Below are positions 1-64,000 of a stretch of DNA of 64,000 nucleotides, piece after piece. Both the position numbers and the translations under genes were made by a program. Location of the stretch: positions 170,480 to 234,479 of the forward strand of contig CAWCXJ010000005.1 of assembly GCA_963799485.1 (NCBI GenBank). The letters are read 5' to 3'. The notes below the pieces were generated by a model. The model made no database searches, was not told the origin of the DNA, and saw only the letters and a program-made list of their open reading frames with translations. The stretch's first letter is position 1. Each line of letters begins with the position of its first letter. The stretch comes from an uncultured Trueperaceae bacterium (lineage in GTDB: Bacteria > Deinococcota > Deinococci > Deinococcales > Trueperaceae).

Positions 1-1
1 A

Positions 2-481
2 GACCTCGAGACCATCCTCCGCTGCGCCGTCCGCGTCCCCGACCACGGCAAACTGACGCCGTGGCGGATTCAGGTCGCCCGCAAAGAGGCCCAGGCGAGA
101 TTGGGGGTGGTCTTTGCCGACATCTACGCCAAAAAGAACCCCGACGCCGGTAAAGAGCGCTTGGAGCTCGAGCGTCAGCGTCCGCAACGTGCGCCGCTGC
201 TGCTTATCGTCAGCACCAAAATCGATTCCCAGCCCATCCCGCGCCCTGAACAGCTTTTGTCCGGCGGCGCAGTCTGTCAAAATATCCTCATCGCCGCGAC
301 TGCGCTGGGTTACGCCTCGCAGTGGCTTTCGGAATGGGTGAATTACGACCCGGACGTTAAAGCGCATTTGGGTATTTCTCCAACCGATGAGATTTTGGGG
401 TTTATGTATCTCGGCAGCGCGAGCGAAAAGCCGAAAGAGCGCCCCAGACCCGAATTAGAAGAGATTGTCAGCTACCTGTGA
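2..481 (+). CDS. Nitroreductase family protein (YdjA-like), 5' end outside the window
   Basis: Open frame from base 2 reads [39 protein letters not shown] and GFMYLGS motifs. Confidence 0.88.
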
Positions 482-506
482 AGTTCACTTCCCCGGAGGA
501 AACCTC

Positions 507-1508
507 GTGAAAAAGCTGATTATTTTACTCGGTCTAATTATGCTTGGTTTTAGCTACGCACAGGAATGTGAGGAAGGTTTCCGGTTCTTCGACCATGAAC
601 TTTTGGCGACCGAACCCCTTTGCATCCCCGAAAATCCCGAACGTATTCTCGCTCTCGACATGGCGTCGGTGGAAATGACGCTGCTGACAGGAAAAAATCT
701 GGTGGGCACGGCGAACTGGATTCTGAGCGAACTGCCCCTCTTGGAGACCCGCTTCGCCGACGCCCTCGAGAGTGCTGAGGACGTGGGCTATCCTGCGAAC
801 CTGGAGCAAACACTTTTACTCGCGCCCGATCTCATCTTGGCGGTCGGCACCAGCGTTGCGGGGGACACCATCGACGCCTCCGCGGCAGGCGAGATTGCGC
901 CTGTGGTGCTCGCTGACCCCGCCGTGTTCGACGACTGGCAGCTCGGCATGTCGTTCTGGGCAGAGGTGTTAGGGACACAAGACCTCTACACCGAGATGTT
1001 GACGAACTACGAAACCCGCGTGGGCGAACTTAGGAGCGAACTGGGCAATGCGAGCGAAACGACCATCTCGCTCGTGCCCATCGCCGGAGGCAGCGTCTAT
1101 ATGTGGATGCCCGACACCGCGCCCGGCAGCATCCTAGAGGACGTGGGCTTCGCCCGCCCGGAGCCGCAAAGCTTGGAGGCTGAAGCCGCCCAGGAGCGCT
1201 ACGGTGCAGCGCAGTACATCCAGGTTTCCGAGGAGCGCTATGACCTCTTGGACGCAGACGTTATCTTCTACTTCACCTACGCCGCCTCCGACCCCGGAAC
1301 CGCCGGAAAAGAGGCGGGCAACGTGAGGGCGCTGGAGCAAAACCCCCTCTGGCAGTCTTTGAGCGCAGTGCAAAACGACCGAGCCTATTTCGTGCCGGGC
1401 TACTGGTGGCGGGCGCAGACATACCTACTTGCCAATAAAGTTCTTGACGATATGTTTATTAACCTGGCGGGCGCGGAGGCAGATACGCCTGTGCTCGAGC
1501 TGCCGTAA
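507..1508 (+). CDS. Iron-siderophore ABC transporter substrate-binding protein
   Basis: GGAGG then GTG at 507; signal peptide; [21 protein letters not shown] and [12 protein letters not shown] motifs of FhuD/FecB-type proteins. Confidence 0.88.
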
Positions 1509-1538
1509 AACCATTTGCTCACATTGCAGAGGATACCT

Positions 1539-2558
1539 ATGACTATCAAACCGTTTCGCACCGAAAGAGCCGAGGGCTTGCTCGTCGTTTACAGCGGCAA
1601 CCGGCCCGTAGACGCCGCCGCCTTTCAGACCTTTTTAGACCGCTGGGCCGAGCAACTCGGCAGGGGCGAGCGTTTCGGCGTCGTGCTGGTCTACGAAGCT
1701 TACGAATACGAACAAAAAGTACGCGACGCCGCCGAAGAAGACCGCTTTACCCACGCGATGGGTGAGTTTCGCCGCCGTCACCGCGAAGCGGCAAACCGGC
1801 TCTGCACCGGGGTGTCGCGGGTGTTTCCCGCCGAGTGGCTCGCCGGGCTGGACGCAGGGAAGACGGCGCGGTACGAGGCGCAGACGAGCCGGTTTGCGGC
1901 GTACACTTTCGGCGTGCGAGGCAAAAACTTTACGAGCCTGGACGAGGCGAAAGGGTGGCTTACGTCCATCTCTGATGAAGCGCCGCTGGCTTTAGGTGAG
2001 GAAGAAAAAAGTGATACAAGCCGTACCGGGTTTTATTACGGCAGCACCACGGGTACCACCGAGTTTGTGGCGGAGAAAATGCGGGACGCGGCTCTACTGA
2101 GGGGACTCGAGCTAACCCCCGTAAACATCGGCACCTTAAGCGACCCTCGAGACTTCTTAAAGCACGACCGGCTGATTTTAGGTATCCCTACCTGGAACGT
2201 CGGGCAGCTTCAGGACGACTGGCTCAGGCTCTACCCGAAACTGGACACGCTCGACTTTTCAGGCAAACAAGTGGCCCTTTTCGGTGTGGGCGACCAAGTG
2301 GGCTACCCGGACAATTTTCTCGACGCGCTCGGCACGTTAGGTCAAAAATTGCACGAGCGCGGCGCAGAGCTTGTCGGTTCTTGGTCTACAGCAGGCTACG
2401 ACTTCACCGCCTCCAAAGCGCAAGTCGGCGACCGGTTTATGGGTTTGGGTATCGACGACTACAACCAAGAAGACCTGACAGAAGACCGCGTCACACGTTG
2501 GTTGGGGCAAATTCAAAGAGAGTTCGGCGCGACCAGACGCCTTATGGAGTACGCATGA
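1539..2558 (+). CDS. Long-chain flavodoxin with a ~150-aa N-terminal extra domain (STAS/SEC14-like)
   Basis: C-terminal YGSTTGTTE, LGIPTWNVGQLQDDW and FGVGDQVGYPDNFLDA motifs; N-terminal domain ends FTSLDEAKGWL. Confidence 0.85.
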   Translation: MTIKPFRTERAEGLLVVYSGNRPVDAAAFQTFLDRWAEQLGRGERFGVVLVYEAYEYEQKVRDAAEEDRFTHAMGEFRRRHREAANRLCTGVSRVFPAEWLAGLDAGKTARYEAQTSRFAAYTFGVRGKNFTSLDEAKGWLTSISDEAPLALGEEEKSDTSRTGFYYGSTTGTTEFVAEKMRDAALLRGLELTPVNIGTLSDPRDFLKHDRLILGIPTWNVGQLQDDWLRLYPKLDTLDFSGKQVALFGVGDQVGYPDNFLDALGTLGQKLHERGAELVGSWSTAGYDFTASKAQVGDRFMGLGIDDYNQEDLTEDRVTRWLGQIQREFGATRRLMEYA

Positions 2559-3496
2559 AAAAAATCCTGCTGAGTTTCCTCGTCCTTTTCCTCGGTACTA
2601 CCTTCGCCCAGGGCTTTCCCGTCACCATCCCCCACAAGTTCGGCGCGACCACCCTTCAAGAAAAACCCAAACGCATCGTCAGTTTGGGGTACACCGAACA
2701 AGACACGCTGTTCGCCCTGGGAGCCGAACCGGTCGCCGTCCGCTACTTTTTCGGTGACGCGCCGGGCGCGATTTTCCCCTGGGCGGCGGACGCGGCGGGC
2801 ACTGCCCAACCGGAAGTCCTCAATATGCCTTACGGCACGCTCAACTACGAGGCGATTCTCGCCCTAAAGCCCGACCTCATCACGGCGGTCGGCGCGGGCA
2901 TTACTGAGGCGGAATACGAAACGCTTTCACAGATTGCGCCGACCCTCGCGCAGTCGGACGACTACATCGATTTCGGCACGCCGTGGCAGGAGCAGGTGCG
3001 GCGTATCGCCCTGGCTCTCGGGGAGACGGCTCGCGGCGAAGCACTCGTGCGTGGGCTCGAGGCCGAATTCGAGCAGGTTCGTCAGGCGTACCCCGAATTT
3101 GCCGGAAAAACCGTCGCCGTCGCCTACAACAGCGGGGGCACGTACGGCTTTTACACCGCACAGGACGCGAGGGCACGTTTTTTCGAAGACTTGGGCTTTG
3201 TCGTCCCGCAAAGCCTCGTAGACCTAGCCGGTGAGAGCTTTTACGCCGATGTAAGCGAGGAGCGCCTCGACCTCCTGGATCAAGACCTGCTCGTTTTGCT
3301 CGACGTACCGTTTGCCGAAGCGGGCACACAGGGGCCTACAGACGACCCGCTCTTGTCGCAGCTCGGCGCGGTGCAAGCGGGGCGGGTGCTAAACGTCAGC
3401 GGTGACGAGGTAGACGCCCTGCAGTTCGGGACGGTGCTGAGTCTGGGCTACCTGCTGGAGAACCTCGTACCCGAAGTGGCGGCAGTCGTAGAGTAA
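2555..3496 (+). CDS. Iron-siderophore ABC transporter substrate-binding protein (second)
   Basis: ATGA overlap with the flavodoxin stop; signal peptide; VTIPHKFGATT..KPKRIVSLG and NYEAILALKPDLI motifs. Confidence 0.9.
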   Translation: MKKILLSFLVLFLGTTFAQGFPVTIPHKFGATTLQEKPKRIVSLGYTEQDTLFALGAEPVAVRYFFGDAPGAIFPWAADAAGTAQPEVLNMPYGTLNYEAILALKPDLITAVGAGITEAEYETLSQIAPTLAQSDDYIDFGTPWQEQVRRIALALGETARGEALVRGLEAEFEQVRQAYPEFAGKTVAVAYNSGGTYGFYTAQDARARFFEDLGFVVPQSLVDLAGESFYADVSEERLDLLDQDLLVLLDVPFAEAGTQGPTDDPLLSQLGAVQAGRVLNVSGDEVDALQFGTVLSLGYLLENLVPEVAAVVE

Positions 3497-3530
3497 CTAC
3501 ACCGTAACTACGGTTGGTTCAGACGAAAGA

Positions 3531-3590
3531 AGCGACCGCTACAGCCTTTGACGCTCGCTCGAAGGGTGGTCGCTCAATTCCGAGTATAAT
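3531..3590 (+). promoter_or_regulatory. Intercistronic stem-loop followed by a consensus -10 box (TATAAT 3585-3590)
   Basis: agcgacc...ggtcgct outer arms with an inner ccttt/gaagg stem; perfect TATAAT 30 nt before the permease start. Confidence 0.45.
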
Positions 3591-3619
3591 GCTCTAGATT
3601 ACAGGTACTCGAGGTTCTA

Positions 3620-4642
3620 ATGGCTTATTCTACCTCTCCCCGTGCGAAAACGCTGCAACGTTCCAAATGGTTGGGCTTGGCGCTCGGTTTGGGTTTGCTG
3701 CTCGCGTGTTTAGCGCTCAGCGTCACCTTAGGCGCAGCGGACATCTCGGTCGGGACGGTGTTCGCCGCGCTGTTTCGCGCCAACGGGTCGCTCGAGCATC
3801 TCGTCATCCGCACGGTGCGTTTGCCCAGGGTACTCGCGGGCGCGGTTGTCGGCGCAGCTTTGGCAGTTGCGGGCGCAATCATGCAGGGGCTGACCCGTAA
3901 CCCGCTGGCGTCGCCGAGTATTTTAGGCGTCAACGCGGGGGCGTCGTTCGCCGTCGTTTTAGCGGTGTTGATTCTGGGGAGCCCGCCGTTCTCGCTTTAC
4001 GCTTTGTTCGCCTTTATCGGCGCGGCGGTAGCCGCTGCGTTCGTCTACGCGCTCGGTTCGGTCGGGCGCAGCGGCGCGACACCCCTCAAACTGACGCTGG
4101 CGGGCGCGGTTTTTACGGCGTTTGTGAGTTCGTTTACCACTGCGATTCTGATTATGAGTCAGAGTACGCTCGAGCAGGTGCGTTTCTGGACGGCGGGCTC
4201 GTTGGCGGGTCGTGAGCTGCCGCTGCTGCTCGGGACAGCACCTTATATTTTGGTCGGGCTCGTCGGCGCGATGTTTTTAGGACGGCAGCTCACCGCGCTC
4301 AGCCTGGGCGACGACGTAGCGACAGGTTTGGGACAAAACACGGGCTGGCTCAAAGCGCTCGCAGCGGTGCTGGTCGTACTTTTGGCGGGGGGTGCGGTGG
4401 CGCTCGCGGGGCCGGTCGGGTTTGTCGGTCTGATTGTACCGCACGTCGTGCGTTTTCTCGTCGGGGTCGATTACCGCTGGATACTGCCGTACTCGGCGCT
4501 TCTGGGCGGGGTGCTGGTGACACTCGCAGACATCGGAGCGAGACTCGTTATCCGGCCACAGGAGTTGCCGGTAGGTGTGATCATGGCGCTTATCGGCGCG
4601 CCTTTTTTTATCTATCTGGCGCGTACCAGGGTGCGGCGCTGA
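3620..4642 (+). CDS. FecCD-family iron ABC permease
   Basis: RLPRVL, QGLTRNPLASPSILGVNAGA and GPVGFVGLIVPH motifs. Confidence 0.95.
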   Translation: MAYSTSPRAKTLQRSKWLGLALGLGLLLACLALSVTLGAADISVGTVFAALFRANGSLEHLVIRTVRLPRVLAGAVVGAALAVAGAIMQGLTRNPLASPSILGVNAGASFAVVLAVLILGSPPFSLYALFAFIGAAVAAAFVYALGSVGRSGATPLKLTLAGAVFTAFVSSFTTAILIMSQSTLEQVRFWTAGSLAGRELPLLLGTAPYILVGLVGAMFLGRQLTALSLGDDVATGLGQNTGWLKALAAVLVVLLAGGAVALAGPVGFVGLIVPHVVRFLVGVDYRWILPYSALLGGVLVTLADIGARLVIRPQELPVGVIMALIGAPFFIYLARTRVRR

Positions 4643-4708
4643 TGCTGCACGAATCTATCAAGGTGCGGCGCTGATGCTGCACGAATCTATCAAGGTGCGG
4701 CGCTGATG
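4630..4708 (+). repeat. 32-bp tandem repeat (~2.5 copies) spanning the permease stop/start junction
   Basis: ggtgcggcgctgatgctgcacgaatctatcaa at 4630 and 4662; partial copy at 4694. Confidence 0.95.
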
Positions 4709-5782
4709 GCGCACAGGTTACAACCTGAAACCCGGCAAGGTGGCGCGGGAACCTGGCATACCGTCCGTCTGGGCAAACGGGTTTCTTTTCGCCTCGACCG
4801 GCGTGCCCTGCCTGTCCTGCTCGTGCTGCTCTTTTTGCTCTTGGCAGTCGCGGTTTTAAGCGTGAGCTACGGCGAGTACAAGATTGCGCCGCTCGACGTG
4901 GTGCGGGCGACGCTGGGTTTGGAGACCGGCAACGACGATTACCCTTTGGTGGTGCGGCTGTTTCGCTTGCCGCGTATCGTGCTGGCGGCGCTCGTCGGGG
5001 CGGCGCTGGCGGTCTCCGGGGCGGTTTTGCAGGGCATTACGCACAACCCGCTCGCCGACCCCGGTATTCTGGGCATCAGCAGTGGCGCGGCGCTCGCTGC
5101 CGTTTCTCTGCTCATCTATTTTACGGCGGCCCCGGCCCTGCTTTTACCGTGGGCGGCGTTCGGCGGAGCGCTGCTGACGGCGGCGCTCATCTATCTGCTG
5201 GCGTGGCGCGGGGGCAGTTCGCCGCTGCGCCTGATTCTTATCGGTATCGGTTTCGCCGCCGCCGCGCAAGCCCTGACGACGCTCTTGGTCGTTTTTGGCG
5301 ACATCAGCGACGTGCAGCGGGCGTTCGTGTGGCTTTCAGGGAGTGTCTACGGGCGCGGTTGGGCGGACGTGCGGGTGCTGGCGCTGTGGCTCGCGGTTCT
5401 TTTACCGCTTACGTTCTTGAGCGCGCGGCAGCTCAATACGCTCTCCCTCGGGGACGAGAGTGCGACCGGGCTGGGGGTGGGGCTCGAGCGTACCAGGGCT
5501 TTTCTCAGCCTCCTGAGCGTCGCACTCGCCGCGGGCGCAGTCGCGGCGGCGGGTACGGTCGGGTTTGTCGGGCTCGTTGCGCCGCACATCACCCGGCGGC
5601 TGGTCGGCCCCGGGCACGAAGGCTTGCTCCCGGCGAGCGCCCTGACCGGTGCGCTGCTAGTCGTTACCGCCGACCTGATAGGGCGCACGGTCATCGCGCC
5701 GAGTCAACTGCCCGCCGGACTCGTCACGGCGGTTATCGGCGCACCCTATTTTATGTACCTGCTCTGGCGCTACCGGGATTAG
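4706..5782 (+). CDS. FecCD-family iron ABC permease (second)
   Basis: RLPRIV, NPLADPGILGISSGA and GTVGFVGLVAPH motifs. Confidence 0.95.
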   Translation: MAHRLQPETRQGGAGTWHTVRLGKRVSFRLDRRALPVLLVLLFLLLAVAVLSVSYGEYKIAPLDVVRATLGLETGNDDYPLVVRLFRLPRIVLAALVGAALAVSGAVLQGITHNPLADPGILGISSGAALAAVSLLIYFTAAPALLLPWAAFGGALLTAALIYLLAWRGGSSPLRLILIGIGFAAAAQALTTLLVVFGDISDVQRAFVWLSGSVYGRGWADVRVLALWLAVLLPLTFLSARQLNTLSLGDESATGLGVGLERTRAFLSLLSVALAAGAVAAAGTVGFVGLVAPHITRRLVGPGHEGLLPASALTGALLVVTADLIGRTVIAPSQLPAGLVTAVIGAPYFMYLLWRYRD

Positions 5783-5791
5783 GAGACGTTT

Positions 5792-6643
5792 ATGAAAACG
5801 GCTGTGAAGTCTACCCCCGACGCTATTTCTAATACAGCGGTCGATACCGCCCTGAGCGCCGACAACCTGACGCTTGCCTACGACCGGAACGTCGTGATTC
5901 GGGAGCTGGGCGTGACGATTCCTGCAGGGCAGGTCACGGCGCTTGTCGGCCCGAACGGGTGCGGCAAATCGACCTTGCTGCGGGCTTTGGCACGGCTCCT
6001 GAAACCTAGAGGTGGCGCTGTCTATCTCGACGGCGAGGCCATCGTCACACTTTCCACGAAGGCCGTCGCCAAAAAGTTGGGTATCTTGCCGCAAGGCCCG
6101 AGCGCTCCCGAAGGGCTCCGGGTGCGCGAACTTGTCGCGCAGGGGCGGTATCCGCACAGCGGGTTTTTGCAGGGCTGGTCACCCGCAGACGAGGCGGCGC
6201 TCCTCCGGGCGCTCACCATCACGCGGATGGAGGGGTTTGCCGACCGGCCCCTCGAGTCCCTTTCCGGCGGTCAAAAACAGCGCGCCTGGATTGCCATGAC
6301 CTTGGCGCAGGAAACGCCGATTCTCTTACTCGACGAACCCACGACGTTTCTTGACATGGCCCATCAGGTCGAAGTCTTGTCATTGTTGGACGAACTCAAC
6401 GAACGCGAGGGGCGCACCATTGTGATGGTCTTGCACGACGTCAACCAGGCCTGCCGTTACGCGCATCACCTGATTGCGCTTAAGGGCGGTGAAATTATCA
6501 AACAGGGGAGTCCGGCTGAAGTCATCGACGCTGCGCTCCTCCGCGAAGTCTTCGGCCTCGAGTGCCTCGTCGTCCCCGACCCCGTAAGCGGTACGCCGCT
6601 CTGCCTGCCGCAAAGTTACCCGTTACGCGTGCAGCGGCCCTGA
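5792..6643 (+). CDS. Iron-siderophore ABC transporter ATP-binding protein (FecE/FhuC-like)
   Basis: Walker [17 protein letters not shown] signature, [11 protein letters not shown]. Confidence 0.95.
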
Positions 6644-6706
6644 TTTCGGCCCGCTTGGGCTTGCGTCTCGAGTCCACCCGCTTTAGTTTCTTGGGTGTCC
6701 ACTACG

Positions 6707-7012
6707 CTAGCCGTTTACACCACGCCCACCTACCACGCGTAACTTGGCACCTTCAGGTTTCCCGTTCATCAGCAGCGTCGCCTCTGAAATAAGCGCCCGC
6801 ACCTGCTCGTCTTTGAGCGACGCGTCATGCGCTTCTTCGTCGTCCCACATTTCATAAATCCAGATAGCGGTTTCGTCCGCTAAATCTTCGTTGACGATGT
6901 AGAGGTGACAACCGGGAAACTTACCTACGAGGGCAGCCGCTCGGGTCATAATCTCGACAAACTCAGCTCGTTTGCCCGCTTGCGCTGTGAGTTTTCCGTA
7001 CAAACCGTACAT
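6707..7012 (-). CDS. Antibiotic-biosynthesis/quinol monooxygenase (ABM) family protein
   Basis: GGAAAGAGG before the ATG at 7012; MYGLYGKLTAQAGKR..GCHLY..IWIYEMW..AHDASL. Confidence 0.8.
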   Translation of the reverse strand: MYGLYGKLTAQAGKRAEFVEIMTRAAALVGKFPGCHLYIVNEDLADETAIWIYEMWDDEEAHDASLKDEQVRALISEATLLMNGKPEGAKLRVVGGRGVNG

Positions 7013-7062
7013 AACTACCTCTTTCCAAGCTCTTGTCAAAGTAGACTGTCTGGACGCTCTAC

Positions 7063-7902
7063 TTATTTTTTACGCGCCGCCTCGAGCGCGTCCCACTGCT
7101 CGGGCGTCACCTCATCCAGAATGTTGAACTCACCGCCGTTCCAAGCGGTTTCGCCGCCGTCTATGGCGATCAGGTCGCCGGTGATAAATGCCGCCGCGTC
7201 TGAAATCAGGTAGCTCGCCAGGTTCGCCAGTTCCAGGTGTTCACCTACCCGCCCCAGCGGAATCTGCTTTTCAAACAGCTCCCCGATCTCCGGGGTCGGC
7301 ATCAGGCGGCTCCACGCGCCCTCGGTCGGAAACGGCCCCGGTGCGACGGCGTTCAAACGAATCCCATACTTGCCCCATTCGGCAGCCAGCGATTTGGTCA
7401 ACGCCACCACGCCTGCTTTCGCCGCTGCCGAGGGCACCACGTAGCCCGAACCCGACGCCGCATAAGTGGTGGCGATATTCAAGACGGTGCCCTTTTGCGC
7501 TTGGGCAATCCAGCGTTTGCCGAGCTCGAGGGTGCAGTAAAACGTCCCGTGCAGCACGATATTGAGCACCGCGTCTACGGCTCTCGGTGACAGCCGTTCG
7601 GTCGGCGAGATAAAGTTTCCGGCGGCGTTGTTGACCAAAACGTCCACCTGCCCGAAGTGCGCTTCGGCGTCGTCAATCATCGCCGCGACCTGCGCCGGGT
7701 CGCGCACGTCGCACGTGACCGGTAGCACCTCACCGTCCATCTCACTCGCGGCGTCTTGCAAGACCGCCTCGCGCCGCCCCGAAATCACGAGCTTCGCGCC
7801 CAGCGAAAGAAACCGTTCGCCCATCGCCCGCCCGAGGCCGGTACCGCCGCCCGTTATGAGGACGACCTTACCTTGCAACAAGTTCTTGGCAAATACTTCC
7901 AT
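7063..7902 (-). CDS. SDR oxidoreductase, 2,4-dienoyl-CoA reductase-like
   Basis: TGGGTGLG, NNAAGNF, PSAAAKAG and EWGKYGIRLNAVAPGP motifs. Confidence 0.9.
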   Translation of the reverse strand: MEVFAKNLLQGKVVLITGGGTGLGRAMGERFLSLGAKLVISGRREAVLQDAASEMDGEVLPVTCDVRDPAQVAAMIDDAEAHFGQVDVLVNNAAGNFISPTERLSPRAVDAVLNIVLHGTFYCTLELGKRWIAQAQKGTVLNIATTYAASGSGYVVPSAAAKAGVVALTKSLAAEWGKYGIRLNAVAPGPFPTEGAWSRLMPTPEIGELFEKQIPLGRVGEHLELANLASYLISDAAAFITGDLIAIDGGETAWNGGEFNILDEVTPEQWDALEAARKK

Positions 7903-7991
7903 CTTGTAAGCCTCCCGTCAGCATACCGTGTTCGTGAGACGTCACCCGCTGGCTTTATGTAGGCTATGCTACTGTCGCACGGGGGTTTATC

Positions 7992-8240
7992 TTGGCCTGG
8001 CAAGCTGACATCATCGAGACCAGAGAGGCGCACCTGCGGGCGGTGCTCGCCGAGTGTGCGCGTGACTGGCACCTGGTAATCCGGGATTATCTGATTTGTC
8101 TCGAGGCGGCCGAGCGCGCCGGAGACAGGCGCGCCACGCGGTTCTTCGCTGCCAAACTGGTTACGGCCTACAGCGCCATCGGTTTGACCGACAAAGCGCG
8201 TGGCTACAGTGAAGTTGCTACCGCGAGGCGGCAGCAATGA
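7992..8240 (+). CDS. Small hypothetical helical protein
   Basis: 82-aa ORF filling the intergenic space with typical codon usage. Confidence 0.5.
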   Translation: MAWQADIIETREAHLRAVLAECARDWHLVIRDYLICLEAAERAGDRRATRFFAAKLVTAYSAIGLTDKARGYSEVATARRQQ

Positions 8241-8280
8241 GGTTGCCACACCGAGGTTGCCACACCAAGGTTGCCACAGC
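8239..8280 (+). repeat. 14-bp tandem repeat x3
   Basis: gaggttgccacacc / gaggttgccacacc / aaggttgccacagc. Confidence 0.85.
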
Positions 8281-8369
8281 AAGCCGGAGTCGTCTTAGCC
8301 TGGAAATAAACGGGCTCGGAGGTAAAAAGAGGTAAACAGGCTCGGCGGTAAACGGTAAGATACCAGGCG

Positions 8370-8807
8370 ATGAACTATGCGGCGTTACTGGCCCTGCTCG
8401 CGGCGCTCGCTTTTACCGCGCCGTTTCTGGTCAATCTAGCGTCGCGCCTCGGCATCCCCCGGGCACTCGGAATTGTGACCACGCTCGTCGGCGCAGTTTT
8501 TCTGCTAGGCTGGCTGTTGGTACGTGAGCGGGTCGAAAGGCACCAGCGGCTCGAGGCGCGCATCAGCATCCTGCAGACGCGCCGGAGCCGCGCGCCCCAA
8601 GACCCGGAAAGTTACTTTTTGGCGGGTGAACATTTAGGCGATTTGCTCGAGCAGGTTGGGCGGCCCCGCGAAGCTCTGAGGGTTTTTGAAGCTTACGCAA
8701 GACTGCTTAAACGAACCGGCACAGCGGCGGAGCAGCAGGCGACGGCCGAAACTATCGCTGCACTCCGGAAAGAACTCGCCGAAAGGGAGGATGATGCAAG
8801 CATATAA
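8370..8807 (+). CDS. Hypothetical membrane protein with a TPR-like C-terminus
   Basis: Two N-terminal hydrophobic segments; HLGDLLEQVGRPREAL. Confidence 0.65.
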   Translation: MNYAALLALLAALAFTAPFLVNLASRLGIPRALGIVTTLVGAVFLLGWLLVRERVERHQRLEARISILQTRRSRAPQDPESYFLAGEHLGDLLEQVGRPREALRVFEAYARLLKRTGTAAEQQATAETIAALRKELAEREDDASI

Positions 8808-8991
8808 AGGAATTCTCAGGAACGGTGTGGTGGTCTTACCCGAGGGGGTTCGGCTCCCTGAAGGTGTTACGGTTACGGTCACCGTCAGTGAAGTCGAGCT
8901 GTTACGCGCCCGGATGCGGCTGGCGCTGATTCGCAACGCACCCCGGCGGACCCGCGCCCGGACGCTCGTCCCCGACGCGGTAACCGGTTGA
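8791..8991 (+). CDS. DUF104/AF2212-like (AbrB-fold) antitoxin-like small protein
   Basis: GGGAGG directly before the start; YKGILRNGVVVLPEGVRLPEGVTVTV. Confidence 0.6.
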   Translation: MMQAYKGILRNGVVVLPEGVRLPEGVTVTVTVSEVELLRARMRLALIRNAPRRTRARTLVPDAVTG

Positions 8992-9012
8992 GGCTGAACT
9001 AGGCCGCGTTGG

Positions 9013-9813
9013 ATGGCTGAAGTCACGCTCGTTCCAACGCCGATCGGCAACCTAGAAGACATCACCTTGCGGGCGCTGCGTGTGCTGCACGAAGCCGACG
9101 TTATCGCTGCCGAAGATACCCGGCACAGCGGCAAGCTTTTGGCGCACTTCGAGATTTCGGGGCGGCTCGAGCGCCTAGACGCCCACACCATTACGGCTCG
9201 GGCTCCTGGGTTACTCGAGCAATACACCCGCATCGCTTTCGTCACCGACGCCGGAACCCCCGGTTTATCCGACCCCGGCGTAGAACTCGTGCAGCTTGCG
9301 CTCGCGGGCGGACACAACGTCGAGGTGCTGCCCGGCCCGACCGCTCTGATTCCCGCCCTCGTCTTGTCCGGATTACCGCTTGCCCGCTTTTCTTACGAAG
9401 GTTTTTTGCCCCGTAAAGGGGCCTCCCGACGTGAACGCCTTACTGCTATCGCCAAAAGCCCGCAAACCGTCGCGTTTTACGAGTCGCCCAAACGTTTAGC
9501 GGCGACGCTGGACGACCTGATTGAAGTGTGCGGCGAGGCCCGTTCGGTCAGCGTCTCTCGTGAACTGACCAAGCACTTTGAAACGACCTACCGAGGAACT
9601 TTGACTGAAGTGCGGGCGCAACTCGCGGGCGAAGTCAAGGGCGAATGTGTGGTCGTGGTGGGGCCGAGAGAGACGCCTGAAACCGTGGACTTTTCCGGTT
9701 TGGCCGAGACGCTCGCCGAGTCGGGGCTGTCGGGGCGGGCGCTAAGAGAAGCGCTGACTGAGGCGGGTGCGCCGCGTAACTTGGCGTATGAGCTGGCTCT
9801 GGCGAACACTTAA
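9013..9813 (+). CDS. rsmI: 16S rRNA (cytidine1402-2'-O)-methyltransferase
   Basis: VPTPIGNLEDITLRAL, AEDTR, DAGTPGLSDPG, YESPKRL and RELTKHFE motifs. Confidence 0.97.
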   Translation: MAEVTLVPTPIGNLEDITLRALRVLHEADVIAAEDTRHSGKLLAHFEISGRLERLDAHTITARAPGLLEQYTRIAFVTDAGTPGLSDPGVELVQLALAGGHNVEVLPGPTALIPALVLSGLPLARFSYEGFLPRKGASRRERLTAIAKSPQTVAFYESPKRLAATLDDLIEVCGEARSVSVSRELTKHFETTYRGTLTEVRAQLAGEVKGECVVVVGPRETPETVDFSGLAETLAESGLSGRALREALTEAGAPRNLAYELALANT

Positions 9814-9861
9814 AGCTACGGGTTCTGGCAGCGGCTCAAAGGTCTGGCGTATGCTGTGAGT

Positions 9862-10062
9862 ATGAAGGCTTGAGTCACAGAAAAAGGCGTCACTATTCCT
9901 AAAACGTTGCTCGCGGGTATTGACACCGTTGAAATCCGGAAAGAAAAAAATGTCATTACGGTTGCCCCTCTTGCAGACGACCCGATTTTGGGGCTTGGCA
10001 GTCAACCAGTCGAGGGCAAGGTCACAGACGCCTCAGAAAACCACGACGCTCATCTGTACTAA
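9862..10062 (+). pseudogene. Small AbrB-like antitoxin gene with an in-frame TGA at codon 4
   Basis: Translates MKA*VTEKGVTIPKTLLAGIDTVEIRKEKNVITVAPLADDPILGLGSQPVEGKVTDASENHDAHLY*; TATGCT -10 box 6 nt upstream; absent from the ORF track. Confidence 0.65.
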
Positions 10063-10158
10063 CAGCTTCTGATTTACCGTAGGCGTCGCAGTTTGTGCGT
10101 CACGCAGCTCACCCCGTAATTCAGCCTTGCCGTACCGTTAAACTGGGGTCAGATTTTT

Positions 10159-10758
10159 ATGCGACTGTTTCACTTTAGCGACGACCCTGATATTGATATC
10201 TTCACCCCTCGGCCTGTTCGTATTCCGGTCGAAAGACCCGCTGGCATGGACTGGCTGAACGGCCCACTCGTCTGGGCGATAGACGACGCGCATGGGCCGA
10301 TGTATCTGTTCCCCCGCGAGTGTCCGCGTATTTTGCTATGGGCCACGCCCGAAACAAAACGAGAAGATTACGACGACTGGTGGCGAGGAAGTCACAGCAA
10401 AATCCTGGCTTACGTTGAAACGGCGTGGTTGGAGCGCGTAGAAACTGCAACGATTTACCGTTATGAGCTGCCAACGGCGACCTTTGAAGACCTTGACGAC
10501 GCCGGGATGTGGGTCTCTAAAACCGCCGTAAAACCTTTTGGACTCGAGACCCTCTCAAACCTGCCGCAAGAACATCAATTTCACGATGTTGAACTCCGGG
10601 CGCTCGAGACGCTCTTACCCCTTAAAGGTGTGTGGCAAACCTCGCTTCACGCCAGCGGTATCCGGCTGCGGAACGCTCAATATTGGGGCCAACCGGGATG
10701 GACGCATTCCAAACAGGGTAGAGTCGTTCCCAGCACAAAAGCTGACCGGGCAAGCTGA
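10159..10758 (+). CDS. Conserved hypothetical protein (DUF6886-like)
   Basis: MRLFHFSDDPDI..F.PR, LVWAID, YLFPRECPRI and SGIRLRNA motifs. Confidence 0.75.
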   Translation: MRLFHFSDDPDIDIFTPRPVRIPVERPAGMDWLNGPLVWAIDDAHGPMYLFPRECPRILLWATPETKREDYDDWWRGSHSKILAYVETAWLERVETATIYRYELPTATFEDLDDAGMWVSKTAVKPFGLETLSNLPQEHQFHDVELRALETLLPLKGVWQTSLHASGIRLRNAQYWGQPGWTHSKQGRVVPSTKADRAS

Positions 10759-10858
10759 ACAGCAGTTACGGGCACGGCGACTAAAGCTGTCTTTTACGCG
10801 CAAATCTCAGTCCGCTATTCCGGGTAAACTATAGAAGACGCCCGGAGGGGCTATTTTT

Positions 10859-13800
10859 ATGTCTCGAGCTGTACCTCCTACAACCCAAACGCCCACGCAA
10901 ACAACGTCAAAACGGCTGCTCGGTCTGCCCGCAGTTGCCAGACTCATGCTTTTTACGCGGCAATCCGGCCCAGCGGTCTTGGTTACGACTTCGGAACGGC
11001 TCGAGCTGTTCCAGCAGAGTGGTGTTTTCGGTGAACCTGCCAGCCTCAACCCCACCCTGAGCGACTGGCCCGGCAAACGCGAAAAAGTTGTGCTTGACCT
11101 GAACAGTGCGCTGGCGGCGTTTCCGGTCAATCCCGAACGCTTCGCCCTGACGCTCAAACTCGGGCAGGATTACCCGCGTGAGGCGCTGTTGGCGCAGCTG
11201 GTAAGTTTCGGCTACCCGCGCGACGAACTGCCGGGATTCGTGGTGCGCGGCGACACCGTAACGCTTTACCTGAGCGAAAACGAAGAAGAGGAGTTGCGGC
11301 TCGAGTTTTTCGGTGATGAACTCGACACCCTGACGCTCTTGGGCAAAACGGTCGAAAGCTACGTTCTAGCGCCGCGTGAAGATGCTGAGCTGGGCGACGC
11401 CGAAGACGCCTGGACGAGTCACCTTTTGGAGCATCTCCCCGGCCCGGTCTTTCTGGATTCGTCTGAACTCTTTGCCGGTGAAATCAACTCGGGTGAGCTG
11501 GGCTGGTTTTGGGAACATTTGGGCGGGCGTGAAGTGGTGTCGTTCGGGCGTGACCTACTTTCGCTGCCGGACGAAAAAAGTGTGCTCGAGCCCCTCGGCT
11601 ACTACCGGGGCAAGCTCACGACTTTCGCGCGTGAGGCGAAAACGTGGCTTGAAGGCGGCTACAGCGTCACGCTCCTTTTACGGTTTGAACGTACCGGGCG
11701 GTATCTGCAGGAAAAAGTCCTGGACGGTGTTGAAACAAGCTGGGCGAACAAAGTTGCGGCGCAACCGGGCAAGCTGACCTTTGTTGCCGGGGCCGACACG
11801 CGCGGCGGCTACCGCGACGCTAAAGCCAAAGAAATCATCCTCACTGAAGACTTGCTTTACGGCTATCAGGGAACCAGACCCGGTGGCGTCGGTTCCAGAA
11901 AACTCTCCGGGCGGCGCGTGCAGGACACCGTGCAGCTCTCAGTGGGCGACTACCTGATTCACCCCGACCACGGTATCGGGCGCTTTTTGGGGCTCGAGCC
12001 GCGGCAAGTGTTGGGCGTCACCCGCGACTACCTCATCCTCAAATACGCGGGCGAAGGCAAGCTCTACCTGCCGGTCGAACAGCTGCCGCTTTTACGGCGT
12101 CACCCCGGCACCACCGACGACCCGCCGCGCCTTTCAACGCTAGGCACCAACGAGTGGGCGCGGGCGCGGGAAAAAGCCCGTGTCGGGGCCCAAGAACTCG
12201 CGCTCAAACTCATTCGCACCTACGCCGAACGGCAGGTTCAGGCCGGTCTCTCGATGCCCGCAAACCCCGAATGGGACGCGCTCATCGAAGAGAACTGCCC
12301 TTTTACCCTGACGTCCGACCAGAAGGGCGCGGTGCAGGCGGTGTGGCGCGATATGGGTAAAGAAGTGCCGATGGACAGGTTGATTTCAGGCGATGTGGGT
12401 TTCGGTAAAACTGAAGTCGCCATCCGCGCCGCGCACCGGGCTGTGGGTCACGGCAAACAGGTCGCCATGCTCGTCCCGACGACGGTTTTGGCCTCACAAC
12501 ACTTCGAGACGTATCAGGAAAGGTTCGGGGGGCTGCCGGTAAGGCTCGAGCTCTTATCCCGCTTCTCCTCGGACCGTGAAGCCCGTGACACTATCAAAGG
12601 CCTCAAAGACGGCACCGTTGATATTGTCATCGGCACGCATAGACTTTTGTCCGAAGAGATCACCTTCAAGGATTTAGGACTTTTAATCGTAGACGAAGAG
12701 CACCGCTTCGGCGTCGGGCAAAAAGAGCGGATGAAGGCGATGAAAGCGAACCTCGATGTGCTTTCACTTTCTGCCACACCGATTCCCCGGACGCTCTATA
12801 TGAGCCTCGTGGGTCTGCGCGACGTGTCGCAGATTATGACGCCGCCGGCGGGCCGCCAGCCGATTCAAACCGTCTTGCAACCCTTCGACCCGATGGTCGC
12901 GCGTGAGGCGGTGATGTTTGAACTCGAGCGCGGCGGCAAAACCTTCTACATTCACGACCGCGTGGGTTCGATGGGTTCCAAAGCACTGTGGCTGCAAAAA
13001 CTCGTCCCTGAAGCGCGGATCGGGGTGGCACACGGACAGATGGGCGGCGATGAGCTCGAGGAAGTGATGCTCAACTTTACCGAGGGTGCGTATGACATCT
13101 TGCTCGCTACAACCATCGTCGAATCGGGTTTGGACGTGGCGGGCGCGAACACCTTGGTGATCGAACGCGCCGACAAACTCGGGTTGGCGCAGCTCTATCA
13201 GCTCCGGGGCCGCGTCGGGCGACGCTCGACCGAAGCGTGGGCGTACCTGCTCTATCCGGGCCGCTTGACCGAACAGGCGCAGCGCAGGCTTTACGCCTTG
13301 GCTGAACTCAACGACTTGGGCAGCGGGCACCTGCTAGCCGAAAAAGATATGGAGATTCGCGGCGTCGGCAACCTCTTAGGCCCCGAACAGCACGGCAGTA
13401 TCAGCGCGGTGTCGCTCGAGGTCTACACCGAAATGCTCGCTGAAGAGATTGCCAAACTCAAGGGTGAAGCCGCAACTGAGGCCCGTAAAGCCGTCGCTAT
13501 CGATCTGAACCTAGACGCCCGCCTGAGCCCCTCGTATATCGCCGATGACGACGCCCGTATCGCCTACTACGGCAGGTTGTCCGAAACCGACTCTTTAGCC
13601 GAGGTCGGGCGCGTGCAGCGCGAGTTGCGCGAACGTTACGGGCCGCTGCCGCCTGAAGTCAAGGTATTCACCGAGCTGGTCAAACTGCGGCTGTTAGCGG
13701 CGCAAAAAGGTGTTACGTCGATTTCAGAGCACATGAGCGACGTGCAGCTCTCATTTGAGGGCGAAAGCTTGGACTACGACGCCCGCAAACTCAAAAGCTT

Positions 13801-13915
13801 GCCTTTTACCGCCGAAGCGACGCGCTACCCACCGGGTTTCAGCATCAAAAAGCGTGGGATTAAAGGTGATGAACTGCTGGGCGCAATCAGCGACGTGCTC
13901 TACCTGACCGCTTAG
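10859..13915 (+). CDS. mfd: Transcription-repair coupling factor (short Thermus/Deinococcus-type N-terminus)
   Basis: CarD-like GDYLIHPDHGIG; GDVGFGKTE, DEEHRFG, SATPIPRT and QLRGRVGR motifs; TRCF C-terminus. Confidence 0.97.
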   Translation: MSRAVPPTTQTPTQTTSKRLLGLPAVARLMLFTRQSGPAVLVTTSERLELFQQSGVFGEPASLNPTLSDWPGKREKVVLDLNSALAAFPVNPERFALTLKLGQDYPREALLAQLVSFGYPRDELPGFVVRGDTVTLYLSENEEEELRLEFFGDELDTLTLLGKTVESYVLAPREDAELGDAEDAWTSHLLEHLPGPVFLDSSELFAGEINSGELGWFWEHLGGREVVSFGRDLLSLPDEKSVLEPLGYYRGKLTTFAREAKTWLEGGYSVTLLLRFERTGRYLQEKVLDGVETSWANKVAAQPGKLTFVAGADTRGGYRDAKAKEIILTEDLLYGYQGTRPGGVGSRKLSGRRVQDTVQLSVGDYLIHPDHGIGRFLGLEPRQVLGVTRDYLILKYAGEGKLYLPVEQLPLLRRHPGTTDDPPRLSTLGTNEWARAREKARVGAQELALKLIRTYAERQVQAGLSMPANPEWDALIEENCPFTLTSDQKGAVQAVWRDMGKEVPMDRLISGDVGFGKTEVAIRAAHRAVGHGKQVAMLVPTTVLASQHFETYQERFGGLPVRLELLSRFSSDREARDTIKGLKDGTVDIVIGTHRLLSEEITFKDLGLLIVDEEHRFGVGQKERMKAMKANLDVLSLSATPIPRTLYMSLVGLRDVSQIMTPPAGRQPIQTVLQPFDPMVAREAVMFELERGGKTFYIHDRVGSMGSKALWLQKLVPEARIGVAHGQMGGDELEEVMLNFTEGAYDILLATTIVESGLDVAGANTLVIERADKLGLAQLYQLRGRVGRRSTEAWAYLLYPGRLTEQAQRRLYALAELNDLGSGHLLAEKDMEIRGVGNLLGPEQHGSISAVSLEVYTEMLAEEIAKLKGEAATEARKAVAIDLNLDARLSPSYIADDDARIAYYGRLSETDSLAEVGRVQRELRERYGPLPPEVKVFTELVKLRLLAAQKGVTSISEHMSDVQLSFEGESLDYDARKLKSLPFTAEATRYPPGFSIKKRGIKGDELLGAISDVLYLTA

Positions 13916-13919
13916 CCGT

Positions 13920-13969
13920 GACGAGACACAAAAAAAGAGCAGCACCTGGCTGCCCTTTCTTGTGTCGTC
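13920..13969. terminator. Long hairpin between convergent genes (likely bidirectional terminator)
   Basis: gacgagacacaa...gcagc / gctgc...ttgtgtcgtc inverted arms. Confidence 0.7.
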
Positions 13970-13974
13970 AGGTT

Positions 13975-14475
13975 TTAGAAGTGGTAGTTAATACCCAAGG
14001 AAACGCGCGGCTCAAATTTGAGCGGAACAGTAAGCCCTGAGCCTAGCTCGACATAAAAGCCGAGTTCACGGTTAAAGCGGTACTCGCCGCCCGCAAAAGC
14101 AGCTAGACTGATAGTAGGTGACTCAAACGCAAAGGTGGTACCAAGTCCGAGCGACGGGCCACCGTAAATCTGAATGGCATTTTCGATCTGCGTGATGTCG
14201 AACATCGCGTCAGCGCTAAGGGAGATGTTACCGGTATAGATAACGTCACCTGAAAGGCGAAAACGCAGATCCGGGTTGGTACCGAACAGGTCAACGTTCT
14301 CGAGTCCGTAGTGCAACCCTAAAGGAAGGGGCAGCGAAGCGCCGACAAACTGGGTTGTGTCGAACTCTACGCCCGCTTGCGGCTCGATGTTTACGTTCAA
14401 ATCTACATCGGTCTGGGCAAACGCTACGCCTGTCAGAAGAATCATGCCCGCCATCGTTGCCAGTAGTTTACGCAT
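13975..14475 (-). CDS. Putative outer-membrane beta-barrel protein
   Basis: Signal peptide (VAFA-Q), amphipathic beta strands, C-terminal GINYHF. Confidence 0.75.
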   Translation of the reverse strand: MRKLLATMAGMILLTGVAFAQTDVDLNVNIEPQAGVEFDTTQFVGASLPLPLGLHYGLENVDLFGTNPDLRFRLSGDVIYTGNISLSADAMFDITQIENAIQIYGGPSLGLGTTFAFESPTISLAAFAGGEYRFNRELGFYVELGSGLTVPLKFEPRVSLGINYHF

Positions 14476-14621
14476 ATCTAACCTCCAGAAATCATGTGAA
14501 CAGACTTGAGCTACTGTTCACGTTCATGCGGTTATATCACGGGGTTTTAGCGGGTAACAAGTAGGGGAGACTACAGCTTTTGTGCAAACAAGCTACAATC
14601 TGCTGCCGCGCCGGGTGCAGA

Positions 14622-14972
14622 TCACTCGCTGCCGCTGCGCTCGAGGTACCGCTTACGTGCGTCCCTGACCCGCTGCGACGCCCGGTTACAAGGCGGCAGC
14701 GCCTCGTATTTAGCCAAATATTGCCGTAAAAGCTCGGCTTCTTCGGAACGCGGCACCCGGCTGTAACGGCTCCGCCAATAGACAGCATCCTCAGTGATGC
14801 ACACATTTTTGCCCAGATGCTGACGAATACGGTTCGGCACGTCTTTGGTGGACTGACCGATATAGACGACCTGTTTTTTCGCGTCGGCGAGTTCATACAC
14901 GCCCGGCTCGGCGTCACGTCCGCGTTTGGGTGGGAGCGCGTCTAGTCTGCGCCAGCGTGCGCTGATTGGCAT
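14622..14972 (-). CDS. Small GIY-YIG-like domain protein
   Basis: PGVYEL...VVYIGQS..NRIRQH..E..L..Y...P.CN pattern. Confidence 0.7.
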   Translation of the reverse strand: MPISARWRRLDALPPKRGRDAEPGVYELADAKKQVVYIGQSTKDVPNRIRQHLGKNVCITEDAVYWRSRYSRVPRSEEAELLRQYLAKYEALPPCNRASQRVRDARKRYLERSGSE

Positions 14973-14987
14973 GGATTCTTAACAACC

Positions 14988-16001
14988 TCAGCTTTCGTAG
15001 CCGAGTTCGCGTAAAGATTCCGGGTCTTCACGCCACGATTTGTGCACGGCGACCTCGAGGTCCAAGTACACACCCCGGTTCAGGAAAATCTCGAGCTGCT
15101 TTCTGGCCGTGCGCCCGATTTCCCGGATCATGCTGCCGCCTTTACCCAAAACGATCATCCGGTGATTCGAGCGCTCGACCCAGATTTCTGCCAGGATGTA
15201 AACGAGGTCGTCCGAACCCTCCTCCGGGTCGCGCCACTCCAGCACCTGCACCGCCACCGCGTAAGGGAGTTCCTGGCGCAGGTGCGTCATCGCGCTCTCC
15301 CGGACGATTTCACCGGCCCAGGTTTCGCGGGACTGGTCGCTGCGGATGTTGTCCGGGAAAAAGAAGGGGCCGGGCTGGAGTTCGCTTAAGAGTTCGCTGC
15401 GCAAACGGTAAACCGCTCCTGGGTCGCTCTGGGCGCTCAAGCTGTAGCTGCGGCTTAGCGTCGGCACGAGGTCGCGGTAAAGACTCAGAGCTTCGTCCGG
15501 ATACTTGGCGGCGTCGAGCTTGTTGCCGACCAGGTAAATACGCGTGTCGGGGCTGAGGCTGCGCAGGAGCCGAGCCACGTCCTTGTCTTCGTCTCCGGGT
15601 GGGCGGCGCAAATCGACGAGCCACAAAATCACGTCAACGTCTACTACAGCGTTTCTGACTTCGCGGTTCATGTATTCGCCCAACGCGTCTTTAGGCCGGT
15701 GAAATCCGGGGGTATCGACGAATACGAGCTGCCGGTCGCCTTCGGTAAAGATACCGCGCACACCGCGCCGGGTCGTTTGCGGCTTGGCGGTAATCGGCGC
15801 GACTTTTACGCCCAAAAGCGTGTTTAGAAGCGTAGATTTGCCGACGTTGGGTTTGCCCAAAATGGCGACGAAACCGGAATAGGTTTTGGGTGAATCCACC
15901 TCCAGCATGTCGTTATCTAAGGCTTGCGCCTCTAAAGTTCCTGTCTCTAAGGTCTCTGTTTCTGCAAGCTCGGGCGAGGTGGTCTCTGAAGGTTCAGACA
16001 T
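14988..16001 (-). CDS. era: GTPase Era with an acidic N-terminal extension
   Basis: [19 protein letters not shown] and NKLD motifs; KH domain [11 protein letters not shown]. Confidence 0.97.
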
Positions 16002-16325
16002 GTCAAACTCCCTTTTGCCGCGCGCTTTACCGTGCGGCGAGAACGCTCATTATAGCGCCCCCGGTCTTGTGGGATTTGCCTGTGGCCTAATGTCGAACCC
16101 GGTCAGGGGTATGCGGAACCGGCTTCTTTTACTTTGGCGGCGTGCGCTGACGGGTTGTGGTCTCGAGTAAACTGCCTATTAGAGACGAGTTGCCATCTGT
16201 TTACCGCTTCTTTGGCCCCCGGTGCAGCTACGTTGCTACTCGCCGCTCACCTACCCACCGCAGCGTTTCCCGCAAAACCTCACAAAAGGGTGTTCAAAAA
16301 CGCTGAATTGTGCTAACTTTAAGAA

Positions 16326-17111
16326 GTGACCACCGATAATACGCTGGTGCCTGCCGAGCGCCATCAGCATATCCTGCGTCTAGCCTTGGGTGAGCGCATC
16401 GTCCGCATCAAAGACCTCGCGCGGAGTCTGGGCGTCCACGAGATGACGATTCGCCGCGACCTCGACACGCTCGCCGACCAGGGTTTGCTGCAACGCGTTC
16501 ACGGCGGCGCGCGCCTGACGCAGCAAGCAGGCGCAGAAGTTGCCTACACGATGCGCGCGACGCAGCAGTTAGGCGCAAAGGCGCGTATCGCGCAGGCGGC
16601 GCTGTCTCTTGTTCAAGAGGGTGACGCGGTAGGCTTCGACGCCAGCACGACGGCGCTGACCCTCGCGCAGCGACTCGGTCGGGTACAAGTTCAGGCGGTC
16701 GTCACGGGTTTGGACGTTGCCAACGCGCTCGCCGCCGCAAAAGTCCCGTTTACACTGATCGGCGGCACCTTTCACGAACGGGCGCGCTCGTTTGTCGGGA
16801 GCATGGTGACGCAGGGTTTGTCGCGGCTCCACCTCGATACAGTCTTTTTCTCCGCCAAGGGGTTTTCGGTGCAGGCCGGGTTTACCGACGCGCACCTGCC
16901 CGAAGTCGAGGTCAAAGAGCGGCTGATTGCAGCCGGAAGAGAAATTGTGGCGCTCCTCGACAGCTCGAAAGTCGGGCATGAGGCGTTTAGCAAAATCGTC
17001 GGCTTAGAGAAAATCGACGTACTGATTACCGACGCCGAACCGTCCGAAGAACTCCGGGAGGCGCTCGCTGCCGCCGACGTTCGGCTCATCGTCGCTGAGG
17101 AGGAAGGGTGA
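16326..17111 (+). CDS. DeoR/GlpR family transcriptional regulator (probable rhamnose regulator)
   Basis: [27 protein letters not shown]; first gene of the rhamnose operon. Confidence 0.92.
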
Positions 17112-18277
17112 ATCAGGCTGTTTTAGAGGCTCTACGCGCGCAAGCTATCGAAACGCCGTCGTGGGGTTACGGCGACACCGGCACCCGTTTCAAGACGTTT
17201 GCGTACCCCGGCGCAGCCCGGAACGTGTGGGAAAAAATCGCGGACGCCGCCGTCATTCATAAACTTACGGGCGTCGCCCCGCGTGTCGCGCTGCATATTC
17301 CGTGGGACAAGGTAGAAGACTGGGCCGAGCTTAAAGATTTTGCCGAAGGTTTAGGCGTCGGTATCGGCGCAATCAACCCGAACGTGTTTCAAGACGAAGC
17401 GTACAAACTCGGGTCGTTAGGACACCCGGACGCCAAGGTGAGGCGGAAGGCTGTGGGGCAGCTGCTGGGGTGCTGTGACGTAATGCGTGAAACCGGTGCG
17501 AAAGACCTCTCGCTCTGGTTTGCCGACGGCACGAATTACGCCGGTCAGGACAGTTTACGGGAACGTAAAGCGCACTTTGAAGAAGGTTTAGCCGAGGTTT
17601 ACGCCGCGCTGCCCGAAGGCGGTCGGATGCTTTTAGAGTACAAACCCTTCGAGCCCGCTTTTTACGCGACAGACATTGCCGACTGGGGCATGGCCTACGC
17701 ACACTGTCTTAAACTCGGGCCGAAAGCCCAAGTTTTAGTGGATTTGGGCCACCACCTGCAGGGCACCAACATCGAGCAGATTGTCGCGTTTTTGCTCTCC
17801 GAAGAAAAACTCGGCGGGTTTCACTTTAACAGCCGCCGTTACGCCGACGACGACCTGATTGTCGGCAGCAAAGACCCCTTTGAGCTGTTTTGTATCTACA
17901 CCGAACTCATCAAGGCCCGTCACGACGACCTGCCCGGAGCCGAGCGCGTCGTCTATATGATCGACCAGAGCCACAACATCGAACCGAAGTTGGAGGCCAT
18001 GCTGCTCTCGGTTCTCAATTGTCAAGAGGCGTATGCCAAAGCGTTGCAGCTGGACTTTACGGCGCTTTCGGAACGGCAGCAGCAAGGAGACGTTCTGGGC
18101 GCACACGAAGTCTTGATGGACGCGTTTAGAACCGACGTGCGGCCTCTTTTACGGGAGTTCCGGGAGACGTCAGGGCTAGACCCCAACCCTATGCAAGCGT
18201 TGAAACAAGGCGGCTACGCGGAGAAAAACGCCTCAGAGCGCGGCACCGCCACCGGTGGCGGCGGCTATCCGAGCTGA
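17108..18277 (+). CDS. rhaI: L-rhamnose isomerase (RhaI type)
   Basis: [33 protein letters not shown] and GGFHFN..YADDDL motifs. Confidence 0.92.
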
Positions 18278-19017
18278 TGCGCGTCTCGTTATTTATCACC
18301 TGCTACACCGACACGCTTTTTCCCGAAACCGGGCGGGCGGTGGTCGAGGTGTTAGAACGGCTCGGTCACACCGTAGACTTTCCCGAAGCGCAGACGTGTT
18401 GCGGGCAGATGCACGTGAATACCGGGTATCAGCAAGAGGCGCTGCTGCTGGTGCGTCACTTTGCCGAAACGTTTCGGGACGCCGAAGTTATCGTCTCGCC
18501 GTCGGCGTCTTGTGTCGGTTTGGTGCGCGAGCTTTATCCGGAGCTGGCGCGGCGTACCGGAGATGATACGCTCGTCACCGAAGTCGAAGCGCTTTCTCAA
18601 AAAGTCCTCGAGTTTTCCGAGTTTCTGGTCAAACTGGGTGTGTCGGACGTGGGCGCGTACTACCCACACCGCGTCACCTACCATCCGACGTGTCACAGTT
18701 TACGGGGGCTTAAAATCGGCGACGCGCCTATCAAGCTGTTAGAGAACGTACGGGGCCTCGAGCTCGTCCCCTTAGAAAACGCCGCCGAGTGCTGCGGTTT
18801 CGGCGGCACCTTTGCCATCAAAAACGCCGATACCAGCACCGCCATGCTCTCCGACAAGGTGCGCTGCATCCTAAACGGTCGCGCCGAAGTCTGCGCCGCT
18901 GTAGACAATTCGTGCCTGATGCATATCGGCGGGGCGCTCCACCGGGGGCGCACGGGCGTGCGGACGGTTCATCTCGCCGAGATTTTGGCCTCGCGGGAAG
19001 GGGACACGCATGTCTAA
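18277..19017 (+). CDS. lutA: Lactate utilization protein A (CCG-domain Fe-S protein)
   Basis: QTCCGQ, YHPTCH and ECCGFGGTF motifs. Confidence 0.92.
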   Translation: MRVSLFITCYTDTLFPETGRAVVEVLERLGHTVDFPEAQTCCGQMHVNTGYQQEALLLVRHFAETFRDAEVIVSPSASCVGLVRELYPELARRTGDDTLVTEVEALSQKVLEFSEFLVKLGVSDVGAYYPHRVTYHPTCHSLRGLKIGDAPIKLLENVRGLELVPLENAAECCGFGGTFAIKNADTSTAMLSDKVRCILNGRAEVCAAVDNSCLMHIGGALHRGRTGVRTVHLAEILASREGDTHV

Positions 19018-20440
19018 AGTCCCGTTACCGATGCGCTTTGAAAGGGCAGCCAAACGCACCCTCGCCGACACGCAACTCCGCCGTAATCTGGGCAAAGCGA
19101 CCACGACCATCCGGGAAAAACGGGCGGCGGTCGTGTCCGAGCTGCCCGATTGGGAGGCGTTACGGGACGCAGGTGAGGCGATTAAAACGCAGGTCATGGC
19201 AAACTTGGACGGGTATTTGGAAGAGCTCGAGGCCGCCGTAACTCGGGCCGGGGGACACGTTCACTGGGCCAGGGACGCCGCCGAAGCCAACGAGCTGATT
19301 ACGGCGTTGGTCGAACAGCACGGGGCAAATGAAGTTATCAAGGTCAAGTCGATGGCAACGGATGAAATCGGTCTGAACGACGCGCTCGCGCAGGCCGGAG
19401 TTCAGGCCATCGAAACCGACTTAGCCGAACTCATCATCCAGCTCGCCGGTGAAACCTCGTCGCATATTCTGGTGCCTGCCATCCACAAAAACCGCGCCGA
19501 AATCCGTGAACTCTTTATGCGAACGCTGGGCTTACCCGAGTTGTCCGACGAACCTGCAGCGTTAGCAGGCGCAGCGCGGCGCTACTTGCGTGAGAAGTTT
19601 TTAAGCGTCCCGGTCGGGATCAGCGGCGCAAACTTTGCCGTAGCGGCGACCGGCACGGTCGGCGTCGTTGAATCCGAAGGCAACGGGCGGATGTGTTTGA
19701 CGCTGCCCAAAGTCCTGATTTCGGTGATGGGCATCGAAAAACTCCTACCGACGTGGCGCGATTTAGAGGTCTTCTTACAACTTTTGCCGCGTTCCTCGAC
19801 GGGTGAGCGGATGAACCCCTACACCTCATTCTGGACGGGCGTGACACCGGGCGACGGGCCGCAGGAGTTTCACCTCGTGATGCTCGACAACGGACGCACC
19901 CGAGTTTTAGCCGATGAGGTCGGGCGGGCGGCGCTGCACTGTATCCGCTGCAGCGCGTGCTTAAACGTCTGCCCGGTGTACGAACGCGCGGGCGGACACG
20001 CTTACGGCTCGGTCTATCCGGGGCCGATTGGCGCAATCCTGACGCCGCAACTTAAAGGTGTCCAGAACGCCTCGTCGCTGCCGTTTGCGTCGTCACTGTG
20101 CGGTGCGTGCTACGAGGTCTGTCCGGTCAAGATTGATATTCCCAAGATTCTGGTGCATTTACGGGCCGAGGTGGTCGAACGAAAAGAAGGCAAACCGCTG
20201 AGGAGGCTCGAGCCCGAACGCCTAGCTATGATAGCCGCCGCAAAAATCTTCGCCGTCCCAAGCCGGTACGAGCGGGCGCAAAGGTTGGCGCGGACGGCGC
20301 AGGTCCCGTTTGTTCGCAGAGGGTTTTTAGAGCGTTTACCGGGGCCGCTCGCGGGGTGGTCGGCGACGCGCGATTTGAAGGCGGTTCCGAAAGAACCCTT
20401 TAGAGACTGGTGGCGCAAAAGACCGCGTAGTGAGCAATGA
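19010..20440 (+). CDS. lutB: Lactate utilization protein B (Fe-S protein)
   Basis: KSMATDEI, CIRCSACLNVCP and SSLCGACYEVCP motifs. Confidence 0.94.
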   Translation: MSKVPLPMRFERAAKRTLADTQLRRNLGKATTTIREKRAAVVSELPDWEALRDAGEAIKTQVMANLDGYLEELEAAVTRAGGHVHWARDAAEANELITALVEQHGANEVIKVKSMATDEIGLNDALAQAGVQAIETDLAELIIQLAGETSSHILVPAIHKNRAEIRELFMRTLGLPELSDEPAALAGAARRYLREKFLSVPVGISGANFAVAATGTVGVVESEGNGRMCLTLPKVLISVMGIEKLLPTWRDLEVFLQLLPRSSTGERMNPYTSFWTGVTPGDGPQEFHLVMLDNGRTRVLADEVGRAALHCIRCSACLNVCPVYERAGGHAYGSVYPGPIGAILTPQLKGVQNASSLPFASSLCGACYEVCPVKIDIPKILVHLRAEVVERKEGKPLRRLEPERLAMIAAAKIFAVPSRYERAQRLARTAQVPFVRRGFLERLPGPLAGWSATRDLKAVPKEPFRDWWRKRPRSEQ

Positions 20441-20450
20441 GTAACGAGCC

Positions 20451-21080
20451 ATGAGTGACGCTAAGACCGAGATTTTAAGCCGGATACGGGGCGCTTTAGG
20501 TGAACGTCGGAATGCGCCTGAGGTGGCGCGAGGCTACCTCCACACCTCAGGCTTGCCGCAAACCGAACTTGTCGAAATGTTTTCTGAGCGCACCACCGAA
20601 TACCGTGCGACGGTCTACCGGACGATCGAGGCCGAACTGAGTAAGAAAATCGCAGAAGTCTGCCGTTTACGCGGGGCAAAAACGCTCGTCGTTCCTGCCG
20701 ACCTGCCGGATTCTTGGAGAGCTCGAGCTGTGCAGTTCATCCCCGACAACGGCCTGACGAACGCCGAACTGAGCGCCGCCGACGGCGTGCTGAGCGGGTG
20801 TGCGCTGGCGGTGGCGCAAACCGGAACCCTCGTTCTAGACGGTGGTACGGCGCAGGGGCGGCGCGCTCTGACGCTCTTACCCGACCTGCACCTCTGCGTC
20901 GTCTTTACGCGTCAAATCGTCGGGACGGTGCCCGAGGCGGTTACGGCGTTGCAAGGTGCAGCAACCCGTCCCCTGACCTTGATTTCAGGGCCGTCGGCTA
21001 CCTCGGACATCGAACTGAACCGGGTCGAAGGGGTTCACGGCCCGCGCACCCTAAATATCTTGCTCGTGGAGGAGACTTGA
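20451..21080 (+). CDS. lutC: Lactate utilization protein C (LUD domain)
   Basis: ISGPSATSDIELNRVEGVHGP motif. Confidence 0.92.
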   Translation: MSDAKTEILSRIRGALGERRNAPEVARGYLHTSGLPQTELVEMFSERTTEYRATVYRTIEAELSKKIAEVCRLRGAKTLVVPADLPDSWRARAVQFIPDNGLTNAELSAADGVLSGCALAVAQTGTLVLDGGTAQGRRALTLLPDLHLCVVFTRQIVGTVPEAVTALQGAATRPLTLISGPSATSDIELNRVEGVHGPRTLNILLVEET

Positions 21081-23254
21081 TGGATTTTCGGCACGTCAAT
21101 TATTTGTGGGATGACGACAAGGCGGCGCAGTTAGGGCCGGTAGAACGGCTCGTCTACCGCTCGAACCTCTTAGGTCAAGACCAGCGCATTACGAATACAG
21201 GCGGCGGCAACACCTCGGCGAAACTCACCATGCGCGACCCGCTGACGGGCGAAGACGCCGAAATCTTATGGGTCAAAGGCTCCGGCGGCGACCTGAGGAC
21301 GTCCAAACGCGAAAACTTCGCCTCGCTCTATCTGGAGAAGTTGGAGGCGCTTAAAAGTATCTACAACGCTGCGCCCGACAGGGGTGTCAAAACGCCCGTT
21401 GAAGACGAGATGGTGGGGCTGTACCCGCATACGGTTTACGGGCTGAACCCCAGGGCCTCGTCTATCGACACGCCGCTGCACGCCTTTATCCCTTTTAAGC
21501 ACGTAGACCACACCCACCCGAACGCCGTGATTGCCATCGCCGCGTCCGAAAACGGTGAGGCGCTGACCCGTGAGATTTACGGCGATGAAGTCGGCTGGAT
21601 TGCGTGGCAGCGCCCCGGTTTCGACCTGGGTCTGAAGATGCAGGAGCTGGTGGAGCAAAACCCCAACCTTAAAGGTCTGGTGATGGGTCAGCACGGGCTT
21701 ATCAACTGGGCGGGCGACGACCGGGCGTGTTACGAGCTGACGCTGACGCTGATTGAAAAGGCGGCGCGGTTTATCGAGGCGCGGGACAAGGGTGCCGAGA
21801 CGTTCGGCGGGCAGAAGGTGAAGGTACTCGAGGAAACAGACCGTAACGCCCTTTTACGGCGCGTTTTGCCCGTTTTACGGGGACTGGCTTCACAGGAAAA
21901 CCGTTTTGTGGCAACCGTTGAGGCTCGGCCTGAAGTTTTAGAGTTCGTCTCGAGCCAAGACGCTCCCCGACTCGCCGAACTCGGGACGAGCTGCCCCGAC
22001 CACTTCTTACGCACCAAAATCAAACCGCTGTACCTCGAGTGGACGCCGGACGACGGGGTGGACGCGCTGCGCGAGAAACTTCAACCAGCACTGGCAAGTT
22101 ACCGTAAAGATTACGCCGCCTACTACGAAAAATGTAAACACCCCGACTCACCGCCGCTGCGCGACCCCAACCCGACCGTTGTGCTAATTCCCGGCGTGGG
22201 CATGGTCGCTTTCGGTAAAAACAAAAGTGAGTCTCGAGTCACCGCCGAGTTTTACACCTGCGCCGTCGCGGTGATGCGCGGTGCGGAGGCGGTCGGACGC
22301 TACCTCTCGCTACCCGCGCAAGAAGCGTTTGATATCGAATACTGGGCGTTGGAAGAAGCGAAACTCCGCCGGATGCCCGCCGAGCGTGAGTTCGCCCGGA
22401 GCGTCGTCGTCGTTGTCGGCGCAGGGAGCGGTATCGGTCGCGCCGTTGCGGAGCGCGTTGCGGCGGAGAGCGCACACATCGTCGCCGCCGACCTGAGTTT
22501 GGACGCGGCGCAGGCCACTGCAGATATTTTAACGGAGCGTTACGGCGTCGGTATCGGCGTTGCCGGGACAGGTATTTCAGGCTGCGGCCCGGCGCTCGGC
22601 CTACAGGTCGACGTGACGAATCGCGCCAGTATCCAAGAGATGCTTGGACAAATTGTTTTAGCTTACGGCGGCGTTGACACTGTCATCGTCACAGCAGGCA
22701 TCTTTATCTCACCCGACGCCACTGGGCACATCCCCGATGAAGCCTGGGCGAAAACCTTCGGTATCAACGTCACGGGCGGCTACCTCGTCGCCGACGAGGC
22801 GCAGCGTATCTGGGCGGCGCAGGGCTTAAGCGGGAGTCTGGTGTTGACAACGAGTGTCAACGGTGCGGTGCCGAAAAAGGGCTCTTTGGCTTACGACACC
22901 TCGAAGGCGGCGGCGAATCACCTGGTACGGGAGCTGGCTTTAGAGCTTTCCCCGCTCGTCCGGGTAAACGGCCTGGCCCCGGCAACCGTCGTCGAAGGCA
23001 GCGCGATGTTTCCCAGAGAGCGCGTGATTAGTTCTTTGACAAAGTACGATATTACGTTTTCTGAAGCCGAAGAAACTGAAGCGTTGCGCGACAAACTCTC
23101 CGCGTTTTACGCCGAACGCACCCTTACAAAGTCGCCGATTACGCTTGCTGACCAAGCCGAGGCCGCTTACCTTTTGGCGAGCAGCAAGTTGTCTAAAACG
23201 ACGGGGCAAATTATCAGTGTGGACGGCGGTTTGCCGGAGGCGTTTTTACGGTAA
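21080..23254 (+). CDS. Bifunctional rhamnulose-1-phosphate aldolase / short-chain dehydrogenase (RhaEW type)
   Basis: ATG overlaps the lutC stop; GGGNTSAK, HVDHTHP and GTSCPDHFLRTK motifs; SDR GAGSGIG and YDTSK. Confidence 0.93.
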   Translation: MDFRHVNYLWDDDKAAQLGPVERLVYRSNLLGQDQRITNTGGGNTSAKLTMRDPLTGEDAEILWVKGSGGDLRTSKRENFASLYLEKLEALKSIYNAAPDRGVKTPVEDEMVGLYPHTVYGLNPRASSIDTPLHAFIPFKHVDHTHPNAVIAIAASENGEALTREIYGDEVGWIAWQRPGFDLGLKMQELVEQNPNLKGLVMGQHGLINWAGDDRACYELTLTLIEKAARFIEARDKGAETFGGQKVKVLEETDRNALLRRVLPVLRGLASQENRFVATVEARPEVLEFVSSQDAPRLAELGTSCPDHFLRTKIKPLYLEWTPDDGVDALREKLQPALASYRKDYAAYYEKCKHPDSPPLRDPNPTVVLIPGVGMVAFGKNKSESRVTAEFYTCAVAVMRGAEAVGRYLSLPAQEAFDIEYWALEEAKLRRMPAEREFARSVVVVVGAGSGIGRAVAERVAAESAHIVAADLSLDAAQATADILTERYGVGIGVAGTGISGCGPALGLQVDVTNRASIQEMLGQIVLAYGGVDTVIVTAGIFISPDATGHIPDEAWAKTFGINVTGGYLVADEAQRIWAAQGLSGSLVLTTSVNGAVPKKGSLAYDTSKAAANHLVRELALELSPLVRVNGLAPATVVEGSAMFPRERVISSLTKYDITFSEAEETEALRDKLSAFYAERTLTKSPITLADQAEAAYLLASSKLSKTTGQIISVDGGLPEAFLR

Positions 23255-23327
23255 AAGCAACGAGCAATTGGTGATGAGCAATGAGTAAAGCCCCTTCTCA
23301 CTGCTCGTTGCTCGGTACTCATTGCTT
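23255..23327. repeat. Heptamer repeats followed by their reverse complements (hairpin)
   Basis: aagcaac gagcaat tggtgat gagcaat gagtaaa ... ctcactg ctcgttg ctcggta ctcattg. Confidence 0.75.
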
Positions 23328-23338
23328 TAAGATAGCCT

Positions 23339-24208
23339 ATGAAACTCGCATGGATAGGTCTCGGCACGATGGGCGCGCCGATGGCGCAGCGTTTGATTGA
23401 CGCAGGGCTCGAGGTAACGGTTTACAACCGTACCCAAAAACGCGAAGAAAACGTTACGGGGGCGAAGCGGGCCGACAGCCCCCAAGGGGCCGCATCAGAC
23501 TGTGACGCCGTGTTTACGATGGTCAGCGACACGCCGGACGCCGAAGCCGTGATTGCCGGTGAAGGGGGCGCACTTTACGGTATGAAACCCGGCAGCGTGC
23601 TGGTAGACATGAGCACCATCAGCCCCGCTGTGACGCAAAGCTTAGCCGCGCAGCTCGCTGAAAAAGGTATAGAGATGCTCGACGCGCCTGTTTCGGGCGG
23701 CAGCGAAGGCGCGCAAAAAGGTACGCTCGCGGTGATGGTCGGGGGTAAAGCTGAGGTTTTAGAGCGCGTTCAGGACGTGCTTTCACACCTCGCTAAAACT
23801 GTGACTTATGTGGGGCCGTCCGGGAGTGGGCAGCTTGTCAAGGCTATCAACCAGGTGGTGATTGCCGGGACATATGCAGCGGTTGCTGAGGGGATGGCGC
23901 TCGGCCTCGCCGCAGATTTGGATATGGACGCGGTGGTTTCGGCGATTGCGGGTGGTGCGGCGGGCTCGTGGGTGTTAGAAAACCGCTCCGGCAACATGAT
24001 TCGCGGTGAGTATCCGCTCGGGTTTCGGACACGGCTGCACCGTAAAGATTTGGGGATTGCGCTCTCGGCGGCGCGGGATTTAGGGGTGCCGCTTCAGGTT
24101 ACGGCGCTTGTAGAACAGCTCGAGACCGGCCTTATCAAACGGGGTTACGGCGACGAAGACGTGTCGAATATCGCCCGAGCGGTGCGGGAGAGTGCGGGGC
24201 TCAAGTGA
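23339..24208 (+). CDS. NAD(P)-dependent beta-hydroxyacid dehydrogenase (3-hydroxyisobutyrate/tartronate semialdehyde reductase family)
   Basis: IGLGTMG, DAPVSGG and GSGQLVKAINQ motifs. Confidence 0.92.
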   Translation: MKLAWIGLGTMGAPMAQRLIDAGLEVTVYNRTQKREENVTGAKRADSPQGAASDCDAVFTMVSDTPDAEAVIAGEGGALYGMKPGSVLVDMSTISPAVTQSLAAQLAEKGIEMLDAPVSGGSEGAQKGTLAVMVGGKAEVLERVQDVLSHLAKTVTYVGPSGSGQLVKAINQVVIAGTYAAVAEGMALGLAADLDMDAVVSAIAGGAAGSWVLENRSGNMIRGEYPLGFRTRLHRKDLGIALSAARDLGVPLQVTALVEQLETGLIKRGYGDEDVSNIARAVRESAGLK

Positions 24209-24737
24209 ATTTGGGCGAAGCTTACCTGTCTGACGTTCGGAACCGTTTCATCAGCCTGAAGAAGCTGGCGGACGATGCGCTGAAACAAGCCGACGCCGAC
24301 TTTTTTACGGTCTTGGGGCCGGAAGATAACTCTCTGGCAGTTATCGTCAAGCATATGAGCGGGAATATGGTGTCGCGTTGGGGCAATTTGAGCGAGGATG
24401 GGGAGAGTAAAAGTAGAGACCGCGACGCCGAGTTTATCATTTCGGAAAGCCGGGATGATTTACTCGCACGGTGGGAAAACGGTTGGGATACGCTGTTTGG
24501 GGCGCTCGAGTCGCTCAACCCCGACAAGTTGTTAGACACCGTAAAAATTCGCGGCGAAGCACACACGATATGGCCGCCGTAAACCGGCAGCTAAGCCACT
24601 ACGCCTATCATGTAGGCCAAATCGTCTTTCTCGCCAAGCATTTTCGGGGTGAGGCGTGGGCGAGTTTGAGTATTCCGCGCGGGGAGTCGGCAGCGTTTAA
24701 CGAGAAGATGCTCGAGAGGAATGACAAAACAATTTAG
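24205..24737 (+). pseudogene. DUF1572/DinB-like protein split by a 1-nt frameshift near 24568
   Basis: First frame NSLAVIVKHMSGNM.SRW..RDRDAEF..IRGEAHT; second frame continues MAAVNRQLSHYAYHVGQIVFLAK..W.SLSIPRG. Confidence 0.8.
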
Positions 24738-24746
24738 AGGTTCTGT

Positions 24747-26198
24747 CTACTGGATAGATTGTAAGTCAGCCATTGTAGGAAGGTCGGCCTCCGTAATAGC
24801 AGACAGGTTTTCTTCAGTGATGTCGGTTATCGTCACGATGCGATTCGCTTGGTTACTGAGCGTCATTTCAAAGAGGTTTCTGGCAAATCTTGCGTTACCA
24901 AAAGTTTCATCTCGAGTTTCGTAAAAAGTGGCGAAGAGTTGAAGTAAAGCGTCTCTCGCTGCTTGCTCCATATGGTAATCGGCGTTTTTGCAAAATAACT
25001 CAAAAATTTCAACCAGCTGCATTGGGCTGTAGTCTTCAAAGCTCAAGTACTTGTTGAAGCGTGAGCGTAAACCTGGATTAGAAGACAGAAAGGCGCTCAT
25101 CTTGTCGGTGTAGCCAGCGACAATAACGATGAAGTCATCACGCTTGTCCTCCATAGCTTTGAGTAAGGTATCAATAGCCTCCTGCCCGTAATCTTGCCCA
25201 CTTCCCGAATTTAGGGCATACGCTTCGTCAATGAACAGAACACCACCGAGGGCGCTTTCTATAACTTCTGTGGTTTTTAACGCCGTCTGGCCTATATAGC
25301 CTGCGACGAGGCCGGAACGGTCTGTTTCTACTGCGTGCCCCTTGCTCAATATGCCCAGTGACTTATAAATTTGGGCCAAAAGCCGCGCAATAGTGGTTTT
25401 TCCGGTGCCTGGATTCCCGTAAAAGACCAAGTGGCGAGATACAGGCTGTACGCCCAAACCTTTAGACTGCCGGATCTGCTGAACTTTCAAAAAGTTCACA
25501 AGCTGTGCCACATCACCTTTAACGCGCTCGAGGCCAACAAGAGCATTCAACTCACCAAGTAGTCCGTCAAGGCTGTGGGGGACTCCTTCGGTGGAGCTTG
25601 CAATTTCGTTTGTGACTTCAGTAGGTTTGCCGGATATGTTGCTGTAATTTGAATCCGCCCCATACAGAACATTCTTGAACTTGAGTAGCGCAGCTTCTTC
25701 GGTGCGTGTGAGTTTGCCGTCGGCTTTGACTATGGTGTTAGCGTATCGAAAATACACCGCTCTAGCAATTTCAACACAATCAGTGCCACGCACTTGGTCG
25801 TAAACTTCGAGAAAACCCATCGCTTGTGGCATTTCAGGTGTTCTATAAGAGTCAGGGTTATCTATATACAAGTTTCGGAGCATCGTTTGATGTTGACTTC
25901 TTGTCCAATGGCTCGTGTCAACCGGAGAAATATTCATAAACTGATTTACATCTGCCAAAATACCAGCCTCATCGTCTGAAATATCTCCGTCTATGGCTGA
26001 AAAATACATGCCCACATTGAAAAGAGACAGAGCCATGATTTTCCAGCCGTCAACATTTGCATTAGACATTTGCCTTGCATGAATTACCAAATCTATTTTG
26101 TCAGCTAAATCTCCCACCGTATCTTTCAAATGGCTGATTATCTCGTGACTGTTAGCATGAAGAGACACGGTAGCTCCTAACGTGAATTGCCATAACAA
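24747..26198 (-). CDS. CbbX/SpoVK-like AAA+ ATPase with a TerB-like N-terminal region; low GC; start uncertain
   Basis: LVGLERVK, HLVFYGNPGTGKTT, GVLFIDEAY, NPGLRSRF and FGNARFARN motifs; N-terminal AIDGDISDDE and ADGKLTRTE motifs. Confidence 0.85.
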   Translation of the reverse strand: MLWQFTLGATVSLHANSHEIISHLKDTVGDLADKIDLVIHARQMSNANVDGWKIMALSLFNVGMYFSAIDGDISDDEAGILADVNQFMNISPVDTSHWTRSQHQTMLRNLYIDNPDSYRTPEMPQAMGFLEVYDQVRGTDCVEIARAVYFRYANTIVKADGKLTRTEEAALLKFKNVLYGADSNYSNISGKPTEVTNEIASSTEGVPHSLDGLLGELNALVGLERVKGDVAQLVNFLKVQQIRQSKGLGVQPVSRHLVFYGNPGTGKTTIARLLAQIYKSLGILSKGHAVETDRSGLVAGYIGQTALKTTEVIESALGGVLFIDEAYALNSGSGQDYGQEAIDTLLKAMEDKRDDFIVIVAGYTDKMSAFLSSNPGLRSRFNKYLSFEDYSPMQLVEIFELFCKNADYHMEQAARDALLQLFATFYETRDETFGNARFARNLFEMTLSNQANRIVTITDITEENLSAITEADLPTMADLQSIQ

Positions 26199-26305
26199 AT
26201 CATAACTTATGCAAGGGTGGTAAAGACTGGGGTCTCGGGTTTATCGTTAATTTTTTGCAAGCTGTAGCCTTGACAGACCCCACATCCCGGCACGACGATT
26301 GACAT

Positions 26306-27640
26306 ATGACACTCGCTATCCCGCCCCGCGTTCCCGGACATCCGATTTTGGGCAACCTGCCCGCTTACCGTGACAACCCACTCACCTTCGGTCGTAAAGT
26401 CTCCGCCGAATACGGCGACGTGGTGGATTTACGCGTTTTCCACCGCCGCATTTTCTTGCTCTCTCGCCCTGAACATATCCATCAGGTCTTGGTGAAAGAC
26501 GCCCACAAGTTTCACAAATCGCCGGTCTACCGGATATTTCTGGGCCGTGCGCTCGGTGAAGGATTGTTGACCAGCGAGGGCGACTTCTGGCGGCGGCAGC
26601 GCAAACTGGCGCAACCGGCGTTTCATCACGGGCGGATTCAGAGCTACGCCGAAACGATGACCGACTACGCGGACGCGACCGCCAAGCGTTGGGCGGGGCA
26701 GGAGACCGTTCAGGTGGGGCAAGAGATGGCTAGGTTGACGCTCGAGGTCGTCTGCCGCACGCTTTTCAGCACCGATATCCGCGGTCAGGCCGACCGTATC
26801 GGGCACGCCCTCACAGAACTTCTGGAAGCCGTCACCGAAGCGACCGGCGCGCCGGTCTTTCTCCCCGAGTGGTTGCCGACCCGGAACAACCGCCGCATCC
26901 GGCGCGGCGTCGCCGAACTCGACAGCGTGATTATGCCGCTGATCGAAGAGCGCAGACGGCGTGGTGACGACACCGGCGACCTCTTGTCGATGTTGCTGTT
27001 GGCCCGCGACGAAGACGGCAACGGTATGAGCGATCAGCAAGTCCGTGACGAGGCCGTAACTATCGTGCTAGCCGGACACGAAACCACCGCGAACGCGCTC
27101 ACATGGGCGTGGACGCTGCTGGCGCAGCACCCGGAAGTCGAAGCGAAACTGCATGAAGAGCTCGCTGAGGTCTTGGGGGGCGACTTGCCGAGTCTGGAAC
27201 ACGTCCGGCAACTCACCTATACCGATATGATCATCAAAGAGACGATGCGCCTCTACCCGCCCATCCCCGAGTTCGGGCGGCAGGCGCAAGAAGACGTGCA
27301 GCTCGGAGATTACGCGGTTCCGGCGGGTACGATTATCATCGTCCCGGTCTACGCGGTTCACCACGACGCCCGCTGGTTCGACGAGCCGGATACGTTTCGC
27401 CCGGAACGCTTCGCTAAAGAGGCCGCTGCTACGCTGCCCAAGTTCGCGTATCTGCCCTTTAGCGGCGGGCCGCGCGTGTGTATCGGCAACAGTTTCGCGC
27501 AGATGGAAGCGGTGCTGCTCCTAGCGACGCTGGCGCAGCGCTACCGGCTCAGCTTGGAACCGGGTCAGACCGTCACGCCTGAAGCGACGCTGACGTTGCG
27601 GCCCAAAGAAAATCTGACGATGCACCTGTCTGCACGTTGA
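26306..27640 (+). CDS. Cytochrome P450
   Basis: AGHETT, ETMRLYPP, PERF and FSGGPRVCIG motifs. Confidence 0.97.
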   Translation: MTLAIPPRVPGHPILGNLPAYRDNPLTFGRKVSAEYGDVVDLRVFHRRIFLLSRPEHIHQVLVKDAHKFHKSPVYRIFLGRALGEGLLTSEGDFWRRQRKLAQPAFHHGRIQSYAETMTDYADATAKRWAGQETVQVGQEMARLTLEVVCRTLFSTDIRGQADRIGHALTELLEAVTEATGAPVFLPEWLPTRNNRRIRRGVAELDSVIMPLIEERRRRGDDTGDLLSMLLLARDEDGNGMSDQQVRDEAVTIVLAGHETTANALTWAWTLLAQHPEVEAKLHEELAEVLGGDLPSLEHVRQLTYTDMIIKETMRLYPPIPEFGRQAQEDVQLGDYAVPAGTIIIVPVYAVHHDARWFDEPDTFRPERFAKEAAATLPKFAYLPFSGGPRVCIGNSFAQMEAVLLLATLAQRYRLSLEPGQTVTPEATLTLRPKENLTMHLSAR

Positions 27641-27641
27641 C

Positions 27642-28364
27642 CTAGCGTTGCGCGACCACCCAGATACGTTCATCTTCGCCTGTGGCAGCGTAACCGTGCG
27701 GATAGGTCAAAATCTGCACCTTGCCGAACCCTGCGGCTGCCAGGAGCGTTCTAAGTTCGGCAGGGTCGTAGGGGCGCTCGAGATGCACCTCCGTAAAACT
27801 CCGCGCGCCCTTTTCGCAGTACGCGACGACTTTGGCAAGACCGGTCTCCTCGTCGAACGAATGCGTCCAGAGGTAGTACACATCGTCTACCCAGCCCTCG
27901 GCGCGGTCGTCTTCCCAGAGATTGCGTAAACCCACAGTGGTATTTACATCGAAGATAAACAGGCCACCGGATTTCAGGTGCCCCAAAACCCGTTCGGCGC
28001 AGCGGCGAAAGTCTCGAGGGTCTAACAGGTTGTTGAGCGAATCGAAAACCGATACCACGAGGTCGAAGGTCTCGCTTAGCTTAAATGCCGTAAAGTCAGC
28101 CTGTACAAACGTCGCTTCAGGGAATTTGGTACGGGCGACAGCGAGCATCTCGGCGGATAAATCTACACCCGTTACAGCTAGACCTGCTTCGATAAACGGT
28201 TCCGACGAATTGCCCGTACCGCAGCCCAAATCGAGGATGCTCCGAACTTCGCTGCCCGCGCCGAGCGCGACGTCCAAAATAAAGTCCGCCCACGCGCCGT
28301 ACTCTACGTCGCTCATAATCGCGTCGTAGACCTCGGCCAAAAGGCTGAACGGTTCTGCCTGCAC
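27642..28364 (-). CDS. Class I SAM-dependent methyltransferase
   Basis: ILDLGCGTG, GVDLS and GGLFIFD motifs. Confidence 0.92.
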   Translation of the reverse strand: MQAEPFSLLAEVYDAIMSDVEYGAWADFILDVALGAGSEVRSILDLGCGTGNSSEPFIEAGLAVTGVDLSAEMLAVARTKFPEATFVQADFTAFKLSETFDLVVSVFDSLNNLLDPRDFRRCAERVLGHLKSGGLFIFDVNTTVGLRNLWEDDRAEGWVDDVYYLWTHSFDEETGLAKVVAYCEKGARSFTEVHLERPYDPAELRTLLAAAGFGKVQILTYPHGYAATGEDERIWVVAQR

Positions 28365-28444
28365 AGCTAAGTATAATCGCCTGTAACGTCGCGCCGGCTT
28401 TTTGGCTATCAGCTGCCTTTTTTACGGCGCGAACCGGAGGAATT

Positions 28445-28915
28445 ATGATCGAACCTCGAGATTTTCGTAACGCTTTAGGCCGTTTTGCCAGCGGCGTCAC
28501 GGTCGTCACCATACCCGACGACAATGAACCCGCCGGTGTTCGCGGCATCACCGCCAACGCGTTCGTGTCGGTGTCGTTGTCGCCGCCCCTAGTCCTCGTG
28601 TCTATCGGGAAAAACGCCAGAGCGCACCTTCCCTTGATGAGCGCCGAGCGTTACGGCGTGAGCATCCTGAGCGACTCGCAGGCGGACGTCAGCGACCACT
28701 TTGCCGGACGCGCTGAAGAAAACGTCACGCCCGAGTTCACCGAACTCGACGGGTTTACGGTGCTCGCGGGAGCCGCCGCGCACCTCGTTTGCCGCGTTTT
28801 CGAGCAGCACGAAGCGGGCGACCACACGCTCTTTATCGGTGAGGTCGAGGCGCTGGACGTTCACGAAGAAGCGCCCCTGATCTATTTCCGGGGCAAGTAC
28901 GAGGGGCTCGCATGA
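28445..28915 (+). CDS. Flavin reductase family protein
   Basis: FRNALGRFASGVTVVT, SVSLSPPLV and AGDHTLFIGEV motifs. Confidence 0.93.
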   Translation: MIEPRDFRNALGRFASGVTVVTIPDDNEPAGVRGITANAFVSVSLSPPLVLVSIGKNARAHLPLMSAERYGVSILSDSQADVSDHFAGRAEENVTPEFTELDGFTVLAGAAAHLVCRVFEQHEAGDHTLFIGEVEALDVHEEAPLIYFRGKYEGLA

Positions 28916-29202
28916 CGCAAACAGCTGCGACGCCCGAACAGGCTGCCGCGCTCACCGAGCTGCTAGAGCGCTGGGACGCCGAACTAAAACGCCTGATGGC
29001 CTACCCTGAGCTGTCTCAGGACAGCGCGACTCGCCTCAATCAGAGCCGCCGCATTTTGCAGAATTACCGCCGCGTCTTAAAAGGCGACCTCGCCGAGGGG
29101 ATCGAAAAGGTTCCGGCAGCTGAACTTTTTCGCGCCATCAGCACCGCCGAGGCGTCGTTAAAACAGTTGGCTGGTCTCGAGGCCACCTTCTCCAGGAGCT
29201 AG
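28912..29202 (+). CDS. Hypothetical helical protein
   Basis: ATGA overlap with the flavin reductase; GAGGGG upstream. Confidence 0.6.
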   Translation: MTQTAATPEQAAALTELLERWDAELKRLMAYPELSQDSATRLNQSRRILQNYRRVLKGDLAEGIEKVPAAELFRAISTAEASLKQLAGLEATFSRS

Positions 29203-29269
29203 TCCGGACATAGGGCCGAGCTTGTACCAAAACGGTTGCACTCAGGCGGATATAGTGTAAACTGTCTAT

Positions 29270-29338
29270 GAACTTTGAGGGTCGTATCTCCGCACCCCGC
29301 TGCCCCCCCCGGCGGAGATCCTCTCGAAGTTCTTTTTT
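29270..29338 (+). ncRNA. Candidate small RNA: long hairpin with a C-rich loop and a U-tract
   Basis: TTGCAC(29236)-16 nt-TAAACT(29258) promoter; gaactttgagg..atctccgc / gcggagat..ctcgaagttc arms; T6 tail. Confidence 0.55.
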
Positions 29339-29544
29339 ATTTCCTGCTACTTTTGTCTAGCCGTCGCTGCCGAAATACAGCGGTTTCTATATTCCTAAAA
29401 AACCTCTCGACTTCGTGCTTTGCCACTCGCACGGCCTAAGCGTGTGGTGCGCGTCACAGGTCAGCGCAGCTAAAACGTTGCTGAGATAAAAGCTTCGCTG
29501 GACACGCACAGAATTTTGCAAGTTGCTCGAGCGTAGCGTGCTTG

Positions 29545-30489
29545 CTAGCCTTTAATCCCCGACATCACCAAACCCCGGACGTAGTAGCGCTGCAACGTCA
29601 AAAAGACGAGCGCCAGTGGAACGACCGAAACGGCTAGGGCGGCTTGCCGCAAAGACTGCCCCGAGGGGGTGTTGTACGCCGACTGCATCAGGTAGATACC
29701 GACGGTGAGCGGTTGCAAATCGGGGTTCGTCCGGGTGACGGTCAGCGTCCAGATAAACTCGTTCCACTGGTACAAAAACACGAACACGCCGAGGGTGACG
29801 AGCGCCGGTTTGAGAAGCGGCAACACCACGCTCCAGAAGATTCTAAACTCGTTTGCGCCGTCAATCCGCGCGGCGTCTAGAACCGCGTCCGGGATACTGA
29901 CCATAAATTGCCGCATCAAAAAGATGCCGTAGTACGTCACCATAAACGGCAAGATAACCGCCGCGTAGGTGCCCAACAACCCGCCACCGCCCTGACCGAA
30001 CACGTCGTTGCCGCCCGCCAGCGGAAAAAAACGCATGATAAAAAAGAGCGGAATCAAAAAGAGAAAAAAGGGAAACATCTGTGCGCCCAAAACGGCCCGG
30101 AAAATCGCGTCGCGCCCACGAAACTGGTATTTGGCCAAGGCAAACCCGGCCATCGTACTGGTGAGAAGTTGCAACATCGTAACGGTAGCGGTGATAAATA
30201 AGCTGTTCGCGTACCATTTGAGCATCGGCAGAGCGGTAAATACCTGCTGGTAAACGCTCCACTGCGCGACTTCAGGCCAAAAAATCGGTGGCGTCGCCAC
30301 GCGTTCGGCGGGCGTCCGCAGTGCGCCGACGAACATCTCCAAAAACGGCAGCAACACGAGCAGCGCCCCGGCGCTGAGCAGCACATACTTTAAGATGCTC
30401 AAGAACAGCCGTAACCCTCTAGACGACCCTGCCGGGGGCCGCGTCGGTTCGCGCCGGGTCACGGCCTGGTTGCGTCCGGTAATAGCCAT
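29545..30489 (-). CDS. Carbohydrate ABC transporter permease (MalG-like)
   Basis: IPDAVLDAARIDGA EAA loop; QRYYVRG C-terminus. Confidence 0.93.
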   Translation of the reverse strand: MAITGRNQAVTRREPTRPPAGSSRGLRLFLSILKYVLLSAGALLVLLPFLEMFVGALRTPAERVATPPIFWPEVAQWSVYQQVFTALPMLKWYANSLFITATVTMLQLLTSTMAGFALAKYQFRGRDAIFRAVLGAQMFPFFLFLIPLFFIMRFFPLAGGNDVFGQGGGGLLGTYAAVILPFMVTYYGIFLMRQFMVSIPDAVLDAARIDGANEFRIFWSVVLPLLKPALVTLGVFVFLYQWNEFIWTLTVTRTNPDLQPLTVGIYLMQSAYNTPSGQSLRQAALAVSVVPLALVFLTLQRYYVRGLVMSGIKG

Positions 30490-31424
30490 TAGTACGCCTC
30501 GAGCCCGCCGCGCCGAAAAAAGCGCAGCTGAACAGCGGTTAAAACGACGATAATCACAAACAGCACGAACGCCGCTGCCGACGCCCGCCCTAACCGTAAA
30601 TCTTCAAACGCCGTCTGATACATATAAAACGCCGTCACGCTGGTACTACCCGCCGGGCCACCGTTCGTGAGCGCCAAAATCAGGTCGAACGCACCCATCC
30701 CGCTGATAAAACTCGTGACGGTGACGAACAGCAGCGTCGGGCGCAAGAGCGGCAGGGTGACGTGCCAAAAACTCTGCCAGATATTCGCTCCGTCGACCTG
30801 GGCAGCCTCGTCGTAAGAGCCGTCGATGCCCTCGAGTCCTGCTGAAAAGATCAGCATGTTCGCTCCCAAACCTGTCCAGATGGCAACGATAATCACCGCC
30901 CACATCGCGTAAGTCGGGTCGGTCAGCCAGTTGGGGCCAACAACCCCGAAAACGCCTAAAAGCCGGTTGAAGAGCCCGTAACGCCCGTCTAGAATAAACT
31001 GCCACAAGTAGGCGATAGCAACGACGTTGGTGATCATCGGGAGCCAGTAGATAGAGCGCCAGAACGCCCGAAAACGGCTCTGCGTAAAGGTAAAAGCGAC
31101 AAGTAGCGCCAGCGGAATCCCTAAAAATACCGTCCCGCCTGCGTAAAAAAGCGTATTGAGCAGCGAGCGCTGAAAACCGGCGTCTTGCAAGATAAAAGTA
31201 AAGTTGTCCAGCCCGATAAAGCGCGGCGCGGACAGTCCGTTCCAACGGGTAAAGGTCAGGTAGAGCGAAAACCCTACCGGGAGCAGGAAGAAAACGACGA
31301 AAAATACCAGCAGAGGGGCTAAAAAAACGTAAGGTGCCCAGTCTCTTTGTTGTCTTTTACGGCGTTGTCTTTTATGGTGGGGGTGGCCTGCAAGCGGCGC
31401 GCCCCCCGGTGAAGTTGTACTCAT
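30489..31424 (-). CDS. Carbohydrate ABC transporter permease (MalF-like)
   Basis: FIGLDNF and YDEAAQVDGA..FWHVTLPLLRP motifs. Confidence 0.93.
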   Translation of the reverse strand: MSTTSPGGAPLAGHPHHKRQRRKRQQRDWAPYVFLAPLLVFFVVFFLLPVGFSLYLTFTRWNGLSAPRFIGLDNFTFILQDAGFQRSLLNTLFYAGGTVFLGIPLALLVAFTFTQSRFRAFWRSIYWLPMITNVVAIAYLWQFILDGRYGLFNRLLGVFGVVGPNWLTDPTYAMWAVIIVAIWTGLGANMLIFSAGLEGIDGSYDEAAQVDGANIWQSFWHVTLPLLRPTLLFVTVTSFISGMGAFDLILALTNGGPAGSTSVTAFYMYQTAFEDLRLGRASAAAFVLFVIIVVLTAVQLRFFRRGGLEAY

Positions 31425-31437
31425 CAGTCCCGTCTCA

Positions 31438-32688
31438 TTAGTAGAATTCAGCCAAGATGGCGCTGATTTCGCTGTCCGCTTGTGAGAGCGCAGCTTCGGG
31501 AGAGAGGTCGCCGCGGTAAGCTTGCGTCAGGTAGGTCTGCAAAATCGTTTCGATTTCAGACGCCTGGATCACGTTGGGTTCGGTGATCGAACGCTCCAAG
31601 GCGTCGGCGTAAGGTGCCGTAAAAAAGTCGCCGAGTTGGGCTTGGGCCGCTTGGATGTCGGCGTTGTTCGCCGTCAGCGCGCCGAGGTCAACGAGCATCG
31701 CGCCCATACAAGACGGGCCGCCCTCTTGCCGAGCGCTCGCCTGCGAGTTCAGCCACTTGATAAACGCCCACGACTCGTCCTGCACGTCACTGTTCGCGTC
31801 TACGCCGTAAAAAAAGGCGTACTGCAAGCTCCGCCAGTCGTCACCCATAGGAATCTGACTGACGCCGACGGTCTCTTCAAAGGCGTCACCGAAGACCTCA
31901 CGGTAGGTGCCCTCTTGCCAGCCGGCTTGAATGGTCATCGCTACGTCCCCGGCTTGAAAGGCGTCCGAATCGACGCTGAGGTCGGCGGAACCCGCGTCGA
32001 AAAGGCCGACCATCTCTTGCAGCGCTTCTAACGCCTCGGGAGAACCCAAGTTCGTTTCGGTAAAGTCGTCGCTAAAAAGCTCTATACCTTTGGAGTAGAG
32101 GAGCGTCAGGTACGGGTGTACGACCCCGGCGACGCTCGGATAGTAGCCGGCGTAACCGATCTGGGTGGCGCGGCCCTGCGCGTCGCGTTTGGTCGTTGCC
32201 GCGGCGACCTGCATAAACTCGTCCCAGGTCGTCGGCGGCGCGTCGATACCCGCTTCTTCAAAAATCTTTTTGTTGTAGACAAGCAGGTAGTTCGATACTT
32301 CGGTCGGAACGCCCCACACTTGACCGTCGATGGTTACGGCGTCTACGGTGCTTGGCACGTAGCCGTCTGAAACGAAGCTCAACACGTCGTCGGGCGGCGT
32401 GGCGAGCAGGCCGTTATCGACGAGCTGCGCGGCCCAGATCGAGTAGACGTGGTAGATGTCGGGGGACTGACCCCCCAGACGCGCCGTCAAGATGGTCTGG
32501 AGGTAATCACCGTAAGGAATCTGCTGATGGACGACCTTGACGCCGGTTTCTTGTTCGTACTGGGCAAAACAGGGCTCGAGTACCGCCACATTCTCCGGCG
32601 GATAGTGCGTTGCCAGCGTGATGGTTTGCGCGGTCGCAGCTGAAAGCAAAGACACCACGCCCAGCGCTAAGGGTAACAATCTCTTCAT
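31438..32688 (-). CDS. Sugar ABC transporter substrate-binding protein (CUT1)
   Basis: Signal peptide; LVYNKKIFEEAGI..PPTTWDE motif. Confidence 0.92.
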   Translation of the reverse strand: MKRLLPLALGVVSLLSAATAQTITLATHYPPENVAVLEPCFAQYEQETGVKVVHQQIPYGDYLQTILTARLGGQSPDIYHVYSIWAAQLVDNGLLATPPDDVLSFVSDGYVPSTVDAVTIDGQVWGVPTEVSNYLLVYNKKIFEEAGIDAPPTTWDEFMQVAAATTKRDAQGRATQIGYAGYYPSVAGVVHPYLTLLYSKGIELFSDDFTETNLGSPEALEALQEMVGLFDAGSADLSVDSDAFQAGDVAMTIQAGWQEGTYREVFGDAFEETVGVSQIPMGDDWRSLQYAFFYGVDANSDVQDESWAFIKWLNSQASARQEGGPSCMGAMLVDLGALTANNADIQAAQAQLGDFFTAPYADALERSITEPNVIQASEIETILQTYLTQAYRGDLSPEAALSQADSEISAILAEFY

Positions 32689-32976
32689 AAGTTTTCCCTT
32701 CGGTTTAGCAAAGTACGTTCTAGCTACCCGGGTATTTTACTTGGCTGAGCTGTAGCGCAAAAGCCGGGTCGATTACGTTTGTCCACTGTTTGGCTCAAGT
32801 CGCCGGGCAAAGTGTGTCAGGAAAAATAGCTTGATGCTAAGGGGCTCGAGAGATTGTTGCACCCGACTTGTACTCGACCCGAACCCGCGTACCCGGGCCG
32901 TAAACCTGCAACCTGTATATCCGCGTACTATCGGCGCGAGGTCATTTTGGGCTAAGATACCGCTCAGGAGGGCTTT

Positions 32977-33234
32977 ATGAGCTTTATTGCGTGGCTTGTT
33001 CTAGGTGCGCTCGCCGGTTGGATTGCCAGCTTGATTGCCGGAACGAATCGGCAGCAGGGTTGCCTGATTGACATCATCGTCGGGATTGTCGGGGCGTTTA
33101 TCGGCGGATATGTTTTCGACCTACTTAACGTTGGGCCGCAGGTCACGGGTTTTAATCTGCCGAGCTTGCTCGTTGCGGTTGTCGGCGCAGTGATTCTGCT
33201 CTTTATCGTCAAGGCGATTCAAGGGCGGCGTTAA
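32977..33234 (+). CDS. GlsB/YeaQ/YmgE (transglycosylase-associated) membrane protein
   Basis: WLVLGALAGWIAS..DIIVGIVGAFIGG..SLLVAVVGAVILL pattern. Confidence 0.9.
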   Translation: MSFIAWLVLGALAGWIASLIAGTNRQQGCLIDIIVGIVGAFIGGYVFDLLNVGPQVTGFNLPSLLVAVVGAVILLFIVKAIQGRR

Positions 33235-33324
33235 GCCGGGCTTCTCAGGCCGTTCAGCTAAAAAAGAACGACGTGGAGATAAACCTCCACGTCGTTTGTG
33301 TTATCTGGAATTGCAGGGAAAGCC

Positions 33325-34938
33325 CTAGCGGCTGTAGCGAGAATTCCGCGAGCGGTTGTTGCTGTAATCCCGGTTGCTGCTACTCTCGACACGGCGGCGC
33401 GGGCGGCTGGACTGCCTGGGCTGTCTTTCAAAGGGGGCGGCTTCGACTGTTGTGGCGGTGCTGACGCTAAGCCCTTCGATGTCGGCGGGAAGCCCGGCAA
33501 CTTCTTCAGGTTTGATGTCGGCGTACCCGCTTTGCAACCCGGCCTGTACGCGGCCCAGGTCACCGACCCCGGCTTGCTTCAGCAGACGTACGGTTTGCGG
33601 GACGCTCATCGGACGGCCCTGAAGCTGCACCGTCGTCCAGCCTTCCTCGCCGGTCAGGAGGCTGCGCGGAGCCGGCGCGCCGCCCAGCGTAAGGGCTAAA
33701 AATCCAGCGAGGGTGTCGGCGTCGCCGGTCTCGAGCCAGGTCTTGGCAACCTCTTGCCAGGTAGCTTTATCTTGCGCGCTCTGCCGGGCGATGCTGCGCC
33801 GGAGTCCGGCGAGCTTGGCCCCCTGAACGGCTTCGGGTTGAGGCGGCGCGGCGCGGTCGAGTTTACGCGAGATAGCGCGCTCGAGCATCGCTAACTCGCG
33901 GCGTTCGCGCGGACTCATCAGCAAGACGACGGTGCCAGCGCGGCCTGCGCGTCCGGTACGACCCGAACGGTGCTGATACCGCTCCATCTGCTCGGGGAAA
34001 CGGTAGTGAACCACCAGATCGACGTCGGGAATGTCGAGGCCGCGTGCGGCAACGTCGGTAGCGACCAGCACCGTTACCTGACCGGCGCGAAAACGGTCTA
34101 GCACGCGCTCGCGCTGCACCTGATTGAGGTCGCCGTGAACGGCTTCGGCGGCGTGACCCTGGGCGCTCAAGGTTTTGGCAAGCTCGTCGACTTCGGCTTT
34201 GGTGCGGGTAAAAACGATGGTGTGGCCCTGACCGTGAACGTGCAATACGTCGCTCAAAATACCCAAGCGGGCGCTTAGCGGCGCTTCGATGGCAATTTCC
34301 TTGTAGGACACCTCTTCGTCTTTGACGACGTTGGCCCGGAGCGGGTTGCGGAGGTGCCGTGCGGCGAGGCTTTCGGCCCAGCGCGGCAGCGTTGCAGAGA
34401 AGAGCATCGTTTGACGTTCGTCGGGTGTGGCAGAGAGGAGGAGTTCGACGTCTTCTTCAAAGCCGGCGTTGAGCATCTCGTCGGCTTCGTCCAGAACAAC
34501 GACCTCGATGTGAGCGAGTTGCAGCAAGCCTTGTTTGTAGTAATCAATCGCGCGTCCGGGAGTAGCGACGACGATATCCACGCCGCGTTTTAGGTCGGCG
34601 GCTTGTTTGCCGTAGCCGGTACCGCCGTAAACGCTCACGACGTTGAGGTCGGTGGCGAGCCACTCGAGCTCCCCGGCAACTTGTAGGGCGAGTTCGCGGG
34701 TCGGGGCGAGGATGAGCGCGCGGGGTGCGCGGCCCTTGGCGTTGTCGGATGCTAAACGGTGTGCGATGGGCAAGCCGAACGCCAGCGTTTTGCCGGTGCC
34801 GGTGCGGGCCAACCCGAGTACGTCGCCGCCCTCTAGGGCGTGGCGCAGTGTGGCTTCTTGAATAGCGGTTTGCTCCGTGAAACCTTTGGCAGCAAGCGCA
34901 CGCGCAACAGGTTCCCGCAAAGGGAAGTCTATAAACAT
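33325..34938 (-). CDS. DEAD-box RNA helicase
   Basis: ARTGTGKT, PTRELA, DEAD, SAT, ARGLD and HRSGRTGR motifs. Confidence 0.97.
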   Translation of the reverse strand: MFIDFPLREPVARALAAKGFTEQTAIQEATLRHALEGGDVLGLARTGTGKTLAFGLPIAHRLASDNAKGRAPRALILAPTRELALQVAGELEWLATDLNVVSVYGGTGYGKQAADLKRGVDIVVATPGRAIDYYKQGLLQLAHIEVVVLDEADEMLNAGFEEDVELLLSATPDERQTMLFSATLPRWAESLAARHLRNPLRANVVKDEEVSYKEIAIEAPLSARLGILSDVLHVHGQGHTIVFTRTKAEVDELAKTLSAQGHAAEAVHGDLNQVQRERVLDRFRAGQVTVLVATDVAARGLDIPDVDLVVHYRFPEQMERYQHRSGRTGRAGRAGTVVLLMSPRERRELAMLERAISRKLDRAAPPQPEAVQGAKLAGLRRSIARQSAQDKATWQEVAKTWLETGDADTLAGFLALTLGGAPAPRSLLTGEEGWTTVQLQGRPMSVPQTVRLLKQAGVGDLGRVQAGLQSGYADIKPEEVAGLPADIEGLSVSTATTVEAAPFERQPRQSSRPRRRVESSSNRDYSNNRSRNSRYSR

Positions 34939-35131
34939 ATGTTTCCTTTCTGGGCCTGCCCAAACCTTAGCCCATACTCAGAACCTGATTACGTTTTTTT
35001 CGGGGTTCAAAATTTGTGGGATAGTAAGGCGCAGCAGGTGTGTGCCTTATCCAAGTGTAGGGGAGAGGGGCGATAAAGTCAACGTCCTGAACGACATTAC
35101 TTAAACATTGGCTGTCAAACAAGCTCAAACC

Positions 35132-35470
35132 TTAAACAGGGGTCACAGCTTTGGCAAGAATCAGGTTGCCGTATTTGGCAGTTTCGCCGGTCATGACGAC
35201 GGCAAAGGCGGCCCGCGCTCGGTCGTAAAAATCTTTTCCGGCGCTGTGCCCGATCAGCGGCGTACCGGAGTAAAAGCGGTTGGTAACGCTGCGAAACGCT
35301 CTTTCGACCTCCGGTTCGGCCTCGTCCCCGGCTGCCGGAGCCCTCATCACCCGCGGTGCCGGAACATACGCGTCGCGGGTGATGAGGGGCACGACGCCCG
35401 CGCACGCTGCGACCCTGATACCGTCGGCACGGCTGATTTGGGGGTTACCCGAGCGCCCGCACAGATCAGC
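35132..35470 (-). pseudogene. RbsD/FucU-family mutarotase remnant (N-terminus lost, frameshifted)
   Basis: C-terminal FYDRARAAFAVVMTGETAKYGNLIL.K; upstream PQISRADGI lies in another frame; no MLKG..MGHGD N-terminus. Confidence 0.75.
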
Positions 35471-35499
35471 ACTGTCCGGATAAAGATGTGGCGCGCCTA

Positions 35500-36456
35500 C
35501 TACTGCCGACGTTTGCGGAGCTGGTCGGTATAGACTACCGCGACGATAATCAGCCCCGTGATAATCGGTTGCCAGAACGGATTGACGCCCAAAAGGTTGC
35601 TGCCGTTATTGATGGTCGTCAGCAGGAGTGCGCCGATAAACGAACCGATAATCGAGCCTTCGGCCCCGAACAGGCTGGCCCCGCCGATCACCGACGCCGC
35701 AATCGCGTCGAGTTCGTAGTAGGTGCCGGCGGTCGGGATGCCGACGCTGATACGTGAAGCGAGCAAGATACCTGCAAGCGCGGCCAGGGTTGCAGAAACG
35801 GCGTAGGCCAGATAGATGGTACGACCAATCTTGACGCCGCTCAAGCGGGACGCCTCGAGGTTACTCCCGACCGCGTAGATGTAGCGCCCGAAACGGCTTC
35901 GCTGCAACAAAATATACGTTACGAGTCCGACGATAATCACGACCCAGAAAAGACTGGGGATGCCGAAAAACGTCGCTTGGGAGAAGTCCGAAAAACTTCT
36001 CGGCAAGCCGCCGATGCTCTGCCCATTGGTAATCAGCAGCGCCACCCCGCGCAACCCCACGAGCGATGCGAGCGTCATGATAAAGGGGGGCAACCCGAGA
36101 TTGTAGACACCAAAACCGTGATACACGCCAATCAGAGCGCCCAAGAGGAGCGTCAACAAGGCGGCGAGCGGAAACGGTACGCCCGCCTGATTGAGTAAGG
36201 CGAGCGTCACCCCGCTGAGCCCGACGACCGACCCTACCGAGAGGTCGATTCCGGCAGTGATGATGACGAACGTCTGCCCGAAGGCGACGAGTGCCCCGAT
36301 AGACGTTTGCCGAACCAGGTTGCTGATATTTTGTCCGGTAAAAAAGGTATCGGTCGAAAGCGCCAGCCCGAGCCAGAGGAGCGCCAGGAGCCCGAACAGG
36401 GTGAGCTGCAGCAGCGTTTTAGGGTCGAAGCGGCGGGTTGCGGGTCGAGTTGCCAT
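35500..36456 (-). CDS. Monosaccharide ABC transporter permease (RbsC-like)
   Basis: GIDLSVG, GRYIYAVGSN and YELDAIAASVIGG motifs. Confidence 0.94.
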   Translation of the reverse strand: MATRPATRRFDPKTLLQLTLFGLLALLWLGLALSTDTFFTGQNISNLVRQTSIGALVAFGQTFVIITAGIDLSVGSVVGLSGVTLALLNQAGVPFPLAALLTLLLGALIGVYHGFGVYNLGLPPFIMTLASLVGLRGVALLITNGQSIGGLPRSFSDFSQATFFGIPSLFWVVIIVGLVTYILLQRSRFGRYIYAVGSNLEASRLSGVKIGRTIYLAYAVSATLAALAGILLASRISVGIPTAGTYYELDAIAASVIGGASLFGAEGSIIGSFIGALLLTTINNGSNLLGVNPFWQPIITGLIIVAVVYTDQLRKRRQ

Positions 36457-36465
36457 AGGGTTCCT

Positions 36466-38003
36466 TTACGCGCCGAGCGCCTGCTCCAAGATGGTCTCGC
36501 TGGGCGCGCTCTCGTGCGGATAGCTGCCGACGAGCCTGCCTTCCCTGAAAACGTGGAGGGTGTCGCTCAGCTCTAAAACTTCGGGCAAGTACGACGAGAC
36601 TAAAATGATGCCCGCACCTGCCCGGAGCAGCTCAGCGAAGAGTTTGTAAATCTTGAGCTTGGTCGATACGTCTACACCGGTCGTGGGCTCGTCGAAGATA
36701 TAGACCTCCGCGCCGTGCGAGAGCCATTTGCCGACGACGACCTTTTGCTGGTTGCCGCCTGAGAGTTTGCCGACGGGCCGCGCGGCGGTAGGCGTGCGGA
36801 TACTCAGGTTGACGATCTGTTCGTCGGCGTGCCGAGCCTCGAGTCCCCCCGCACCAAGCCAAAGCGGCTGAGGTGGCGGTAGCTCGGTAAGTTGAGGTTA
36901 AAGCCGACCGGCAGCGTCAAGCAGAGCCCCTGCAAACGGCGGCTTTCGGGGATGAGCGCAATCCCGTGTTCTACGGCGTTGGTCACGCTTTTGGGCCTAA
37001 ACGCCCGACCTTCAAGCATGATTTCCCCGGCGACCGGTTTGACGCGACCGAAGAGCGCCGCTAAAAACTCGCTGCGGCCCGCGCCGATAAGCCCAAAGAG
37101 CCCGATGATTTCGCCGCGCCGGAGCGACATACTGATGTCTTCAAAACCGGGGCCGGACAGCGCGCGCGTCTCGAGCAGCGTGTCGCCCTTTTCAAACGTT
37201 TCTTTGTAGTAGAGCTGCTCGAAGCTGCGCCCCGCCATGTCGCGGATAAGGCCGCTCCGGGTCGTTTCGGCGACGTTCCGGCTCGAGACCACCGCCCCGT
37301 CGCGCAAGACCGTGACCCGGTCGCAAAGATCGAACACCTCTTCAAGGCGGTGACTGATATAGACAATCGTTACGCCCTCGCCCTGAAGCCGCCGAATCAG
37401 CCGAAAGAGCCCCTGCGCCTCGTTGTTCGACAGGTACGCCGAGGGCTCATCGAAGATCAGCAGTTTGGTGCCCCTGGCACTCGCCCGCGCCGTCGCCACA
37501 AGCTGCTGCTGCCCGATGGTCAGGTCGCCCAAGCGCTGCCGCGCCGAGAGCTGAAACCCGAGGTCGTCCAAGAGCACCTGCGCGCGCCGGTTCATCTCGC
37601 CGCTCTGCACCAGCCCCAACCGGGTCGGTTCGTCGCCCAAAAAGATATTCTCCGCAACGCTCAAGGCGGGCGCGAGCGCGACTTCCTGGTGGACGGCGTT
37701 AATGCCTAGAGCTTGAGCCTCGAGCGGACTCCTCAACTGGGCCTCTTGACCTTGCCAGAAGATGCTGCCGCCGTCTTTTTGATGTGCACCCGTCAGAATT
37801 TTGATCAGCGTCGATTTGCCTGCGCCGTTCTCGCCGACGATACCGTGTGTCTCACCCCGACGAACGCTAAAACTTACCGCCTGAAGCGCGTGTGTGCCGG
37901 GAAAGCGTTTGTCGACACCTTGAAGTTCTAGAAGTACGTCTGTTTGTGCAACTGCGTCAGGCGTTCTAGAAACAGTGACGTGCCGAGTCGTTTGCTGGGT
38001 CAT
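36466..38003 (-). pseudogene. Monosaccharide ABC ATP-binding protein (RbsA-like) with a 1-nt frameshift in a G6 run at 36845-36850
   Basis: GENGAGKS and DEPS in the first frame; the second frame continues LEARHADEQIVNLSIRTP..LSGGNQQKV..SSYLPEV to a stop at 36466. Confidence 0.85.
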
Positions 38004-38027
38004 AGGGGAGGTCCTGTCAAGACACAA

Positions 38028-38055
38028 CCTGCGGAGAAGCGGTACACTCCGCAGG
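38028..38055. terminator. Intercistronic stem-loop after the binding-protein gene
   Basis: cctgcggag / ctccgcagg perfect 9-bp arms. Confidence 0.6.
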
Positions 38056-38086
38056 CAAAATGCAATCTACTCTTGTTCTCGCACCG

Positions 38087-39049
38087 CTACTGCGCGCGGT
38101 TTTCCGGGTAGAGGAGGTCTTGCACCTCTTGGGTATCGAAGTTTTCTTGCGTCACGATGGTTACGCCCGTATCGATCTCTTTTTCGACCTCTTCGCCGTT
38201 GATGGCGGCGACAGCGGTTTTGACGCCTTCGTAACCCATGCGGTAGGGGTTTTGCACGACCAGCGCTTTAATCTGGCCCCCTTGCAGGTATTCGATCTCT
38301 GCGTCGTCGGAATCGAAGGCGACGACGGCGACCTGAGCTTCAGCCCCGCGCTCGGCAATCGCACGTCCCGCCCCGACGCCCATCGGCAGGTTGTCGGCAA
38401 AAATGCCGACCAGATCGGGGTTGGCAACCAGGATGTCGAGCGTGTTCGACAGGGCTTGGTTGGCGTCGTTGTTGTTAAAGCGGTTGGCGACCTCGCTCAG
38501 ACCGGGGTACTTTTTGAGGCCATCGCGGAAACCTTCGTCGCGTTGGGAGAGCGAGCCGACACCGGGGAGCGCTGTGAGAATGGCAATCTGACCTTCGGCA
38601 GAACCTTTTTGTGCTTCAACGGCGTTGGCGAGCGCTTCGGCGGCGAGTTGTCCGGCGGCGAAGTTGTCGGTGGTCAAAAACGAGGTGTAGGCGTCGGTTT
38701 GGGCCGCAGAGTCGATCATGATGATCGGGATACTTTCGGCGGCACGCTCAATCGGTGCGCCGAGGGGCTCGAGCGCCGTCGGCGCAATCACAATCGCGTC
38801 GGGACCTTGGGTAACAGCGTTTTCCAAAATCGATATCTGTCCGGCAATATCGGACTCTTCGGCTGCACCCTGGGTCGTCAGGTTGACGCCCAACTCCTCT
38901 GCGGCGGCTTCGGCCCCGGCAAAGACGGTTTGCCAGTACGGTGAGGTCGTGGCTTTGACGATAACGGTGATGTTTTGCGCCAGCGCATGGACTCCAGAAG
39001 CTAGCGTAAAGATCATAACCGAAGTCAAGAATAAGCGTTTAGGATGCAT
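38087..39049 (-). CDS. Monosaccharide ABC transporter substrate-binding protein (RbsB-like)
   Basis: Signal peptide; SPYWQTV..GA, TDNFAAG and VQNPYRMGY motifs. Confidence 0.93.
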   Translation of the reverse strand: MHPKRLFLTSVMIFTLASGVHALAQNITVIVKATTSPYWQTVFAGAEAAAEELGVNLTTQGAAEESDIAGQISILENAVTQGPDAIVIAPTALEPLGAPIERAAESIPIIMIDSAAQTDAYTSFLTTDNFAAGQLAAEALANAVEAQKGSAEGQIAILTALPGVGSLSQRDEGFRDGLKKYPGLSEVANRFNNNDANQALSNTLDILVANPDLVGIFADNLPMGVGAGRAIAERGAEAQVAVVAFDSDDAEIEYLQGGQIKALVVQNPYRMGYEGVKTAVAAINGEEVEKEIDTGVTIVTQENFDTQEVQDLLYPENRAQ

Positions 39050-39235
39050 AAAATTCCCTTCGAAAAGCTCGAGCTGACGAGTCGCAGCTCGCCCTAACTA
39101 TTGCGGTCATAAAGCTCTGTCAGTTCTACCCCCAAAGCTGCACCCCCCAAAGCTGCACCAAGCCAGCGCGGCAACAAGAAGTGGAGTTGCTATGCCCGCG
39201 ATAGCAGCGGAGTTGTTGATTGTGTACTGCTTAAA

Positions 39236-39272
39236 AGCTTAGCGTAAGCGTATACAGATTGTCAATATGTAT
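39236..39272 (-). promoter_or_regulatory. Promoter (TTGACA-18-TAAGCT) overlapped by a palindromic operator
   Basis: atacagattg-t-caatatgtat (39252-39272, 9/10 symmetric) covers the -35 box. Confidence 0.6.
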
Positions 39273-39459
39273 GAAAGAGTTTGTGCATCAATGTCATATT
39301 AGTCACGCAGCAGTTTGGAGAACTCGTACGACAAAGTCTTTTATCTAGCACTTCCATGAATTATCGTCCTAACTCATAGCCGCAGTGCTGAAATGAGTTA
39401 AGGACGTTTTCAGGCATAACCGTTTTGACGGCGCCACAAAAGCTTCGATAAGGGCGGCG

Positions 39460-39720
39460 GTGTGAGTGACGACTTTACCCTGCTGGGTCAGTTCTCTAAA
39501 ACAGTTTTCGCCAAAAAGCCTGGCAAGGGCGGTCATCACGGAAAAGTTCGAGGCGATCAGCGAACCGAGCGGCGGCGATTCGGAAGCGCTCGGCGCGCGG
39601 ATACGCAAGAGGACAAAGCCGCGCAAATCGAAAATCAGCGCGTAGCGGGCGCAGCCTTTGGCGAGGAGTTCATCCAAGTGCGCCTCGACCTCGAGCAGCG
39701 CCTGACTATGAAGCCGACCG
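39460..39720 (-). pseudogene. Roadblock/LC7 (MglB-like) remnant; boundaries approximate
   Basis: LDELLAKGCARYALIFDLRGFVL..PPLGSLIASN..ALARLFGE..F.E..QQG resembles Thermus MglB; no credible start and the C-terminal half is missing. Confidence 0.6.
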
Positions 39721-39992
39721 GAAACGCCTGTTACCTGCTCGCCGGGGACGGGGCCGTTTAGCCTAACCCCACAGTTTCCACAAGTTACAGCGTGCAGGTT
39801 GGTAAGTTCTTGGACGAAACCTTTGGTACTGCGCGGCTGCAGACGTCGCCGAACCGGTACGGTTTTTTGCACGACGCGTAAAGAAAACAGCGAGCCGGCC
39901 CCAAGGTGTAGCGAGTTTGCCGGTGCGAAAGTCTAGCTGCACAGAAAAAGCCCTCGGGCGTTAAACTGAAGGCTTTAATTTTACGCTCAAAA

Positions 39993-40535
39993 TTACAAGC
40001 TTGACCGGAAACTTGATTGGGGACAGCTGAGCCGCCCACTAAGCTGCAAAGGTTGGCCCTGCGCGTCTACAAACGAAGCGTTGAAGGTGTAAACGCCCGG
40101 CGAAGTCGTCACCGCGCCGCTCAGCAGGGTGTAAGTTGCGCCGTCTATGTTTAGCGCCAGAGCGCTGTTCGAGCCGAGGGTGTAGAAGGTGCTGCTCGCT
40201 CCAGCCGGGGCGTCAAAGCGCATCGTAAGCGGGAATGCGGTCGTCTGCGTGCTTGCTACCTGAAATCCTGCAGCGCTGCACTGCACGGTCTGCAGCTCGT
40301 CAGGGCTCAAAGTAGCCGTACTTGCGACGACGCCGGAGAGGGCAAGCTCGAGCCCTGTTTCGGGTTCCATCGGGACTGCACTGTTCGGCTCTGGAAAAAT
40401 GGCCCAGGCTGTAGCGATAACGAGCATAAGCGCGAGAACGATACCTAAAGTGTTGGCAAGGTCTTCTTGTGAAGGCAGTTTGGGCCCCAGAAACCGGGAG
40501 CGGTGAGGGAATGGGCGGGTGTACGTGGCTTTCAT
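39993..40535 (-). CDS. Hypothetical membrane-anchored protein, divergent from LysR
   Basis: AGGAGG RBS; one TM segment; beta-rich C-terminus with two Cys; hairpin plus T-run downstream (~39945-39975). Confidence 0.65.
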   Translation of the reverse strand: MKATYTRPFPHRSRFLGPKLPSQEDLANTLGIVLALMLVIATAWAIFPEPNSAVPMEPETGLELALSGVVASTATLSPDELQTVQCSAAGFQVASTQTTAFPLTMRFDAPAGASSTFYTLGSNSALALNIDGATYTLLSGAVTTSPGVYTFNASFVDAQGQPLQLSGRLSCPQSSFRSSL

Positions 40536-40615
40536 AATCAGCCTCCTAATGTCCTCATTTTAGCGGGTACACAGCTTAAGTACAAAGCACTGTGGTGATA
40601 GATAAAGGGGGTTGT

Positions 40616-40630
40616 ATCGAAAATACTGAT
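40616..40630. promoter_or_regulatory. LysR-type recognition box ATC-N9-GAT
   Basis: ATCgaaaatactGAT in the divergent intergenic region. Confidence 0.55.
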
Positions 40631-40660
40631 AAATGATGTGCTTGCCGTTAGACTTATCAG

Positions 40661-41587
40661 ATGACGCTCTCGCAACTTCGCAATCTGCTGACGGTTTTAG
40701 AAACCGGCAGCTTCTCGGCGGCGGCCCTCGAGCTCGGCAGCGCGCAGTCGGCGGTCAGCTACGCAGTCGCTGAGCTGGAGCGTGAACTCGGCGTCAAGCT
40801 CTTGGAGCGTGGGCGTTTCGGGGCGCGCCCTACCCGCACCGGTGTCCGGGTAGCCGACCACGCCCGGCAGATGCTGGGTTTAGGTGACGCCATTCGCCAG
40901 GAAGCGAGCCTCGAGCGTGGTGTGCTCGAAGGCGTTTTACATGTCGCAACCTTCCGCAGCGTCGCCAGTCACATCTTGCCTAAAGCGATTGCCAGGCTCG
41001 CAAAACGTTATCCAAAATTACAGGTACAGCTTATCGAGTCCGACGGTGACGAGCCGGAACTCGAGCGCATCCTCTTCTCGCGGCGTGCCGACGTCGCCTT
41101 TTTGCAAACGCCTTTTCCCAAAGATGCGCTTGTCTGGGAGCTGCTTCACGACCCCTATATCGCGCTTTTGCCCAAAGACCACCCGCTGACCGGTAAAACC
41201 ATCAGCCGCACCGAGCTGTTAAAATCGCCCCTTGTCCTCTACGACAACGACGATAAGTGCGGCGTCATTGCCCAGCGGTATCTTAAAGCTGCCGCCTTGC
41301 CGCTACGGTCTGCGACCTACCATGTCCGCGAAGATTCGACAATTTTCAGCTTAGTCGAGCAGGGCTTGGGCGTCAGCGTGGTACCCGAACTGGCGTTTAA
41401 GGATTTGCCCGACAGCGTGGCGCGGGTGCCGCTCAGTGAGCCCTTAGAGCGTATCATCGGCGTCGCTATCTTGCCGCAAAGCCTCAAAGTACCTGCCGTG
41501 CGCGCCTTTTTGAGTGTGCTGAAAAAGCAGTTTCCCGAGAGCGGTTTGCCCGAACTAAAGACGTTTCTCGAGCCCGTTCATTCATAA
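40661..41587 (+). CDS. LysR family transcriptional regulator
   Basis: GSFSAAA.EL..AQSAVS..VAELERELGVKLLER HTH. Confidence 0.96.
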   Translation: MTLSQLRNLLTVLETGSFSAAALELGSAQSAVSYAVAELERELGVKLLERGRFGARPTRTGVRVADHARQMLGLGDAIRQEASLERGVLEGVLHVATFRSVASHILPKAIARLAKRYPKLQVQLIESDGDEPELERILFSRRADVAFLQTPFPKDALVWELLHDPYIALLPKDHPLTGKTISRTELLKSPLVLYDNDDKCGVIAQRYLKAAALPLRSATYHVREDSTIFSLVEQGLGVSVVPELAFKDLPDSVARVPLSEPLERIIGVAILPQSLKVPAVRAFLSVLKKQFPESGLPELKTFLEPVHS

Positions 41588-41754
41588 TCCTGCTTGCACA
41601 GTTCAAACTTTAATATCCTTGTTTTTTCTGCGCCAGACTTTTGAATCGCAGACTGTTTTACTTTTGCGCCTCGTATTCGGGGGCGTTTGGCCCCTTTGAC
41701 CTTTAAGGCGGGTGTATGGTGTCGGGTATACAGTAAAGGCTCGAGGAGGCATTG

Positions 41755-42672
41755 ATGACAACCCTAAACAGCAAAAACGAGACGCTGAACGGTGTTCTTG
41801 ACGGTCTCATGCGCCGCTATCAGGAGCGCGTTCCGGATGTTCAAAAAATCATCCAGGCGATGGTCGCAGATGAGCTTATCGGCGCGCCCAGAGATATCGA
41901 AAACGACCACATCGCCTTTCGCACGATGGGCGTGCCGCACTTGGGCGTCGCGTCGCTGGAAAAGATTTTCCTGCATCTAGGTTACGAACGCCGCGAGCCC
42001 TACACCTTTCCGGTCAAAAAACTCGACGCCTTCTGGTACAGCCCGCCTGAACCGCAGTTGCCGCGCATCTTTATCAGCGAGCTGCGCGTAGGTGAGCTGA
42101 GTGACGAGGCGCAGCGCACCATTCATTCCTACACGGATGAGGTAAGAAGCGACCCGGTAGACGCCCTCGACTTGGACAGCGCCGCGCAAATCGACGCCTT
42201 CTTGCACCGGGCGCTCTGGCATTTGCCGAGCTACGAGGACTTTCAGCGTTTGGCGAGCGAGAGCGAATATGCCGCGTGGGTGATTTACAACCGTTATTAC
42301 CTCAACCACTTCACCATCTCGGTACATAACCTGCCCGAAGGCTACGACACGGTAGAGGCGTTTAACACTTTTTTAGAGTCGCACGGCGTCAAGCTCAACG
42401 ATTCGGGCGGCAAGGCCAAAAAGAGTCCGGACGGCCTGCTCATTCAAAGCTCGACGGTTGCCGAGATGATCCCCGCGACCTTCGCAGGCGGCGACACCCA
42501 CAAGATTTCAGGTTCATATGTCGAGTTTGCCGAACGCCGCGCCTTGCCCGAACATCAAGGCAAGCCCAAAGCCGAGCTGAAACGTTCGGAGCGCCGTGAA
42601 GGGTTTGAAGCCGGAAACGCCGACAAGATTTTTGAAAGCACCTACACCACGCAAACAGGGCGGGGCAGCTAG
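41755..42672 (+). CDS. DUF1338 family protein (2-oxoadipate dioxygenase/decarboxylase-like)
   Basis: NDHIAFRT, PRIFISEL, ESEYAAW, NHFT, SYVEFAER and GFEAGNADKIFEST motifs. Confidence 0.85.
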   Translation: MTTLNSKNETLNGVLDGLMRRYQERVPDVQKIIQAMVADELIGAPRDIENDHIAFRTMGVPHLGVASLEKIFLHLGYERREPYTFPVKKLDAFWYSPPEPQLPRIFISELRVGELSDEAQRTIHSYTDEVRSDPVDALDLDSAAQIDAFLHRALWHLPSYEDFQRLASESEYAAWVIYNRYYLNHFTISVHNLPEGYDTVEAFNTFLESHGVKLNDSGGKAKKSPDGLLIQSSTVAEMIPATFAGGDTHKISGSYVEFAERRALPEHQGKPKAELKRSERREGFEAGNADKIFESTYTTQTGRGS

Positions 42673-42709
42673 CGTTTACGCGGCCCCGACAAAACCTACG
42701 CGTTGCGGG

Positions 42710-44848
42710 TTACGACTCGTAAAACAGCCTGTTCTGCTCGGCTTGTTCCTCTAGCAGTGTTGCCGGGGTAAAGCGTGGGCCGTGCTGGTGCCCCAGCCCC
42801 CGCAGCTTCTCGAGCAAAACGCGCGCGCCTAATGTGTCGGTGTACCAGAACGGCCCCCCCAAAAAGGGCGGAAAGCCGAGCCCAAAGACCGCGCCCACGT
42901 CGCCGTCTCTGGCGGAGCGCAAGACGCCTTCCTCGAGACACAACACCGCTTCATTGACCATAATCAGCCCGAGGCGCTCGTAAATCTCCTGTTTGGGCGC
43001 GTCCCGGGTTTTGTTCCCGATGAGGCGCGTCAGCTCTTCGTTAACCTCCTTGTCGCCCTTTTTGCCTTTACCTGCGCCCTCGCCGTAAACATAAAACCCT
43101 TTGCCGTTTTTACGCCCCAAAAAGCCCGCCTCGACGAGCGCTTCGCCCTGCGTACTGAGGGTAATCCCGCGCGCGGCGAACGGCTCTTTTAAGACCTTGT
43201 TGATTTTCGCGCCCACGTCGATGCCGACTTCGTCTAAAAGCGTAAGCGGCCCGACCGGAAAGCCGAAGTCACGCATGGCCCGGTCAATCTCGCGGACGCC
43301 GACGCCCTCACCGAGCATCACCAGCGCCTCGTTCATGTACAAGGATAAAATCCGCGTCGTGTAAAATCCCGGCGCGTCACCGACGATAATCGGCGTTTTA
43401 CCCTGCGCTCGGCCCGCCGTAAATGCAGTTGCCAGGACCCAGTCGGGGTTTTTGTCGGTAGCGACGATTTCCAGAAGCGGCAGTTTGGGAACGGGGGAGA
43501 AGTAGTGCATCCCGACGACCTGTTCCGGACGTTTTGACGCGCTCGCAATCTCGTGAATGGGAATCGACGAGGTATTCGACGCAAACACCAGATCTTTTTT
43601 GGCAATAGCCTCAACGTCACGTACAACCTGCTGTTTGAGCTCTACGTCTTCCAACACAGCCTCGATAACCAGGTCAACCTCTGCCAGCGCCGCGTAGTCT
43701 TCAACAGGTTCAATCCGCGCGTCGATAAGGTCGCGTTCAAAACTGCTCCGGCCTTTGCCGACGCGTTTGGTCAGGTCTTTCCAGACGGCCCCTTTACCCT
43801 TGGCGGCAATGGCGAGCGTCCGGTCTTTGAGCATGACCTGATGCCCGCCCTCGGCGCTCACTTGCGCGATGCCCGAGCCCATCAGTCCGGCCCCTAAAAC
43901 CCCGACGGTGTGAACGTCTTTCGCCTCTCCCGGGTACGGGTTTTTCTCGCTGGCGTTTTTGGCAAAGAAGAGGTGGACGAGCGCTTTGGACTCCCGCGTA
44001 AAGACCAACTCGGCAAAGTTGCGCGCTTCAGCCTCGAGTCCCGCTTTCATCCCCTGCTCTTGCCCGGTGCGAATCGTCTCGATGATTTTGGCGGGGGCGG
44101 GGTAGTTGCCGCGCGTTTTTTTCTGCACACTCTCTTCGGCTTGGTTGTAGACGACGCGGCTCAGCGGGGTGCGCTCCAAGACGGCGCTCGTCACCCGGCT
44201 CCGCAGGTCGCGTTTGGGTTCACGGCGCTCCAGCGTTCCGGCAGCCAAACCCCTGGCCGCCATTTTGCCCGCCTCCAGCAGACCTTGCGGATGAATGAGC
44301 GCGTCTACCAAGCCCATTTTGAGCGCAGGTTTGGCATAGATGGACTTTCCGGTTAAAGCCATCTCTAAACCCTGTTGCAAACCGACGAGCCGGGGCAGCC
44401 GCTGCGTCCCGCCGAGCCCCGGCAAAAGACCCAGGTTGACTTCAGGCAGCGCAAACTTGGTCTTCGGGTGCTGCGTTGCGACGCGGTAGTGACACGCCAG
44501 GATGAGTTCCAAACCGCCCCCGACGGCGGCCCCGTGAACGGCGGCGACGACGGGTTTAGGGAAGGTCTCGAGCCGCCCCAAGAGCGCGTGCCCCTCACGA
44601 ATCAGCGCCGTAACCTGCGTCGGCGACTCGAAGGTCGAAAATTCCTTGATGTCCGCGCCGACCACGAACGAGTCTGTTTTACGGCTGATGAGAACGGCGC
44701 TTTTTACGGCAGCGTCGCGTTCAATGGTGTCTAAAACCTCACCGAATTCACGTAACGCGGCGGTCTCCAACGTATTGACCCGGCTGCCCTGCTGGTCGAA
44801 AAAAATGATAGCTACATCATCTGCGGACTCTATCTCGAAAAAAGTCAT
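42710..44848 (-). CDS. fadJ: Fatty acid oxidation complex alpha subunit (enoyl-CoA hydratase / 3-hydroxyacyl-CoA dehydrogenase)
   Basis: GADI, GGGLE, LPEVNLGLLPG, GAGLMG, SNTS and GMHYFSP motifs. Confidence 0.9.
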   Translation of the reverse strand: MTFFEIESADDVAIIFFDQQGSRVNTLETAALREFGEVLDTIERDAAVKSAVLISRKTDSFVVGADIKEFSTFESPTQVTALIREGHALLGRLETFPKPVVAAVHGAAVGGGLELILACHYRVATQHPKTKFALPEVNLGLLPGLGGTQRLPRLVGLQQGLEMALTGKSIYAKPALKMGLVDALIHPQGLLEAGKMAARGLAAGTLERREPKRDLRSRVTSAVLERTPLSRVVYNQAEESVQKKTRGNYPAPAKIIETIRTGQEQGMKAGLEAEARNFAELVFTRESKALVHLFFAKNASEKNPYPGEAKDVHTVGVLGAGLMGSGIAQVSAEGGHQVMLKDRTLAIAAKGKGAVWKDLTKRVGKGRSSFERDLIDARIEPVEDYAALAEVDLVIEAVLEDVELKQQVVRDVEAIAKKDLVFASNTSSIPIHEIASASKRPEQVVGMHYFSPVPKLPLLEIVATDKNPDWVLATAFTAGRAQGKTPIIVGDAPGFYTTRILSLYMNEALVMLGEGVGVREIDRAMRDFGFPVGPLTLLDEVGIDVGAKINKVLKEPFAARGITLSTQGEALVEAGFLGRKNGKGFYVYGEGAGKGKKGDKEVNEELTRLIGNKTRDAPKQEIYERLGLIMVNEAVLCLEEGVLRSARDGDVGAVFGLGFPPFLGGPFWYTDTLGARVLLEKLRGLGHQHGPRFTPATLLEEQAEQNRLFYES

Positions 44849-46137
44849 GACGCGTCCCCCAGGCGTTCGACGAGCATCGCGTGACCGAGCCCGCCGGCGG
44901 CGCAGGCCGTGACGAGCGCCAAGGTACCGTCCTCGTCGTGAAGACGGTGGGCCGCCATCGTTAACAGGCGGGTGCCGGTTGCGCCGAACGGGTGTCCGAG
45001 TGAGAGCGAGCCGCCCCAGGTATTGAGTTTGTCCATGTCTACGTTTCCAACGCGGCTGTCTCGGTTGAGCCGTTTTTTGGCGAAAGTGTCGGACTCTATA
45101 GCCCGCAAAACTGCCAACACCTGACCGGCAAACGCCTCATGCAGTTCAATCACGTCGATATCGCCGAGCGTTATGCCTGCCCGGTCCAGAACTCGAGGCG
45201 TCGCGTAGGCCGGGCCTAACAGCAATTCTTCGCCGGGGTCTTGGGCGACGAAGGTGTACGCGCCGAGCCGTGCCAGCGGCTTGAAGCCGTGCGCTTTAGC
45301 GGCCTCTTCTTCCATCAAGAGGACTGCCGACGCGCCGTCGGTCAGGGGTGACGCGTTGCCTGCTGTCACGGTGCCGAACGGTTTGACGAACACCGGTTTT
45401 AACGACGCGAGTTTTTCGGGGCTCGAGTCCGCCCGAATCGTGTTATCCCGTTCCAACAGGTCGAACTTGGGTGGGACGGCAGTCGGCATTACGCCCTTAA
45501 GCTTGCCCGCTTCCGCCGCTTGTGCCGCGAACTGGTGCGAGCGCAGCGCGTAGGCGTCTTGTTCTTCGCGTGACACGTCAAACGCCGCCGCAAGCTTGTC
45601 GGCACTTTCGCCCATCGTTTCACCGGTCGAGTATTCCGCGACTTTGGGTGCTTTCGGCAACAGCTCGGACGGCGACAAGCCCTGCAGGAGTTTGCGGTAC
45701 TCCAAAGCCGAGCCGTAACGTTGCGATTCGTAGAGGCGTTTGCGAACCTCTAAAGGAAACTGCGGCGGCGTATCGGACAAGACCTCGACGCCTCCGGCAA
45801 TCGCCACGTCGGTTTGACCCGAACGGATGGCTTCGGCGGCGCTCACGACCGCTTGATTGGCAGAAATACACGCCATCGTCACAGAATGGGCGGGCGTCTT
45901 GTGCGAGAAACCTGCGCCTAAAGAGGCGTCACGCGCGACGTTGCTCGTCGAAACGTTCTGCACGACGTTGCCCATCACCACGAGACCGACGTCTTCGGGT
46001 GCTAATCCGGTCTCGTCTAATATGCCGCGTAGCGCCAGCCGCGCCAAATCATACGAGGTGAGCCCCAGATAGTCCGTTCCGGAACGGCGGAACGGCGTGC
46101 GGACGCCCTCGACCAATACAACCTTGCGCTCAGTCAT
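44845..46137 (-). CDS. fadI: Acetyl-CoA C-acyltransferase (thiolase), beta subunit
   Basis: MACISA, HEAFA, GHPFGATG and CAAGG motifs. Confidence 0.9.
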   Translation of the reverse strand: MTERKVVLVEGVRTPFRRSGTDYLGLTSYDLARLALRGILDETGLAPEDVGLVVMGNVVQNVSTSNVARDASLGAGFSHKTPAHSVTMACISANQAVVSAAEAIRSGQTDVAIAGGVEVLSDTPPQFPLEVRKRLYESQRYGSALEYRKLLQGLSPSELLPKAPKVAEYSTGETMGESADKLAAAFDVSREEQDAYALRSHQFAAQAAEAGKLKGVMPTAVPPKFDLLERDNTIRADSSPEKLASLKPVFVKPFGTVTAGNASPLTDGASAVLLMEEEAAKAHGFKPLARLGAYTFVAQDPGEELLLGPAYATPRVLDRAGITLGDIDVIELHEAFAGQVLAVLRAIESDTFAKKRLNRDSRVGNVDMDKLNTWGGSLSLGHPFGATGTRLLTMAAHRLHDEDGTLALVTACAAGGLGHAMLVERLGDAS

Positions 46138-46201
46138 ACTCTACTTTACTCGGTCGGCTGTGAGTAAACCGTTGGTTACTCGAGGTTTACCCGATTATGG
46201 C

Positions 46202-46785
46202 CTACCTGCCGTTTTCGACCCGCACCTCGTTTTCACCCAAATAGGTGACGGCTGCCAGTGAGACAACGGGAACCCCCAACGCCCCCAGCGCCTCACGACC
46301 CGCTTCAAAGGTTTTTTCAATGACGCGACCGACGCCAGCAAGCTCGGCTCCGCAGCGGCGAATCAATTCGGCGAGCGCCAAAATGGTTCCGCCTGAGGCC
46401 AAAAAGTCGTCGATAAGCAGCACCTTGTCGCCTGCCCCGACGTATTCCGGTGAGCGGTAAAGTGGGGTGACGCCGCCTTGGTACGACTCGGCGCGTGTCC
46501 GGCGAGCGCGTCGGGCATCGTGAGGGGACGTTTTTTACGGGCGTAGACCACAGGAGCCTTCGGCGCGACGCCGGTCGCAAATGCCGGCGCGATACCGCTC
46601 ACTTCGGCGGTGACGATTTTACTTATGTTCGTTATACCCGGTGCCGCAAAACGCTTGGCGAACGCGTGACCTAGCTCGAGGGTCAGGTCGGGCTCGAGTC
46701 GGCGGTTGATAAAACCATCGACTTTCAAGATACCGCCGCCCAAGCTGATACCTTCGGCGGCGATGCGGGCGACTAAACGTTTCAT
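46202..46785 (-). pseudogene. xpt: Xanthine phosphoribosyltransferase, frameshifted near 46477
   Basis: ILKVDGFIN, TAEVSGIAPA and YARKK, then IDDFLASG and IEKTF in a second frame. Confidence 0.85.
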
Positions 46786-47063
46786 ATACCACCCAGCGTA
46801 ACGGTTTTGCGTCCATTACAAAGATGTTCGGCAATATCTCGGTAAGTTCGAGTCTCACACCCTGCTGCAACGGCTTGCCGGGTTAAAGCCGCGCCGCATA
46901 TCGTCTATGGTTTACATACTTGCAAAATAAAGCGACAAAGAAAACCGTAACGGAAAAGCCATACAAGTTGCATTTTTTTCTGCAAAACACGTAAACTCAA
47001 TGAACTTAACCGCCGGGTAGCACTTTTTGAAAGGCTGTGATAGCATTGTGTCGGGTCGGACAG

Positions 47064-47091
47064 TTGACCGGGCGTCTATACCCGGTATACT
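47064..47091 (+). promoter_or_regulatory. Promoter TTGACC-16-TATACT with internal inverted repeats
   Basis: accggg...cccggt arms and a tatacc-c-ggtata palindrome over the spacer and -10. Confidence 0.55.
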
Positions 47092-47192
47092 ACCTCCGGT
47101 CACACGGACGGTGCTCTACCGCGCATACGTGTTCTGTCCGTCTAATCTAACCCGGTACTGCGCGAATTTACCTTCCAATAGGGGGAAACACG

Positions 47193-47318
47193 ATGAAAAA
47201 ACTAGCTCTTCTTCTGTCAATCGGTGCGCTTCTTGCTTTCGGCGTAGCCCAAATCATGTCCGGCGGCATGATGTCCGGCGGTCTGATGTCCGGCGGCCTG
47301 ATGTCCGGTGGGATGTAA
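47193..47318 (+). CDS. 41-aa secreted Met/Gly-rich peptide with four xMSGG repeats
   Basis: AGGGGGA RBS; MKKLALLLSIGALLAFGVA-QIMSGGMMSGGLMSGGLMSGGM*; own promoter and terminator. Confidence 0.8.
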   Translation: MKKLALLLSIGALLAFGVAQIMSGGMMSGGLMSGGLMSGGM

Positions 47319-47345
47319 GCTTACTCGTTAAGCGTACATACTACG

Positions 47346-47372
47346 AGCACCGGGTTTCCTGGTGCTTTTCTC
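47346..47372 (+). terminator. Intrinsic terminator after the peptide gene
   Basis: agcaccggg-ttt-cctggtgct followed by a T-rich tract. Confidence 0.7.
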
Positions 47373-47576
47373 TTGCCCTGACCTTTTAGGCCAAACTGTG
47401 TAACAAGACTGTTCAAAGTAGGAACTTTGTTGTTATTTCATAAAGAAGCGTCTCTTCGAGACATTTTCGTCTGTTCTTCAGCTGAAAGCTGCGATTCTTA
47501 AGCTTAGTCTTTGCTGTCATCAGTGCAAGACGTGATACGTTAGGCGGGTTCTTAGGAAGCACGGATAAGTAAGGGG

Positions 47577-47798
47577 TTGGTTGCTGTCAAGTTTGACCTC
47601 TCGGATTTAGGATTTGTTTATACGACACTTTTTGCGCTCTCGTTAGTACTCATCAACCCTTGGGGCGTCCCCTTCGGCGGTATCTGGACGACGCCCAAGG
47701 TTTACGTCGTTATCCTTTTGGCGCTGCTGACCTGGAGCGTGCTCCTCGTTCAAGGCGCGCGCGGCTTGTGGACATGTCGGGCGGCGACTTCTAACTAA
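47577..47798 (+). pseudogene. Truncated membrane-protein fragment (possibly an O-antigen-ligase-like N-terminus)
   Basis: Two TM segments around INPWG..GGIWTTPKV, ending abruptly at a 14-bp tandem repeat (47800-47827). Confidence 0.35.
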
Positions 47799-47903
47799 GC
47801 TTTAGGCTAAAGCCTTTAGGCTAAAGCAGCATTTGTTGGCGAGGCGCTACGGAAATAGCGCCTCTTTTATTTTTGACGAGGAAGCAGCAGTGGAGGTAGT
47901 ACG

Positions 47904-48464
47904 GTGCCAAGTGGACGCGCTCACGAATCGATCAACCTGCTCGTTTACGGGTTGGGAGCGGTGGCTTACGCTTACGCACGGCAAGGGGGGCTCACAAGAG
48001 AGTTCGATACCCTGCTTGCACCCGAGACGCTTAAGACGTTTAGCTTGAGTTATTTTATCGGTACATTTTTGGTAACGCCCGACCTCGACCTGGCTGAAAA
48101 CCGGATGCAAGCGCGTAACAACTGGGGGCTTTTAGGGATGCTCTGGATTCCTTACGGCGCGCTGTTTAGCCACCGTGGGCTGTCCCACACCTGGATTGTC
48201 GGGCCGCTAACTCGTCTGCTCTATCTCGCGTTTCTCGGTTTGGCGCTTTCATGGGCTGCCGCGCAGGTAGGGCCATATTTCGGCTACAGCTTTTCGTTTA
48301 AGGCCGAACTCGGTCAAAACTGGCCTGAACTTGCTGTCGGCGCGTTGGCAGGTTACTACGCTTCGCAGTGGTTGCATCTGCTTGCCGACGGGATTCGTCC
48401 CGACCACGGGTCTCGCAAACGCAGTGGCACGACCAAACGTTCGTCAAAACGTGTCGGGCGTTAG
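47904..48464 (+). CDS. Metal-binding membrane protein (DUF2227-like)
   Basis: MPSGRAH, PDLD, W.PY...FSHRGLSH and WLHLLAD motifs. Confidence 0.85.
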   Translation: MPSGRAHESINLLVYGLGAVAYAYARQGGLTREFDTLLAPETLKTFSLSYFIGTFLVTPDLDLAENRMQARNNWGLLGMLWIPYGALFSHRGLSHTWIVGPLTRLLYLAFLGLALSWAAAQVGPYFGYSFSFKAELGQNWPELAVGALAGYYASQWLHLLADGIRPDHGSRKRSGTTKRSSKRVGR

Positions 48465-48531
48465 GCCGAGAGGCAATTTTCAGACAAGTTCGCTGTGGTA
48501 TCTTACGCCATGAACTCATAGGAGGGTATAC

Positions 48532-49638
48532 ATGGCCAAAGTTAAGCTCACAACCCTGTTGACGCTTGTACTTTTCTACATAGCACCTAGCCTGGCGGCG
48601 GCGCAGACCGCCCCTGAAACGTCCCCGCAAACATCATGGACGTGCCCGGAAGGGTTTTCAGGACAAACGCTCAACGTCTACAACTGGACGACTTATATCG
48701 CCGAAGACACCATCGCCAACTTCGAGGCTTTGTGCGGCGTCCAAGTGACCTATGACACCTACCCGAGCGCCGAGGATATGCTCTCGCGTATTCGTCAGGG
48801 AAACCCCGGTTACGATATCGTGGTTCCAAGCGACGTCGTAACCTATCCGATGATTGCCGAAGGGTTGCTGGAGCCCCTCGACAAAGCCAAGATTCCCAAC
48901 TTTGCCAATCTCAACGAGACGCTTTTAGATTTACCCTTCGACCCCGGCAACCAGTACACCGTGCCGTATCAGTGGGGGACGGTCGGCATTGGCTACAACC
49001 AAACCAATGTCGGCGCTGAAGTGACGGGTTGGAGCGACCTGTTCTCTTACGGCGGGCCGGTGGCGTGGCTCGAGGACGTTCGCGGCATGATGGGTACCGC
49101 CTTGGTGATGCTCGGCTTGGATCCTAATACCCGCGACCCCGAAGAGATCGCCCAGGCCCGTGATTACCTTATCGAAAACGGTAACAACGTCGTTTATATC
49201 GCACAAGACGACGGACAAGAGGTGCTGCTGCGCGGCGAGGCCGATATGGTCATCGAGTATTCCGGCGACATCTTTCAGATTATGGACGAGTGCGGCTGTG
49301 ACGACTACGCCTATGTGATTCCCGAGGAGGGCGCGTACTTTTGGGTCGATAACGTAGCGGTTCCGGTCGGCGCGCCCAACAAGGCGCTCGCCGAGGTCTT
49401 TATCGACTATTTGCTCGACCCGGCTGTCGGCGCGGATATCTCGAACTACACCGCGTACGGCTCGCCGAACCAGGCCGCCATCGACCAGGGGCTTATCGAC
49501 CAGGCGCTGTTGGACGACCCCGCTATCTATCCGCCTGCAGCGGTCGAAGAACGCCTCTACTCGATTGTCAACGACCCCGAGATGGAGCAGCTCTATAACG
49601 ACGCCTGGGACGAAGTGAAGATTTACGTCGGCGGCTAA
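48532..49638 (+). CDS. potD: Spermidine/putrescine ABC transporter substrate-binding protein
   Basis: LNVYNWTTYI, GYDIVVPSD, VPYQWGTVGIGYN and PEEGA.FWVDN motifs. Confidence 0.9.
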   Translation: MAKVKLTTLLTLVLFYIAPSLAAAQTAPETSPQTSWTCPEGFSGQTLNVYNWTTYIAEDTIANFEALCGVQVTYDTYPSAEDMLSRIRQGNPGYDIVVPSDVVTYPMIAEGLLEPLDKAKIPNFANLNETLLDLPFDPGNQYTVPYQWGTVGIGYNQTNVGAEVTGWSDLFSYGGPVAWLEDVRGMMGTALVMLGLDPNTRDPEEIAQARDYLIENGNNVVYIAQDDGQEVLLRGEADMVIEYSGDIFQIMDECGCDDYAYVIPEEGAYFWVDNVAVPVGAPNKALAEVFIDYLLDPAVGADISNYTAYGSPNQAAIDQGLIDQALLDDPAIYPPAAVEERLYSIVNDPEMEQLYNDAWDEVKIYVGG

Positions 49639-50774
49639 TGATGAGCGTGACGGCGCCTACCCCGGCAGCGACTTCAGTCGCTGCGGTCGAACTAAACGGT
49701 GTGAACAAAACCTATCTGGATTCACGTAGCGGCAACACCGTTCAGGCACTTAACGACGTGTCGCTGAGCATCCGCGAAGGCGAGTTTTTTGCGCTGCTGG
49801 GGCCGTCGGGCTGCGGTAAAACCACGACGCTCCGCTCGGTCGCAGGGTTCGAGCAACCCGATGCAGGAAAGATTTTGATTCGCGGACAAGCCGTTCAGGG
49901 GATTCCGCCGTTTCACCGGCCCGTCAATACGGTGTTTCAAGATTACGCGCTGTTTCCGCATATGAGCATCATGCAGAACGTGATGTTCGGGCTTAAGATG
50001 GCAAAGGTGCCGCGTAAAGAGGCGAAACGGCGGGCCTCGGAGGCGCTCGAGCTCGTTCAACTCCCGCACGTCGCGTCGCGTAAACCCTCACAGCTTTCGG
50101 GCGGGCAGCGGCAACGCGTCGCGCTCGCCCGGGCGCTCGTCAACGAACCGGCTGTTTTGCTCCTCGACGAACCGCTCGGGGCGCTCGACCTCAAACTCCG
50201 CAAGGCGATGCAGCTCGAGCTTAAAGAGTTGCAAACAAGGGTCGGTATCACCTTCGTATTCGTGACCCACGACCAGGAAGAAGCCCTGACGATGGCCGAC
50301 CGGATTGCGGTGATGGACGGCGGGCGCGTCTTGCAAATCGGCAAGCCCACTGAAATCTACGAACACCCCGCAGACCGCTTTGTTGCCGACTTTATCGGGG
50401 AGACGAACTTTCTCGAGGGGACGTTTGTAGGACGTGCGGCTGAGCTGGGCGAACTCAAACTCGCCGACGGACGGGTGTTGCGCGCGCCGCTTGACGGGCA
50501 CGACCTCGAGCCGGGTGAGTCGGCGACGCTTTCGGTGCGTCCCGAACGAATAATGTTGGTGGCCGGTCATACCGAACCGGAAGCCGAGCGAACCCGGCTT
50601 ACGGCTAAAGTTGCCGAGGTTCACTATCTCGGTACCGATACGCGTTATCACCTTATATCCGGCAGCACGTCGCTCATCGTGCGGCAGCAAAACGCCGAGG
50701 GTGGCGCGGTCTTTCGGGTCGGCGACGAGGTTACGGCGTCTTGGCGGACGACGGGCGCGTCGCTCGTCCGCTAA
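49638..50774 (+). CDS. potA: Spermidine/putrescine ABC transporter ATP-binding protein
   Basis: GPSGCGKT, RPVNTVFQDYALFPH, LSGGQ and DEPLGALDLKLR motifs; TOBE-like C-terminus. Confidence 0.92.
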   Translation: MMSVTAPTPAATSVAAVELNGVNKTYLDSRSGNTVQALNDVSLSIREGEFFALLGPSGCGKTTTLRSVAGFEQPDAGKILIRGQAVQGIPPFHRPVNTVFQDYALFPHMSIMQNVMFGLKMAKVPRKEAKRRASEALELVQLPHVASRKPSQLSGGQRQRVALARALVNEPAVLLLDEPLGALDLKLRKAMQLELKELQTRVGITFVFVTHDQEEALTMADRIAVMDGGRVLQIGKPTEIYEHPADRFVADFIGETNFLEGTFVGRAAELGELKLADGRVLRAPLDGHDLEPGESATLSVRPERIMLVAGHTEPEAERTRLTAKVAEVHYLGTDTRYHLISGSTSLIVRQQNAEGGAVFRVGDEVTASWRTTGASLVR

Positions 50775-50783
50775 ACTGGCGTT

Positions 50784-51889
50784 ATGACGCACTCAGTAAA
50801 GCAGGCTGGACGCCAAATCCGGGTTCTTAGCTCTCAGGCGTGCCTTTTGAAATGGGCTACGCCCACGGAGCCGCCTACAAAGACGCCATCCGCCACTTTG
50901 CCGAAGAGCGCGTGCGGCTAAGCGGCGACCCGCTCTGGACAGGCCGGACGCTCGCCCGTCCAGAAGTCTTGGTCCTCGCTGAAGCGTGCTTGGCTGAACA
51001 CGAACACTTTGCGCCCGAGTTGGTCGAAGAGCTGCGCGGGATGGCCTCAGCAACCGACTTGCCTCTAGCTGAACTCCTCATCGTCAACGGCTTTACCGAC
51101 TTTATCGACACGGTGCACAACGTCGGCCCTGGTAAAGTCAAGCCCGCCGCTCCGGTCGGCGCGGACAACTGCACCGCGTTTTTGGTGCCGGACAATCTTG
51201 CCCAGGGTCGTGGCTTTTTCGGTCAGACGTGGGACATGCACGACAGCGCGACGCCGCACGTTATCTTATTGCGCGGCAGACCCAAAGACGCGCCTGACTT
51301 TCTTTGTTTCACGACGGTCGGCTGTGTCGGGATGATTGGCCTGAACGAAGCTGGCGTCGCGGTCGGCATCAACAACCTGCTCGGCGCGGACGGTCAAATC
51401 GGGGTGACGTGGCCTTTTGTGGTGCGGAAGATGTTGCAGGCTGAAACCGCTGACGCTGCCCTAAAAATCCTGCAAAACGCGCGGCTTGCCGGAGCGCACA
51501 ACTACCTCATCATGGACGCTGCCGGAACCGGCTACAACGTCGAGGCGAGCGCCACCGTGCAGCATGTGACGCCATTAGGGGTTGAAGCCGTCGTTCACAC
51601 GAATCACTGTCTGATAGACGCCGTAAAACGCGCTGAACGCACTCGAGACGCCTTTTCACAAGGCTCATCCGAAGCGAGAGCGGCGCAGGCACAGACGTTA
51701 CTTAGCCGTAAAAATGTAACTGTAGAAGATTTGCAGGCACTCACCCGCGACAACACCATCTGTGTACGTTCGACCGAACCCAAACACATCGAGACGTGCG
51801 GCGCGGCGATTATGCGGCCCGCGACCGGCGACTTTTGGATGGCGTGGGGCCGTCCGGCGGAAAACCCGTATGAACATTTCCGCCTCTGA
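50784..51889 (+). CDS. C45-family autoproteolytic acyltransferase/hydrolase; apparent 1-nt frameshift near 50829
   Basis: NCTAF nucleophile, GQTWD, GLNEAG and HTNH motifs; ATG 50784 gives RQIRVL, which needs one extra base to join LSGVPFEMG. Confidence 0.82.
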
Positions 51890-52520
51890 GCTGATTTTAA
51901 CGACGCTTGGGGCCGAACACGCGGCGGGGCTCGAGCAGCTTCAAATCGCCTGCTTCCCAACCCTCGCCCCACATGAACGGATGCGCCAAGAGCACTTCCT
52001 GAGCCACGCCGCGCTCTTTCCTGAAGGCAATTTTGTCGTTCTGGACGGTGACAAGGTTGTCGGGCTCGGATCAGGGTTTTTGACCGACTTTGATTTTACG
52101 GCGAAACACACCTTTTGGGAATGGATTTCAGAAGGCTTTTACACCCGTCACGACCCGAACGGCGCGTGGTACTACGGCGGCGACATCAGCGTGCACCCGG
52201 ACTACCGGGGTCTTGGGCTCGGGCGCAAACTTTACGGCGCCCGTAAAAGCGTCGTTCGGCAGTTGGGACGGCGGGGCATCGTTGCGGGGGGGATGCTGCC
52301 GGGGTATGCGGCGCACAAGCCTATGAGCGTTCAGGATTATGTACAAAAAGTCGTTGACGGTGAGCTGTTTGACCCGACGCTCAGTTTTCAGCTTAAAAAC
52401 GGCTTTGAGGTGCGGGGGCTGCTGGAAAACTATCTGGATGATGAAGCTTCAGACGGGTGGGCGACGCTGATTGTTTGGGAGAATCCAGACGCACAAGCAT
52501 CTGACCAAACGACACGGTAG
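51870..52520 (+). CDS. GNAT family N-acetyltransferase
   Basis: VHPDYRGLGLGRKLY motif A; DPTLSFQLKNGF. Confidence 0.9.
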   Translation: MNISASELILTTLGAEHAAGLEQLQIACFPTLAPHERMRQEHFLSHAALFPEGNFVVLDGDKVVGLGSGFLTDFDFTAKHTFWEWISEGFYTRHDPNGAWYYGGDISVHPDYRGLGLGRKLYGARKSVVRQLGRRGIVAGGMLPGYAAHKPMSVQDYVQKVVDGELFDPTLSFQLKNGFEVRGLLENYLDDEASDGWATLIVWENPDAQASDQTTR

Positions 52521-52547
52521 GCTGGTTATAAGAGCTCAACGCGAATT

Positions 52548-52794
52548 TTACTCACTGTAGCTTGACAGCTTCTTCTCCAAAATTGAGCTATTTCGTTTCT
52601 GCATCTCTTTAACGAAAGCTTCACACTCACGAATACTGTTATCAACCTCAGCCTGACGGTCAAAGTAATAACTCAAAGCTGCGTAAATGTCTGCTAATGA
52701 CAAATCGAAAGAGTTCGGGTCATGAAGTCGCGTTCAAAATCAGTTAGATAAATGCCCATATTGACGTAGACTCCTTTATAGATAGTGTCATCAT
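52548..52794 (-). pseudogene. DUF433-family antitoxin remnant (low GC)
   Basis: Minus-strand frame FDLSLADIYAALSYYFDRQAEVDNSIRECEAFVKEMQK...*; start MTLSIKE retained, middle disrupted. Confidence 0.65.
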
Positions 52795-52884
52795 GTTCTA
52801 TTCAAAGCTCTATAACGCAACTCTTTTGCTGTCCCCAACCTTACGCTTTTTCTGCAGCAACAATTTCTACGTTTAAGGCTATCC

Positions 52885-53775
52885 TTACTCCCCCCGCCGC
52901 TGCATGACGAGTGACACCCCGACGAGCACAATTGACACCAAAATCATCAGCGCCGACACCGCATTGATCTCCGGTGGCACGCGCTGTTTTAGCAGCCCGT
53001 AAACAAAGAGCGGCAAGGTTGTTGTCCCAACGCCCGCCGTAAAAAACGTCACCACGAAGTCGTCTAAAGAGATTGTAAAGGCCAAGAGTGCGCCGCCCAA
53101 AATGCCCGGTACGAGCGCTGGAAAGGTGATGTGCCAGAACGTTTGCAGGTGATTTGCGCCGAGGTCTCGAGCGGCTTCCTCGAGCGTCGTGTCCATCGTC
53201 GCGAGCCGCGCCCGCACCACCACGGCGACGTAGGCGATATTAAACGCGATATGCGCGATGATGATGGTCGCGAAGCCGCTCACGAGCCTTACCCCGAAGA
53301 TGTTCTGCACGAGCGCGAAAAACGAGTTGAAAAAGACTGCCAGCGCGACGCCCTGCGTGATGTCGGGGATAATCACCGGCAGGTAAAAAAGGGCGTCGAA
53401 CACCCGTTTTCCGGGAAAGTCGCCTCTGTCCACGGCGAGTGCGAAAAGCGTCCCGATAACTGTAGACGCAACCGTAGAAATCAACCCGACGACGAGCGAA
53501 TTACGTACCGCGCTTAAGAGCAGTTCAGACTGAAAGCTGAGCCCGTTTGCGCCGCCCAGCAGGTTTTGATACCAGCGTAGGGTAAACCCGCGCCACACCG
53601 AAATCGACTCGGCGTTGTTAAACGAATAGATGATCAGCACCAGAATCGGTATCCAGAGAAACACATAGGTCAGAATCGGCACCAGCCAGAGACCGGCCCG
53701 CCCCAACCGGCGAACGGTGAGGTCGCGGCTCAGTTTGCCCTGATTAAGCCTGTGTGCTTTGGCTGTTTTGGTCAT
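52885..53775 (-). CDS. potC: Polyamine ABC permease (copy 1)
   Basis: YSFN, LEEAARDLGA, SLDDF and PEINA motifs. Confidence 0.9.
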   Translation of the reverse strand: MTKTAKAHRLNQGKLSRDLTVRRLGRAGLWLVPILTYVFLWIPILVLIIYSFNNAESISVWRGFTLRWYQNLLGGANGLSFQSELLLSAVRNSLVVGLISTVASTVIGTLFALAVDRGDFPGKRVFDALFYLPVIIPDITQGVALAVFFNSFFALVQNIFGVRLVSGFATIIIAHIAFNIAYVAVVVRARLATMDTTLEEAARDLGANHLQTFWHITFPALVPGILGGALLAFTISLDDFVVTFFTAGVGTTTLPLFVYGLLKQRVPPEINAVSALMILVSIVLVGVSLVMQRRGE

Positions 53776-53776
53776 A

Positions 53777-54631
53777 CTACTCGCGCCGCTCGCCGTAACG
53801 CGTATAGACGACAAGCCCGACCATGACGATCAGCATCAGCACCACTGAAATCGCCGAACCGAGCGGGATGTTGCCGCGTCCGCGAAACTGGCCTTGAATC
53901 AGGTTGCCGATCATCAGGCCGCGCGTCCCGCCCAACAGGTCAGGCGTAATAAACGAGCCGATTGCGGGGATAAACACAAGTACCGAACCCGCGACGATAC
54001 CGGGCAAGGTGAGCGGCACGATGATGCGCCAAAACGCCTGGAAATCGTTTGCGCCCAGGTCACCGGCAGCCTCGACAAAGCGGAAGTCGAGCCGTTCGGT
54101 GGCGGCGTAGATCGGCAAGACCATAAAGGGGACAAAGCCGTAAACAAGACCCAGCATCACCGCAAACTGCGTATTGAGCATCGTTAGAGGCTCCTGAATG
54201 ACGCCGAAATTGAGCAAAAGGGCATTGAGTGAGCCTTCGCGTCCCATAATGGTTTGCAGCGCGTAGGTGCGGACTAAGAAGTTTGTCCAGAAAGGTAGCA
54301 AAATCAAAAAAAGCAAAAACTGCCGGGTGCGCGGGTTGGGGCGGGTGCTGATAAAAAAGGCGACGGGGAAACCGAGCAAGAGGCAAATCAGGGTTGTTAG
54401 GAGGGAAAAATAGAGCGTTCGCCAGATGACCGGCCAGAACACATCGAAGGTGCGAGTGTAGTTCTCTAAAGTTGCGGGGGCGGTAGGAGTACCGTCTAAG
54501 CCGCGAGTAAAAAAGCTCGAGACCAGCACAAAAATGAGCGGCACCAGGAAAAAAACAATCAGCCAGAAAAGTCCGGGAAAGGCGAGCAGGAGGCTGGGGC
54601 CGCGTCCGGTCTTGTTCGTTCTAGAAGCCAA
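53777..54631 (-). CDS. potB: Polyamine ABC permease (copy 1)
   Basis: LPFWTNFLVRTYA, PFMVLPIY and EAAGDLGA motifs. Confidence 0.9.
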   Translation of the reverse strand: MASRTNKTGRGPSLLLAFPGLFWLIVFFLVPLIFVLVSSFFTRGLDGTPTAPATLENYTRTFDVFWPVIWRTLYFSLLTTLICLLLGFPVAFFISTRPNPRTRQFLLFLILLPFWTNFLVRTYALQTIMGREGSLNALLLNFGVIQEPLTMLNTQFAVMLGLVYGFVPFMVLPIYAATERLDFRFVEAAGDLGANDFQAFWRIIVPLTLPGIVAGSVLVFIPAIGSFITPDLLGGTRGLMIGNLIQGQFRGRGNIPLGSAISVVLMLIVMVGLVVYTRYGERRE

Positions 54632-54672
54632 GCGTCTCTCCCCTCAACGCCGGAGCGTTGCGTCAGCATACC

Positions 54673-54686
54673 TCAAATGCATTTGA
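54673..54686. promoter_or_regulatory. Perfect 14-bp palindrome next to the potB -10 box (also at 60224-60237)
   Basis: TCAAATGCATTTGA directly upstream of minus-strand TATGCT (54665-54670). Confidence 0.55.
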
Positions 54687-54806
54687 CAAAGGCTGAGCGG
54701 TGTGCGCGGAGGGTCGTGTCAATTTACTCCGCTTTCACACAATGATTGACCCCCGCTCAACTACAAGCGGGGGCTTTATGAATTGCGGGCTAATTCGCAC
54801 CTGATT

Positions 54807-55355
54807 TTACCAAACGAAGTCTTTAACGATGGGAGCGTCGGCGTAGCAAATCATGCCAAACTCGTTTTCGCCCGCACAACCTAGAGACGCAGGGATTCCA
54901 TTTACTTCACCGTTTCTAACATCTACACCGTCAGGGTCGTTCCTGACTTTTGTGATGATAATGTCGGTGCCAGCTGCGCTTTTGAAAGTTTCTGATGTAC
55001 CAACGGGGCCACTGCGTAACGCCACGATGTCAACTTTTGCGTAGGTAAGCTGAGATTTGTAGAACTCTGCCAGCTTGGGGCTCTTGAGAAAAGCGTCTTC
55101 GGTAAGCCCCTGTTCCTTGACATAAGTTTTCAAGTTATCTTCGCCGGTCAGGAAAAGCGCGAGAGGGTAACTATCACGGCCCAAGTCGCTAACGATACCG
55201 GAGGCTTTGACCGCCCGAACTTCAAAATCTCCCTCCAGCCCTGGTTGGTTGATAGCTTCCTCTACAGAGTAGGGGATAGGGTCTGTAGTAGGTTCCGTGT
55301 TACAGGCAATCAGGATTACACTAAGAGCTAATAAGCTCAGTACTATCTTCTTCAC
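54807..55355 (-). CDS. Lipoprotein, possibly fasciclin (FAS1)-like (copy 1)
   Basis: Lipobox LIAC; GLTEDAFLKSPKLAEF..T.KS.AG..I.I...VNG resembles FAS1. Confidence 0.6.
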   Translation of the reverse strand: MKKIVLSLLALSVILIACNTEPTTDPIPYSVEEAINQPGLEGDFEVRAVKASGIVSDLGRDSYPLALFLTGEDNLKTYVKEQGLTEDAFLKSPKLAEFYKSQLTYAKVDIVALRSGPVGTSETFKSAAGTDIIITKVRNDPDGVDVRNGEVNGIPASLGCAGENEFGMICYADAPIVKDFVW

Positions 55356-55380
55356 AAGGGTTCTCCGTCCTCTCAATAGC

Positions 55381-56406
55381 CTAATATCGTGTGTTAATGG
55401 CTTGAATATCTCTAGCAGTCAGGGCGTTACCGCCTATAATCCCTCCGTAGCTACCTATCACGGTAAACATAGGCTCTTGCGTGCTTCTTACAAAATCCAG
55501 GTTGCTAGTCCTACTAGCGTAGTGCATGACTGAGGCGTAGTCGTAGGTTGTGCGAGATTCGTGCTCGAATTTCTTCTCAAACTGGGTTTTCCCTTTACTG
55601 GTCAGATTGCTCCAGTTCACAACGATGAAAGCATCCCTATCGGTTCGTTGATGCTCATGCATAAGACCCAGAGCATGTCCGAACTCGTGCAAGATAGTTC
55701 CTGGAGTTACGCAACCAGCACCTAGATTGAGGTTTTGCGGCTGCTTGCTACTACGACCGGGAACGGCGTAGCAACCGTCATTTCTGTTGGTAAGCATCAC
55801 GCGGTCGCCGGTCGTGCGGTATCCAACTTGGATATCAGTCAACCTGTCGAGGGTTGCCAGATTGTTCCTGATTAAAGTCTGTTGTGCAGGAGTGAAAATC
55901 CGAAGCGAAATCTGATCGACATAGAGAACACTACCGGGCCAGCCGCCACCCCGACGCTCACCACAGATAAAGAGAAAACTGCTCGCACAGTAAGGCTTAT
56001 ACATCGCACCCTGAGCTGAAAGAGCGTCAGAGCCCTGTGCTAGCTGAGCTTCGTAGGCGGCAAAATCTTTTTGAAGCTCCGTAGTAGTACCTTGAATCAC
56101 ATCAGCTTCAAAAACGATGCCGTTATAAACGGTGTAGGTGTACTCTTCACCGTTGCTGAAAGTGTGGGTGCGAATTTGAATCTTGTCCGGGCTCGTTACA
56201 GCTTGCGCTTGAACGCCCTTATCTAGAGCTTTGAGCGCTTCCGCAAGCGTGTCATACCGAGGGTCTTTGGAGAAATCTTCCTGTACCTCTACGGCCTCGA
56301 CGCCAGGCATGAACTGTTCGTTGACTCTAGTGTTTTCTGTTGTAGCAGCGGGAACATCAGCTGCGATATTACTGCAGCTTGCTAGAGAAAGACCCAACAG
56401 TGCCAC
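55381..56406 (-). CDS. Astacin-family (M12A) zinc metallopeptidase lipoprotein (copy 1); start uncertain
   Basis: Lipobox LASC; HEFGHALGLMHEHQRTDRD; Met-turn YDYASVMHY. Confidence 0.92.
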   Translation of the reverse strand: MALLGLSLASCSNIAADVPAATTENTRVNEQFMPGVEAVEVQEDFSKDPRYDTLAEALKALDKGVQAQAVTSPDKIQIRTHTFSNGEEYTYTVYNGIVFEADVIQGTTTELQKDFAAYEAQLAQGSDALSAQGAMYKPYCASSFLFICGERRGGGWPGSVLYVDQISLRIFTPAQQTLIRNNLATLDRLTDIQVGYRTTGDRVMLTNRNDGCYAVPGRSSKQPQNLNLGAGCVTPGTILHEFGHALGLMHEHQRTDRDAFIVVNWSNLTSKGKTQFEKKFEHESRTTYDYASVMHYASRTSNLDFVRSTQEPMFTVIGSYGGIIGGNALTARDIQAINTRY

Positions 56407-56597
56407 TAGCCACCTTACACCTGACTCTCATTTACCCGCCAGCTCTGAATTTGTCAATACACCTAGACCAGCTAGCGAGCAGAACCACAGAAAAACCGGT
56501 AGCGTCAAAGTGAACAACCGTAAAGAGAGAATAGCGTTCGGCCTTGTATTCGTAAGAGTCAGGTTTTCTACCGCTGCTTAACTGTGTTGAAGAGATG

Positions 56598-57290
56598 TTA
56601 AAGCTTGCGCCGCGCTTTGTCAATAACCTCATGAGCAGATGGTGAAGATGTTGTGAGCTGTTTAGCTGTACTTTGCCTCTGGGTGCGGAGTGCACCGATT
56701 AAAGGCCGCAGTGCGTCACTTTTGAGTTTGAGCGCGGCGCGGTTGACGACAAACCGGGCGGACGAAGTGAGGATGACCTCGAGTTCCTCCAACCCATTGG
56801 CCCGAAGCGTCCCGCCGGTCTCGACGATATCGACGACCGCATCGGCTAAGCCCGCCAGACACGCCAGCTCGACGTTTCCGGCCAGCTTGACGACCTCGGC
56901 GCTAAGCCCGCGTTCTTGCAAGTAGCGCCGGGTCGTGTGGGGATATTTCGAGGCAATCCGCCGCACCGGGCCACGCGCGCCTATGGGCCGAATCAGCGAC
57001 AAACGGCAGTGGGCGAACCCCAGATCGACGGGTTCGTAAACGCTCCTGCCGGACTCTAAGAGCACATCTTTCCCGACGACGCCTGCGTCCGCCACGCCCA
57101 AATCGACATACGTCGGCACATCGGTATTTCGCATCTCGATGATGCGCGCGCCGCCCGCGTCGTACTGCAAAGCGCGGGTTCCGGGCGGGTCTGAAAGCTC
57201 GAGTCCGGCAGCCCGCAAAAGCGTCAAGCTTTTTTGCATCACCCGACCTTTGGGCAGTGCCAGGGTGAGCTGAGCGCTCGGTTTAAGCAT
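56598..57290 (-). CDS. hisG: ATP phosphoribosyltransferase, short form (copy 1)
   Basis: LALPKGR, DVPTYV, GKDVL, ASKYP and DIVETG.TL motifs; no C-terminal regulatory domain. Confidence 0.93.
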
Positions 57291-58029
57291 GGTCGTGAGG
57301 TGTTGCGTGAGCAGGTCAAACAAGTCGCACTTCTGCATCCCACTTATGGTTACAGATTCCTCCATCAAGAATTGCGTGCCCAGGGTGAGCAGGTAGGCTT
57401 ACACCGCGTCAGAGAACTGCTGGGAGAACTCGAGCTGAACCCGCCGCAGCCACGCAAGACGAGAAAGCCCACGGCGGCGGTTGCGACACCCGCTGATTGG
57501 CCCACTGGTCGTCGGCTACAAATTGACGCGACCCGCTTATCGCTGGCTGATGGCGTGTGTTGGGTCTATCACGTGCTGGACGTGCAGTCACGAGTAGTCC
57601 TGGCAAGCAAAGCAGTCCGGAGCCTGTCGATGCACCTGGCTAAAGCCGCGCTCGACGAAGGCGTCGCCGTGCTGCGCTCAATCGGCGTCTCCGGTACTGT
57701 CCTGATTCAAAGTGATGGTGGTTCGGACTTTACCAGTGAGGTGTTTCAAAACGCTTGCTCGTGCTATGGCGCGTGGGTCAGGTGCAAAGTCAGCCAGAGA
57801 GGGGGTACGGGAATCCTCGAAAGACTCAACCGAACCTACAAATACACCTTCCCCTTCAGGCACGACTGGAAATCGCTCGCTGAAGTACAAGCTGCCTTAC
57901 CTGACTTTCACCGCTGGTATAACCGCCACCGGCGACACTCGGCGCTGAACTACACTACCCCTTGGGCTGCACTGACTGGAGCAGCAAACCCTCGCTTAGC
58001 TGCTTGAAGGGATTGTTGGAGCAGTACCA
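57291..58029 (+). mobile_element. 5'-truncated IS3-family element (OrfB DDE transposase ending 58007) (copy 1)
   Basis: YGYR, QIDAT, QSDGGSDF, ERLNRTYK and YNR.RRHSAL.Y.TP motifs; right end ...ggagcagtacca; no left end or orfA. Confidence 0.85.
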
Positions 58030-58329
58030 CATGCCCTAATTTTACTGTTTTTTTGGAGTCTATCCCCTAGCACTCGAGGTTCTTAATTTCTCGTTCTCTG
58101 CCTCACTTAACTCGATATAGCTTCCTCCTCGCTTTGTCGTCCCTTGGTATTCGCCTTCAACCTACTTCCTTAGGTTGCGTGTACTTAGTCTCGACACCTT
58201 GCGTGCTGCCATTTCAGCTCGTTCCAGTTCCGCTAAAATTGGCCTCGATATTTGTCTGTAACTTTTGTTCTCGTAGTGAGCCCTCAGGTATTTAGAACCC
58301 GACTTTACAATTGCCCTCAGGGTCCGCTC

Positions 58330-58370
58330 TTGACGCCGACAAAAGAATCCGGGTATTCTATCTTTTGTCG
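58330..58370 (+). promoter_or_regulatory. tRNA promoter TTGACG-18-TATTCT with a 10-bp inverted repeat around the -10 (also at +5551)
   Basis: cgacaaaaga (58337) / tcttttgtcg (58361). Confidence 0.65.
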
Positions 58371-58376
58371 TATCGG

Positions 58377-58437
58377 GGGGCTTTAGCTCAGCTGGGAGAG
58401 CACCTGCTTTGCAAGCAGGGGGTCATCAGTTCAAATC
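58377..58437 (+). pseudogene. 3'-truncated tRNA-Ala(TGC) at the duplication junction
   Basis: Identical to the first 61 nt of the intact tRNA; stops after GTTCAAATC, so the T-stem and acceptor 3' strands are missing. Confidence 0.93.
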
Positions 58438-59326
58438 ACTCCCCCCGCCGCTGCATCACCAGAGAAACCCCGACGAGCAAGATAGACACCGCAATCATCA
58501 ACGCCGACACCGCGTTGATTTCCGGTGGCACGCGCTGTTTTAGCAGCCCGTAAACAAAGAGCGGCAAGGTTGTTGTCCCAACGCCCGCCGTAAAAAACGT
58601 CACCACGAAGTCGTCTAAAGAGATTGTAAAGGCCAAGAGTGCGCCGCCCAAAATGCCCGGTACGAGCGCTGGAAAGGTGATGTGCCAGAACGTTTGCAGG
58701 TGATTTGCGCCGAGGTCTCGAGCGGCTTCCTCGAGCGTCGTGTCCATCGTCGCGAGCCGCGCCCGCACCACCACGGTGACGTAGGCGATATTAAACGCGA
58801 TATGCGCGATGATGATGGTCGCGAAGCCGCTCACGAGCCTTACCCCGAAGATGTTCTGCATGAGCGCGAAAAACGAGTTGAAAAAGACTGCCAGCGCGAC
58901 GCCCTGCGTGATGTCGGGGATAATCACCGGCAGGTAAAAAAGGGCGTCGAACACCCGTTTTCCGGGAAAGTCGCCTCTGTCCACGGCGAGTGCGAAAAGC
59001 GTCCCGATAACTGTAGACGCAACCGTAGAAATCAACCCGACGACGAGCGAATTACGTACCGCGCTTAAGAGCAGTTCAGACTGAAAGCTGAGCCCGTTTG
59101 CGCCGCCCAGCAGGTTTTGATACCAGCGTAGGGTAAACCCGCGCCACACCGAAATCGACTCGGCGTTGTTAAATGAATAGATGATCAGCACCAGAATCGG
59201 TATCCAGAGAAACACATAGGTCAGAATCGGCACCAGCCAGAGACCGGCCCGCCCCAACCGGCGAACGGTGAGGTCGCGGCTCAGTTTGCCCTGATTAAGC
59301 CTGTGTGCTTTGGCTGTTTTGGTCAT
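58436..59326 (-). CDS. potC: Polyamine ABC permease (copy 2, alternative 3' end)
   Basis: Duplicate of 52885-53775; its TGA stop overlaps the tRNA fragment. Confidence 0.9.
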   Translation of the reverse strand: MTKTAKAHRLNQGKLSRDLTVRRLGRAGLWLVPILTYVFLWIPILVLIIYSFNNAESISVWRGFTLRWYQNLLGGANGLSFQSELLLSAVRNSLVVGLISTVASTVIGTLFALAVDRGDFPGKRVFDALFYLPVIIPDITQGVALAVFFNSFFALMQNIFGVRLVSGFATIIIAHIAFNIAYVTVVVRARLATMDTTLEEAARDLGANHLQTFWHITFPALVPGILGGALLAFTISLDDFVVTFFTAGVGTTTLPLFVYGLLKQRVPPEINAVSALMIAVSILLVGVSLVMQRRGE

Positions 59327-59327
59327 A

Positions 59328-60182
59328 CTACTCGCGCCGCTCGCCGTAACGCGTGTAGACGACAAGCCCGACCATGACGATCAGCATCAGCACCACTGAA
59401 ATCGCCGAACCGAGCGGGATGTTGCCGCGTCCGCGAAACTGGCCTTGAATCAGGTTGCCGATCATCAGGCCGCGCGTCCCGCCCAACAGGTCAGGCGTAA
59501 TAAACGAGCCGATTGCGGGGATAAACACAAGTACCGAACCCGCGACGATACCGGGCAAGGTGAGCGGCACGATGATGCGCCAAAACGCCTGGAAATCGTT
59601 TGCGCCCAGGTCACCGGCAGCCTCGACAAAGCGGAAGTCGAGCCGTTCGGTGGCGGCGTAGATCGGCAAGACCATAAAGGGGACAAAGCCGTAAACAAGA
59701 CCCAGCATCACCGCAAACTGCGTATTGAGCATCGTTAGAGGCTCCTGAATGACGCCGAAATTGAGCAAAAGGGCATTGAGTGGGCCTTCGCGTCCCATAA
59801 TGGTTTGCAGCGCGTAGGTGCGGACTAAGAAGTTTGTCCAGAAAGGTAGCAAAATCAAAAAAAGCAAAAACTGCCGGGTGCGCGGGTTGGGGCGGGTGCT
59901 GATAAAAAAGGCGACGGGGAAACCGAGCAAGAGGCAAATCAGGGTTGTTAGGAGGGAAAAATAGAGCGTTCGCCAGATGACCGGCCAGAACACATCGAAG
60001 GTGCGAGTGTAGTTCTCTAAAGTTGCGGGGGCGGTAGGAGTACCGTCTAAGCCGCGAGTAAAAAAGCTCGAGACCAGCACAAAAATGAGCGGCACCAGGA
60101 AAAAAACAATCAGCCAGAAAAGTCCGGGAAAGGCGAGCAGGAGGCTGGGGCCGCGTCCGGTCTTGTTCGTTCTAGAAGCCAA
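59328..60182 (-). CDS. potB: Polyamine ABC permease (copy 2)
   Basis: Duplicate with one S/P difference. Confidence 0.9.
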   Translation of the reverse strand: MASRTNKTGRGPSLLLAFPGLFWLIVFFLVPLIFVLVSSFFTRGLDGTPTAPATLENYTRTFDVFWPVIWRTLYFSLLTTLICLLLGFPVAFFISTRPNPRTRQFLLFLILLPFWTNFLVRTYALQTIMGREGPLNALLLNFGVIQEPLTMLNTQFAVMLGLVYGFVPFMVLPIYAATERLDFRFVEAAGDLGANDFQAFWRIIVPLTLPGIVAGSVLVFIPAIGSFITPDLLGGTRGLMIGNLIQGQFRGRGNIPLGSAISVVLMLIVMVGLVVYTRYGERRE

Positions 60183-60357
60183 GCGTCTCTCCCCTCAACG
60201 CCGGAGCGTTGCGTCAGCATACCTCAAATGCATTTGACAAAGGCTGAGCGGTGTGCGCGGAGGGTCGTGTCAATTTACTCCGCTTTCACACAATGATTGA
60301 CCCCCGCTCAACTACAAGCGGGGGCTTTATGAATTGCGGGCTAATTCGCACCTAATT

Positions 60358-60906
60358 TTACCAAACGAAGTCTTTAACGATGGGAGCGTCGGCGTAGCAA
60401 ATCATGCCAAACTCGTTTTCGCCCGCACAACCTAGAGACGCAGGGATTCCATTTACTTCACCGTTTCTAACATCTACACCGTCAGGGTCGTTCCTGACTT
60501 TTGTGATGATAATGTCGGTGCCAGCTGCGCTTTTGAAAGTTTCTGATGTACCAACGGGGCCACTGCGTAACGCCACGATGTCAACTTTTGCGTAGGTAAG
60601 CTGAGATTTGTAGAACTCTGCCAGCTTGGGGCTCTTGAGAAAAGCGTCTTCGGTAAGCCCCTGTTCCTTGACATAAGTTTTCAAGTTATCTTCGCCGGTC
60701 AGGAAAAGCGCGAGAGGGTAACTATCACGGCCCAAGTCGCTAACGATACCGGAGGCTTTGACCGCCCGAACTTCAAAATCTCCCTCCAGCCCTGGTTGGT
60801 TGATAGCTTCCTCTACAGAGTAGGGGATAGGGTCTGTAGTAGGTTCCGTGTTACAGGCAATCAGGATTACACTAAGAGCTAATAAGCTCAGTACTATCTT
60901 CTTCAC
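60358..60906 (-). CDS. Lipoprotein, possibly FAS1-like (copy 2)
   Basis: Protein identical to copy 1. Confidence 0.6.
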   Translation of the reverse strand: MKKIVLSLLALSVILIACNTEPTTDPIPYSVEEAINQPGLEGDFEVRAVKASGIVSDLGRDSYPLALFLTGEDNLKTYVKEQGLTEDAFLKSPKLAEFYKSQLTYAKVDIVALRSGPVGTSETFKSAAGTDIIITKVRNDPDGVDVRNGEVNGIPASLGCAGENEFGMICYADAPIVKDFVW

Positions 60907-60931
60907 AAGGGTTCTCCGTCCTCTCAATAGC

Positions 60932-61957
60932 CTAATATCGTGTGTTAATGGCTTGAATATCTCTAGCAGTCAGGGCGTTACCGCCTATAATCCCTCCGTA
61001 GCTACCTATCACGGTAAACATAGGCTCTTGCGTGCTTCTTACAAAATCCAGGTTGCTAGTCCTACTAGCGTAGTGCATGACTGAGGCGTAGTCGTAGGTT
61101 GTGCGAGATTCGTGCTCGAATTTCTTCTCAAACTGGGTTTTCCCTTTACTGGTCAGATTGCTCCAGTTCACAACGATGAAAGCATCCCTATCGGTTCGTT
61201 GATGCTTATGCATAAGACCCAGAGCATGTCCGAACTCGTGCAAGATAGTTCCTGGAGTTACGCAACCAGCACCTAGATTGAGGTTTTGCGGCTGCTTGCT
61301 ACTACGACCGGGAACGGCGTAGCAACCGTCATTTCTGTTGGTAAGCATCACGCGGTCGCCGGTCGTGCGGTATCCAACTTGGATATCAGTCAACCTGTCG
61401 AGGGTTGCCAGATTGTTCCTGATTAAAGTCTGTTGTGCAGGAGTGAAAATCCGAAGCGAAATCTGATCGACATAGAGAACACTACCGGGCCAGCCGCCAC
61501 CCCGACGCTCACCACAGATAAAGAGAAAACTGCTCGCACAGTAAGGCTTATACATCGCACCCTGAGCTGAAAGAGCGTCAGAGCCCTGTGCTAGCTGAGC
61601 TTCGTAGGCGGCAAAATCTTTTTGAAGCTCCGTAGTAGTACCTTGAATCACATCAGCTTCAAAAACGATGCCGTTATAAACGGTGTAAGTGTACTCTTCA
61701 CCGTTGCTGAAAGTGTGGGTGCGAATTTGAATCTTGTCCGGGCTCGTTACAGCTTGCGCTTGAACGCCCTTATCTAGAGCTTTGAGCGCTTCCGCAAGCG
61801 TGTCATACCGAGGGTCTTTGGAGAAATCTTCCTGTACCTCTACGGCCTCGACGCCAGGCATGAACTGTTCGTTGACTCTAGTGTTTTCTGTTGTAGCGGC
61901 GGGAACATCAGCTGCGATATTACTGCAGCTTGCTAGAGAAAGACCCAACAGTGCCAC
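60932..61957 (-). CDS. Astacin-family metallopeptidase (copy 2, E>K after the third Zn ligand)
   Basis: HEFGHALGLMHKHQRTDRD. Confidence 0.9.
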   Translation of the reverse strand: MALLGLSLASCSNIAADVPAATTENTRVNEQFMPGVEAVEVQEDFSKDPRYDTLAEALKALDKGVQAQAVTSPDKIQIRTHTFSNGEEYTYTVYNGIVFEADVIQGTTTELQKDFAAYEAQLAQGSDALSAQGAMYKPYCASSFLFICGERRGGGWPGSVLYVDQISLRIFTPAQQTLIRNNLATLDRLTDIQVGYRTTGDRVMLTNRNDGCYAVPGRSSKQPQNLNLGAGCVTPGTILHEFGHALGLMHKHQRTDRDAFIVVNWSNLTSKGKTQFEKKFEHESRTTYDYASVMHYASRTSNLDFVRSTQEPMFTVIGSYGGIIGGNALTARDIQAINTRY

Positions 61958-62148
61958 TAGCCACCTTACACCTGACTCTCATTTACCCGCCAGCTCTGAA
62001 TTTGTCAATACACCTAGATCAGCTAGCGAGCAGAACCACAGAAAAACCGGTAGCGTCAAAGTGAACAACCGTAAAGAGAGAATAGCGTTCGGCCTTGTAT
62101 TCGTAAGAGTCAGGTTTTCTACCGCTGCTTAACTGTGTTGAAGAGATG

Positions 62149-62841
62149 TTAAAGCTTGCGCCGCGCTTTGTCAATAACCTCATGAGCAGATGGTGAAGAT
62201 GTTGTGAGCTGTTTAGCTGTACTTTGCCTCTGGGTGCGGAGTGCACCGATTAAAGGCCGCAGCGCGTCACTTTTGAGTTTGAGCGCGGCGCGGTTGACGA
62301 CAAACCGGGCGGACGAAGTGAGGATGACCTCGAGTTCCTCCAACCCATTGGCCCGAAGCGTCCCGCCGGTCTCGACGATATCGACGACCGCATCGGCTAA
62401 GCCCGCCAGACACGCCAGCTCGACGTTTCCGGCCAGCTTGACGACCTCGGCGCTAAGCCCGCGTTCTTGCAAGTAGCGCCGGGTCGTGTGGGGATATTTC
62501 GAGGCAATCCGCCGCACCGGGCCACGCGCGCCTATGGGCCGAATCAGCGACAAACGGCAGTGGGCGAACCCCAGATCGACGGGTTCGTAAACGCTCCTGC
62601 CGGACTCTAAGAGCACATCTTTCCCGACGACGCCTGCGTCCGCCACGCCCAAATCGACGTAGGTCGGCACATCGGTATTTCGCATCTCGATGATGCGCGC
62701 GCCGCCCGCGTCGTACTGCAAAGCGCGGGTTCCGGGCGGGTCTGAAAGCTCGAGTCCGGCAGCCCGCAAAAGCGTCAAGCTTTTTTGCATCACCCGACCT
62801 TTGGGCAGTGCCAGGGTGAGCTGAGCGCTCGGTTTAAGCAT
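62149..62841 (-). CDS. hisG: ATP phosphoribosyltransferase, short form (copy 2)
   Basis: Duplicate with synonymous differences. Confidence 0.93.
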
Positions 62842-63580
62842 GGTCATGAGGTGTTGCGTGAGCAGGTCAAACAAGTCGCACTTCTGCATCCCACTTATGG
62901 TTACAGATTCCTCTATCAAGAATTGCGTGCCCAGGGTGAGCAGGTAGGCTTACACCGCGTCAGAGAACTGCTGGGAGAACTCGAGCTGAACCCGCCGCAG
63001 CCACGCAAGACGAGAAAGCCCACGGCGGCGGTTGCGACACCCGCTGATTGGCCCACTGGTCGTCGGCTACAAATTGACGCGACCCGCTTATCGCTGGCTG
63101 ATGGCGTGTGTTGGGTCTATCACGTGCTGGACGTGCAGTCACGAGTAGTCCTGGCGAGCAAAGCAGTCCGGAGCCTGTCGATGCACCTGGCTAAAGCCGC
63201 GCTCGACGAAGGCGTCGCCGTGCTGCGCTCAATCGGCGTCTCCGGTACTGTCCTGATTCAAAGTGATGGTGGTTCGGACTTTACCAGTGAGGTGTTTCAA
63301 AACGCTTGCTCGCGCTATGGCGCGTGGGTCAGGTGCAAAGTCAGCCAGAGAGGGGGTACGGGAATCCTCGAAAGACTCAACCGAACCTACAAATACACCT
63401 TCGCCTTCAGGCACGACTGGAAATCGCTCGCTGAAGTACAAGCTGCCTTACCTGACTTTCACCGCTGGTATAACCGCGAGCGGCGACACTCGGCGCTGAA
63501 CTACACTACCCCTTGGGCTGCACTGACTGGAGCAGCAAACCCTCGCTTAGCTGCTTGAAGGGATTGTTGGAGCAGTACCA
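62842..63580 (+). mobile_element. 5'-truncated IS3-family element (copy 2)
   Basis: Duplicate of 57291-58029 with several substitutions. Confidence 0.85.
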
Positions 63581-63927
63581 CATGCCCTAATTTTACTGTT
63601 TTTTTGGAGTCTATCCCCTAGCACTCGAGGTTCTTAATTTCTCGTTCTCTGCCTCACTTAACTCGATATAGCTTCCTCCTCGCTTTGTCGTCCCTTGGTA
63701 TTCGCCTTCAACCTACTTCCTTAGGTTGCGTGTACTTAGTCTCGACACCTTGCGTGCTGCCATTTCAGCTCGTTCCAGTTCCGCTAAAATTGGCCTCGAT
63801 ATTTGTCTGTAACTTTTGTTCTCGTAGTGAGCCCTCAGGTATTTAGAACCCGACTTTACAATTGCCCTCAAGGTCCGCTCTTGACGCCGACAAAAGAACC
63901 CGGGTATTCTATCTTTTGTCGTATCGG

Positions 63928-64000
63928 GGGGCTTTAGCTCAGCTGGGAGAGCACCTGCTTTGCAAGCAGGGGGTCATCAGTTCAAATCTGATAAGCTCCA
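63928..64000 (+). tRNA. tRNA-Ala(TGC), intact to the discriminator base
   Basis: GGGGCTT/AAGCTCC acceptor stem with G3:U70, TGC anticodon, ATCAG-TTCAAAT-CTGAT T arm. Confidence 0.97.

Follow-up and report, generated by a model that had tools for sequence, protein, structure and literature searches.

The 41-codon open reading frame (ORF) at 47193-47318 on the forward strand is a genuine, selected and self-contained gene of the genus Truepera. It lies in a 64,000-nucleotide stretch of DNA from an uncultured Trueperaceae bacterium, called the window here, and its translation is MKKLALLLSIGALLAFGVAQIMSGGMMSGGLMSGGLMSGGM, i.e. a Sec-type signal followed by QIMSGGMMSGGLMSGGLMSGGM; it comes with a ribosome binding site (RBS) and a terminator, and inside it lie 3.5 tandem copies of a 15-bp unit (Table 1). 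Judged by its sequence, the peptide gene resembles the periplasmic methionine-rich stress peptides in design, yet it is outside every described family. We regard the gene as real because its locus is syntenic in 6/6 Truepera genomes, its pN/pS values are below 1, its repeats change by whole units, terminators follow it, and a metatranscriptome contig (X4) was found for it.

Table 1. Positions of the peptide gene, its upstream elements and one neighbouring remnant in the window
Feature	Position	Strand	Remarks
Candidate extended -10, TGaTAGCAT (pattern TGnTA[GA][CA]AT)	47038..47046	+	putative; conserved in 6/6 Truepera orthologous loci
Sigma-70-like site TTGACC-16-TATACT	47064..47091	+	may act as another promoter or lie within the leader RNA
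Conserved 5' leader	47053..47192	+	~140 nt if the start is near 47053
GC hairpin/palindrome ACCGGG-N8-CCCGGT (helix 2)	47067..47086	+	6 pairs, 94% of cells paired, one-sided (G-U) changes
Leader hairpin acggacgg (47104-47111) / ctgtccgt (47134-47141) (helix 3)	47104..47141	+	10 pairs, 4 changed on both sides, 94.9% of cells paired (6 sequences)
Weak predicted hairpin, CCU-UC with GGGGG of the Shine-Dalgarno sequence (helix 4)	47171..47185	+	5 pairs, 90% of cells paired, zero double changes
RBS AGGGGGAA	47180-47187	+	read from the sequence
41-codon gene	47193..47318	+	signal peptide 47193-47249, predicted mature peptide 47250-47315, stop TAA
15-bp tandem repeat coding xMSGG units	47256..47308	+	Tandem Repeats Finder: 3.5 copies, 92% matches
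Intrinsic terminator	47345..47372	+	hairpin 47345-47367 with 10-bp stem and 3-nt loop; T-run after
Wzy_C-family membrane protein remnant, 73 codons	47577..47798	+	context, outside the unit

The gene is complete at both ends. The ORF, RBS, stem, promoter-like site, terminator and palindrome described in a first-pass annotation of this DNA are all found where it placed them, and its account of a complete gene that stands alone and encodes an xM[ST]GG peptide with a Sec-type export signal is supported by the ORF ends and the terminators. The ORF ends right past the repeats in five Truepera species and in eight more database variants (n=13), the last residues being GGM in 11 of these, GG in P0002 and GGN in P0011, and hence the ORF is not the start of some longer known gene that has been cut short. 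In the five genomes whose DNA was read, a conserved terminator comes next. The signal peptide, called from sequence features, has MKK, a 13-residue hydrophobic core and G-x-A before Q (GVA/Q in the window peptide). If cleaved after G-V-A, the predicted mature part would have 22 residues with 6 Met, 8 Gly, 4 Ser and no charge, which agrees in composition with the earlier description of a 22-residue, uncharged peptide with six Met; the cleavage is a prediction. In the protein collection the window ORF is a called but unnamed protein (P0001).

Selection has acted on the gene throughout the genus. The syntenic locus fadA-xpt-peptide-DUF2227/potD carries it in all six Truepera genomes, each with the recurring unit of promoter region, leader, signal peptide, repeats, stop and terminator, although the T. 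radiovictrix product is divergent. Across signal-peptide codons 1-20, pN/pS ranges from 0.08 to 0.58 and is below 1 in 15/15 pairs, and the Ser and Gly codons vary across species while the encoded residues are unchanged. The number of repeats differs between species by whole units of 4 or 5 codons with the frame and the stop kept, and a hairpin with a T-run lies 3' of the stop in 6/6 orthologues with differing stem sequences. A chance or decaying, functionless frame in a simple-sequence repeat would fit the tiny size of the family, i.e. 6 clusters in 5.8 billion proteins plus 2 among 1.84 billion representatives, and the many junk matches that a low-complexity repeat draws. We consider this reading, already disfavoured, to be extremely unlikely, since the whole unit stands in six of six species under the selection just described, the frame and stop survive changes in repeat number, and the RBS and terminator are conserved.

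The methionines in the repeats appear to be the selected feature, because M is found two residues before GG in 69 of the 71 units and the T. radiovictrix orthologue is still Met-rich. These 71 units come from the 14 distinct sequences of the family. The product of the Truepera gene has, after the signal, 4-7 units of (x)M-[ST]-G-G and a terminal Met only. The residue preceding GG is S or T in 71/71 units, with S and T swapping between species. The predicted mature peptides have 21-37 residues with 6-14 Met, i.e. 27-38% Met (27% in the window) and ~36% Gly, and 0-1 charged residues in 13/14 sequences; the 14th (P0008) was mis-split at an upstream 'AQ' of an extended gene call, and its repeat part is also uncharged. 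Some variants have an inserted E or MD. In T. radiovictrix the same promoter and leader (R1 match, E 2.4e-20) precede a different, 100-residue Met/Asp-rich protein with MMDMAMM and MDMMDME stretches plus Asp/Glu. The annotation of that orthologue reads merely 'hypothetical protein'.

The transcript probably starts further upstream than had been assumed, giving a leader of ~140 nt where the first-pass annotation gave ~95 nt. The longer leader is suggested because the extended -10 is conserved and the contigs X4 and X6 start at 47066 and 47053, respectively. X4, a metatranscriptome contig of 199 nt, spans 47066-47264, and X6, which is RNA by guess only, begins 7 nt downstream of the extended -10; both include bases 5' of the start predicted from TTGACC-16-TATACT. 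The RNA evidence consists of such contigs, and DNA can occur in RNA libraries; none of the sequencing runs examined had half of the words, and parts lacking contig cover are uninformative. The TTGACC-16-TATACT site is the sole promoter-like site within 46700-47700, where shuffles average 0.8. Its -10 is kept as TATACT/TATAGT/TATCGT, and its -35 is lost in 3/6 Truepera loci.

The leader is more conserved than its flanks in the alignment, with a mean column identity of 73% (6 species), and the sequence downstream is without conservation. A structure of 4 helices (25 pairs) is predicted for it, in which 93% of cells are paired, versus 34-56% when the partners are slid, and its covariation score was equalled by 4/500 shuffles, which is weak evidence given n=6 related sequences. 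These features, along with the predicted hairpin over the Shine-Dalgarno sequence and a terminator 27 nt past the ORF, would suit an RNA as the main product, i.e. a ~320-nt regulatory RNA or a cis sensor (thermometer- or riboswitch-like) with the ORF as a translational sensor of, for example, Met-tRNA supply. We think this very unlikely. Purifying selection on the signal peptide and an export-signal architecture kept in 6/6 would be senseless for a sensor ORF, and no constant gene to be regulated lies downstream, where DUF2227, Wzy_C or its remnant is found. Folded as a single sequence the leader does no better than shuffles (z = -0.51). Rfam 15 gave no relevant match for 46000-48600 at E<=10, the lone hit being a microRNA model on the other strand (E 2.3). 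The covariance model R1, run over 128 Trueperaceae genomes, found the leader in the six Truepera genomes only, and it is single-copy in the window genome, where nhmmer found no copy beyond the orthologous one. A TGCGCGAACTTAC match at C6:523414, considered as a leader copy, sits within a coding region and is ascribed to chance. An attenuator leader peptide was also rejected, since the downstream gene varies (DUF2227, Wzy_C or remnant) and the signal peptide is under purifying selection. With the peptide as the product, its expression is probably controlled via the conserved promoter region and the ~140-nt, partly structured leader, whose last hairpin would cover the RBS.

Two ideas of the first-pass annotation about the regulation and the processing of the peptide are not supported. 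It had likened the TATACC-C-GGTATA palindrome (47077-47089), which helix 2 overlaps, to CsoR-type operators. The palindrome is complete in the window species only; its left half is not conserved, and the relatives keep just CCCGGTATA. The 9-mer TACCCGGTA has 20 occurrences in the genome, and the genome's own csoR-copZ/copA locus has GC-rich CCCACCCC..GGGGTGG-type inverted repeats, unlike the palindrome. The suggestion of a RiPP-like precursor meets a neighbourhood with no modification genes and a Sec signal instead of a leader peptide; the neighbours in the window are fadB/fadA, xpt, the Wzy_C remnant, DUF2227 and potD/potA.

We tentatively propose that the product works in the periplasm as a buffer whose thioethers take up Cu(I) or oxidants, a role that we rate as quite possible, if somewhat short of probable. 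Signal peptidase I would free an uncharged, disordered peptide of 21-37 residues into the periplasm, where its thioethers could act as a soluble buffer. They might form transient complexes with Cu(I)/Ag(I) or similar soft metal ions, by analogy with the Met-rich domains of CueO, or be sacrificially oxidised by hypochlorite or peroxide, by analogy with MrpX. The functional roles discussed here, and with them translation, export, cleavage, metal binding and oxidation, are what we infer. The metal-buffering or antioxidant peptide first suggested for this gene thus stays plausible by composition, and the genomic context gives it no support. No copper, silver or redox gene adjoins the gene in any of the six Truepera loci, other contigs carry the copZ/copA locus and all three CsoR homologues, and the window species has Leu in place of two Met in its repeats; these points count against a buffer. 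A pure thioether function also leaves S/T unexplained because these residues are as invariant as Met.

The same module is found on other exported proteins of the lineage. The only other M[ST]GG-repeat protein in the window genome is a CHRD-domain protein (C8:127800-128453), whose gene lies behind an ECF sigma / RskA-type anti-sigma pair; CHRD proteins with the module also occur in two sister species (G001 and G003). Like the peptide, it has MMSGG repeats after a signal peptide, with 7 M[ST]GG units, and unlike the peptide it has a 117-position CHRD domain (E 4.7e-31). The peptide gene is not a recent copy of the 5' end of the CHRD gene, because the signal peptide, promoter and leader are unrelated; no convincing motif is common to the promoter regions of the peptide gene, the ECF sigma gene and the CHRD gene, only short words. 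Besides the CHRD case, the module is carried by an ORF resembling alpha/beta-hydrolases, a ThuA-like ORF and a Lipoprotein_15 protein; a SurA/PPIase-like ORF of T. radiovictrix and helical proteins of the genera g42 and g4 have it at both ends. Related x[ST]GG tails of other exported proteins often show A, V, D or Q in place of M, which counts against the thioether buffer.

Stand-alone genes of the same plan exist in a second Trueperaceae genus, g42. All three g42 genomes encode a signal peptide plus (MMTGG)n, each gene having its own promoter-like site, a leader of ~95 nt, an RBS, a signal peptide ending in A-Q, 3-6 MTGG units and a terminator. They differ from the Truepera genes in signal peptide and leader and end in GGG rather than GGM, and the R1 leader model matched none of the three. 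They adjoin the 163-177-residue helical proteins with MTGG repeats at both ends, which lie divergently beside dnaK-grpE-dnaJ and near a SurA-like gene.

This distribution would also suit a peptide that copies an x[ST]GG tail module specific to the lineage but has no cargo, released as a free and possibly modified envelope peptide or acting as a decoy or competitor for a tail recogniser. The tails may be disordered tethers or acceptors of Ser/Thr modification, e.g. O-glycosylation by a Wzy_C-family enzyme; enzymes of this family include protein O-oligosaccharyltransferases. The strict S or T before GG, interchangeable between species, and the range of module carriers argue for such a copy, as do the tails of the g42 helical carrier, which are disordered in the one model computed (block-mean pLDDT 29-47; mean pLDDT of the model 53.5). 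An orthologous Wzy_C gene adjoins the peptide gene in 2/6 Truepera genomes and the analogous gene in 3/3 g42 genomes, and the remnant in the window corresponds to the N-terminal part of the full-length Wzy_C gene found next after the peptide gene in G004 and G003. However, Wzy_C is absent from 3/6 Truepera loci, the window has a fragment with the intact orthologue on another contig (C6:521858-523405), the orientation of the gene differs between genera, and a glycan role of Wzy_C here is hypothetical. The strong Met enrichment of the small peptides and of the T. radiovictrix orthologue would be left unexplained as well. We regard the cargo-less copy as unlikely, though by no means negligible. 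A bolder form of it, which we find quite unlikely, makes M-[ST]-G-G an undescribed, lineage-specific module for envelope modification or tethering and the gene a source of a cargo-less, hypervariable, Met-rich glycopeptide expressed via a novel structured leader, with Ser/Thr as the acceptors of, e.g., O-glycosylation by Wzy_C.

The nature of some carriers points to yet another role. The methionine 'bristle' concept stems from work on SRP54 and Sgt2, and flexible Met-rich segments of this kind could bind hydrophobic or unfolded stretches of polypeptide, making the free peptide a minimal holdase-like or anti-aggregation agent in the periplasm. Several module carriers are or resemble periplasmic folding factors (SurA/PPIase-like or LTXXQ/Spy-like), the g42 helical carriers have chaperone genes as neighbours, and M->L is tolerated at the variable first position. 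We give this a small chance only, since the support is purely associative, a 22-residue Gly-rich peptide with no fold is an unlikely chaperone, and neither a family nor a fold is significantly matched by the g42 helical protein: the Pfam match to Metal_resist is below the cut-off (E 0.085), a Foldseek search of the PDB had no match at E<=0.001, its hits being generic helical bundles, and a PDB sequence search gave nothing meaningful. A Spy/ZraP-like identity of the helical carrier was rejected, as it had rested solely on the sub-threshold Metal_resist match. The LTXXQ/Spy-like case is P0033 (148 residues), in which MMSGG-type repeats precede an LTXXQ/Spy-like domain (Pfam 26.2 bits versus a cut-off of 24.3). 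Its GMMSGGMM-type units after the signal peptide are nearly identical to the window repeat, whereas the LTXXQ domain (31.6 bits with the Spy model, far under its cut-off of 174) sets it apart and no homology is seen outside the repeat.

Searches in large collections found few further members. A profile search of 1.84 billion representatives gave 31 matches at E<=0.001; among the 27 that were read, 24 are unrelated low-complexity repeat proteins, two (P0010 and P0011) are family members and one (P0033) shares the module. Scanning metagenomes with a 17-base pattern of the conserved promoter gave at least 119 stretches; none of those listed has an M[ST]GG-repeat ORF or an RBS motif, and we ascribe them to chance. 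Among the matches listed by a protein scan of genome contigs, one was false and one was a true locus, from a Truepera sp. MAG that is identical with genome G005. The 41-residue query found no longer protein at E<=0.01, which is weak evidence. The peptide has no match in Pfam, and the ESM Atlas gave no usable match.

The gene could matter in several ways. To our knowledge, MrpX in Proteobacteria is the single characterised example of a periplasmic Met-rich peptide, and the role of the Met-rich domains of copper enzymes is still debated. The peptide of Truepera, a radiation-resistant lineage of the Deinococcota, reduces the Met-rich idea to its minimum, i.e. a signal peptide and M-S/T-G-G alone, in a lineage that lacks both a canonical MrpX and a recognisable MsrP. 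Should it bind Cu(I) or scavenge oxidants, no natural model of thioether-based buffering would be simpler, and it could be synthesised and tested with ease. If the invariant Ser/Thr is modified, there would be an unknown envelope modification system, and the glycopeptide, if real, would be no analogue of MrpX but a secreted envelope or stress peptide of a new kind. Gene callers and family databases leave genes of this kind, with 40-50 codons, unnamed.

The closest known system is MrpX. According to PMC4436054, MrpX of Azospira suillum is a small signal-peptide protein in which 20% of the residues are Met and 44% are charged; hypochlorite oxidises it, and it acts as a sacrificial sink. Like MrpX and the family TIGR02953 (penta_MxKDx), the Truepera peptide is small, predicted to be exported, very rich in Met and built on a five-residue period. 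The composition differs, however: against those MrpX values (PMC4436054) stand 27-38% Met, 0-1 charged residues and ~36% Gly in the Truepera peptides. So does the gene context, with mrpX described there as part of a yedYZ-mrpX operon (yedYZ being msrPQ) under the ECF sigma/anti-sigma pair SigF/NrsF, whereas the Truepera gene stands alone between xpt and DUF2227/Wzy_C. Eight proteins, among them the window, G001, G005, T. radiovictrix and g42 forms, were compared with the NCBIfam models by hmmscan, and none matched TIGR02953 at E<=10; nor does any of the 6 Truepera genomes reach the cut-off of that model (41 bits), the top score being 20.5 bits at an unrelated place. An MrpX-like regenerating cycle would be without a visible reductase, because the window genome has no MsrP equivalog (best score 45 bits with the MsrP model, cut-off 207), its MsrQ-like (Ferric_reduct) matches are below the cut-off, its single MsrA has no signal peptide and is cytoplasmic, and a search for MsrB found none.

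The other likeness is to the Met-rich domain of E. coli CueO, a partly disordered segment in which, according to PMC11494321, many Met recruit Cu+ transiently and the Cu5 site uses 2 Met and 2 Asp. The Truepera peptide has in common with it several Met in a flexible, Gly-rich and predicted periplasmic segment. CueO-type domains are inserts in enzymes, whereas this peptide has no domain attached to it, no His and, in most variants, no Asp. The Met/Asp combinations of the T. radiovictrix orthologue do recall the Met+Asp copper sites.

The mini-gene is, as our comparison of genomes shows, a real gene that is conserved, under selection and, from its predicted signal peptide, built for export. All five other Truepera genomes examined encode an orthologue, which is syntenic, between fadA/xpt and DUF2227/potD. 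Over codons 1-20 the pairs of Truepera orthologues have pN of 0.02-0.23 and pS of 0.24-0.77, and pN/pS (0.08-0.58) is below 1 in 15/15 pairs. The species differ in synonymous codons while the residues are kept (Ser TCC/TCG/TCA; Gly GGC/GGT/GGG), and the number of repeats shifts by whole units, from 4 to 7, each of 4 or 5 residues. The window corresponds to G000:C5:170480-234479 and belongs to the genus Truepera; we found the ORF, sigma-70-like site and terminator of the first-pass annotation in its sequence as described. The ORF is no 5' fragment of a longer known gene, since in the five mini-gene species it closes after the repeats with ...GGM-TAA; a hairpin and a T-run come next, with stem sequences that vary. 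A non-functional ORF is a weaker rival that we regard as extremely improbable. The family forms six clusters (40-48 aa, none named) in a collection of 5.8 billion proteins, one being the gene call of the window itself. Two further members, P0010 and P0011, came from a HMMER profile run against 1.84 billion representatives.

Coordinates of the features (window positions unless a contig or locus is named)
Feature	Position	Strand	Basis or detail
xpt-like frame, 140 aa	46363-46785	-	
xpt-like frame, 73 aa	46202-46423	-	Pribosyltran domain
Extended -10, TGnTA[GA][CA]AT	47038-47046	+	6/6 Truepera loci
Sigma-70-like site, TTGACC-16-TATACT (first-pass annotation)	47064-47091	+	sequence pattern
Closing helix	leader	+	RNAalifold
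GC hairpin	47067-47086	+	RNAalifold
acggacgg/ctgtccgt hairpin (first-pass annotation)	47104-47141	+	RNAalifold
Weak hairpin, CCU-UC paired with GGGGG of Shine-Dalgarno sequence	leader 3' part	+	RNAalifold
Mini-gene ORF	47193..47318	+	encodes MKKLALLLSIGALLAFGVAQIMSGGMMSGGLMSGGLMSGGM
Terminator: 10-bp stem, 3-nt loop, T-run	47345-47367	+	sequence
Wzy_C-family gene remnant, 73 codons	47577-47798	+	
ECF sigma factor, RskA-type anti-sigma factor, secreted CHRD protein	G000 C8:126354-128453 (L003)		operon-like
g42 helical proteins, one or two paralogues	L180 8376-9417; L181 8467-10467; L182 10117-10635		between dnaK-grpE-dnaJ and mini-gene
x[ST]GG-tailed exported proteins	L171 406-1611 (T. radiovictrix); L002 706-1665 (G000 C13); L158; L160; L169; L172		

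The product is predicted to be a disordered M-[ST]-G-G polymer. The signal peptide was assigned by sequence features (MKK n-region, 13-residue hydrophobic core, small residues at -3/-1), and an A-x-A/Q ending also occurs in the CHRD paralogue, the peptides of genus g42 and PotD of the window. Cleavage behind G-V-A would leave a product of 22 residues, among them 6 Met, 8 Gly and 4 Ser but none charged. Tandem Repeats Finder detected a 15-bp unit in 3.5 copies with 92% matches at 47256-47308. Across the 71 units of 14 distinct family sequences, the residue before GG is Ser in 40 and Thr in 31, and Met stands two residues ahead of GG in 69; hence we define the repeat core as M-[ST]-G-G. Two of the Met are Leu in the window species. 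Repeat-region variants with differing unit numbers and endings were observed at 47256-47311 in DNA contigs of the metagenome runs X1 and X2, whose ends stay loose beyond 47311 and ahead of 47256; they suggest repeat-length polymorphism among close relatives. A separate observation concerns the xanthine/purine phosphoribosyltransferase-like gene upstream (46202-46785, minus strand), which is split into two overlapping frames in the window and is a single ORF of ~200 aa in sister genomes; by this comparison the split is a frameshift or assembly error.

The upstream region is conserved far better than the downstream flank in the Truepera alignment. The -10 of the originally proposed promoter is kept as TATACT/TATAGT/TATCGT, and its -35 is lost in three of six species. 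One contig begins exactly at 47053, 7 nt past the extended -10, with depth 14. It comes from run X6, whose library of 7 million letters is labelled RNA by guess alone; the 22 letters ahead of this start do not fit the window and resemble an adapter. A 199-nt contig of the metatranscriptome run X4 spans 47066-47264, and both contigs extend further upstream than the start expected for the originally proposed promoter. The two belong to relatives that are 93-96% alike, and DNA may be present in RNA libraries, so we take them as a hint only. Together with the extended -10 at all six loci, these contig starts make a leader of ~140 nt likelier than the ~95 nt proposed earlier. In G001 and G004 (L006, L008) a perfect palindrome, CTACCA-N3-TGGTAG, precedes the conserved promoter block by ~90-110 nt. 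It aligns to ~46980-46995 of the window, where it is degenerate (CTGCAAAACACGTAA), and may represent an operator or part of an upstream element, TA[ACG]A[CG]T, that resembles a promoter.

The TATACC-C-GGTATA palindrome at 47077-47089 had been suggested as a CsoR-type operator, an idea that our results do not support. Only the window species has it in full; relatives retain only CCCGGTATA, corresponding to the -10 region and also to the 3' arm of the GC hairpin. The window's genome has three CsoR homologues, and the one adjacent to copZ/copA comes with GC-rich inverted repeats of the type CCCACCCC...GGGGTGG upstream of both genes, which are dissimilar to this promoter. TACCCGGTA occurs 20 times in this genome.

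RNAalifold predicted four helices from the six Truepera leaders. In this model 93.3% of the cells are paired, versus 34-56% after sliding the partners, and its covariation score was matched by 4/500 shuffles. The acggacgg/ctgtccgt stem noticed in the first-pass annotation reappears in the six-species model, and all 4 pairs with double changes fall in it. The single-sequence fold is not better than shuffles (z -0.51), and the six related sequences lend the structure modest support. An invariant CGCGCA in a hairpin loop is complementary to an invariant TGCGCG downstream, a possible pseudoknot. The leader is single-copy in the window's genome and has no Rfam match at E<=10; our covariance model R1 finds it in 6/6 Truepera and 0/122 other Trueperaceae genomes searched. 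A role centred on the RNA rather than the peptide is a weaker rival, which we consider quite improbable.

The same promoter and leader (R1 match, E 2.4e-20) precede a 100-aa 'hypothetical protein' in T. radiovictrix. This protein bears a signal peptide and four MTGGD units along with short spacers that look helical, as well as the stretches MMDMAMM / MDMMDME, and no other relatives were found in the protein collection. Only one other ORF in the window's genome has M[ST]GG repeats. Its 217-aa product combines a signal peptide and a CHRD domain (E 4.7e-31) with 7 of these units, and the gene lies directly behind those for ECF sigma and RskA-type anti-sigma factors. The same kind of protein is found in G001 and G003, and its upstream region, with a TTAGAGC...GCTCTA hairpin ahead of the RBS, is conserved over three Truepera species; the mini-gene and this CHRD gene are unrelated in signal peptide, promoter and leader.

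A wider search, as the first-pass annotation had proposed, revealed analogous mini-genes in another genus. Our profile search of 128 Trueperaceae genomes found stand-alone genes for a signal peptide plus (MMTGG)n and G in 3/3 g42 genomes, all of them equipped with a promoter-like site, a leader, an RBS and a terminator of their own. They adjoin genes for helical proteins of 163-177 aa whose two ends both bear MTGG repeats (no family match, no fold match) and for a 677-702-aa Wzy_C-family membrane protein, and a SurA-like gene is close by. An orthologous Wzy_C gene lies behind the peptide gene in two of six Truepera genomes (G004, G003), and the window's genome has an intact copy at C6:521858-523405. 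Tails of the type x[ST]GG (x = M, A, V, D or Q) occur at both ends of a SurA/PPIase-like ORF of T. radiovictrix, on an alpha/beta-hydrolase-like ORF of the window's genome, and on a Lipoprotein_15 protein, a ThuA-like ORF and a helical protein of genus g4. Hence x[ST]GG may be a lineage-specific N- and/or C-terminal tail module on unrelated exported Trueperaceae proteins. That the Ser/Thr is a modification site is an alternative kept alive by its invariance, equal to that of Met, by these recurrent tails and by the Wzy_C neighbour; we judge it unlikely, yet the strongest rival. Outside the family, P0033 of the representative library (148 aa, signal peptide) has a long GMM[SYH]GG run and an LTXXQ/Spy-like domain, so that a near-identical Met-Gly repeat precedes a domain of the periplasmic chaperone type. 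A bristle of Met that binds client proteins is a weaker rival for the peptide, and we hold it to be improbable.

We tentatively favour a role as a periplasmic thioether buffer, an explanation by analogy that we put somewhat below an even chance. Two precedents exist: MrpX, which bears a signal peptide, has 20% Met and is oxidised by hypochlorite (PMC4436054), and the Met-rich domain of CueO, which recruits Cu+ (PMC11494321). Retention of Met even in an otherwise different protein, as in T. radiovictrix, and the insertions in family repeats, which are E or MD, count for such a buffer. Against it count the equal invariance of Ser/Thr, the two Leu replacements, and the lack of an adjoining copper or redox gene at six Truepera loci. 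The window's genome also has no MsrP equivalog (best 45 bits versus a cut-off of 207), and all MsrQ-like matches are below cut-off. As MsrA is cytoplasmic (without a signal peptide) and MsrB was not found in the window's genome, we see no route to regenerate an oxidised peptide.

The peptide has no Pfam or NCBIfam family match and no usable match in the ESM Atlas. Full-text literature searches, judged from result entries alone, gave nothing relevant for MMSGG/MSGGM/MMTGG/MTGGM-type repeats and nothing on this peptide for a Truepera methionine-rich small protein. Our verdict from the sequence comparisons is that the mini-gene encodes a genus-restricted, apparently exported Met-rich peptide, and that both its repeat and its conserved leader are undescribed. 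It does not match the MrpX model TIGR02953 at E<=10, and the cut-off of this model is reached in 0/6 Truepera genomes. The peptide is hence not an MrpX family member, but it is most like MrpX in its proposed way of working. The two are opposite in composition, the peptide being uncharged and MrpX 44% charged, and MrpX comes with a yedYZ operon whereas the mini-gene stands without one.

Follow-up and report, generated by a model that had tools for sequence, protein, structure and literature searches.

The locus described here resembles several known systems, each in some respects only. Tandem segmental duplications, the precursors of gene amplification, commonly have short homology at the junction, although such homology is not obligatory. 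Integrative elements that target tRNA genes, such as tyrosine-integrase islands and prophages, duplicate the 3′ part of the tRNA. Homology-facilitated illegitimate recombination (HFIR) is recognized by a homologous anchor, a heterologous insert, and an illegitimate joint, which usually shows some microhomology. In an Escherichia coli assay of HFIR, most of the recovered events were duplications formed by single crossover of a circular molecule (PMC3240628). In Bacillus, short, clustered donor patches are reported to be abundant after natural transformation (PMC13344027). Recombination mosaics are genes in which homologous recombination between diverged lineages has imported alleles, including short donor patches of this sort.

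We analyzed a 64,000-nucleotide stretch of a contig from an uncultured Trueperaceae bacterium (hereafter, the window). The final 11.1 kb of the window is a direct head-to-tail repeat with a period of 5551 bp. Self-BLAST and base-by-base comparison of the copies revealed 34 mismatches and 0 gaps, the whole units being 99.4% identical; a repeat finder (find_repeats) had picked up the first 300 bp. The coordinates of the repeat units and of the features within them are listed in Table 1. The two copies are in exact register, without a spacer, and are joined at a single novel junction. In these properties, and in carrying chromosomal genes only, the structure matches a tandem segmental duplication. 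Unlike typical representatives of this class, it shows no microhomology at the joint: The bases flanking the two parental breakpoints differ, giving 0 bp of microhomology, although the left flank seen today may differ from the original. The copies are also 0.4% diverged rather than identical, which is unusual for such unstable structures, and the unit ends within a stop codon on one side and at a tRNA T-loop on the other.

Table 1. Coordinates of the repeat units, the junction, the diverged potC ends, and the genes of the repeated region in the window.
Feature	Position	Strand	Description
Repeat unit, copy 1	52887..58437		5551 bp; potC, potB, orf189, astacin-like protease, hisG, IS3 OrfB remnant, first 61 nt of tRNA-Ala
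Repeat unit, copy 2	58438..63988		Directly after copy 1; stops at position 61 of the intact tRNA-Ala
Novel junction	58437..58438		Joins tRNA position 61 with the potC stop codon at its first base
Patch variant v1	52906..52969	-	potC codons 269-290, copy 1; C terminus LVSIV; contiguous with the native left flank
Patch variant v2	58457..58520	-	potC codons 269-290, copy 2; C terminus AVSIL; 19 bp from the novel junction
Spacer	52521..52884		364 bp, 40% GC, broken small ORFs; between the GNAT gene and the potC stop; spot variable among Truepera species
potC, copy 1	52885..53775	-	296 aa from ATG; ABC permease, PF00528; stop TAA
potC, copy 2	58436..59326	-	Stop TGA; derived changes A184T and V156M
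potB, copy 1	53777..54631	-	ABC permease, PF00528
orf189 and astacin-like metalloprotease	54807..56406	-	Protease PF01400; low-GC insertion absent from L001 and L002
hisG	56598..57296	-	PF01634
IS3-family OrfB remnant	57298..58007	+	No OrfA; lacks approximately the first 40 residues of 283-aa relatives
tRNA-Ala(TGC) 5′ fragment	58377..58437	+	Positions 1-61, matching the intact gene at 61/61; break at the T-loop/T-stem edge
Intact tRNA-Ala(TGC)	63928..64000	+	Sole intact tRNA (ARAGORN); ends at the last base of the window

The repeat boundary (52887/58438) falls inside the potC stop codon, and the repeat includes no more of the stop than its first base. In copy 1, the TAA stop (52885-52887, minus strand) takes its two other bases from the native flank; in copy 2, the corresponding bases of the TGA stop (58436-58438) come from the tRNA T-loop. 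The earlier note on this DNA had pointed to the different stops as part of a recoded gene end. The difference is real, but since the junction falls inside the stop codon, it is a by-product of the junction and does not belong to the diverged stretch considered below. The same note had placed the divergence exactly at the duplication boundary; it is indeed near the boundary but starts further inwards, the first 19 bp of the unit being identical in both copies. At the right edge of the unit, there are 0 differences in the last 89 bp. Since this identical stretch includes the non-functional tRNA fragment, the junction appears to be far younger than the divergence of the two potC ends.

The mismatches between the copies are strongly clustered. 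Twelve of the 34 are located within 64 bp at the 3′ end of potC (18.8%; hereafter, the patch, with variant v1 in copy 1 and variant v2 in copy 2), and the other 22 are spread over the remaining 5487 bp (0.40%). The probability of finding at least 12 of the 34 mismatches in 64 of 5551 positions is 2.4e-15 (binomial). Codon analysis showed that nine of the patch differences are synonymous, while the other three nucleotide differences produce two substitutions, L279A and V283L. The self-BLAST, base-by-base, and codon comparisons thus reproduced what had been noted at the outset: the number and extent of the differences, the ~0.4% divergence of the rest of the unit, and the two residue swaps. Over the 22 patch codons, v1 and v2 differ with pS = 0.49 and pN = 0.063, compared to pS = 0.0071 and pN = 0.0017 in the remaining 3954 coding bases (seven synonymous and five non-synonymous differences). 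The spectrum of changes is different as well, with a transition-to-transversion ratio of 5:7 in the patch versus 18:4 outside it (Fisher p = 0.026).

A PotC scan of species-representative genomes yielded 36 loci. The nearest two, L001 (92% protein identity) and L002 (91%), come from Truepera metagenome-assembled genomes and lie in 4-Mb contigs with one potC locus each. The loci that follow, L003 to L017, show 61 to 71% identity; most are labeled Trueperaceae, and two are recorded only as uncultured bacterium. The potC gene of the window differs from that of L001 with pS 0.49 and from that of L002 with pS 0.40. The pS of the patch equals these values, which indicates that the patch is an orthologous allele under purifying selection and about species-level distant. 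Both types of C terminus are found in relatives. LVSIV, the copy 1 type, is present in P0004, P0005, P0007, P0008, P0017 (Truepera radiovictrix), and L002; AVSIL or AISIL, the copy 2 type, is present in L001, P0006, and P0013. Judging from these comparisons, one of the two potC ends is a different, functional allele from a lineage approximately as distant as another species, and the patch seems to reflect neither mutational decay nor targeted mutagenesis. This agrees with the proposal of the earlier note that one potC end came from a more distant donor, a proposal supported both by the contrast in pS between the patch and the rest of the unit and by the occurrence of the two allele types in relatives. 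Targeted hypermutation, such as that caused by diversity-generating retroelements, was considered separately and rejected from the pattern of differences alone: 9 of the 12 are synonymous, and v2 has the base of L001 or L002 at all 12 sites.

The diverged end could also have been copied by gene conversion from a third potC-like paralogue located elsewhere in the genome. The window covers 64 kb, whereas the contig is at least 234 kb long, which leaves room for such a gene. However, no third potC template was found in the window, where, beyond the two copies themselves, v1 and v2 give only chance matches of 9 to 15 bases; the best other PotC match is potB, with 50% identity over 40 residues. The same search answers, for the 64-kb window, the earlier suggestion that a third paralogue might explain the patch. 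Since L001 and L002 also have a single potC locus each, we consider conversion from a paralogue very unlikely.

An allele exchange within potC would have a precedent among the relatives. P0013, a Truepera-like PotC, is identical to P0006 over the C-terminal 145 of 145 residues, while its N-terminal half matches P0006 at 104 of 151 positions (69%) and T. radiovictrix at 121 of 151. On this comparison, P0013 is clearly an intragenic recombinant PotC, and crossovers inside potC do occur in Truepera.

The gene order potD, potA, acyltransferase gene, and GNAT gene (left flank), followed by potC, potB, and hisG, is kept in L001 and L002. Given this shared synteny of the left flank, potC, potB, and hisG, copy 1 occupies the ancestral context. 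Immediately past the potC stop, the DNA is unalignable among the window, L001, and L002. The window has the low-GC spacer here, L001 has a GrpB gene (L001:11257-11890), and L002 has ~3 kb of DNA encoding a T5orf172/MUG113 nuclease-like protein, an HTH protein, and a methyltransferase (L002:11252-14251). The variable downstream cargo that the earlier note suggested looking for is therefore present, in that the three species differ right past the potC stop, but the variability starts at the stop codon and not at ~52971, where a breakpoint had been placed. From these alignments, the potC stop is the edge of a conserved block adjoining a variable spot.

Several features distinguish the window from both L001 and L002. 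One is the 2-kb, 49% GC segment with orf189 and the protease. Another is the loss of hisZ upstream of hisG, with an insertion sequence remnant in its place. The third is the nearby tRNA gene; none of the nine scanned loci, L001 and L002 included, has a tRNA gene in the 10-kb flanks of potC. In the Pfam annotation, the transposase remnant is the one gene of the unit that is not on the minus strand. The low-GC segment lies between potB and hisG (54676-56676 and 60227-62227; 49% GC versus 57.7% for the window), and the ORF of the astacin-like metalloprotease within it occupies 55381-56406 in copy 1. The 189-residue product of orf189 gave no Pfam family match. By eye, the sequences of orf189 and the protease may start with lipoprotein-like signal sequences. 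The IS3 OrfB remnant (57298-58007 and 62849-63558) adjoins the hisG start, the place where L001 carries hisZ, and no hisZ homologue was found in the window. Copy 2 has an ATG at the canonical start of hisG (62845-62847), which reads ACG in copy 1 (57294-57296); both copies keep an ATG two codons further on. Rfam scores were 34 bits for the tRNA fragment and 68.7 bits for the intact tRNA-Ala. A promoter and terminator scan around the unit returned no more sites than were found in shuffled sequences. Elsewhere in the window, a perfect 32-bp tandem repeat of 2.5 copies (4630-4708) is situated exactly where two adjacent FecCD-family permease genes (3620-4642 and 4706-5782) meet, and a 2-kb stretch at 24001-26000, with 50% GC in a 57 to 60% GC background, may be another acquired segment.

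A tRNA-derived junction with a diverged gene end next to it, together with variable cargo downstream of potC in relatives, is what could be expected of an integrative element that has its att sites at the potC terminus and in the tRNA and brings along a substitute 3′ end for potC, which is how the earlier note had read the locus. The breakpoint in the T-loop region of the tRNA is a further likeness to tRNA-targeting elements. The likeness does not go further. In a Pfam scan, the six main ORFs of the unit matched the permease, astacin, and HisG families and, in truncated form, an rve transposase, but no integrase or recombinase family. The repeated part of the tRNA is its 5′ 61 nt and not its 3′ part. 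The 3′-terminal 21-mer of the tRNA, which would form the att core as a direct repeat, occurs once in the window, with up to three mismatches allowed. The cargo consists of neighboring core genes, with potC, potB, and hisG syntenic with L001 and L002, and the would-be element is a 99.6% copy of adjacent syntenic chromosomal genes. Every tested defining feature of a tRNA-targeting integrative element thus fails here. The att-site interpretation is not supported, and an integrative element strikes us as barely credible as an explanation. The undescribed gene-end-replacement mechanism suggested along with it likewise found no support, an ordinary homologous-recombination mosaic being preferred.

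Concerted evolution was considered as well. If an old duplication had been homogenized by gene conversion, its edge could have escaped for want of two-sided homology, and a diverged stretch at the edge of the repeat would then be explained without coincidence. Such a history would raise divergence at both edges of the repeat, which is not what was found, with 0 differences in 89 bp on the right and 0 in 19 bp on the left. The identity at the right edge is the more difficult to reconcile with an old duplication since the non-functional 61-nt tRNA fragment should have decayed. Nor is the interior of the unit homogenized: The 22 differences outside the patch are evenly spread, and derived states are found in both copies. 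We therefore regard an old, homogenized duplication as highly improbable.

The differences outside the patch were polarized against L001 and L002, relatives of the insertion sequence, and solved astacins; 9 of the 22 could not be polarized. Copy 2 is derived at five sites (53226, 53310, 53623, 53804, and 55656) and copy 1 at eight (54232, 56712, 57111, 57363, 57762, 57852, and 57927/57929), all in copy 1 coordinates. Some of the changes affect conserved residues. In copy 2, these are A184T and V156M in PotC and E251K in the astacin-like protease (55656/61207); the latter lies in the HExxHxxGxxHE zinc-binding motif, in which copy 1 keeps the E of solved astacins. In copy 1, they are P134S in PotB and the change of the hisG start from ATG to ACG, and at 57927/57929, the catalytic E of the transposase remnant is replaced by H. 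The copies have thus diverged independently, by ~0.4% overall and by 0.7% at synonymous sites, whether side by side in this genome or in separate strains that were joined later.

The contig could also be a consensus of strains that occur together, or a misassembly. In that case, the copies would be haplotypes of two strains, connected through a junction that is either real or spurious, and the patch would represent a polymorphism between strains. In favor of this, the closest relatives are without exception metagenome-assembled genomes, strains typically show an evenly spread divergence like the 0.4% seen here, instability would be expected of a 5.5-kb tandem repeat with diverged copies, and copy 2 ends just 12 nt short of the end of the window. 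On the other hand, the register is exact, without a single indel in 5551 bp; the unique junction sequence must exist in some molecule; and the changes at conserved residues in each copy look like relaxed constraint under redundancy. We consider a mixture of strains or a misassembly unlikely, though worth keeping in mind.

Alternatively, the junction and the patch could have been made by a single event, in which diverged DNA from another strain or species was added beside the resident copy, either as a circularized fragment integrated by single crossover or through HFIR, leaving a diverged end next to an illegitimate joint. In agreement with this, v2, the variant least like the rest of the genome, is located 19 bp from the junction, and both ends of the unit are at edges of conserved blocks (the potC stop beside the variable spot and the tRNA T-loop). 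Private derived changes are present in both copies, as would be expected of two strains (five sites in copy 2 and eight in copy 1). Duplications were, moreover, the main product of such substrates in E. coli (PMC3240628). The resemblance to HFIR or to single crossover of a circularized fragment lies in the homologous, anchor-like stretch beside an illegitimate joint and in the kind of product most commonly recovered in that assay (PMC3240628). Unlike in HFIR, there is no truly foreign or heterologous insert at this locus, the added DNA being homologous over its whole length, and no microhomology at the joint. A single event would also require the end of the fragment to meet the edge of a diverged tract by chance. 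Last, the derived states alternate along the unit in blocks (copy 2, copy 1, copy 2, and copy 1) once the astacin E251K change is counted. All this makes a common origin of the junction and the patch rather unlikely.

A specific version of such an event is the tandem insertion of a block from another Truepera lineage, bounded where homology to the recipient stops, i.e., at the variable spot and at the tRNA-Ala T-loop. The diverged potC end would then mark the edge of the donor DNA. We consider this additive version quite improbable. In a related analysis, a single contiguous 5551-bp inserted haplotype lying across the junction and carrying all derived alleles was examined and rejected: 12 polarized sites fit, but the astacin E251K change breaks the two-block pattern.

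We also asked which copy carries the newcomer end. The number of window-unique sites is eight in v1 and one in v2, compared to 5.9 ± 3.3 in other 64-bp windows of potC and potB (n = 25). The pS of v2 is 0.27 relative to L001 and 0.22 relative to L002, below the potC-wide values of 0.49 and 0.40, and over about 79 to 83 bp, v2 is 93.7% and v1 84.6% identical to L001. These counts lean slightly toward v2 as the newcomer, a weak signal that comes from 18 synonymous sites. A donor search among the 36 loci, of which 23 gave any match, produced no convincing donor; the best match of v1 was 86%. The window was also aligned with both L001 and L002 and relatedness compared every 300 bp, leaving out the MAFFT rows past 54700, which the window-specific insertion had misaligned. 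Relatedness did not change on passing from the left flank into the repeat, all three genomes being about equidistant (80 to 87%). Since the three genomes are equidistant, the flank comparison is uninformative as to whether the left flank is foreign. From the point of view of mechanism, copy 1 would be the easy recipient, with homology on both sides, while v2 as the newcomer is awkward for ordinary two-sided recombination, being situated 19 bp from the junction with no homology to the left.

The explanation that we moderately prefer invokes two separate, ordinary processes: a tandem duplication by illegitimate joining and, at the end of potC, a mosaic made by homologous recombination. A 5551-bp chromosomal block would have been duplicated head to tail by an illegitimate (non-homologous) join of tRNA-Ala position 61 to the potC stop. 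The last 64 or more base pairs of potC would have been present in the lineage as two functional alleles diverged at the species level, of which each copy now has one, homologous recombination with another Truepera lineage having replaced the gene end in one copy. Exchange of the variable spot past the potC stop through flanking homology would place crossovers in the 3′ end of potC. Because only copy 1 has homology on both sides, the simplest route would be import into copy 1 together with the left flank, with the end of the tract somewhere from 52970 to 53225. Since the duplication alone offers an internal comparison, a tract entering from the left flank would be visible only from the boundary inwards, which may be why the patch seems to be located at the boundary. 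The comparisons above directly show the repeat, its junction, the species-level synonymous divergence, the two alleles in relatives, the variable spot, and recombination within potC in another Truepera; recombination as the origin of the patch, its direction, and the order of the events are what we infer.

The patch shares with described recombination mosaics a short tract with species-level synonymous divergence, a protein that is kept, and a sharp transition to near-identity. The tract is far above background, mostly synonymous, and at the level seen between lineages (pS 0.49 versus 0.0071); both alleles are present in related lineages, and another recombinant PotC exists in Truepera. Short clustered donor patches are also described in the Bacillus study (PMC13344027). 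The locus differs from known mosaics in that the comparison is made with a paralogous tandem copy on the same contig instead of with another strain, in that the tract adjoins a duplication junction, and in that no donor was found among the 36 loci. Two further points count against the combination of a duplication and a mosaic. Some luck is still required for an endpoint to fall within 83 bp of the boundary, and a 5.5-kb tandem repeat diverged by 0.4% would be unexpectedly stable if both copies evolved in place.

Overall, the clustered divergence at the end of potC is real and statistically secure; a mobile-element mechanism is not supported, and the explanation is most likely an ordinary one. 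Mechanistic novelty would follow only if a single event had created both the junction and the patch. If, in particular, a block from another lineage had been added in tandem, this would be one way in which naturally transformable, polyploid Deinococcota could gain gene copies from relatives via homology-bounded blocks. As a caution, a diverged gene end beside a tRNA fragment should not be taken as an att site. If the preferred explanation by two ordinary processes is true, the locus would be a natural example of a tandem duplication exposing an otherwise invisible recombination endpoint, and also of exchange between lineages along the edge of a variable spot in Truepera, few genomes of which have been studied.
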